IMG/VR virus record: IMGVR_UViG_3300011336_000323 | Coordinates: 1-33,066 of that record | Direction: 5' to 3' (one strand) | DNA from: a virus | Taxonomy: Duplodnaviria; Caudoviricetes | DNA length: 33,066 nucleotides | Shown here: positions 1-33,066 of the stretch, piece after piece | Position numbering within the stretch: position 1 is the stretch's first letter | Layout of the letters: each line of letters begins with the position of its first letter | The notes under the pieces: generated by a model | Told to the model about the DNA's origin: nothing | Database searches by the model: none | The model's input: the letters and a program-made list of their open reading frames with translations, nothing else | Translations under genes and position numbers: made by a program

Positions 1-321
1 GCCAACCCGCCAGCCGTTCCCAGCATCCCGTAAAGCCCGGCATTCTGCGCGTTGGCGTTTGCCGACTGGATGCCGTATTGATCCATAGCCGACTGTCCAG
101 CTGCTTGGGCTCCGGCAAATACTGGCGCCGGCGCAATATTAGTCGGCTGGTAGCCCTGGAATTGTGGCATCTGAATCTGCGAACCGGACATCAACCCGGT
201 GATTTCGTTAAGCGGCTGCTGGCGCAGGAATGACTGGCGCTGCAACTCGGCCTGCTGGGCTGCGTTCTGCGCGCCCATCTGCGCACTTGCTTCATTAAAT
301 CCTTGCGCTCTGGCGCCGGTA
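1..321. repeat. Terminal overlap, copy 1 (matches 32746-33066 with 11 substitutions)
   Basis: Direct base-by-base comparison; all 11 differences are synonymous in the - strand ORF that crosses the join. Confidence 0.95.
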
Positions 322-884
322 TCTAAACCGATACCTTGCAATGCAGCATTTGTTAATAGATCATTTTTAGATCTATTAACGTCTAGCATCGCGTTGGAAT
401 AAGCCTCGCCACCCGGCACCAGCCCTTGATTAGCGAGCCTGGTCCTCGTCTGCGCGTCCATGCGCTCGATCTGCGGCTGCAGACGCGCCATAATTGCTTC
501 CTGCCCGGTCGTTCCAGCATTAACCGGCATCCTGGCCAGATTGGACGTATCAATACTGGTCTGCAATGCCGGGCTCGTCGGAGCAAACGGAGTCGCCAGC
601 GCAGTCCTGGCTGTTCCGATGCCCTGCTCGCCCAAGTTGGCCAGCGACTTCTGCACCCGCTGTTGAGCCTGCAAAGCGGCCAGCGCGTCAGGCGTCAGCG
701 TTTGCGTAATCGTCGGCTGGTCGCCTGCGCCAAAAGTAACCGTCTGGCCGCCAAGTGGACCAGAGATGTTCGGATTATTGAGGCGCCCTTGCAGGCGAGC
801 CGTGGCCTCGTTGGCTGCGCCCTGCGCTGTTGCAGCGCCGGCGTAGTCTGGCGGTGGTGGCGCGGAAGGTGCGGATTTACCCAT
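1..884 (-). CDS. Putative ejected/pilot (internal virion) protein, ~301 aa when joined across the circular junction (stop at 32724)
   Basis: ATG at 884 (MGKSAPSAPPPPDYAGAATAQGAANEATARLQ...) is open to the window edge and in frame with the 32724..33023 ORF; Q/A/G-rich; follows the GNAT gene as in podovirus ejection modules; absent from the ORF track because it runs off the end. Confidence 0.75.
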   Translation of the reverse strand, partial: MGKSAPSAPPPPDYAGAATAQGAANEATARLQGRLNNPNISGPLGGQTVTFGAGDQPTITQTLTPDALAALQAQQRVQKSLANLGEQGIGTARTALATPFAPTSPALQTSIDTSNLARMPVNAGTTGQEAIMARLQPQIERMDAQTRTRLANQGLVPGGEAYSNAMLDVNRSKNDLLTNAALQGIGLDTGARAQGFNEASAQMGAQNAAQQAELQRQSFLRQQPLNEITGLMSGSQIQMPQFQGYQPTNIAPAPVFAGAQAAGQSAMDQYGIQSANANAQNAGLYGMLGTAGGL

Positions 885-1308
885 GATTAATCCTTTTGCT
901 GTAGCGTTTATCTAAAAACCGGCAGTCGTCGCGGCGCAGCGTGTAAAACACAATGTCGCCATCCGGGCGCCCTTCTTTAATCCGGCCTTCTTCCGTAAAT
1001 CCCATGTTCGTCACCACTTTTGCGCTTTGTTCGTTGTCGCTGCCGACCGGAACTATGATCTTTTCTACTTGGCAAATGTTAAACGGGTAATCAAATATCG
1101 CCGCCAGATAGGCCGGAGTCAGCTGCCCTTCAATAGCAAAATGGCACCAGATTGTCTTATGGTTCCAGTTCTCATACATGACCCCTGCAATAATCTCATC
1201 ATCTCGCTTTAACCCTATTGCCGTTGCCCTGCCCTCAAAAAAGCCACCGTCTACACGCTTTGCCACCCAGTGCCCAACATCGGCACCGGATACTATATCC
1301 CAGCCCAT
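877..1308 (-). CDS. GNAT-family acetyltransferase-like virion-module protein
   Basis: 'V..DNEQSAKVVTNMGFTEEGRIKE' GNAT motif; position after the nozzle gene; start placed at MGWDIVSG. Confidence 0.7.
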   Translation of the reverse strand: MGWDIVSGADVGHWVAKRVDGGFFEGRATAIGLKRDDEIIAGVMYENWNHKTIWCHFAIEGQLTPAYLAAIFDYPFNICQVEKIIVPVGSDNEQSAKVVTNMGFTEEGRIKEGRPDGDIVFYTLRRDDCRFLDKRYSKRINHG

Positions 1309-2849
1309 CCGGTCTGAAACACAATGTCCGTGGCTGCCCACTCAATTTGCAATCCCGAACTGCTGCTTTTTAGCTGAATCCCGCCGCAATAGCCGATGCC
1401 GGTAATGCCCTGCCAATTGTTCGTAATCTGGAGCCCGGCGCCCCATAGACCTGTATCCCATACAGACGTATCCCACAATCCCACAGCTGTCGGAGAAAAT
1501 GACAAGCTGGCGGTAGTGTCAGCGGTATCAAAATCGACGTTCATACCGACAAAAACAGCAGGCACTCCGTCCGTAAATATGCTTGGTCTGGCACGTGTAA
1601 AGTATTTCTTAACACCTCGGCTCTCAAAGTAATTAAACGCCTGCAAAACGGTCGTTTGAATGTTTGATGTGCCGTCAACATAGCCGTTGTCCCAACCCTT
1701 AAACACGCCGCCGTTGCCACCGAAATACGGATCGTCGTTAAAGGTTTCCCAACAGTTCGCATTCCAGCCGGTAAAGTTGCACCATGCCTTTGTGATGTTG
1801 TTCATCACAAATTGCTGCTGCTGCCCTTCTGCAACCGGAACATTAATCCACAGCGCGTTGTTTTTCGAGGAATACAGCAATTCCCACCCAAAATTAGAAC
1901 CATAATTTACAGTTGCTGCTGTAACGGCGCCTTGAATCTTATTACTTAAAGCAACCCGCGGATCCAGCCGAGAGCTCTGCAACGCAGATGCCAGCGGCAG
2001 CAGTCCGTCCAAAGTAATTATCAACAGGTCGCCGGAGTATTTCATCATGCACCGCTTGCCGACCGGGGAGCCCAGCTTCCAGACACCGGCCAGCGCCCAC
2101 GTAGCATCGCTCGAAGGATCTGTGCCGCGCCAGACTATGACCTCGCCGTTGCTCGTCACAAATACCAAGTTATCGTCGGCGCCGTAACCCGCATCCAGCG
2201 TCCAGGTATCCAGATCAACCAGAGTACCGCCGTATTTGGCTATCTGGCTCATGTCAAGAACCTGCGCCGCGCCGCCTACAGCACCAGTCGGCAGATACCA
2301 TGCCTTGAGCGTGTCTTTCTGGATAAACCAGACGCGGTTTTTAAACAGCGAGATATTGCTTAACGTCGTGGTGGTCACGCCGGTGATAGCAATTGTCGAA
2401 ATGCCGGTAATGCTTTCCCACGTTGAATTGTTGTAGAGCAGCGGCGCATCGACCCCGTTCACGCAGTAGAGATAGCTGCCAGCCGCGGTGGTGACGTTGA
2501 TGTGCTCCCACTTGGCATTGGTCAGCCCGGTCTTAACAGCTGCCCCAACAGCGCCCTGCGTCGTGGCATCGTAAATCGATGTTCCCGCCCATGCAAACAG
2601 CTTGTTAGCAGTGCCGGTTGAATAATTGACCAGCGTCTGCACCTGCCCGCTGATGCCGGTCACCCAGTTCTCATACCCGCCGCGCAAGACCAAATTGCTC
2701 ACGCCGGGAAAATAGTTTGTCAGCTGGTAGGCGTCGATGGGCTCCATATTTGCGATAGAGTCTCGCGCATTCCAGCCGCCAACCGGCGCCGGGATAGATG
2801 CCACCCGCGCAGCGGTCTGCTGAACCAGCGCTCTGCTAGTTCGGGCCAT
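1293..2849 (-). CDS. Tail nozzle / packaged-DNA stabilisation protein (P22 gp10 / tail tubular B-like)
   Basis: 518 aa, beta-rich, N-terminal 'PAPVGGWNARDS', 'FKNRVWF' motif, synteny after the adaptor. Confidence 0.7.
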   Translation of the reverse strand: MARTSRALVQQTAARVASIPAPVGGWNARDSIANMEPIDAYQLTNYFPGVSNLVLRGGYENWVTGISGQVQTLVNYSTGTANKLFAWAGTSIYDATTQGAVGAAVKTGLTNAKWEHINVTTAAGSYLYCVNGVDAPLLYNNSTWESITGISTIAITGVTTTTLSNISLFKNRVWFIQKDTLKAWYLPTGAVGGAAQVLDMSQIAKYGGTLVDLDTWTLDAGYGADDNLVFVTSNGEVIVWRGTDPSSDATWALAGVWKLGSPVGKRCMMKYSGDLLIITLDGLLPLASALQSSRLDPRVALSNKIQGAVTAATVNYGSNFGWELLYSSKNNALWINVPVAEGQQQQFVMNNITKAWCNFTGWNANCWETFNDDPYFGGNGGVFKGWDNGYVDGTSNIQTTVLQAFNYFESRGVKKYFTRARPSIFTDGVPAVFVGMNVDFDTADTTASLSFSPTAVGLWDTSVWDTGLWGAGLQITNNWQGITGIGYCGGIQLKSSSSGLQIEWAATDIVFQTGWAGI

Positions 2850-3747
2850 ACCCGCTGTCTGGTATGTTGTCGTAGCCTATCAGCACAGTTCCAGGCCGCG
2901 GCGCAAAGCTCAAATTGGCAGATGACATGTCTAGCGCCATCGCAGCCTCTAGCTCATATAAGTAGTTGCGATACATCGCCGTGGTGTCAAAGCCCTTTGC
3001 TTCAAAGTATTTTAACTTTGTCGACAGCACTATCAGCCGGTCAGGGTAAATTGTCGTGTCAGTGTCCACCGTAAAACTGGTCTTTACAGCCCCGGCAGCA
3101 GAATTAGCCCAGCCGTTAGACCGGTATTCGTAACCAAGATACTCAGCCGCGGACGTGCCCGGCCAGATTTGGAAGTAAGAGCCCAGCAGGCGCCAACGGA
3201 TCCGCGGGCCGGTCGAGATGTAGCCCGACAGAAGCCATTCCCATTGTTGCGCGTCCTCTGGCCCCAGCATCTCCCAGTGTTTGCTTTTGTCCCACATGCT
3301 GCGCGGCACCAAAGCCTCGTAATCGCTCGGCAAGTCGTATTTCATTTTCTGAAAGTAGGCAGTAGCAGAAGCCCCGCCAGCGGCTGCAAAGTCTTGGTCA
3401 AGCGTAACCTGCGTTCCGCTGTCTACAGACGCTATAAACGTGTTCTGGTTGATTCCAGACCCCTGCACCTGCCAAGTCGTGTCCAGCCCAACAGTCGACG
3501 GAATGCCGGTAATCGTCCTGGCTGCCGTGGTCCAGTTGCCGGTGGTGGTCAGATACTCGGTATAGAAAGCCTTTTGCTTCGTCATTGCGCGCCAGTTGTG
3601 CCGGCGCAGCAGCTCGTAGCCCGTTGCGTTCATCAGCGCAAGTATCTGGATTACGTCCTGATTTGTATTGCCAGCAACCGAAACGGGCGTAGACACGCCT
3701 AGTTCGTTTGTTACCTGCTGCACCAGCTGAAGCATCGTGCTCGACAT
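2836..3747 (-). CDS. Head-tail adaptor (tail tubular A-like)
   Basis: N-terminal 'TMLQLVQQVTNELG', 'YDLPSDY' motif, synteny. Confidence 0.6.
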   Translation of the reverse strand: MSSTMLQLVQQVTNELGVSTPVSVAGNTNQDVIQILALMNATGYELLRRHNWRAMTKQKAFYTEYLTTTGNWTTAARTITGIPSTVGLDTTWQVQGSGINQNTFIASVDSGTQVTLDQDFAAAGGASATAYFQKMKYDLPSDYEALVPRSMWDKSKHWEMLGPEDAQQWEWLLSGYISTGPRIRWRLLGSYFQIWPGTSAAEYLGYEYRSNGWANSAAGAVKTSFTVDTDTTIYPDRLIVLSTKLKYFEAKGFDTTAMYRNYLYELEAAMALDMSSANLSFAPRPGTVLIGYDNIPDSGYGPN

Positions 3748-3749
3748 GT

Positions 3750-4283
3750 TTACGCCTCTTTACGCGGCCTTCCGGGCTTTCTGGTTTCCATCAGCATCGC
3801 CATCTGTTCTTTAAGCTCGTTCAGCTCGCGGCGCGTGGTTTCCAGCTCGGTGGTATTTGCGGATTGGTTTTTCCTGTTCAGATAGGCGCGTGCTCTGTCT
3901 CTCAATCCAGCGCCGCCCATGCCGATGCGTTGCAGCTGGCTGTCAGACGCCGTTGCTACTTGCTCAACGGTTTGGAATTTGAGGATCTGTAGCTCGGCCA
4001 TTTGGTGCTGGTTGAAGCCCTCGTTATCGTCCGTGTTCCATTGCTCTAACATCGTGCCAATAACCGGACCGTCGCCGCTTTGCATTTGAAAATACAGCCA
4101 CTGGCGCGGGAATCGCTCCTTGTGATCTTCCCTGACCGGCTGGTCAACAATGTTGGTTTTGTCACCCGGCACAACAATACGCACGAACGGCGTCGGACGA
4201 TCCTTATACGGTTTCTGATCGTTGACGTAAAATTCAACATGCAAATGCGAATCCGCGTTATGAACATCACTGTCTAAAGCCAT
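3750..4283 (-). CDS. Hypothetical head-region protein with HhH-like segment and C-terminal coiled coil
   Basis: 177 aa ORF with RBS AGGAG; 'FQTVEQVATASDSQLQRIGMG'. Confidence 0.6.
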   Translation of the reverse strand: MALDSDVHNADSHLHVEFYVNDQKPYKDRPTPFVRIVVPGDKTNIVDQPVREDHKERFPRQWLYFQMQSGDGPVIGTMLEQWNTDDNEGFNQHQMAELQILKFQTVEQVATASDSQLQRIGMGGAGLRDRARAYLNRKNQSANTTELETTRRELNELKEQMAMLMETRKPGRPRKEA

Positions 4284-4302
4284 TTTCTTCTCCTGTGGGG
4301 AT

Positions 4303-4668
4303 TTAAGTTCTAGCGCCTGTCAGGCTGCACCACTTGGTCGCAGATACTGCAAAAAATACACTGCTAAAATTGCTAACAATCGAAGCCGACGTTGTTTGAT
4401 TGATTGTCGATCCTGTGTCATACGGATAAACCTTAATCGTGTTGGCGCCGGAATTAGCAATAAATATTGTTGCCCCCATTTGTGTAGGAGGCAACAGCAC
4501 GCCAGTGCCGGAAGCCGCGGTATCGACCGAGTTGTAAACACGCGTCAGTTGCAACGCATCAGCCCTCGTCGATCCTGCCGCGGTTAACCCATCGACACCA
4601 TCACCGCAAACGGCAACGGTCATCAGGGACGTAGCCCCGGCGCCCATTACCCTCGATGGAATGGTCAT
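4303..4668 (-). CDS. Small virion structural/decoration protein, paralogue of 4668-5027
   Basis: Shares M.IPSRV, CGDG, GS..ADALQL, SGTGV.LPPT, N.G.N.I.VYP motifs with its neighbour. Confidence 0.65.
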   Translation of the reverse strand: MTIPSRVMGAGATSLMTVAVCGDGVDGLTAAGSTRADALQLTRVYNSVDTAASGTGVLLPPTQMGATIFIANSGANTIKVYPYDTGSTINQTTSASIVSNFSSVFFAVSATKWCSLTGART

Positions 4669-5027
4669 TACGCGGTCGTAACCGATGCCCAGGTCGTTGC
4701 GCTCGTGGCAAACAGAATGACTGTTTTTGCCGTTGCAACCGACAAAGTTGACGCCGCCGCATTGATCGTTGACCCGGATTTTGGATAAACGGTAACGGTT
4801 TGGCCGGAATCGTTGCGGATGCCAATCATGGCGCCCACTTCGGTCGGCGGCAGAATAACGCCAGTCGACGCCGAGCTGGTGGTGATCGTGTTCCAGACCG
4901 CTGACAGTTGCAGCGCGTCAGCAATAGTAGAGCCTACGGCCACCAGGCCAGTTGCGCCATCGCCGCAGATGCTGGTAGTCGCAAGGCCGGAATTGCCGGA
5001 TGCCTGAACGCGTGAAGGGATAGCCAT
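4668..5027 (-). CDS. Small virion structural/decoration protein, paralogue of 4303-4668
   Basis: T/A/S/G-rich 119 aa; tandem paralogy; TAATG coupling. Confidence 0.65.
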   Translation of the reverse strand: MAIPSRVQASGNSGLATTSICGDGATGLVAVGSTIADALQLSAVWNTITTSSASTGVILPPTEVGAMIGIRNDSGQTVTVYPKSGSTINAAASTLSVATAKTVILFATSATTWASVTTA

Positions 5028-5028
5028 T

Positions 5029-5823
5029 TTAAATCCTTTGAGTTAGTGGATAAGACATGGCTTTCGCCATTGCGTGCAATAAACCGGGACCGCAGACCTC
5101 AATTACAACATCTTCCTGCGCAAACTCGCGGGCAAGGTTTTGGAAATCTCTTACCTGCTGGCACATCCACGGCGCAGCCTTGTATTTCGTTTCGTGGATA
5201 GTCGCAGTTATTACGTTCTCGCCGTCGTTTGATTCTTGCTTGTAAACGTGGTGCTCGCCCTCGGAATAGCTGGAGTCCATGCCAAACAGATAGATCTGCC
5301 GATAGCCTTTTAGCTTCGCCAAAATCATCGCCAACATGCCGACCGTTGTAAAGCCGCCCATAAGGTGCACAGGACGCGCTCTCTCGCTCTCCAGATACTC
5401 GTAGACCCCTTCTGTCTGCACGTGCACCAGATCGACGTTAAAGCCGTCTAGGGCGTCGAATATGCAGGGATCGCATTGGCTGGCAATATAGAACTGAGTT
5501 TCTAGCTTGGGATTCTGCAGAAACCGCACATTCTCCGGCCTGGCGTCCAGCATGACATGCGCGTCCGGCACGATGCCGCGGGCAAGCAGCCAGTCATATG
5601 ATCCGTTTACAGACCAGATTTTAGCGCCATTCTGGTGTCGAATCATTAGCTGGTGCACCGACTCATTTAGACTCGGCGCACCGCCAACGATGCAAATGCT
5701 TTCGCCGTTCGGCTCCGTATCGAAGTCGAACCAGGTCAACTGCCTTTCACAAGACAGTTTCACATTCCCCAGCATTACGCCGGGGTCTGTGTTTCCAACT
5801 ACATCTAGTATAGCTTCGACCAT
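5029..5823 (-). CDS. DUF115/Maf (MptE-like) putative glycosyltransferase
   Basis: 'ICIVGGAPSL', 'SVNGSY..L...GIVPD.HVMLD', 'GG.TTVG..A..LA...GYRQIYLFGMDSS' motifs. Confidence 0.7.
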   Translation of the reverse strand: MVEAILDVVGNTDPGVMLGNVKLSCERQLTWFDFDTEPNGESICIVGGAPSLNESVHQLMIRHQNGAKIWSVNGSYDWLLARGIVPDAHVMLDARPENVRFLQNPKLETQFYIASQCDPCIFDALDGFNVDLVHVQTEGVYEYLESERARPVHLMGGFTTVGMLAMILAKLKGYRQIYLFGMDSSYSEGEHHVYKQESNDGENVITATIHETKYKAAPWMCQQVRDFQNLAREFAQEDVVIEVCGPGLLHAMAKAMSYPLTQRI

Positions 5824-5825
5824 TA

Positions 5826-6377
5826 TTACGTGATCTGACCTTGAAGATGCGGACGGTTGATCGTTACCGTAACCGTCGAAACGGTCGAGGCAATCGTTGC
5901 CAGGTTAGCCGAACGGGCGCCAAGAAGCTGCAGACCCGCAGAAGCCAAAACCTTAACGCGGCCGGCAGTAGCAGACAGGAACAGCGGCACTTGCGGAGTT
6001 ACCGCAACTGCCGTTTTCTTGACCACCGCATTGCCAGCGATTTGATACCAGCCAAAGGTACCGGCCAAGTTGGCTGACATCGCAACCGCCACCGGGCAGG
6101 CTTGATTGCCCGTATTCGGCACCAAAACCGTCTGATAAGTCGTCGCGTTGTAGCTCACCAACGAGCCGACCACGGTCGAAGCAACGCCAACCAGCAGGAT
6201 GAACTCACCCTCGCCATAGGTCGGATCGTCAGCGCGCACGATTTTACCTAAGACGTTAGGCGGCGTCGGAATGACAGCCGCGCTGCCAGACGAAACGCCG
6301 CTAGGCGAGGTTACGCCGGTGTCAATTGCTGCAACTTGCAACAGACCGCTTTGATTTTCTGCAAAAGTATAGGCCAT
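5826..6377 (-). CDS. Capsid decoration / minor capsid protein
   Basis: Immediately follows the MCP; 'G.GEFI', 'VAVAMSA...FGWYQI.G' motifs. Confidence 0.6.
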   Translation of the reverse strand: MAYTFAENQSGLLQVAAIDTGVTSPSGVSSGSAAVIPTPPNVLGKIVRADDPTYGEGEFILLVGVASTVVGSLVSYNATTYQTVLVPNTGNQACPVAVAMSANLAGTFGWYQIAGNAVVKKTAVAVTPQVPLFLSATAGRVKVLASAGLQLLGARSANLATIASTVSTVTVTINRPHLQGQIT

Positions 6378-6389
6378 TTTATATTCTCC

Positions 6390-7310
6390 TTATGCAATCA
6401 GCACGCCGCAAAATTGCGGGCCGCTGGAGCAAAGATTGCCCGCCCAGCCGATCAATTTAACGATGGCGTCCTGGTTGACGGCTTGCCGTTCGCCGCCGAT
6501 CGGTACGAAATTGCGGTCAACGTGCGGCCGGAAAAAAATGTATTTCGTATTGAGGAACCACATGTGATTCGCCGTTGCAGCCGAACCGATACCGCCATCG
6601 AGCACAACGTCCGATGCCATGCCCGCGCCGTAGTATTTCAGCGAGGCAAAACCAGCACCAGCCATCGAGCTACCAGAATCCGAAATGCGCTGAATAGATT
6701 GCAGCGATTGCAGATACAGACGATAGTAGTTATTGTCAGCAACGATCAGATCCGGTTTGTCGGTTCCGCGAATCAGCTGAACAGCGACCGAATCCATGTA
6801 TTGCTGGATGTTGGAGGCCGTCACGGCCGCGCCGCCGTTCGTCACGCCGGAGTAAGCAACCGATTGCCAGAACGAATAACTGGCGCGGTTGATACCGCCG
6901 TAAGTGCCGGAGGTAGGCGCATCAGGAACAGCCGCCGCAAGACCGGTAATGTTCTTGCCGCTGTTGCCCGTTCCATCCAGATAGATGTCGCCGGAAATGC
7001 GGTTAGCCAGTTGCGCTTCGGCAACGTTCATACGACCGTCAAGCAGGTCGATAATCGCTTCCTTGCCGCTGTTCTGAATCATCTCCAGACCGCTGATCGA
7101 TACCGCAGCAGCGTACTGAGTTATACCAAACTGCGCCGCACTGATCGGGCTGTTTTGGCTGACGTTCAGCACTTCATAGCCACTGTAGCTATTAGTATTG
7201 TTCGTCGTGCTGTCGTTATACATTACCTCTTGCAAGATGACGTTACCGCCAGAGAACGTTTTCACGTTTCCGCGTTCTTTCAACCTGCGCAGAAGCGCGT
7301 TGTTATTTGT
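6390..7310 (-). CDS. Major capsid protein, exon 2 (TNNNALLRRLKERG...GVLIA)
   Basis: Downstream of scaffold; HK97-type MCP character; joins exon 1 in frame as ...ELADNV|TNNNALL...; spliced product ~333 aa. Confidence 0.9.
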   Translation of the reverse strand, partial: TNNNALLRRLKERGNVKTFSGGNVILQEVMYNDSTTNNTNSYSGYEVLNVSQNSPISAAQFGITQYAAAVSISGLEMIQNSGKEAIIDLLDGRMNVAEAQLANRISGDIYLDGTGNSGKNITGLAAAVPDAPTSGTYGGINRASYSFWQSVAYSGVTNGGAAVTASNIQQYMDSVAVQLIRGTDKPDLIVADNNYYRLYLQSLQSIQRISDSGSSMAGAGFASLKYYGAGMASDVVLDGGIGSAATANHMWFLNTKYIFFRPHVDRNFVPIGGERQAVNQDAIVKLIGWAGNLCSSGPQFCGVLIA

Positions 7311-8004
7311 CCTAGTGTTATGTTTCGGCTCTTTATCCGAAACCTGCACATTCCTTTTATGTGCAGAGCAGACTATCTCATCGCAAGTTTTTCGCTCGCT
7401 TGGTGGCGCTAATCTTTGCGCCATGCATTTTCGGCTTTCCAAGCTGCGCCAATCTACGTTTTAAGTTGCTTTCCGCGCTGGGCCGGTAGCCATTCGCTAC
7501 CCTTGCCGCTGCTGCTTTTGCTGGGGCCCCTGGCGGTGGTCTAAATGAAATTTCATTTTCATTTAACAAAAGACCTTGCGCGCCATATTGCCGCATCCAA
7601 GCTATTTCGCGTTCGCGCTTCTCAATCACTGAAACCGTGTCCGGCATTGTTTCAAGCACTTTCATTTGAAACAGTCCGGCGTGATCGTTCCACGCTGCTT
7701 GCAACCTTCTAGAAGTATGCTTACCGGCTTTTAACAGGCTTCGGTGCTCTCGCATCCTTTTACCCGGTTTGCCTGCTGTGCAGCCAATATACGCTGCCCC
7801 AGTGCTCGCATCTTCCAATCCGTAGATCGTTACCATTTGGGATTCCCCTCTGTGGTTAATACTTGCGCTCCGCGCTCGTGGGGTTTTGCTTCCGCATCGC
7901 CCTAGTCGTTACACCTTCAGCGCCCTTTTAACTGCGCCGCTTGGCTCGGTGTTGGCATCTCAGCTTTTCACCGAATTCACGGAGTTTTTTAACGTCTAAT
8001 GTTA
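7311..8004 (-). ncRNA. Group I self-splicing intron (694 nt, IA-like with P7.1) in the major capsid gene
   Basis: 5' splice site after U with U.G wobble in P1 (AACGUU^UA-ACAU-UAGACGUU); P3 CUCCGUG/CGCGGAG; P4 UCGGUG/CACCGA; P7 GACUA/UAGUC in contexts GUAACGACUA and GAUGAGAUAGUC; P8 CGCAAGU/ACUUGCG enclosing an ORF; P9 CUGCACAU/AUGUGCAG and GUUUCGG/CCGAAAC; terminal G at 7311. Confidence 0.92.
7378..7836 (-). CDS. Intron-encoded GIY-YIG homing endonuclease
   Basis: 'TIYGL..(9)..AYIG', 'KRMREH', 'EREIAW', 'LLN' motifs; basic NUMOD3-like C-terminus; located in the P8 loop. Confidence 0.88.
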   Translation of the reverse strand: MVTIYGLEDASTGAAYIGCTAGKPGKRMREHRSLLKAGKHTSRRLQAAWNDHAGLFQMKVLETMPDTVSVIEKREREIAWMRQYGAQGLLLNENEISFRPPPGAPAKAAAARVANGYRPSAESNLKRRLAQLGKPKMHGAKISATKRAKNLR

Positions 8005-8085
8005 AACGTTGTCGGCCAGCTCACCGCTACGACTTTGAATGTTAGTCGCGATGATGTCGCTGATCGAAGAATTGGCAAAAGCCAT
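8005..8085 (-). CDS. Major capsid protein, exon 1 (MAFANSSISDIIATNIQSRSGELADNV)
   Basis: RBS GGAGA upstream of ATG 8085; 27 codons followed at once by the in-frame TAA that begins the intron. Confidence 0.9.
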
Positions 8086-8109
8086 TTTATTATCTCCAAA
8101 TCAAGTTAA

Positions 8110-9117
8110 TCAGAGCCGGTCGCTCATGCTGTCAAATTGCTCTGCCAGCAAAGCCCGGCGATCATTTGCTTTGGTATTCGTCACGGTTCCGGGTGTGGAT
8201 CCTCGCACGCTCACCGCTGCCGCCCGCGCCGATTTAGCAGCTTTATTTGCTGCTGCTCTTTTTGCCGTATCTAGCTCAGCTTGTTTGCTGGCCTGAACAC
8301 TTTCAAAAAGGTTCGGATCTAAGCGCAATGCTTTTTGATACGCGTCATCGAGATCGGTGGCCACACCACTCTGTAGGAGTTGGATCATTACCGGTCGCGC
8401 TTCTTCAAAATACTCGGCTTTTTGGCTGAAACTGTTGATCTCACCCAAGAGCGCCTGATTCTGTTGCTGTTCCTGTGCTTGCTTCCACCCTTGCACTTCG
8501 CCACGAACGGAATTCAGTTCGTTTTGCAGTGCGTAGATGCTCGGATCAGTCGGCGCCAGTTGTGGCTGGTCGCCCATATCGGATAAATTTACTCCGTAAG
8601 ATTGTGCAAGTCTAGCAAAATATTGGCGTTTTTCTTGCGGATTACTGTAACGCAAAGCATGGTCGGCCTCCATCAGAGCCTTGACCGCGCCCGGCGCATC
8701 GATGCCCAGCCCTTGAATCGTGTTCATGTAAGGGTTGAGCACCTCCTGCATCTGGTCGGCAAACTGGGCTTTTGAAATCAGCGGCTCAACCCCGGCTTTC
8801 ATCTCGTTTTCGCGCTGCCAGGCATACTCCTGAATGCGCGCTGGGGCGGTTTTCCAGTCCTCGTGGTAATCTTTTTTCCAGCTGGCTGGGGGGCGCTTCC
8901 ACAGCGGCTCCTCTGCCGGTTCGGTGGCTGGTTCTACTTTTGCCTGCGGCGCAGGTTTGGCATACTTGCCAGCCTCATCTCGCGGCTTTTCAGCCTTTGC
9001 CGGTTCAGCCTTTGCCGGTTCCGGCGCGGCCTCTACCACCTCGTCAAACTGCTGGGAAAGCATATCCCGGCGGCTGTCTTGGTTTTCTACCGGCACGATC
9101 TCATTTAAGTCGGACAT
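8110..9117 (-). CDS. Capsid scaffolding protein
   Basis: Acidic/helical, 'RDEAGKYA', 'PPASWKK...W' motifs, directly upstream of the MCP. Confidence 0.75.
   Translation of the reverse strand: MSDLNEIVPVENQDSRRDMLSQQFDEVVEAAPEPAKAEPAKAEKPRDEAGKYAKPAPQAKVEPATEPAEEPLWKRPPASWKKDYHEDWKTAPARIQEYAWQRENEMKAGVEPLISKAQFADQMQEVLNPYMNTIQGLGIDAPGAVKALMEADHALRYSNPQEKRQYFARLAQSYGVNLSDMGDQPQLAPTDPSIYALQNELNSVRGEVQGWKQAQEQQQNQALLGEINSFSQKAEYFEEARPVMIQLLQSGVATDLDDAYQKALRLDPNLFESVQASKQAELDTAKRAAANKAAKSARAAAVSVRGSTPGTVTNTKANDRRALLAEQFDSMSDRL
8989..9021. repeat. 15-bp tandem repeat (TTCAGCCTTTGCCGG x2) encoding EPAKA repeats in the scaffold
   Basis: Seen directly. Confidence 0.8.
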
Positions 9118-9136
9118 TATTGCTCCCTGTGGGGGT

Positions 9137-9466
9137 TTAACTACGGGTAAAACGAATATCGTCGCGCAGCTTGGCCAGCACGCGGTTAGCCTGGTCGTGC
9201 GTCATGTTGGACACCTGCGCCCGCAAAACCTCGCGCCGCGTGTCTTTTGCAACTGGCGCCCGGCTCTCCATCGTTTCGTTGCCGATCTCGATGCAGTTGT
9301 GCTGCCGGAGGTGGGCCCGGTGCTGGCTGCGGCTGGTAATCATGCTGCCATCTGCCATGCTTTGATAAGGCTGGATGTCCGGCATTATTCCCGGCGCCAC
9401 CGGCTCGGCGTAATAATCTGACTTCTCGACCAGCTGGCCGTCGATCTGAATGTAGGTTTTTCTCAT
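9137..9466 (-). CDS. Conserved head-region hypothetical protein
   Basis: 'MPDIQPYQSMADGSMITSRSQHRAHLRQHNCIEIGNE' motif; between portal and scaffold. Confidence 0.65.
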   Translation of the reverse strand: MRKTYIQIDGQLVEKSDYYAEPVAPGIMPDIQPYQSMADGSMITSRSQHRAHLRQHNCIEIGNETMESRAPVAKDTRREVLRAQVSNMTHDQANRVLAKLRDDIRFTRS

Positions 9467-9807
9467 ATTAGCGCCAAAACGTCCTCATCATCTAATTCAA
9501 GGTGCAGATCCCATATCCGCTGCACCCTGTCTAAATCGGCCAGCATCCGGTCGTAATCTATTGCCGGTTCAGTGCTGGCCATCTTTTCCATGTATGGCTT
9601 GGCAATCTCTGCCGCCGCTTCCGGCCTGCCCTCTACTATTCGCTCAAATGCGTAAACAATCTCGGCCTTGCGTCTGGCTGCGTCGGCTACCTCTTTTGCA
9701 AACTTCTTTTTAAGATAGTCGCCGTCGTGCGTGTCAAATTCGACAATCTGGCTTACATAGTCCCATGTCGCATCGTCCCAGGTGCCTGTGTCCCAGCCGC
9801 CGTTCAC
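9463..9807 (-). CDS. Hypothetical protein
   Basis: 114 aa, ends 'DDEDVLALI'; 4-bp overlaps with both neighbours. Confidence 0.6.
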   Translation of the reverse strand: MNGGWDTGTWDDATWDYVSQIVEFDTHDGDYLKKKFAKEVADAARRKAEIVYAFERIVEGRPEAAAEIAKPYMEKMASTEPAIDYDRMLADLDRVQRIWDLHLELDDEDVLALI

Positions 9808-12152
9808 TGTGCAATCTCAACCCCAACGGCGCGCCCATCAGGACCGCGCACGATGCGCTTAGGCGCCATCAATGCAGACAGAGCCTGCTTTACCTGTTGC
9901 AGCGATTCATCGTGTTTGTTGGCCATGTCAGCGTGCAGGACGGTCACTTGGTTGAGCGCATTAGACACCCCGGCGCCCAGCTCCTGCGCTACCCGGTCAG
10001 ATGCCGCCTGCGCCGCTTCCGCGGTTTGCAGATCTACACCTGGATTCGCCCCTATGCGCGCAACCATGATTTTAGTCGCCGCCTCAAGCTCAGACTTCCA
10101 GCGGTTAAAGTCGTCAACAGATTTAACCTCTTGCGCCTTCATTTCCATTTCGTGGCGCATTTTCTGATCGTCGATCTGCGCCTGCATCTGCGCCAGCTGC
10201 ATCTCGCCCTCGATCTTTGCCTGGGCAATCTGACTGTCAAGCTGTGCTTTCATCTGCGCTGCTTGCATGTCGGCCTGCGCCCGCATCTGGTCGGATTGTG
10301 CGGTCGCTTGCATTTTGGCCTGCTCCAGCTGCTGCGTCGCTTGAATCTGCATCATTTCAGGGTTCGGTGGCGCCGGCTGGGGATTTGCCGCGGCTTGCTT
10401 CTGTTTCTCTTTTAGCTGGTCGAGCGCAGAATCCAGTGTTCCCTCTATCGGTTTGGCCTGCTTGAATCCGCTGATGCCGAATTTCATTACCTCAACCAGC
10501 ATCGGGATGAGCTCCGGCGATGACTGGCCAACCGGCAACGCCTCGCGCAACAGCCCGCCAAACGCCGTAATGAATTCGACCCGGTCCTTCTTGTTCTGCT
10601 GCTCATCCAGCTGCACCAGGCTGTCGGCATCCACCTCAATGCGGAAGTTCCGCAACGGGTTATCCTGCATGAGCTCGATGGCCTGCGGGATCATTGCCTG
10701 ATCCTCCGGGCTCATCTGGCCGGCCGCGGCGTAGAGCAGAATCGTCTGCGGCTGGAATTTGGTGCAGATAACCTGCGCTTTTAGCCGGATCAGCTCGCTG
10801 GCAAACAGCGCCACCTCCTCCTGCATCGAGCGCAGCCGGAGCCCGGCATACTGGCCTTTGATCTGCTGTGCGGTCGCGGTTTCGGAAGCGGCGCTCTGGC
10901 CTCGGATGATGTCGCTGATGCCAGTAATCTCGTAAATCTGGCCTTTTATGTCCTCGCGCGCGCGATAGCAGTTAATCAATGCGCTGGCCAGCATGTCGAT
11001 CGGCAGGATGTCGATGCTGCCTTTCAGCCCGCCCTTTTCCGAGAATGCCATCCACTTGTCGACCGGAATCAGCGTGTTGTTGTCGCCCTCAGTCAGCAGT
11101 CGTTGCAGTGCCGGTTGGCTAGCATCGTAGACACCGCGGATCCGCAGCGCCTTGACCAGCCCGTCGATACGGTCGGACAGAATATCCAGCTCGTTTGCCT
11201 GGTCCTGGTAAATCACAAAATCCGGCACAGGAATCAGGCTGTCGCTGGTGGTGGTGCTGTAAAGGGGTTGCGCGCAGGGGAAGAACTGGTCGAGCTCCAG
11301 CGGATCGTCGCGCTCGTCAATAATCTTTGGGCAGTTCTTCGACAGCCAGTAAACCTTGCCCGTTTCCTTGTCCCACAGCTCGCAAATCTTCGCCCTCGTG
11401 CGCTCCTTCGTGCTCTGGCCATAGGTTGCCAGCGTTTCGGCGCCGGAATCCAGCGGGATCTGCTTGGCCATCTTGGCGCCAAAACGCTCGGTCAGCGCAT
11501 CTCTGGTCATGTAGACCCAACGCCAGACGCAAGTTACTTCCTCCCAGGTGCGCGCAACGCTGTGGCCGAAATCCTTCCAGTAAACGTAATCAGTCGGGGC
11601 GCACTCATACTCGATTTCTTCTTGAGGCTCCTCGCCAGCGGTGTAGTCCTGACTTTCTGGTTTCGGCGCGCCTTCGGGCGTCTGGCCTTCGGCTGCTTCA
11701 TTCTCAACATCCTCCGTTACCTGCAACCCGTCCTCTGGCATTCCCAGCTGCCTGACATGCGGCTCGTAGCGCACCCAAGCAGTCCCACGCCCACCAAGAA
11801 ACCGATCCTCAACCGCGTGTTTCATAGTCGACCGAAAGTCGGGATAGTGCTCAATCTCAAAGTCCAGTGCGCGCTCGATCAGCTGGCCAGCCACCCGGCC
11901 GACCGGATCGTTGTCGCCAAACCTGCGCGCCGCTACCGCTTTCGGCAGCTTGGCGTATACCGCAGGAATCAGCGTCTGGACGTTGCTCCACAAGATATTG
12001 AACTTGGCGGTTTCGTTCGTGTGCTGGCTTCTGTTATCGTCGCGGTAGCGTTTGACGATCTTCGCGCTGCGCGCTTCCCACTTCTTGAATTCGTTGTCGT
12101 ACTGGCTGATGATGTTCAGCCACTTGTCAACGCCGATGCTGGTTGGTTCCAT
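9804..12152 (-). CDS. Portal protein (P22-like, long C-terminal Q-rich barrel)
   Basis: 782 aa, 'FNILWSNVQTL.PA.Y', 'IYEITGISDIIRG...ETATAQQIK', position after terL. Confidence 0.85.
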   Translation of the reverse strand: MEPTSIGVDKWLNIISQYDNEFKKWEARSAKIVKRYRDDNRSQHTNETAKFNILWSNVQTLIPAVYAKLPKAVAARRFGDNDPVGRVAGQLIERALDFEIEHYPDFRSTMKHAVEDRFLGGRGTAWVRYEPHVRQLGMPEDGLQVTEDVENEAAEGQTPEGAPKPESQDYTAGEEPQEEIEYECAPTDYVYWKDFGHSVARTWEEVTCVWRWVYMTRDALTERFGAKMAKQIPLDSGAETLATYGQSTKERTRAKICELWDKETGKVYWLSKNCPKIIDERDDPLELDQFFPCAQPLYSTTTSDSLIPVPDFVIYQDQANELDILSDRIDGLVKALRIRGVYDASQPALQRLLTEGDNNTLIPVDKWMAFSEKGGLKGSIDILPIDMLASALINCYRAREDIKGQIYEITGISDIIRGQSAASETATAQQIKGQYAGLRLRSMQEEVALFASELIRLKAQVICTKFQPQTILLYAAAGQMSPEDQAMIPQAIELMQDNPLRNFRIEVDADSLVQLDEQQNKKDRVEFITAFGGLLREALPVGQSSPELIPMLVEVMKFGISGFKQAKPIEGTLDSALDQLKEKQKQAAANPQPAPPNPEMMQIQATQQLEQAKMQATAQSDQMRAQADMQAAQMKAQLDSQIAQAKIEGEMQLAQMQAQIDDQKMRHEMEMKAQEVKSVDDFNRWKSELEAATKIMVARIGANPGVDLQTAEAAQAASDRVAQELGAGVSNALNQVTVLHADMANKHDESLQQVKQALSALMAPKRIVRGPDGRAVGVEIAQ

Positions 12153-12440
12153 TTATTTGTTTCTTTCGCTGATTGCTGCGGCTTTACTCTTGGCGTCGGC
12201 CTTGCTGGATGCACCCCACGCCCGCAACGCAAGCGCCAGGCGCGTCGGTTCGCCGTTCTTTTCCATCGGTCCCGGCATACCGCCCATGCGCGCAAGAAAA
12301 CTGGCACGCCGCGGGTTATCGCCAGCTTTAACCGGTGGCTTAAGCGTGCCGCCAGTCTCGGCCTTGTAACTCGCTCGGCCTGCGGCGTTTAGTCCACCGG
12401 CAGGATTTTTTCCTTCTTTTCGTGTCCAGGCTGCGCTCAT
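12153..12440 (-). CDS. Small basic phage protein (DUF6321-like)
   Basis: 'EGKNPAGGLNAAGRASY...RRASF.ARM' motif. Confidence 0.6.
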   Translation of the reverse strand: MSAAWTRKEGKNPAGGLNAAGRASYKAETGGTLKPPVKAGDNPRRASFLARMGGMPGPMEKNGEPTRLALALRAWGASSKADAKSKAAAISERNK

Positions 12441-13045
12441 TTTGTGAATATCACATCCCTGTTTACCCGGTCGGCAATCTTGTATCCCATATCGGCCAGT
12501 AGGTTGATCGTGTCCTCGTCGGTGTAGCCGTATCGCTCGCCGTGGCCTTTCAGCTCTAGCGTAATCACCGGCCAGCTCGCCTCTATCGTTGCCAAAGCGC
12601 CTAAGATGGCTAAGTGTTCGTAACCCTCAACGTCAAGTTGCAGCAGGTCGCAATCGGTCACGCCCAGGCTGTCAATTGGCAGGACGTCAAACTCTGCGCC
12701 CTCTTTGATCTGGTGCGCGCCGATGTTGTCGGGGAATATCTGGTCTATCGCTGCCTTGCCGTGGTCCTTGCCAAACGCAGCCCGCCGAATCACTATCCGC
12801 GGGTGACTGTCGGTATTGAGCGCCAGCGCCTCGTAGTTGGCTGCGTCAGGTTCAAGGCTGTAGACGCGTTTAAACTTCTGCGCCAACGCCACCGGATACA
12901 CACCCACGTTGCCGCCTGCCTGTATTGCCGTCCTAAACTCCCGGCACAGATCAAGACTAGCGCCCAAGTCGCACACCTCGGCCAGCACTGCCTGAATGCA
13001 GCACTGGTCAGCGTCAGGAACCGCCCAGCCCTCATGCAGTCGCAT
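12437..13045 (-). CDS. FkbM-family SAM-dependent methyltransferase
   Basis: 'AIQAGGNVGVYP', 'SLEPD..NYEAL..N', 'DLLQLDVEGYE...ILGA..TI....PVI.LE'. Confidence 0.85.
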   Translation of the reverse strand: MRLHEGWAVPDADQCCIQAVLAEVCDLGASLDLCREFRTAIQAGGNVGVYPVALAQKFKRVYSLEPDAANYEALALNTDSHPRIVIRRAAFGKDHGKAAIDQIFPDNIGAHQIKEGAEFDVLPIDSLGVTDCDLLQLDVEGYEHLAILGALATIEASWPVITLELKGHGERYGYTDEDTINLLADMGYKIADRVNRDVIFTK

Positions 13046-13628
13046 ATTGCACCCTCGTCTGCTCCCACGGCCGCGGCTTGCCGTGAAACGCAATAAGCCT
13101 ATCCTCGGCCTGCACCCCGTTTGGCAGTATGTCGGCCTTGAATGACTTGATGCCAGGCGTAATGTCCTGCCAGTATTTAACCAGCCGGCCAGCCAGCGCC
13201 CACTCTAGATAGACCTGATCACCCCCTTCGCAGTAGCGATCGCCCGCCTTGAATGCGTCGTAAATGAACTTGTGCGGCTTCGACCACCACATCAGGCTGG
13301 ATTGCATCGCGCGCGGATCCGCTTTGCCGCGGTAAACGTCGCGCATAATCACAAAGTCGTGCGGCCTAGCGGCCTCTAGCAGCTCTGTGCAATCGCCCAC
13401 CAGAACGGTGTCTAGATCCATGTATAGGGCGCTCGGCAGCCGGAATAGCTCGATCTTTGACCACCAGCCCGGCCAGTCGTGGTCGAGCGCCAGCGTCGGG
13501 CAGTCCAGCTCCATGTCGGTTAGGCAGATAAACTCCTCGGCCGGCAGGAATTGCGCGCACATCTCCTGCAACGCATAAACGTGCGCTGGCTTGAATTCAC
13601 CGCCCGACTTTAAGACGCAAGCGATCAT
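13032..13628 (-). CDS. GT-A fold glycosyltransferase (GT8-like)
   Basis: 'GWWSKIELF', 'LYMDLDTV' (DxD), 'GGDQ', 'FHGKPRPW'. Confidence 0.8.
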   Translation of the reverse strand: MIACVLKSGGEFKPAHVYALQEMCAQFLPAEEFICLTDMELDCPTLALDHDWPGWWSKIELFRLPSALYMDLDTVLVGDCTELLEAARPHDFVIMRDVYRGKADPRAMQSSLMWWSKPHKFIYDAFKAGDRYCEGGDQVYLEWALAGRLVKYWQDITPGIKSFKADILPNGVQAEDRLIAFHGKPRPWEQTRVQYATA

Positions 13629-13783
13629 TTTTTCTTGTCAGGCTTTGCAGTCTTTGCCGACTCGCGGAACGCGCCGGCAGTCGGCGCACCCGGTGAGCCC
13701 GGCTTGCGCATGCGCTCGCCTGACCCCGCCTTAATGCGCTCCTGCTTGGCTAGGATGTTTGCGTATAGACCGGGCTTGTTCAT
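13625..13783 (-). CDS. Small basic protein (MNKPGLYANILAKQERIKAGSGERMRKPGSPGAPT..., 52 aa)
   Basis: Translated by hand; ATGA overlaps at both ends; fills the gap in the operon. Confidence 0.7.
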   Translation of the reverse strand: MNKPGLYANILAKQERIKAGSGERMRKPGSPGAPTAGAFRESAKTAKPDKKK

Positions 13784-14103
13784 GCGCTGAAGATGCCCAT
13801 AGCCATGACTTCAGAACCTGCGCCGGTTGTTATTTTCCAAGCGCCGTCTTTTGACGCAGCATTTATTTCTACGTTGTAAACGCCAACTCCACCGCCCACC
13901 GCATTCGGCAAAATGGTGTGCGTCAAGATGCCTGTGCCGCTGCCATCAACAACTTGCACAAGGCTGCTTGCAGCCGTGGCAACTGTAATGACAATACGGT
14001 GCAAATAATCGCCCACCGCGCCTGTGCCACCCAAGACTTGCGCGGTAGAACTTGCCGCAACGTGCTCATACTGATACCGATACGGATTGCTTACGCCACT
14101 CAT
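13780..14103 (-). CDS. Hypothetical virion-associated protein
   Basis: 107 aa from MSGVSNPY; ATGA overlap with the terL stop. Confidence 0.6.
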   Translation of the reverse strand: MSGVSNPYRYQYEHVAASSTAQVLGGTGAVGDYLHRIVITVATAASSLVQVVDGSGTGILTHTILPNAVGGGVGVYNVEINAASKDGAWKITTGAGSEVMAMGIFSA

Positions 14104-15434
14104 AATCTCTTGCTCCTTGATTTTGCGGTTGCCCACATGTCGTTAAGTGTTACCGTGTTTTCTGGTCCGACCATCAGCGGCTTGACCACATCCGGCGCCC
14201 TGACGGTCGGCTCGGCGCGCCACGCAATGGCCAGCATTCGCATAGCGTCCGCGGGATGGCTGCACCAATCATGGCGCGGCGTTTGCCTGAACGCCTTCTT
14301 GTCCTCGTCATATTCTCTTTGGTATTGGCGCAGCGCTTCAATGCCTTCGCTGCACCGCTCGGCGTCGAACCACGTTTGCGGCAGCATTTGGCGCACCGCC
14401 TGGATGCCGTCCTGCACGCTCAGATCCGGCACAATCGCCAGACTGTTGATGCCGAGGTATTCGGCCAGCTGCTCGATAATGCTCTTGCCCTGCGCTGCCA
14501 GCGTCTTAGCTTTGGCGTCGTGCGGAAGGTTGTGCTTTCCGTACTTGTAGGGTTTGCCGGTGACTACCGCGGCGAGCTCGCTGATGTTGGCGCCTGACAC
14601 CGCGTAGTAGTCGATCACGTGGATCTCGCCGCGGATGACCTGATACCACCAAATCGCGGTATCGTCCCGGTAACCCAAATCCCACGCCGTATGCACGTTT
14701 ACTTCGGGCTGGTAGTCAACCCGGCAGATCCTGCCCGCTTCTGTGGCCTCGCGCATCTCGGTGCCAAAGAACGCGCCGAGAATAGCGGCCTCGAATGAGC
14801 ACTCATACTCCTGGTCGAACTGGTCCTTGCTCAGTTGCGACCGGGCAGCATCCAGCTCGGTTGCCGGCAGCAGCCCTGACTTGCTGGCCGGCAGTTCGAG
14901 CAGGAACCAGTCGTCTTTAAGACGTTGCGCGGTCTGCCTGATCTTCCAAAATTGATTTTTTCCCTTTGGCGTGCCGCCAAACACGCACCAGCCTTGATGA
15001 TCGGATAAAGCCGGGCGCACCACGTTGCCCCACACGCTGGGCTTGAAGTCGCCGAATTCATCTAGGTAAACCCCAGAAAAGCCCAGCCCGCGCATAGCGT
15101 CCGCGTTATCTGCGCCAAATAGCCGTATTTTGCTGTTGTTGACGAGCGTGACCGTCAGCTCGGCCTCGTTGCTGTCCTTGCAAATCGGCTGGCTGTAATG
15201 CTTCAGGTAATCCCACACCACTGACTTAGCCTGCGTCCGATACGGCGCCACGTAGCCGTATAGCGGCATAGAGTCTTTGCTTGTGAACGCAGCGCGGATC
15301 ATGTCGTTGATAGCCGCCACAGTTTTTCCCGCCCGCCTGTGCGCGACCAGACACGCCCAGCGGTGCGTCCGGTTGTGGAATGGCATGAACGCTTTGCGGG
15401 GCGCATAGGGCAGTTCTATTTCTCGGACTGCCAT
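14100..15434 (-). CDS. terL: Terminase large subunit
   Basis: Walker A 'AHRRAGKT', Walker B 'GVYLDEF', 'GTPKGKN.F', nuclease 'AWDLG..D.TAIW' and 'HDWCSHPADA.R'. Confidence 0.95.
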   Translation of the reverse strand: MAVREIELPYAPRKAFMPFHNRTHRWACLVAHRRAGKTVAAINDMIRAAFTSKDSMPLYGYVAPYRTQAKSVVWDYLKHYSQPICKDSNEAELTVTLVNNSKIRLFGADNADAMRGLGFSGVYLDEFGDFKPSVWGNVVRPALSDHQGWCVFGGTPKGKNQFWKIRQTAQRLKDDWFLLELPASKSGLLPATELDAARSQLSKDQFDQEYECSFEAAILGAFFGTEMREATEAGRICRVDYQPEVNVHTAWDLGYRDDTAIWWYQVIRGEIHVIDYYAVSGANISELAAVVTGKPYKYGKHNLPHDAKAKTLAAQGKSIIEQLAEYLGINSLAIVPDLSVQDGIQAVRQMLPQTWFDAERCSEGIEALRQYQREYDEDKKAFRQTPRHDWCSHPADAMRMLAIAWRAEPTVRAPDVVKPLMVGPENTVTLNDMWATAKSRSKRL

Positions 15435-15715
15435 CTGCAAATCGTTTCTACTGGGCCGCCGTCGGGGCCGCTGACTTCTGCACGTGACAATTTAGGCACA
15501 TGATATTCAATCAAGTCGGAAAAGCATTTAAACGCGGCCGCAGGCCCGTCCTGCGCGGCAATCTGATCCAACCATTCCTGCAAACGCTCTGAATTTCCGT
15601 CCACAAAACGCGCAATGGCTTCGCGTGCCACAGCCGTCGTTTTATTTGGCAATCCTTTAGGCCGGCCAGCGCCCGGCCTTTTCTCGCCTTTTTTGAATTG
15701 GCCTGCGTTAGCCAC
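15416..15715 (-). CDS. terS: Terminase small subunit (putative)
   Basis: 'GRPKG.PNK.T' N-terminus, 'EVSGPDGGPV' C-terminus, directly upstream of terL. Confidence 0.7.
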   Translation of the reverse strand: MANAGQFKKGEKRPGAGRPKGLPNKTTAVAREAIARFVDGNSERLQEWLDQIAAQDGPAAAFKCFSDLIEYHVPKLSRAEVSGPDGGPVETICRWQSEK

Positions 15716-16083
15716 TACTTCAACTCCCGCAACCTATAAATCGTTGTATCAATCAGCTCGCACAGCTCATCGATGATGTTCATGAGATGACTGTCATCCG
15801 GCAGCACCTTACGCATCCCGTCAACAAAGTCTTTAATCTTTTGTATGTAAGTCAGCGGCACTTTGGCAATGTGAAAGTCGGCCGGGTAAGTGTCGATCAC
15901 ATCGTAGCAGCCCTGAAACGCTTCGGCGTATCGGTCGGCCAAGTCAACCACGTTCTCGTAATAACGCTGCAAGGCTTTGTGCTGGCTATAGCTTTTGCTT
16001 TGCAGGTGCATGAAATGAGCGTTCGTGCCTGAATGCAGCAGGACAGAAACGAACAGTGCCGCGTTTTTCTGATAGTCAGCCAT
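15715..16083 (-). CDS. Ferritin/Dps-like four-helix protein (DUF5856-like)
   Basis: 'AH..HL...SY.QHKAL..YY......D..AEA.QG' and 'NIIDE...L...T.Y.L' motifs. Confidence 0.7.
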   Translation of the reverse strand: MADYQKNAALFVSVLLHSGTNAHFMHLQSKSYSQHKALQRYYENVVDLADRYAEAFQGCYDVIDTYPADFHIAKVPLTYIQKIKDFVDGMRKVLPDDSHLMNIIDELCELIDTTIYRLRELK

Positions 16084-16184
16084 AGCACCTCAAGACAACC
16101 GCGATCGTGTGGAGAGCGCCCGCATCGCTCAGACCGCGGTCAAGCGGGTGTGCACTCAGGGGAGAATGCTCTATACGCACTAAC

Positions 16185-16213
16185 ATCTTATCCCTCAATA
16201 ATTCTGCGCGCAA
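16185..16213 (-). promoter_or_regulatory. Putative sigma70 promoter for the late/structural operon
   Basis: TTGCGC-17 nt-TAAGAT in the only sizeable intergenic gap upstream of the late genes. Confidence 0.55.
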
Positions 16214-16222
16214 GCGCAAAAA

Positions 16223-16531
16223 TTAAGATAAATCGACAATTCGCTGAATATACCGTCCCTTTGCATTTTTCCTCCAACCATGCACTTCGACCCGAATCCC
16301 GGCCTCGCGCACCCGGCCAATGGTTTCACTGTTAGTAACCTTTGCAACTCTGTTTGCAACGCCCTCACTGGTGACTTGCACAGCCAGCACCTCGCCGCGC
16401 TTGATTGCCAGCAAGTCTGCCCAGCCCCAGAGGTCTTTACGGATTCGGGCAAACGGCTGCCAATGCTCCACAATAGCCACTAAATAGCCCTCATCCCTTA
16501 AATATTTCAAACTACGTTGGGTCGGTGTCAT
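16223..16531 (-). CDS. PD-(D/E)xK endonuclease / Holliday-junction resolvase-like
   Basis: 'L...GY.V..VE', 'DLWGWADLLAI......VQVT' motifs. Confidence 0.7.
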   Translation of the reverse strand: MTPTQRSLKYLRDEGYLVAIVEHWQPFARIRKDLWGWADLLAIKRGEVLAVQVTSEGVANRVAKVTNSETIGRVREAGIRVEVHGWRKNAKGRYIQRIVDLS

Positions 16532-16549
16532 TTATCAGCCCCTGCCTCC

Positions 16550-17807
16550 AGAGTACTTTAAGGTCCTGATCACCCAGATCTTTACTCACGGAGTATGGAC
16601 CTTTGTGAGCATGTTGCTTCCCGCTTAATCAGCTCACAAGATGTAGATCAGGCTTGGCTCGCGCTGGCTTTGTTTCTTGGCCCGCACCTTTTTTCACTGC
16701 GTTCAAAACAAGACCAAAGACCATTTCATCAAGCTCTTCATCAGCCACATGCAACTCGGCTGCAATATCGGATTTCGCAACACCTTCTTTTCGTAATGCC
16801 GTAAAGACTTTTCCGAGGATCTGCGATGTTTCACGCGGCAAACTCTCGGGCTCAGACTTAAGGTAGCCTCGTCGACTAATTTGCACAAAAAGCTCGCGGT
16901 ACTGCCATTCCGTCAATAGCCCGAGTTTGTGCATTCGATAGGTCAGTGCCGAAATCGACACTCCCCATATCTTTTTGAGTTGGAGCAGCACATCGATCGA
17001 TATGAATTTTGGCGCATAGCCTAGGACACTTCCGGATGGCATCAGGAAAGCTGCTGCAAAATCATTCGCAGCTCTTTCGATTTCTTGCCCTCCATTCGGA
17101 GAGCCGTGGCGATGCATCACGAGATGGCCAAGTTCATGCGCAGCATCAAATCGGCTGCGCTCAGTATTTTTAAGTGTGTTTAAAAAAACAAATGGCTTTT
17201 GTTCACGCCACATTGAAAATGCGTCAACCTCAGCTGCATCGATTGCCAGCGAAAAAACACGAACACCATTTGCTTCAAGCAAATGAATCATGTTCTTAAT
17301 GGGCAATTCTCCGATGCCCCAGTGGCGGCGCAGACTTGCAGCCGCCGCCTCGGGGTCGGAATCTCTCAGATCCGGCAAATTTGAAACAGGGAGCTCGAAT
17401 CGTCTTTCAATTGCTTGATTCAGCGTGATTGTTAACGCACCTGAATACAAGGCCATATCGCGCTGCGCTGCAGACATTTTTGAGAGCGAACGGAAACTCG
17501 CAGCACCACTATCAATGGTTTGCAGTTCTTCTTCTTGATAGAAAAACTCCAGAGGAAAACGCAATGCTTTTGCAATACGCTGGACAGTGTCCTCTGAAGG
17601 TTTGTACTCCAGTTTTTCAAAACCAGAGATCGATCGCATCTCTACGCCGACCTCATCAGCCAGTCGTGTCATGGTGAACCCTCGCCGCTTTCTGGCGAAA
17701 GTTAAACGCGTTGGATTGAACATAGCCCTATCCGTTAAGCACGTCGAATCAATGGAATATCGATATCTGGCAGATTTGGAACCATTGGGACAGGGATCAC
17801 CAAATGG
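16550..17807 (-). other. Apparent captured bacterial DNA segment inserted into the Ref-like gene (boundaries approximate)
   Basis: Contains the 3' stub of an upstream gene (...VPNLPDIDIPLIRRA*), an intact HTH-ImmA gene and a possible 5' stub of a downstream gene; Ref similarity stops abruptly at ~17807. Confidence 0.6.
16629..17723 (-). CDS. XRE-HTH + ImmA/IrrE (COG2856, peptidase M78) metallopeptidase, 364 aa
   Basis: 'MFNPTRLTFARKRRG.T...LA' HTH; 'RSRFDAAHELGHLVMH' HExxH; 'EIERAANDFAAAFLMP'. Confidence 0.9.
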   Translation of the reverse strand: MFNPTRLTFARKRRGFTMTRLADEVGVEMRSISGFEKLEYKPSEDTVQRIAKALRFPLEFFYQEEELQTIDSGAASFRSLSKMSAAQRDMALYSGALTITLNQAIERRFELPVSNLPDLRDSDPEAAAASLRRHWGIGELPIKNMIHLLEANGVRVFSLAIDAAEVDAFSMWREQKPFVFLNTLKNTERSRFDAAHELGHLVMHRHGSPNGGQEIERAANDFAAAFLMPSGSVLGYAPKFISIDVLLQLKKIWGVSISALTYRMHKLGLLTEWQYRELFVQISRRGYLKSEPESLPRETSQILGKVFTALRKEGVAKSDIAAELHVADEELDEMVFGLVLNAVKKGAGQETKPARAKPDLHLVS

Positions 17808-18008
17808 CCGACTGCAAAACTCCGCAGTTTTAACCCCGCTGGCGTGGTGACTGTAGCAAAGCCCGATCGTTTGCAAATGTCCCATTCTCTGCCCGCCGGA
17901 CAACAAATGATGCACGCAACACGGAACAAAACCATACCCCTCGTTCCGGCAGACAATGCAGCCCAGGTCGGCCACGGCAGCCATCCAACCTTTCTCAACT
18001 TTGGTCAT
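17808..18008 (-). pseudogene. Ref-family (recombination enhancement, HNH-like) nuclease, C-terminally truncated or fused
   Basis: 'VADLGCIVC', 'VHH', 'HLQTIGLC..HH' motifs; the expected C-terminal helix is missing and the frame runs on into the ImmA gene. Confidence 0.7.
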
Positions 18009-18333
18009 ACCGATCCGGCGCCGGGACTTTAATACCGGCATGGTGCGAAGCAGCATTCAGCCAGTCCAGCCATTCCGAAAACCGTTTTTTACCGTAGCGG
18101 CTCGTCCTCCGCCCCAACATCACAATGCCGCCCTCGAGCCCCGGCGCCAGCCTGGGACTGGTGTCCCCTTCAAACGCCGCAGTCAGAATATCCTTCCATT
18201 CTTCGCTAGAAAGCGATTGCAACGATCCATTGACCGGCCATTGGCGTTGCCCTGCCCACGCTTCTAGAATTGGCCACATCGCTGCATTAGCTGATTGACT
18301 TCTACGTTCTTCGCAAATTGGACAATTATTCAT
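17995..18333 (-). CDS. ninB: NinB/YbcN-family recombination protein (short form)
   Basis: 'RS...NA.MW', 'EEWKD', 'GL.GG.V.LG..TS......FSE' motifs; ATG overlaps the HNH stop. Confidence 0.7.
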   Translation of the reverse strand: MNNCPICEERRSQSANAAMWPILEAWAGQRQWPVNGSLQSLSSEEWKDILTAAFEGDTSPRLAPGLEGGIVMLGRRTSRYGKKRFSEWLDWLNAASHHAGIKVPAPDRYDQS

Positions 18334-18839
18334 ACAATAATATATCCCCAAATTATCCCCTTGCGAATGCAACTAATTGTTGCTTTGCAAACGCCGTATT
18401 TGTTGCTTAATTCTTTGCTAAGACCAAACTTGTAATTTTTTAGTTCTTGTTTTATTTCAATAACTTGATGTTCTTTTAATTTGGTTTTTCCGTTAGCAGA
18501 CCCGCGTAATGGTTTATTTAAACCAAGCTCAAAAGAATGTTGAACATTGCGCGCTTTTGAAACCCATTCCAAATTTGACGGGTGGTTGTTAGTTTTTATT
18601 CCATCAATGTGATTAATTTCAACGGTATTTTCAGATTGCGGAATCCGAGCCATTGCAATTAAACGATGTGCCATGAATCGTTTAATGCCGTTTTCATTTG
18701 CTATTTTGATTCGCAAATAACCTTGTTTTGTTAAATAAGGACACATTGCTTTTGGCAATTTTCGACGAAAACTAAATATTGTTCCGCGCTCATCCACCAA
18801 ATAATCTAAATAGCCCGGTATTGGCATCAATTTTTTCAT
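18330..18839 (-). CDS. Free-standing HNH homing endonuclease
   Basis: 'HRLIA', 'INHIDGIKTNNHPSNLEWVS...N..H', C-terminal HTH; markedly AT-rich. Confidence 0.9.
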   Translation of the reverse strand: MKKLMPIPGYLDYLVDERGTIFSFRRKLPKAMCPYLTKQGYLRIKIANENGIKRFMAHRLIAMARIPQSENTVEINHIDGIKTNNHPSNLEWVSKARNVQHSFELGLNKPLRGSANGKTKLKEHQVIEIKQELKNYKFGLSKELSNKYGVCKATISCIRKGIIWGYIIV

Positions 18840-18851
18840 AAATCCTCCGAT

Positions 18852-19334
18852 TTAAACTGCGATGCTGTTTCCCGCAATAACCCCTGCTGCCCGACAGTCC
18901 CGCAAAAAGTTCGCCGCCTGCGAGTCTTTTCCAAAATGATTGGCTTGCAGGATTATGAAATCGACCTGCTGTTGATTCCTCACCCTGTCCGGTGTCCACC
19001 ACTGCCCAACGGTTTTGGTTTTGGCTTTTATCAGGCTTTCCAACTTCTCGGCCTGTTCCGGGCTCGGCTGGGTCTTGATTGGTGGCGACAGGGATAGGTA
19101 AACAGGCTGGCTTTCCAACAACGCCTTGAACTGCCCAAAAGTCGGTGGCCAGTCTGGAAACTCTGTTGACAATCTCGCAAGTGCCGCTTTCATGCTGTCC
19201 ACGTCGCATTCCAAGACTGACCACGTTTCGACCCAGCTATCCATTTCGCTCTCGTCTTTAAAGACGCTCGTAAACTTTTGTGCGTACTGGTTTTTGAATA
19301 ATTGCGAGAGTCGTACAGTCCATTTCCTGTTCAT
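18852..19334 (-). CDS. Replication protein P-like helicase loader (putative)
   Basis: 'W..TW', 'DWPPTFGQFKAL' motif; follows the initiator gene. Confidence 0.55.
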   Translation of the reverse strand: MNRKWTVRLSQLFKNQYAQKFTSVFKDESEMDSWVETWSVLECDVDSMKAALARLSTEFPDWPPTFGQFKALLESQPVYLSLSPPIKTQPSPEQAEKLESLIKAKTKTVGQWWTPDRVRNQQQVDFIILQANHFGKDSQAANFLRDCRAAGVIAGNSIAV

Positions 19335-19344
19335 ATCGTCCCCC

Positions 19345-20088
19345 TTAGAATCCCAGTTCCAGCGGTTTTACAATCAACAATCTTTCCTCGGTTTCAATCT
19401 TTTCGAGCAGTCTGCGGTTCGCCGCGGTGAAGTTCAGCGGCTCGGCTTTGCTTTTAATGGTTTCAAACTTTTTATTTCGCACCCAATTTCTCCAAGTGGC
19501 TGTCCAATCAAGCTTTTTACCTTTTTGCCCAGGCACTGCAATCCAATAGTCCCGAAAATTATCAAATGTTTTTTGTGGACTAATATCCGGCCTTTCCGCA
19601 ATACAAAACTCTTCCCAATACTTCGGTAACGCCTCGTCTGTAAATCTTGTTGGGAGCGGATCTTCTAAAGGTTTTGATGTACCGGTTAATGGTACTGGTA
19701 CTGGTACTGGTACATGGTTGGGATTCGGGGGTGAGTCGGGGGGCGATTGGGGGGGGATTTTGGTAGGGAGTTTACCCTTGCCCCATCTGATCTCGTTTCC
19801 TTTTTTCCCGCCTGCTTGCATAGCGTGATACTTTGCAAGTTCTATATTTGCTCGTTTGTTAATCCAGCCAGATTCTGTCTGGATAAAAAACTCTTTAATT
19901 ATTGTTTCAACTTCGGTTTGATATTCACGCATTCCAATTAATCTGGAAACGGCACCAAGTTCTAGGGGAATTGCTAATTCTGACAAATAGTATTTGTCGA
20001 GCAGCCGCCGATAAATTAAATCTTCAATCGGCGAAAGGTGGCTGGTGTGACTTAGATAGTCACCAATGTGAAATGTGTAAAAATGCAT
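19345..20088 (-). CDS. DUF1376/YdaU-family replication initiator
   Basis: 'MHFYTFHIGDY...T.HLS..E...YRRLLD.YY'; C-terminal 'F.DYW......K.DW.ATWRNW'. Confidence 0.85.
   Translation of the reverse strand: MHFYTFHIGDYLSHTSHLSPIEDLIYRRLLDKYYLSELAIPLELGAVSRLIGMREYQTEVETIIKEFFIQTESGWINKRANIELAKYHAMQAGGKKGNEIRWGKGKLPTKIPPQSPPDSPPNPNHVPVPVPVPLTGTSKPLEDPLPTRFTDEALPKYWEEFCIAERPDISPQKTFDNFRDYWIAVPGQKGKKLDWTATWRNWVRNKKFETIKSKAEPLNFTAANRRLLEKIETEERLLIVKPLELGF
19690..19777. repeat. Putative replication origin: (GGTACT)x3-4 plus four or five 11-12 bp G-rich iteron-like repeats within the initiator gene
   Basis: GATTCGGGGGT / GAGTCGGGGGGC / GATTGGGGGGG / GATTTTGGTAGG; same position as the lambdoid ori in the initiator linker. 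Confidence 0.6.
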
Positions 20089-20172
20089 TTTTACCCCCTT
20101 TAAGGTAGAGAAGTGATGCGCCATCACCCAGTAAAGGCTGGGTTCAGCTTGCGTGGCCTGCCGACCAACGCA

Positions 20173-20412
20173 TCACTTGGAATCATATTGTCTGCCTTCT
20201 TTTATTGCAAGCATTTCATTCCGCAGCTCGACCGCGGCATCCACGCCTCGCCTCTGCCTGACTTTTTCTAAGTATTCTTTCCGGTCCCGACGTTTTAGCG
20301 CCATCCGCGCTTCGCATTCCAGGCGCCACGCCTCGCAGCTCGAGCAGACTACCCGGCCATCGCGGAGCGTGACCGGCGCGGTCTCGATCAGGTTGCAGCC
20401 GAGGCAATCCAT
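20173..20412 (-). CDS. Small Zn-finger hypothetical protein
   Basis: CxxC, 'EAWRLECEAR', 'YL..V...RG..A...LR' motifs. Confidence 0.6.
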   Translation of the reverse strand: MDCLGCNLIETAPVTLRDGRVVCSSCEAWRLECEARMALKRRDRKEYLEKVRQRRGVDAAVELRNEMLAIKEGRQYDSK

Positions 20413-20415
20413 GTC

Positions 20416-20790
20416 TTAACTGGCAACTGCCAATGTTTCACCAACCGCAGCCAGAGCTTCTTTTAAATGATTTAATTGTGTGCGGCCAATATTTGGGATC
20501 CTCAAAATCTCTTTTTCCGTGTAAGCGCAGATGTCGGCAATGGTATACAAATCCTCGGACAACAATGCGTAATGCAAGCGCGTGGTCAGCTTCAGCGTTC
20601 GCATGTCGCCGTTGTTTCGTTTTTCGTTCAGCGCAGCCAGATCCATTCGTTTCTGCCGTTCACTCATCATAAATTCCGCGCAATTCCAAGCGCTGGTTGC
20701 GATGTCAGGAGAGTATGGTGATTGGTTTGATGTGCGTTGCAAAAGCGCAGCCATAGCTGCCAGCGCGAACTGATCTTTAAGGTCAAGCAT
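20416..20790 (-). CDS. RNA polymerase alpha C-terminal domain-like protein
   Basis: 'LKLTTRLHYALLSEDLYTIADICAYTEKEILRIPNIGRTQLNHLKEAL' aligns by eye with alphaCTD 'LELTVRSANCL....I..IGDL....E.ELLKTPNLGKKSL.EIK..L'. Confidence 0.8.
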   Translation of the reverse strand: MLDLKDQFALAAMAALLQRTSNQSPYSPDIATSAWNCAEFMMSERQKRMDLAALNEKRNNGDMRTLKLTTRLHYALLSEDLYTIADICAYTEKEILRIPNIGRTQLNHLKEALAAVGETLAVAS

Positions 20791-20959
20791 AGAGCGCCTG
20801 GTCGATTGTGAGCTCGCCTTTTGTGAGCGAGAAAATGCGCCAGGCGTTGACCTCCGGAATGACCGCCTTCCACGCGGTAACCGCCTGCGTTGACAATTTC
20901 AGCGCCTCGGCAACCGCCCGAATGCCCCCGTAATACGCAACAACGTCTGATTTAAGCAT
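20783..20959 (-). CDS. cro: Cro-like HTH repressor (P22 Cro/DicC type, 58 aa)
   Basis: Hand translation MLKSDVVAYYGGIRAVAEALKLSTQAVTAWKAVIPEVNAWRIFSLTKGELTIDQALYA; first gene at the divergence point. Confidence 0.85.
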   Translation of the reverse strand: MLKSDVVAYYGGIRAVAEALKLSTQAVTAWKAVIPEVNAWRIFSLTKGELTIDQALYA

Positions 20960-21086
20960 GGCTAACCCTTTGAATTGATTACGTTATAAAATACTTGTAA
21001 ATAGTTGTTGCAAAGTGATACGGACTGATTATAATCATTTCCATACCAGCTTGCAAATAAACCTTCACCAACCAAAAGGAAACAAG
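20960..21086. promoter_or_regulatory. AT-rich divergent control region; rightward promoter TTGCAA-16 nt-TATAAT (21008-21035)
   Basis: Gene orientation switches here; consensus -10 hexamer present. Confidence 0.65.
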
Positions 21087-21366
21087 ATGAAACTCTACTC
21101 AGTAAAAAAATTAGAACTGACCACCATCGCTGACCAAATCGAAGCGTTTGCAAAGTCAGCATTGACAGCATGGATCATGCTCGGTCAATCAGAAAAATAC
21201 TCGCAAGACATGGCGCAGGTGCGAGCGTTGCGTGATGCCGCTGATGCCAAGAGCGTGTGGATGCGCCGCGAGATTCTTCGCACCGCTGGCTTCTTGCTGT
21301 AAAACCCTCCCGCCCCTTCGGGGGCGCACCCAACTCACCCACCAACCAAAAGGAATCAAGATGAAA
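21066..21366 (+). repeat. 27-bp direct repeat CACCAACCAAAAGGAAWCAAGATGAAA at 21066 and 21340
   Basis: 26/27 identical; each copy contains the RBS and start codon. Confidence 0.85.
21087..21302 (+). CDS. Hypothetical early protein (71 aa)
   Basis: RBS AAGGA plus ATG within the repeat. Confidence 0.65.
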   Translation: MKLYSVKKLELTTIADQIEAFAKSALTAWIMLGQSEKYSQDMAQVRALRDAADAKSVWMRREILRTAGFLL

Positions 21367-21609
21367 ACAGCAACGCTTAAATTGACAGACGGAATTAACG
21401 CCATTGTGTCAAAGGCTAAAAGCTTGGTTACCTGCCAGCTTTTCAACGAGTCCGAGGTATACATTGAAGGCAGCCCTATGCTTTCCGTCGCGGCATTTCG
21501 GCGCAACGGAAAAGCAATTATTAGGTATCGCAACGGCGCAAACACTGTTAGCAAATCAGCGTTTTTATCCGCGCTATCGCCGTCACCAATTACAGACTTG
21601 TGCAAATAG
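21361..21609 (+). CDS. Hypothetical early protein (82 aa)
   Basis: RBS AAGGA plus ATG within the repeat. Confidence 0.6.
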   Translation: MKTATLKLTDGINAIVSKAKSLVTCQLFNESEVYIEGSPMLSVAAFRRNGKAIIRYRNGANTVSKSAFLSALSPSPITDLCK

Positions 21610-21691
21610 CAACCTGATTCCCCTGACCCTGCCAACGCGGGGTTTTTGGAATACGCAGCCAGAGCGAGTCTGGCAACAAAACGGAGGAATT

Positions 21692-22075
21692 ATGAGTGCA
21701 GAACCATGTATGTGCGGAGCCACTGATTGCCCTGTTTGCGGTCCATTGCAGGGTTACTCAACTAGCCACCAGCCCAACGCCCACGACCGCGAGCTGGCGT
21801 TGGAAAACATTGTGGAAACCGTCATGGATTACGGCATGTGGCCGCAGCCAATGAAAGGCAAACATAAAAAATCAGAGTTTGACCTTTACGACTTTTTGCT
21901 AGAAGAACGCGACCCCAGCTACTTCCTCGAAATGTATATTGGTTGCATCACCGGCAACGAGATATCAGACCGAATCCGGCGCGAGCAGGCAACAATTAAA
22001 GAAATGCTGGAAAAGCATTTTCGGGACTCGGATATCGTAAATGATTTGGCAGCAGAATACGCGAGCGAATCATGA
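21692..22075 (+). CDS. Hypothetical protein with N-terminal CxCGxxDCxxC motif
   Basis: Strong RBS GGAGG; MSAEPCMCGATDCPVC. Confidence 0.7.
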   Translation: MSAEPCMCGATDCPVCGPLQGYSTSHQPNAHDRELALENIVETVMDYGMWPQPMKGKHKKSEFDLYDFLLEERDPSYFLEMYIGCITGNEISDRIRREQATIKEMLEKHFRDSDIVNDLAAEYASES

Positions 22076-22164
22076 GCTTTTTAGAAATGGTCGGCGCTGG
22101 CGTATGCGGAGTCGCAACGCTGGCGGCAGGTTGGGTTTTCCTTGTATTACTTTTTAGCTTTTAA
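22072..22164 (+). CDS. 30-aa single-pass membrane peptide
   Basis: MSFLEMVGAGVCGVATLAAGWVFLVLLFSF; ATGA overlap; fills the gap before erf. Confidence 0.55.
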   Translation: MSFLEMVGAGVCGVATLAAGWVFLVLLFSF

Positions 22165-22175
22165 TCTGAGGATTT

Positions 22176-22757
22176 ATGCAAAAATCAGAAAGCATTGCGG
22201 CACTGGCGGCAGCATTGGCAAAAGCGCAAGGAGCAATGAAAGGCGCGGTTAAAGACAGCGCCAACCCGTTCTTCAAATCTAAGTATGCGGATCTGGCCAG
22301 CGTAGTCGAGGCTATCCGGGTTGCCTTTTCCTCAAACGGCCTGTCCTACATCCAGACCGTTGAGCCAAGCGACAAGGACGAGGTGCGCGTCGAGACCACG
22401 ATCTTGCACTCTAGCGGAGAATGGATTTCCTGCGGCGTTCTGGCTTTGCCGGTTTCAAAATCCGACGCTCAGGGATACGGTAGCTGCCTTACTTACGCCC
22501 GCAGGTATAGTTTGAGCGCAGCCACAGGAGTTGCACCTGAGGATGACGATGGTAACGCAGCCTCAAGCGCAAAGCCAAAGAAAACGATGGACTGCCGGGT
22601 TTACATTGCCGCGCTTGAAGCTGCGCCAACGCTGGATGACCTGCAAGCAGCCTGTAAAACCGCTTACAAAGCAGCGCAGGCAGAGAATGACACCGTGGCT
22701 ATGGCTAGCATCACAAACGCCAAAAACTGCCGTAAAGCGGCTCTGGTGGCAGCATGA
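22176..22757 (+). CDS. erf: ERF-family single-strand annealing protein
   Basis: 'NPFFKSKYADL', 'QGYGS.LTYARRYSL....G.A.EDDDGN'. Confidence 0.92.
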   Translation: MQKSESIAALAAALAKAQGAMKGAVKDSANPFFKSKYADLASVVEAIRVAFSSNGLSYIQTVEPSDKDEVRVETTILHSSGEWISCGVLALPVSKSDAQGYGSCLTYARRYSLSAATGVAPEDDDGNAASSAKPKKTMDCRVYIAALEAAPTLDDLQAACKTAYKAAQAENDTVAMASITNAKNCRKAALVAA

Positions 22758-23365
22758 GCGACGCAGTGCAGGGAACCCCGGAATGGCTGGCTGCTCGAGC
22801 AGGCAAAGTCACGGCTAGCATGGTTTCGGCAACGCTGATGAAGCCGGAAACCGCGGGCTTTCGGGATTATCAGGCGCAACTGGTCGCAGAAATCTTGACC
22901 GGCAAGCCGCAGGGATCGGATTATACAAATGCTCACATGCAATTCGGGACGGAGACAGAACCCCTAGCCCGGAGCGCATACGAAGCCGAGACAGGTTTCT
23001 CTGTAGACGAGGTAGGGCTATGCATTCACCCGACCATAGACCGCGCTGGCGCGAGTCCTGACGGTCTGGTGGGCAATTCCGGGCTGGTAGAGATCAAATG
23101 TCCAAAGCCTGCAACGCACCTTGCAAACCTGATTGCCGGAGCCGTCCCGGCAGGTTACAAGAATCAGATGATGTGGCAGATGGCCTGCACAGGTAGGGAC
23201 TGGTGCGATTTTGTGAGTTTCCGGCCTGACCTGCCGGAAAATCTGCAATTGCTGATTGTCCGGTTTAATCGTGATGAGAAGGAAATAGAGAAGCTAGAAA
23301 CCGCGGTGGTTGCCTTTCTGGTAACTGTCGACGAAATGATTAAAAAACTCAAGGAGATTAAATAA
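22754..23365 (+). CDS. YqaJ/lambda-exonuclease family recombination exonuclease
   Basis: 'QGTPEWL..R.G.VTAS', 'G...EP.AR..YE', 'ASPDGLV', 'EIKCP', 'Q..WQM'. Confidence 0.92.
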   Translation: MSDAVQGTPEWLAARAGKVTASMVSATLMKPETAGFRDYQAQLVAEILTGKPQGSDYTNAHMQFGTETEPLARSAYEAETGFSVDEVGLCIHPTIDRAGASPDGLVGNSGLVEIKCPKPATHLANLIAGAVPAGYKNQMMWQMACTGRDWCDFVSFRPDLPENLQLLIVRFNRDEKEIEKLETAVVAFLVTVDEMIKKLKEIK

Positions 23366-23613
23366 TGGCTGAATTTGTGCAAAAAGAGCTATGCGGCTCA
23401 ATGTTTAAGAACCAAAAGAAATTGACCGAGCAGCATCCGAACATGACCGGCAGCGCAATGATTGCAGGCGTTGAATATTGGGTGTCAGCCTGGACTAAAA
23501 CCGACAAAAACGGCAATAAGTGGCAAAGCCTGTCGTTTAATAAAAAAGAGCCCAAGACCCGCGCTCAAGCAGACCTGGCGGTTTCCGAAATTGATAACGA
23601 TATCCCGTTCTAA
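23365..23613 (+). CDS. Small phage single-stranded DNA-binding protein (putative)
   Basis: 'HP..TG....G..YWVSAW'; acidic 'DNDIPF' tail. Confidence 0.7.
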   Translation: MAEFVQKELCGSMFKNQKKLTEQHPNMTGSAMIAGVEYWVSAWTKTDKNGNKWQSLSFNKKEPKTRAQADLAVSEIDNDIPF

Positions 23614-23616
23614 ACA

Positions 23617-23790
23617 ATGAAAACGACGAGTGCACCGGAACAACAAGACAACGACAACTGCCCGTTGTGCGGCAACGACACGCTCGACATGGGTTACGGC
23701 CTAGCCGGTGGCGGCATTGGCGTTTACTATTTTTGCAAAACGGATGGGTGCAGCTATTTCCATAAAACTCAAGACGGAGCCGCAAAATGA
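23617..23790 (+). CDS. Zn-ribbon micro-protein (57 aa)
   Basis: Hand translation ...CPLCG...GYGLAGGGIGVYYFC...C...; ATGA overlap. Confidence 0.6.
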   Translation: MKTTSAPEQQDNDNCPLCGNDTLDMGYGLAGGGIGVYYFCKTDGCSYFHKTQDGAAK

Positions 23791-23984
23791 GCAGCAACGC
23801 ATTTGATTTTGGAAGGCATTATATTTGGATGATTGAAATTGAACGCAATCAAAAATGGGAGTCAATACATGTCGGCTCTTTTAGTCGCGCGCGAGGCAGA
23901 ATCGAAATAAAACTTTATAAAAGGGATATGCCCCAACAAAAATTTCGTCTAGTTGAATACCAATTTGAAAGGGTTAAAAAATGA
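23787..23984 (+). CDS. AT-rich hypothetical protein (65 aa)
   Basis: ATGA overlaps; first six codons duplicate those of the next gene. Confidence 0.6.
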   Translation: MSSNAFDFGRHYIWMIEIERNQKWESIHVGSFSRARGRIEIKLYKRDMPQQKFRLVEYQFERVKK

Positions 23985-24232
23985 GCAGCAATGCATTTAC
24001 CCAGCTTGACCGCGAATATACCGAGCGCGAGGATTACCTGGCTAACAGGGCAGAGGAGCGCAAGACGGTTATTAATTCTTGTCCTTTCTGCGGCCACGAC
24101 GACGTTGAGGTTGACGAGATAGAGCTGGGCATCATTGCGATCTGCTGCCCGGAGTGCCTGACCATCGGACCGCACCAGGACGGCGCCCAGTCCGTTGAGC
24201 TCGCAATTGAAAAATGGAACCGCAGAAAATGA
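23981..24232 (+). CDS. Lar-like restriction-alleviation Zn-ribbon protein
   Basis: 'CPFCG...C..C...GP......AI..WNRR'. Confidence 0.7.
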   Translation: MSSNAFTQLDREYTEREDYLANRAEERKTVINSCPFCGHDDVEVDEIELGIIAICCPECLTIGPHQDGAQSVELAIEKWNRRK

Positions 24233-24384
24233 CACTGACGCAGTTTAAGGTCGTGCTTGAGAAGTTTATGCTGGCCCGAGGCCGTTACGTAAACTCACCA
24301 ACCAGCACGACCGCAAAAAAATGGAAAGAAGCCGATCTGGAACTGGCGCTTGCTTACGCTAAATACATGGAGACACGGAAATGA
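24229..24384 (+). CDS. Hypothetical protein (51 aa)
   Basis: Hand translation MTLTQFKVVLEKF...; ATGA overlaps. Confidence 0.55.
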   Translation: MTLTQFKVVLEKFMLARGRYVNSPTSTTAKKWKEADLELALAYAKYMETRK

Positions 24385-24536
24385 TCCAGACAAACGAGGA
24401 AAAGGTAGCCGCCGCTATTGCATACCTGCGTTCGCGGGATAAATACCTGCTGGACAACGGCAAGTGGATTCCGACGCCTGCCGGTCAGACTGACGTTCGC
24501 CAGACAATTAAAGAGTATTGGGAGGCGATGAAATGA
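24381..24536 (+). CDS. Hypothetical protein (51 aa)
   Basis: MIQTNEEKVAAAIAYLRSRDKYLLD...; ATGA overlaps. Confidence 0.6.
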   Translation: MIQTNEEKVAAAIAYLRSRDKYLLDNGKWIPTPAGQTDVRQTIKEYWEAMK

Positions 24537-24649
24537 AAACCGTTGTGCTGGCGGTTGTGTTTTGCTCAACGCTTTCGTTTGTTGTTGGTGTAGTTAATGG
24601 AACGATAGCGGCAAATAAAATAGTGCCAGCAAAGGAGTGCGGGAAATGA
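24533..24649 (+). CDS. 38-aa membrane peptide
   Basis: MKTVVLAVVFCSTLSFVVGVVNG...KECGK; RBS GGAGG. Confidence 0.5.
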   Translation: MKTVVLAVVFCSTLSFVVGVVNGTIAANKIVPAKECGK

Positions 24650-24768
24650 GTAATCACGAATGGTGGGTGCGATGGTGTAAGAAATGTAAACGCTCGTTTG
24701 AAGATTATAAAAATTTTCCAGACTATTGCCCTGAGTGCGCTAAGAAAATAAAGGAGTGCGGGAAATGA
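24646..24768 (+). CDS. 40-aa Zn-finger peptide
   Basis: MSNHEWWVRWCKKC...CPEC...KECGK; bracketed by a 21-bp direct repeat. Confidence 0.55.
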   Translation: MSNHEWWVRWCKKCKRSFEDYKNFPDYCPECAKKIKECGK

Positions 24769-25004
24769 GTGGAGTCTTAGAGATCAGGCGCAAATTCACC
24801 CTACCGGGCAAGATGAGGCACTACCTGTTTGAGTGCCCTACGTTCTGGCGGAGGAAGCCAGCATTCCAGTGTCCAGTCTGTGAAGCTACATACCGCTGCT
24901 ACTGGGATGGAAACGATGTTGGCGGCAAGATCAACGTCTGTAAAAAATGCACACACGGCTATGACACACAGGGCGGTTGGATAAAGGAGAAGAACGGTGG
25001 ATAA
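24765..25004 (+). CDS. Zn-finger hypothetical protein
   Basis: CPVC...CKKC; RBS AAGGAG in the repeat. Confidence 0.55.
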   Translation: MSGVLEIRRKFTLPGKMRHYLFECPTFWRRKPAFQCPVCEATYRCYWDGNDVGGKINVCKKCTHGYDTQGGWIKEKNGG

Positions 25005-25209
25005 ATACGAAAACATTGAAAAAGTAAAGCGGCTGGATTTTGACCACCTTGACATGCTGGTCAGTGAGCGTATCGGTGCGCTTAAACTGTTAGCGCAGAG
25101 CATGACGGAGTCTGATGTACACGATGCTATCTGCCGCGACCTGATATTGCCCTGCGTTTATTTGCTGGCGCAGTTTCTGGAGTCTGTCAAAATTGGGGAT
25201 AAGGAATGA
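24997..25209 (+). CDS. Hypothetical protein
   Basis: GTG start with RBS AAGGAG. Confidence 0.55.
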   Translation: MDKYENIEKVKRLDFDHLDMLVSERIGALKLLAQSMTESDVHDAICRDLILPCVYLLAQFLESVKIGDKE

Positions 25210-25775
25210 CACTGCTAGGAGAAACGCCATACACGCCTTGCTATGTTCGCAACGAGTTTCTGTTTGACGAACAAAAAGGTTTTGGTGAATTTACGCCAGC
25301 CATTGCATTCGCGTTTCGTGCTGAACCAGCAAGAGTGCCGATGTTTCAGGTAATGCTTGAGTCGGGCGCGCAATGGGCAAGAGTGCCAATTCACATGATT
25401 TGCAGCAAACCTTGTGACCCGTTGCCAATTGAGCAGGCTTGCTGGTGGGATTCTTACGGCTATGATTTCTCCGTGGTTGCGCTGCCGTTCCTCAAGAACC
25501 ATTCCGTAACTGCACTAGGCCGTGACAAGGTTATACGTAAAGGCAATTATCTGTTCACCGTAGATTGGATGAAAACAGGCTGGAGTGAGATAGCGCACCA
25601 GCACAAAAACCATCATATTATTGCGCTGGAATCAGGGCCGTGGATTGCATACCCAAACAATCGGCTGGTCTGGCACGATGAATCGTGGATTGCGCCAAAC
25701 CCGGACAGAGAATGGCAAACACCTACACGCGATTATTTTGTTGAAGGACTAGGGTATAAAAAACCTGCGGCCTGA
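25206..25775 (+). CDS. Conserved phage hypothetical protein (189 aa)
   Basis: 'G..YLFTVDW......E...HK..H...L..G....YPNNR..W' pattern; last rightward gene. Confidence 0.7.
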   Translation: MTLLGETPYTPCYVRNEFLFDEQKGFGEFTPAIAFAFRAEPARVPMFQVMLESGAQWARVPIHMICSKPCDPLPIEQACWWDSYGYDFSVVALPFLKNHSVTALGRDKVIRKGNYLFTVDWMKTGWSEIAHQHKNHHIIALESGPWIAYPNNRLVWHDESWIAPNPDREWQTPTRDYFVEGLGYKKPAA

Positions 25776-26132
25776 TCGCGGCGGTAAGCATTGCACGTGG
25801 CACCAGGACGGCGTTGCAGCCCCGTCCTCCAGCCACAATTCCAATTGCTCCAGCAGTCCGATATTCTGCTTGCAGAACGCGTCCAGGCGCCCGTCGTTGT
25901 CTTCAATATCTACCGCTTGCCCCATCATGTGCTTAGAGCGCATAGCGCCGCCTGCGGAGTGATTGACAGCCGCAGGACGCCATCCTGACCGTAGCCCCCG
26001 GTCTTCTCCAAAAGCCGCAATTAATTGATTAACCCTGCCGCAAATAATAGCAGCATTCGTCTTGATATCTTCGGTCAATTCCGTCTCATGACCCTGTAGG
26101 TGCTGCCCCAGATATTGGTCTACGGTAATCAT
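25749..26132 (-). CDS. Endolysin, peptidase M15 family
   Basis: 'SGWRP..VN...GGA..SKHM.GQAVD' (SxHxxGxAxD) and 'WCHVQ'. Confidence 0.88.
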   Translation of the reverse strand: MITVDQYLGQHLQGHETELTEDIKTNAAIICGRVNQLIAAFGEDRGLRSGWRPAAVNHSAGGAMRSKHMMGQAVDIEDNDGRLDAFCKQNIGLLEQLELWLEDGAATPSWCHVQCLPPRSGRRFFIP

Positions 26133-26362
26133 TCGCTAGGGTCTCTTTCTTCATTTGGTGCTGAAAATTTAATACCCGCCAACAGGCCGATAAACCCGCC
26201 AATAATCGTCTGAAACGCTGGCCCCAACAGTTTAAATATATCTTCGTTGTCTACCGCATGGTCAAACAGTCCAACGCACAACGCAAACACCATACCTGCG
26301 ATTACAACGCACAACGTAAAACTGACCATCGTTGTGACAACAAATGTTAGCTTTTCTTTCAT
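26129..26362 (-). CDS. Two-TM membrane protein (lysis module)
   Basis: Two hydrophobic segments; ATGA overlaps. Confidence 0.6.
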   Translation of the reverse strand: MKEKLTFVVTTMVSFTLCVVIAGMVFALCVGLFDHAVDNEDIFKLLGPAFQTIIGGFIGLLAGIKFSAPNEERDPSE

Positions 26363-26793
26363 CTGTTGCCTTCTACGTTTCTTACCTTTTCTACCGTTCT
26401 GGCGGCGGCTAAACCCAACATGCCAAGCAAGACTTGCATCGTGATGGTAGTGTCTATGACCGGGAAAGACCCGGTATAGTGAAACCAAACCTGTGCAGAG
26501 AACCTAGCAAGAGGTTCAATGATAGATACGTAGGCAAGACCGCATCCGCAAGTCCAGCCAATAAATGGCCTCCAGCCAGCTACAAACCAATTGGCGCTCT
26601 TGGCTTCTTCCAGATTGACCTGCACTTGCAGTTTTGCTAGATCGGTTTCAGCCGCAAGCTGCGCAAGCGCACCTGTCTGCTCCATGCGCAAAAGCTCGAG
26701 CTGCGCCGCCGCTTTAGCCGCGGGATCCGGGAACAGCCGGTCTATTAGACCTTTGCCCAGGTCAAATAATCCGGATAAAAGCAACGGGTTCAT
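26359..26793 (-). CDS. Holin of 3 TMs (GTA-type, DUF3154)
   Basis: 'FVAGWRPFIGW.CG..L', 'LLGMLGL...RT.EK'. Confidence 0.85.
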   Translation of the reverse strand: MNPLLLSGLFDLGKGLIDRLFPDPAAKAAAQLELLRMEQTGALAQLAAETDLAKLQVQVNLEEAKSANWFVAGWRPFIGWTCGCGLAYVSIIEPLARFSAQVWFHYTGSFPVIDTTITMQVLLGMLGLAAARTVEKVRNVEGNR

Positions 26794-27023
26794 TTGTCGG
26801 CTTTGGCTTCTAGCTTCTCAAAGATTTTTGCCAGCATCGCTTTTATGTCGCGTATGTCCTCGCGGTAATCATCTTTCGCAACGTACTCTTTGGGCAAATC
26901 CTCGCGCAGAGAAGCAAGATCGGCCTTGAGTTCCTTGACCGCAGACCACAGCTCACGCGCAAACCAGCCAAGGACGGTAAAGCCGCCAGCGAGTAGACCG
27001 TTTATCAGGTGCTGGTTTTCCAT
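26790..27023 (-). CDS. Single-TM coiled-coil protein (holin-associated)
   Basis: N-terminal TM, 'LP..YV.KDDY..D...IK..L.KIF.KL..KADK'. Confidence 0.65.
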   Translation of the reverse strand: MENQHLINGLLAGGFTVLGWFARELWSAVKELKADLASLREDLPKEYVAKDDYREDIRDIKAMLAKIFEKLEAKADK

Positions 27024-27247
27024 TACAAACTTAATTGTTCTGGTGGAAGTGCCGTAAATGTGTTTCCATCAAATAGAGTGCCTCCACGATCTGCTGGCAA
27101 AGAATTCCATTCCAATAACTGTTCGTCAGTTAATACAAATGGGTTTATTTGCATCCCGTTCCATTCTGCAGGCATGATAGAAATATCATCTCCTTGCGAT
27201 ACTAAACGCACCAATGTTGTATTGTCAGTTCCAATTACTGTAACCAT
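27023..27247 (-). CDS. Small acidic tail-fibre-associated protein
   Basis: Follows the fibre gene with TAATG coupling; ends 'FDGNTFT..PP'. Confidence 0.55.
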   Translation of the reverse strand: MVTVIGTDNTTLVRLVSQGDDISIMPAEWNGMQINPFVLTDEQLLEWNSLPADRGGTLFDGNTFTALPPEQLSL

Positions 27248-28407
27248 TATGCGATCCTTATGGCGGTTATGGTTGAGTCCTTGCTATTTCCGGATGCGTT
27301 AAAGACAATCTTGCCGGTGGTGTTGCCATCGTTAGATGCACTAATTCTTAGATTGCCAGCAGGGGATGTAATGTATCCAGAAAAATGAAACGTGAACCCA
27401 CCGTTTGCAACAAGACCAACACCGCGTCCAGAGTCAATAACTGTGGTTCCGTCCCACATCTTAAATTTTGTACTTGACGCGCTAGAATCAAGAACAGTTA
27501 TTGTTCCCATCACCAGCCAAGTCCCACTTGTCCCTTGCGCGATACTGGGGCCATCGTAGTATGTTGCAGCAGAAGTCATTGAAACGTCAGCGCCCAAACT
27601 TGCCGTAATTGGCGTAAAGTTAAATGTGTTTCCTGTTACAGCCAACGTCTTGTTCGTCAGCGTGTCTGTCGTAGCCTTGCCTACTAAAGTGTCGGTAGTG
27701 GCCGGCAAAGTAAATGTTGTCGTGCCAGCAACAGCAGGAGCAACAATTTTAGCGGTTCCTGAAGTGCTGCCAGGAAATGAAGCGCCGGTAACTCCCAAAG
27801 TAGTTAACCCGGTTACGCCTAATGTTGACGATAAAGTCGTCGCGCCAGTAACGCCTAGCGTTCCAGACGCATTCAAATTAGTAAACGAATTACCATTAAG
27901 CAGTTGAAACCGAGTTCCATCGTATTCAACAAGCACCACTTGACCAGTAACCATATCGCCAGCAACCAACGCAACAGATCCCGTCCTGGTGACCGATTTA
28001 ACGCCCAACCCGTCAATATTCAACGTGACCGCGGCAGTGTTAGTAGACCCGACAACAAAACTAAAAACGCCTCCAGTCGTGTAAGCGGTCAAGCTGGGCG
28101 TTATTGTTCCGGTGATTGCATTAGCCGTTCCAGCAACCGTAATTAACGGCACCCCTGCGCTAGTTAATTGGTCAAACCGGACCGCATCTGCAGCTGCTGT
28201 GCCGGCCGCCAAGTTGGTTATCTTGTAGCCGCCGAGCGTGATATTAGCGGTCGGCGTGGTTTGCCCGTCTTTAGTCAACGCGGTCGTGAGCCCGGTCGCT
28301 AGATCGCTGGTCAGTGCGTTAAAGGCCGTCGAGCTAATGACGGTGCCGGAAACGACGGGCTGCCCCGCCGAGTTGATGTTAAAAGTTCCCGAACCATTGT
28401 AGGACAC
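27247..28407 (-). CDS. Tail fibre / receptor-binding protein
   Basis: T/G/A/S-rich; 'KITNLAAGT...DAV', 'TNTAAVTLNIDGLG.K', 'TDTLTNKT' fibre motifs. Confidence 0.8.
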   Translation of the reverse strand: MSYNGSGTFNINSAGQPVVSGTVISSTAFNALTSDLATGLTTALTKDGQTTPTANITLGGYKITNLAAGTAAADAVRFDQLTSAGVPLITVAGTANAITGTITPSLTAYTTGGVFSFVVGSTNTAAVTLNIDGLGVKSVTRTGSVALVAGDMVTGQVVLVEYDGTRFQLLNGNSFTNLNASGTLGVTGATTLSSTLGVTGLTTLGVTGASFPGSTSGTAKIVAPAVAGTTTFTLPATTDTLVGKATTDTLTNKTLAVTGNTFNFTPITASLGADVSMTSAATYYDGPSIAQGTSGTWLVMGTITVLDSSASSTKFKMWDGTTVIDSGRGVGLVANGGFTFHFSGYITSPAGNLRISASNDGNTTGKIVFNASGNSKDSTITAIRIA

Positions 28408-28425
28408 TGTATGCGCTCCTGTTAA

Positions 28426-30783
28426 TTAGTTACGACTTGCGGGCGCAGCTATTGCCGCTTGCGTTGCCGTTCCGCGCAATATTGTTGCCAACAATTTACC
28501 ACGTTGAGAAGGCGTTGCCGTTTCTAACAATTTTGCCGCTTCTTTTGGATCAAGCAGAGCTTGAGCTAATTGCTTTTGAAGCGTTTTGTTAGCATTTCCA
28601 TAAAGCAAATTAGCGCCAGAAGTTGCCAAATTACCCATAAACTGAGTCGGCGCAAAATTCCGCAAGAAATTAGGCACGCCGGTTTGCGCTAACATGTTGT
28701 TATAAGCAAGTTTCTCAACCGTGTCGGAGCCGCTGCGCCCAGCATTGGCGGCGAAGTCGGCGCGTTGCAAATCTTGGCGAATGTTTTGCAAGGTCGCCAG
28801 TTGTTGAGGAGAAAGCGTGTTGGCTAAAGTTGCCTTATTAAACCCCGTTGCAGCTTGCGCGGTTTCGTCGCGTAGAGCACGCGCAAACGCTGCCGGAGTC
28901 AGTCGGTCATTTATGCCGCTTACAGACTTGTTTGCAATAGCCTGCACCGTGTCCATCGCATTAAGAGGTTTTGACATCGCGGTAAATGTTTTGCGAGCCT
29001 CTGCATATTTCGGGCTTATTTCATCAAGATTTAACAAGAAATTTTTACGCAAATCCGTCAGCACTCGCGCTTCATTGCTTCCCGGCTTTGCATTTGCAAT
29101 TTTGTCCTGCAATGCGCGACCGACATAATCCAATCCTTTGACGGTGCCCGCTTCCGTTTCAAGATTGACGCCTTCATTGCGCGCCAAAATAACGGCATCT
29201 TTGACAGCATCTTGCATTGCAGGCCGGTTCCAAAGAGCGTTAATCTTGTCGCCTGCGCGTGTAAGATTTTTTGGAATGTCTACTGGCGGCGCACCGCGGT
29301 TTGCCATTTTGGCAAATATTGCATCTTGCTCAAAACCAGATAAATGTTTTTGAACACCGTTTATTTCGTCCCGAATCATATTCTTCAGAAATTGCACGCC
29401 GCCATCGGCTGCATCTTCTGGAATCAAATAACCTTTGTCACGTAACTGCGTCGCCAAGTCATCAATACCCAACCCGCCCTTGTTAAAAAGCCCTGGCGGG
29501 ATTCCTTTAACACCAGCACCTGTGCGAATTTCGCCAGTTATGTCGCGCATCGTGCCTTCAGCGTTTTTTATGCCGCCGAGTTTTTTAATTGCGGAAAGTA
29601 TGCCACTCGGTTCTTTTGTTGCCGCAGCACCACCTTTAACCACCTCGGCCGCAGCAAACGGAGAACGACCAGTTTCCAATCGTGACAAGTCAACGCCAGC
29701 AACATAGGCTTCGTCATATAGTTTTTGTGCCGCAGCGCGCCGCGCCGCATCTGCGCTTTGACGCTCACCGCCAGTACCAGCCAAATCCAATAAAGCAGCA
29801 ATTCGAGCAGTATTCTGTTGTGCTGCGCGCTCAACTACCGCATTTTTTACTTCCGGCGTGCTGGCAAAAGCCGACCTTTGCAAAGCCGCAAAGCTAGCAT
29901 TGTTTGCCGCCTCGCCAACTGTCGGCAGAGATCCCGGCACCAATTCTTGCGCGCCCCGCAACCTAGCAAGCAAACCAACATCGCCGCCAGATGCTTCTTG
30001 CAATGCCCTTCCTAGTATTTGAGCTCGCCCACTAGATGTTAGCGGATCAATCAATGATTTGGCGCCACGATAACCCGTAATAACTGCTGGTATAGCTGCA
30101 CCAGCTGCACCACCAATTAACGCATTTACTGAACGCTCATCATCTGTTCCAACAGGCTGAATCGCACCCAGCGTGGCACCTTGTGCTCCAGCTCCCAATA
30201 TTGTCCTGGGAACTATAAGAGCGCCACCAGCCACGTTTAATGCTTCAGCAGCACCGGCAGCACCCCTGGCGCCTTGAATCGCAGCAGCACCCTTCAACAA
30301 GCCACCAGGTAATAGCGCCATGCCGACATTGCCGGTTATGTCGCCAATAACACCGCCACCGGTATTCATTAACGGTTCATCGCGCCGTTTTGTTTCGTCA
30401 GTCTCGCGCCTAAGTCGTTGCGCAAATGATTCAGGCTGATTGCCGGTTATCAAACTTGAAAGATTTCTTTTTGTTGGGCTTATATATTCGCCAGTATCAG
30501 CCACCAGTTGCTTAATGCCTTGCCCGGTATCCGATATAGCCTTACCAGCGCCAATAAAGAAATTTTGCGCAAAGCTGTTGCCCTCGGTTGGATCAATGCC
30601 TGCTTGCATGAGCGAACCGCCAGAAACACCATTGCGGGCTTGAGCTGCTTGGGCTGCATTGGTCGCAATGGCTTTGCGAGAAAATGTCTCTTGCTTAGCA
30701 ACGCGGTCAATAACGTCCTGCGCTGTGCCTTGCGGAAATGCAAGCGTTGTGCCGTCAAATAGCTGAATTCTGGTATCAGCCAT
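28426..30783 (-). CDS. Large ejection/internal virion protein
   Basis: 785 aa, A/G-rich helical with glycine-zipper hydrophobic segments; podovirus DNA-transfer position. Confidence 0.7.
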   Translation of the reverse strand: MADTRIQLFDGTTLAFPQGTAQDVIDRVAKQETFSRKAIATNAAQAAQARNGVSGGSLMQAGIDPTEGNSFAQNFFIGAGKAISDTGQGIKQLVADTGEYISPTKRNLSSLITGNQPESFAQRLRRETDETKRRDEPLMNTGGGVIGDITGNVGMALLPGGLLKGAAAIQGARGAAGAAEALNVAGGALIVPRTILGAGAQGATLGAIQPVGTDDERSVNALIGGAAGAAIPAVITGYRGAKSLIDPLTSSGRAQILGRALQEASGGDVGLLARLRGAQELVPGSLPTVGEAANNASFAALQRSAFASTPEVKNAVVERAAQQNTARIAALLDLAGTGGERQSADAARRAAAQKLYDEAYVAGVDLSRLETGRSPFAAAEVVKGGAAATKEPSGILSAIKKLGGIKNAEGTMRDITGEIRTGAGVKGIPPGLFNKGGLGIDDLATQLRDKGYLIPEDAADGGVQFLKNMIRDEINGVQKHLSGFEQDAIFAKMANRGAPPVDIPKNLTRAGDKINALWNRPAMQDAVKDAVILARNEGVNLETEAGTVKGLDYVGRALQDKIANAKPGSNEARVLTDLRKNFLLNLDEISPKYAEARKTFTAMSKPLNAMDTVQAIANKSVSGINDRLTPAAFARALRDETAQAATGFNKATLANTLSPQQLATLQNIRQDLQRADFAANAGRSGSDTVEKLAYNNMLAQTGVPNFLRNFAPTQFMGNLATSGANLLYGNANKTLQKQLAQALLDPKEAAKLLETATPSQRGKLLATILRGTATQAAIAAPASRN

Positions 30784-32459
30784 TATTTCCTCTTTCCTTC
30801 TTCATCATATTGAATTACGTTGGCATCAGGAGCTCGACGGTTTTGCCCTTGAAACGGTTGCAATGGCACAAATCCAGGCACGCCAATCTGCGGTTCATCA
30901 CGGTTAAACTTTTCATATTTGGCAAGCAGTCTTTCAACAGTATCAAGCGCCGCAAGTCTGCGCGAACGCGGGAGCGTTGCGTCGCCCACTTGCCCCGCCG
31001 TTTCACGGTACAACTGCACATCTACATTTGACTGCGGTCCTTCCATTCGAGGCACTTTTGATGTCAAAATGCCGCCAATCACTCGAAGCTTGTCGGCTTC
31101 CGCAACGCCTTTAGGGGCACTTCCTGCCAAACTGGCCACCCAATCAAGACCCGCACCGATTCCGCTTCCAGTTGGAAGCGGGCTAATAGCAGGTGTGCCA
31201 TCTGGGTTTTTACCAGCCGTTCCACTTAAAATGTTACGAGCTTCTTGAACTGCTGCATTGAAACCTCTTGCATTAAATTCGCTCTTATTTTCTAATTCCT
31301 TTTTTTGTTTTTCGCTATCTACAATAATTTGCGCTTGAAATTTTCCCGGTAAAGTTGCGTTAGGTTGCGATAAAGGTATCGCAGGAGCCGAAACAGGCGC
31401 AGGACTAGAACGCGGTGGCGCCATGCCAATACGCGGCGCGGTCGGCACAGCAACAGGCGCCACCGGTTGGCCAACAGGTTGACCGGGTGCTGCCGGCGTA
31501 GCGCCAGGCACAGGCAACATACTAGGCGCCCCCGCGGGTGGCAACGGTGCTGCCCCACCAGCTTTCATACCAGTATTGAAAAACAATTCAGCTCCAGATA
31601 TGTTCAATCTCTTGCCTTCAAGATCAAATTTTGTACGTTCAGATAATGACAATTGATTGAAATTGCGGTCAGAAATTGCGCGATCTTGTGCAAGTTTTGC
31701 TTGTGCATCAACTGATGGAGTCGTGAATTGATTTACAGGATCAGCTGGACCAATTACTTTTCGCGTGCCATTTTTGCTATACACCACAGCGACATAACCA
31801 GTTGGACTATCTTTATTTTTTTCAATTTGTGGCGTAGTTCCATATTCTTCTTTATCTGGTGCGCGGAAAAGTTCTTTTCCTTCTGGCGAGAAAAACACAT
31901 CGCCAGCAGATGCTTTAATCGGAGCTTTTGGCCCGATCTGAGCCAACAATTGCGCCATCGCCATTTGTTGCGCTTCCCGCGTGTTAAATTGCCCGATCAT
32001 TTCAGGATCAATTTGTCCGGCGCGTCGAGCTGCAACAGCAGGCACAGCAGGCGCGGCAGAAATACCGGGCATCGGTTGTCCCTCATCATCAACAGCAAAT
32101 GTCGGCGGCGCCGCAATTGTTTCCGGAACGGCGGCAGAACCCGCAACAGCCGGCGCGGATAGCATTTTCGCCAAGCTAGTAAAGTCAGCAGATTGATCGG
32201 CACGATACTTCTCACCCAGCGCCTTTTCCTGCTCCCTTGCCTGCCCCTGAAAGTATGCCCCGCCAAAGCCCTGTAGCAGCTTTGCCAGCCCTGCCGTTGC
32301 AGGTGTGCGCGCCTCTATGCCCTTGTAGCTGTATCGCTCTATCGGAGCCTGTGACTGCGCCTGCAGCATCTCTGCCATACGTTGCTGGTCGGCAATCTTT
32401 GCCAACTCAGCCTGATATGGGCTAGGCAGGTTAAAACTTACCATCTTGTTTTCGGCCAT
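30783..32459 (-). CDS. Ejection/internal virion protein with Pro-rich linker
   Basis: 558 aa; 'PRMEGPQSNVDVQLY...AG' motif near the C-terminus; synteny. Confidence 0.65.
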   Translation of the reverse strand: MAENKMVSFNLPSPYQAELAKIADQQRMAEMLQAQSQAPIERYSYKGIEARTPATAGLAKLLQGFGGAYFQGQAREQEKALGEKYRADQSADFTSLAKMLSAPAVAGSAAVPETIAAPPTFAVDDEGQPMPGISAAPAVPAVAARRAGQIDPEMIGQFNTREAQQMAMAQLLAQIGPKAPIKASAGDVFFSPEGKELFRAPDKEEYGTTPQIEKNKDSPTGYVAVVYSKNGTRKVIGPADPVNQFTTPSVDAQAKLAQDRAISDRNFNQLSLSERTKFDLEGKRLNISGAELFFNTGMKAGGAAPLPPAGAPSMLPVPGATPAAPGQPVGQPVAPVAVPTAPRIGMAPPRSSPAPVSAPAIPLSQPNATLPGKFQAQIIVDSEKQKKELENKSEFNARGFNAAVQEARNILSGTAGKNPDGTPAISPLPTGSGIGAGLDWVASLAGSAPKGVAEADKLRVIGGILTSKVPRMEGPQSNVDVQLYRETAGQVGDATLPRSRRLAALDTVERLLAKYEKFNRDEPQIGVPGFVPLQPFQGQNRRAPDANVIQYDEEGKRK

Positions 32460-32468
32460 TTGGAGCCT

Positions 32469-32708
32469 CTAGTAATTCGACGGCGTGAAATTCTGTGAAG
32501 CAGGATCGTATTGCGTAGATTTTTCTACGACCGGCGCTTTCTTCTGCTTGTCTTGCATCAGCATTTTCATGATTTCGCTGTTCATCCCGCCAGATGGTCC
32601 GGCGCCCAGCGGCCCGCTATATTTGCGGTATGGCTGCGTCGGATCTTGCAGGAGCGCGGCCAACTGCACGCGTTTTTCGTCAGGGTTGAAATTAAACATT
32701 GAGTTCAT
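32469..32708 (-). CDS. Hypothetical small protein in the ejection module
   Basis: 79 aa ORF filling the gap between ejection genes. Confidence 0.5.
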   Translation of the reverse strand: MNSMFNFNPDEKRVQLAALLQDPTQPYRKYSGPLGAGPSGGMNSEIMKMLMQDKQKKAPVVEKSTQYDPASQNFTPSNY

Positions 32709-32723
32709 GTGATCGCCCTATGG

Positions 32724-33066
32724 TCAACCAAAAAAGTATTTGCCAGCCAACCCGCCAGCCGTTCCCAGCATCCCGTAAAGCCCGGCATTCTGCGCGTTGG
32801 CGTTTGCCGACTGGATGCCGTATTGATCCATAGCCGATTGGCCAGCTGCTTGGGCTCCGGCAAATACTGGAGCAGGAGCAATATTGGTCGGCTGGTAGCC
32901 CTGGAATTGCGGCATCTGGATCTGCGAGCCTGACATCAACCCGGTGATTTCGTTAAGCGGCTGCTGGCGCAGGAATGACTGGCGCTGCAGCTCGGCCTGC
33001 TGGGCTGCGTTCTGCGCGCCCATCTGCGCACTTGCTTCATTAAATCCTTGCGCTCTGGCGCCGGTA
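32724..33066 (-). CDS. C-terminal part of the pilot/ejection protein that begins at 884
   Basis: Same frame across the terminal overlap. Confidence 0.75.
   Translation of the reverse strand, partial: TGARAQGFNEASAQMGAQNAAQQAELQRQSFLRQQPLNEITGLMSGSQIQMPQFQGYQPTNIAPAPVFAGAQAAGQSAMDQYGIQSANANAQNAGLYGMLGTAGGLAGKYFFG
32746..33066. repeat. Terminal overlap, copy 2
   Basis: See 1-321. Confidence 0.95.

Follow-up and report, generated by a model that had tools for sequence, protein, structure and literature searches.

The 33,066-base stretch of DNA analysed here, which we call the window, is a whole record of an uncultured freshwater phage (completeness estimate 94%), and its major capsid gene is interrupted by a 694-nt insert that, judged from its sequence, appears to be a real and probably active mobile group I intron. 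Very probably, the insert splices itself out of the transcript and full-length capsid protein is made, while the endonuclease it encodes cuts intron-free capsid genes, into which the intron is then copied.

Results

The split capsid gene

The capsid gene shares one minus-strand block of the window with the portal and terminase genes. Its parts are as follows.

8097-8094 (-): Shine-Dalgarno-like GGAG, from the sequence, 8 nt upstream of the capsid start codon
8005..8085 (-): major capsid exon 1, 27 codons from the ATG at 8085; last codon GTT at 8005, supplying the U of the predicted 5' splice site
8002..8004 (-): in-frame TAA, the first intron codon, from the sequence
7311..8004 (-): group I intron, 694 nt, phase 0, terminal G at 7311; from continuity, helices and covariation
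6390..7310 (-): major capsid exon 2, 306 codons plus stop; from profile matches, Mx8-like identity and the HK97-type fold of an intronless twin

The protein start encoded by exon 1 is identical in intronless relatives, for example locus L002. The reading frame resumes at 7310 (TNNNALLRRL), and removal of the insert (8004-7311) yields a 333-aa HK97-type capsid protein whose sole stop is terminal. Exon 2 matches phrog_9953 (E 8e-97, from profile position 29) and NF033394 (capsid_maj_Podo; 276 bits, above the profile cut-off), and is about 50% identical to the capsids of Mx8, Mx9, BUCT555 and a Bradyrhizobium phage. The structure model of L002, the intronless twin with a 99.7% identical capsid, matches HK97-type capsids. 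The first-pass annotation had described a podovirus-type major capsid gene with these splice points and this joined product, and every coordinate it gave holds. Since a podoviral structural set is attributed to Mx8 (PMC10386132), the window virus may fairly be called a podovirus.

That annotation had also proposed an alignment with intronless homologues. Of the 80 capsid relatives that match best, 71 read straight through DNV|TNNN, eight carry an insert at the same base and one starts too late to be informative. One stored locus (L001) is 100% identical to the window across 6,918 nt, a separate contig (L244) carries the identical intron, and 34 distinct intron versions occupy the codon-27 site in the first 249 loci plus the window; thus, the insert is not an assembly artefact.

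The capsid family is abundant: each junction pattern matches approximately 1,000-1,200 viral sequences. Among the runs that contain at least half of the words sampled from the window are riverine, freshwater and aquatic metagenomes. Capsid-bearing contigs of metagenome-assembled genomes (n=15) are spread over unrelated phyla, and the nuclease gene is absent from all 15.

Anatomy of the predicted ribozyme

The insert is classed as group I by its anatomy, without a curated Rfam hit. The sequence-level hallmarks of the class that we looked at are present, apart from a clear P10 and an Rfam score above the cut-off. The elements recognised are listed below.

7991..7996 (-): internal guide sequence, pairs with exon 8010-8005 (P1); G7996 opposite U8005, the last exon base
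7984-7978 / 7874-7868 (-): P3, both-sided changes in 4/7 pairs; encloses P4 to P7.1
7974-7969 / 7951-7946 (-): P4, both-sided changes in 1/6 pairs
7964-7955 (-): P5 tetraloop hairpin, pairs in the window
7945-7943 / 7915-7913 (-): P6, pairs in the window
7939-7918 (-): P6a, both-sided changes in 5/6 pairs
7909-7903 (-): P7 5' strand, pairs with the 3' strand
7902-7881 (-): P7.1, both-sided changes in 2/5 pairs of the P7.1 region
7861..7867 (-): P8 5' strand, pairs with 7388-7382; both-sided changes in 3/7 pairs
7370..7375 (-): P7 3' strand (guanosine-binding helix), compensated variants in distant members
7368-7367 / 7313-7312 (-): P9.0, 2 bp, pairs in the window
7366-7344 (-): P9 hairpin, pairs in the window
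7343-7322 (-): second P9 hairpin with a conserved 8-nt loop, pairs in the window

Both the P4-P5-P6 domain and the P3-P7-P8 core, with its guanosine-binding G-C pair and bulged base, are present, and the helices named at first pass (P1 with its U.G pair, P3, P4, P6, P7, P7.1, P8 and two P9 hairpins) do pair. Across an alignment of 25 copies, pairing holds in 97.7% of cells, and both sides change in 22 of the 67 pairs; none of 500 shuffles reaches 22 pairs, a test inflated by kinship among the copies, and slid controls give 1-6. These closely related copies show no variation in P1, P6 and P7, and G7311 and the 2-bp P9.0 are found in 25/25; the P7 variants of distant members are compensated. The folding signal is strong for the 3' domain (z -4.1), the 5' part alone reaching only z -1.5.

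The covariance-model search proposed at first pass fell short: RF00028, the sole Rfam match in the window (8014-7862, 27.4 bits, E 0.003), stays below its gathering score of 50 bits and ends before the ORF. Other copies at site 27 score 24-35 bits, and capsid introns elsewhere that have no ORF in P8 score 47-68, except one at 22. For Bastillevirinae introns, too, covariance models often match only one side of the endonuclease loop (PMC11878797).

The wider family comprises 90 distinct introns from 168 loci with the junction, among 191 nuclease-bearing loci, many of which were fetched repeatedly; in the other 23 loci, many of them near contig ends, no junction was found. The search demanded a U before the intron and a terminal G, so that these two letters are not independent findings; an earlier junction-pattern search was too loose, with a capsid match in 7/120 loci. 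A guide of at least six pairs is formed in 88 of the 90 introns, in 10 exon/guide types, and the other two have one mismatch (by eye). The first intron codon is a stop, TAA or TGA, in 89/90. Pairing with the 3' exon (P10) is common in group I introns, not universal, and here its longest run is at most 4 bp in 79/90. The second P9 hairpin (7322-7343) bears an 8-nt purine-rich loop that is kept in 88/90 family introns and is also seen in introns at other sites (L030, L220).

P2 is absent from the intron. Subgroup IA introns have an additional helix, P7.1, between P7 and P3, and by this criterion the window intron, which has P7.1, would fall there. P2, P7.1 and P7.2 are named as subgroup criteria (PMC3984707), and the scheme is reported to fit phage introns poorly (PMC11878797).

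A real group I intron might nevertheless need a protein helper, either a host chaperone or an encoded maturase, and fail to splice alone. The missing P2, the weak P10, the low Rfam score and the z of -1.5 for the 5' part all speak for such dependence, as does a conserved basic C-terminal part of the nuclease that matches no assigned family. We consider it unlikely, because the catalytic core is complete and compensated, and because sister introns without an ORF at other capsid sites (L209, L220) share this kind of core with no protein of their own.

Among four sets of metatranscriptome contigs we found a weak hint of splicing. In one X18 contig the sequence passes position 8005 (GTT) and continues with 30 bases that match the exon-2 start of the intron-bearing loci L224 and L241 exactly, whereas the best of 318 empty sites has two mismatches and GTA. 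An X18 intron fragment, of another subtype, differs from the window at 3 positions where L224/L241 have 22. The hint consists of a single contig, with no DNA run from the same sample. The one joint listed across the intron, in two runs, bears GTA; it represents an intronless allele, not a GTT splice product, and was rejected as evidence of splicing.

The encoded endonuclease

The loop of P8 holds an ORF, as the first-pass annotation had noticed, preceded by a small hairpin.

7378..7836 (-): GIY-YIG endonuclease ORF, 152 aa, in the P8 loop; PF01541
7839..7848 (-): RBS hairpin, 3 bp and a 4-nt loop, overlapping the endonuclease Shine-Dalgarno, 2 nt before the ATG

The ORF overlaps the core: the 3' strand of P8 is made by its final codons, and the TGA (7380-7378) falls within J8/7. 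The protein exceeds the cut-off of Pfam PF01541 (26.8 against 22.6 bits) and resembles the I-TevI catalytic domain by sequence (E 1e-5). Residues Y5, Y16, G18, R27, H31, H40, E77 and N92 are invariant in 34 close copies; from the roles of I-TevI residues we take them to form the active site. E75A appears in the PDB title of an I-TevI structure. The predicted fold matches the I-TevI catalytic domain (1mk0/1ln0) with TM 0.88 on the target, a comparison covering the catalytic domain only. The conserved C-terminal part matches no DNA-binding family in Pfam or NCBIfam, and neither a zinc finger nor an I-TevI-type DNA-binding domain was detected.

The nuclease is maintained. All 34 close copies are full length, dN/dS is 0.07-0.20 in 11 pairs, indicating purifying selection, and PF01541 is found in 61/61 aligned relatives; the protein database holds 414 relatives. 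The Mx8-like capsid gene is where all 49 close nuclease loci lie, along with 61 of the 66 distant loci, whose identity goes down to 36%. The five exceptions are three short contigs with an exon-1-like end upstream, one partial and one weak match. The nuclease belongs to a capsid-specialist family.

The RBS hairpin has three Watson-Crick stem types across 85/90 introns. Such hairpins are described for I-TevI to III, and loss of the I-TevI hairpin impairs splicing (PMC2988022, PMC3073962); since the window hairpin is much smaller than that of I-TevI, an equivalent role is something we infer. Alternatively, the element might be a DNA operator. The coding strand of the intron yielded no promoter for the nuclease, and promoter and terminator scans gave no excess over shuffles.

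Distribution and mobility

Of the 225 capsid proteins in the tree, 54 are intron-bearing, and intron presence changes 34 times; shuffles give a mean of 49 and a minimum of 43, with tree sampling that depended on the intron label. Many intron alleles have an empty neighbour at 97-100% capsid identity. Identities of the two proteins are discordant in both directions: at L035 the capsid is 92% and the nuclease 50% identical, and at L294 the values are 47% and 68%.

The flanking exon carries a further trace. In the 150 nt 3' of the site, the per-base difference is 0.123 for ten intron/empty pairs and 0.056 for 29 empty/empty pairs of similar distal divergence. The ten pairs are few and related; their raised divergence is of the kind that co-conversion would predict. 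Exon 1 ends in GTT in all 57 close intron alleles, but in only 26 of 318 empty sites, and homing would therefore usually overwrite that base. The low GTT at the site fits the general context of Val before A (30/257).

At codon 27, the rare Val codon GTA is found in 34/70 alleles of the window's clade, against 69/1,311 other Val codons, and in only 5/120 K-motif alleles. A nuclease-resistant GTA allele as a general signal was ruled out by the K-motif set and by the Val-before-A context. The GTA excess in L002-L080 alleles may reflect either a founder effect or clade-specific escape from the nuclease.

Patchiness of this sort could also come from repeated loss instead of gain. It is improbable that the intron still splices while homing has been lost, an old invasion having been followed by repeated precise loss. 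Recombination with intronless alleles would give patchiness as well; against this stand the 34 full-length nuclease genes with dN/dS near 0.1 and the discordance between nuclease and capsid identities.

An intron at two neighbouring sites

Insertion is after codon 27 in 74 family introns and after codon 28 in 16. The codon-28 group needs six changes on the nuclease tree (at least four of them forced) and eight on the tree of the 5' ribozyme core, and a single codon-28 clade is rejected by the AU test for the nuclease (p 0.0007) and more weakly for the 5' core (p 0.03). These were quick trees from a subset of 59 nucleases and 57 cores, with most copies above 80% identity omitted; the 3' core has too few columns for a usable tree.

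A tentative reading, which we hold for possible but not for probable, is that one intron-nuclease family has repeatedly shifted its site by one codon, the guide being rewritten each time and the nuclease serving both sites. The same trees could arise if two old intron lineages had recombined and swapped nucleases; in nuclear rDNA, endonuclease genes are described as moving between introns at adjacent sites (PMC1299323). The repeated one-codon shift, if true, would offer a natural series on how group I introns gain new sites.

The same capsid gene also contains other group I-like introns, near codons 13, 84, 71, 150 and 310, L225 holding three. Their coordinates are L030:1898-2761; L209:3200-3460; L220, L225 and L228 at about 3160-3440; L224:2505-2745; L225:4160-4405; and L231 at about 3880-4125. 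RF00028 gives 68 bits for L030, 64 for L209, 47 for L220 and L225 and 22 for L224, with no match for the codon-310 insert. Read by eye, the intron at codon 13 (L030, about 1900-2470) seems to contain a cysteine-rich ORF in antisense, located ahead of P3 and not in P8.

Near-identical intron 5' ends were seen at three capsid sites: L224 (about codon 150), L524/L534 (about 52) and L558 (about 60). The comparison, made by eye over the first 60 bases or so, suggests recent movement between sites, possibly by reverse splicing. At L482, what resembles an insertion sequence, free of group I motifs, disrupts the capsid gene near codon 97.

Discussion

How the intron may work

Exon 1 ends at an in-frame stop, removal of the insert restores the 333-aa protein seen in intronless relatives, and helices and guide covary. 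From group I chemistry, ribosomes would halt at the TAA while the guide holds the U.G splice site, a guanosine bound in P7 would attack that site, and the terminal G would direct exon joining. On the T4 precedent, the RBS hairpin may limit translation of the nuclease through P8 and J8/7, which would hinder folding. The nuclease would cut intronless capsid genes of co-infecting relatives, leading to homing, and co-conversion of the flanking exon would also supply the U required at the last exon base.

By analogy, the window intron would work like the mobile introns of T4 td/I-TevI and SPO1. With T4 td it shares a GIY-YIG domain, an ORF end overlapping the ribozyme core, an RBS hairpin and a stop at the 5' splice site (PMC2988022, PMC3073962). 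I-TevI lies in P6, has a zinc finger and a larger DNA-binding domain, and its host gene td is not structural, whereas the window nuclease lies in P8, has 152 aa with a short C-terminal part and a 3-bp RBS hairpin, and sits in a structural gene. The SPO1 DNA-polymerase intron (PMC3073962) and the Bastillevirinae introns (PMC11878797) are likewise of phage subgroup IA type, and in SPO1 the ORF lies in P8 and overlaps it. Their nucleases are mostly HNH, and their hosts are genes for polymerase, terminase, thymidylate synthase or reductase, not capsid.

Passenger or regulator

That a virion's most abundant protein is interrupted had led the first-pass annotation to propose that ribozyme splicing throttles or times head assembly. 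This idea is unsupported, because the intron is missing from most relatives (71 of the 79 close ones that are informative), and its presence is patchy on the capsid tree. Regulation may gain something from a review that cites T4 intron splicing as dependent on translation and host growth state, so that an incidental coupling is conceivable. Near-identical capsids occur with and without the intron (L002, 99.7%), and the window contains no Rfam riboswitch, nor any Rfam match besides RF00028. The capsid intron of phage LittleE is spliced and its virions contain full-size capsid protein, as published (PMC3706429); the in-frame stop and RBS hairpin are features that reviews call splicing-protective (PMC2988022, PMC3073962). 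Unlike a domesticated intron, this one is neither fixed in a lineage nor coupled to a sensor RNA. We regard regulation of head assembly as very improbable; that the intron acts as a selfish passenger is the best explanation.

Relation to known capsid-gene introns

The implied rarity of introns in capsid genes did not survive comparison with the literature. For LittleE, RT-PCR together with sequencing of the protein N-terminus demonstrated splicing of a major capsid intron (Pope et al. 2013, PMC3706429), and that paper cites a further capsid-gene intron in lactococcal Tuc2009. The LittleE intron resembles ours in its exon-1 U, terminal G, internal endonuclease ORF and intronless relatives. It differs in being a single example, 819 bp long, from a siphovirus and with an antisense HNH/LAGLIDADG-like ORF, whereas the window intron has a sense GIY-YIG ORF in P8, interrupts an Mx8-like podovirus capsid gene and has 90 distinct family members. 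In crAss-like Delta/Zeta phages, group I introns are typical of core genes including that for the major capsid protein, with several introns per gene in some genomes, as in the capsid genes described here (Yutin et al. 2021, PMC7886860). Those are large gut phages of Bacteroidetes, and their introns were found via endonuclease domains.

Group I introns in capsid genes are thus known, and the known picture of phage introns is unchanged; what is new is their extension to small Mx8-like podophages. A literature search, covering mainly the main texts of openly available papers, returned no report of introns in the Mx8-like capsid family. Compared with named phages, the intron DNA gave just two weak Bacillus phage matches.

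The family constitutes a large natural alignment, offering guide-exon covariation, two sites 3 nt apart, a compact nuclease and a covarying RBS hairpin.

Consequences for annotation

About one close allele in ten is split, so that automatic annotation truncates or mis-starts a marker gene; the Rfam cut-off, for its part, misses the intron. The false N-terminus anticipated at first pass is indeed produced: a plain ORF call starts inside the intron, at an in-frame TTG at 7442, and returns a 350-aa ORF. The chance that this is the true product, of a broken gene or an assembly artefact whose exon 2 is translated unspliced from within the insert, is negligible: some in-frame start precedes exon 2 in 55/90 introns, but the frame upstream shows no conservation, its open length varying between 1 and 237 codons, exon 1 is conserved and has an RBS of its own, and the insert recurs in independent assemblies. 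A conserved internal start was accordingly rejected, 35/90 introns having none.

Other genes of the window

Several other minus-strand genes were observed. A 475-aa ORF at 16629-18056 (-) joins the N-terminal part of a RecA-dependent nuclease (aa 18-107) to an HTH and an IrrE-like peptidase regulator; it looks like a regulator cassette inserted in a nuclease gene. A free-standing HNH endonuclease gene (PF13392, phrog_59) lies at 18330-18839 (-). Within the virion block, 5029-5823 and 12437-13628 (-) hold MptE-like, FkbM methyltransferase and glycosyltransferase-like genes.
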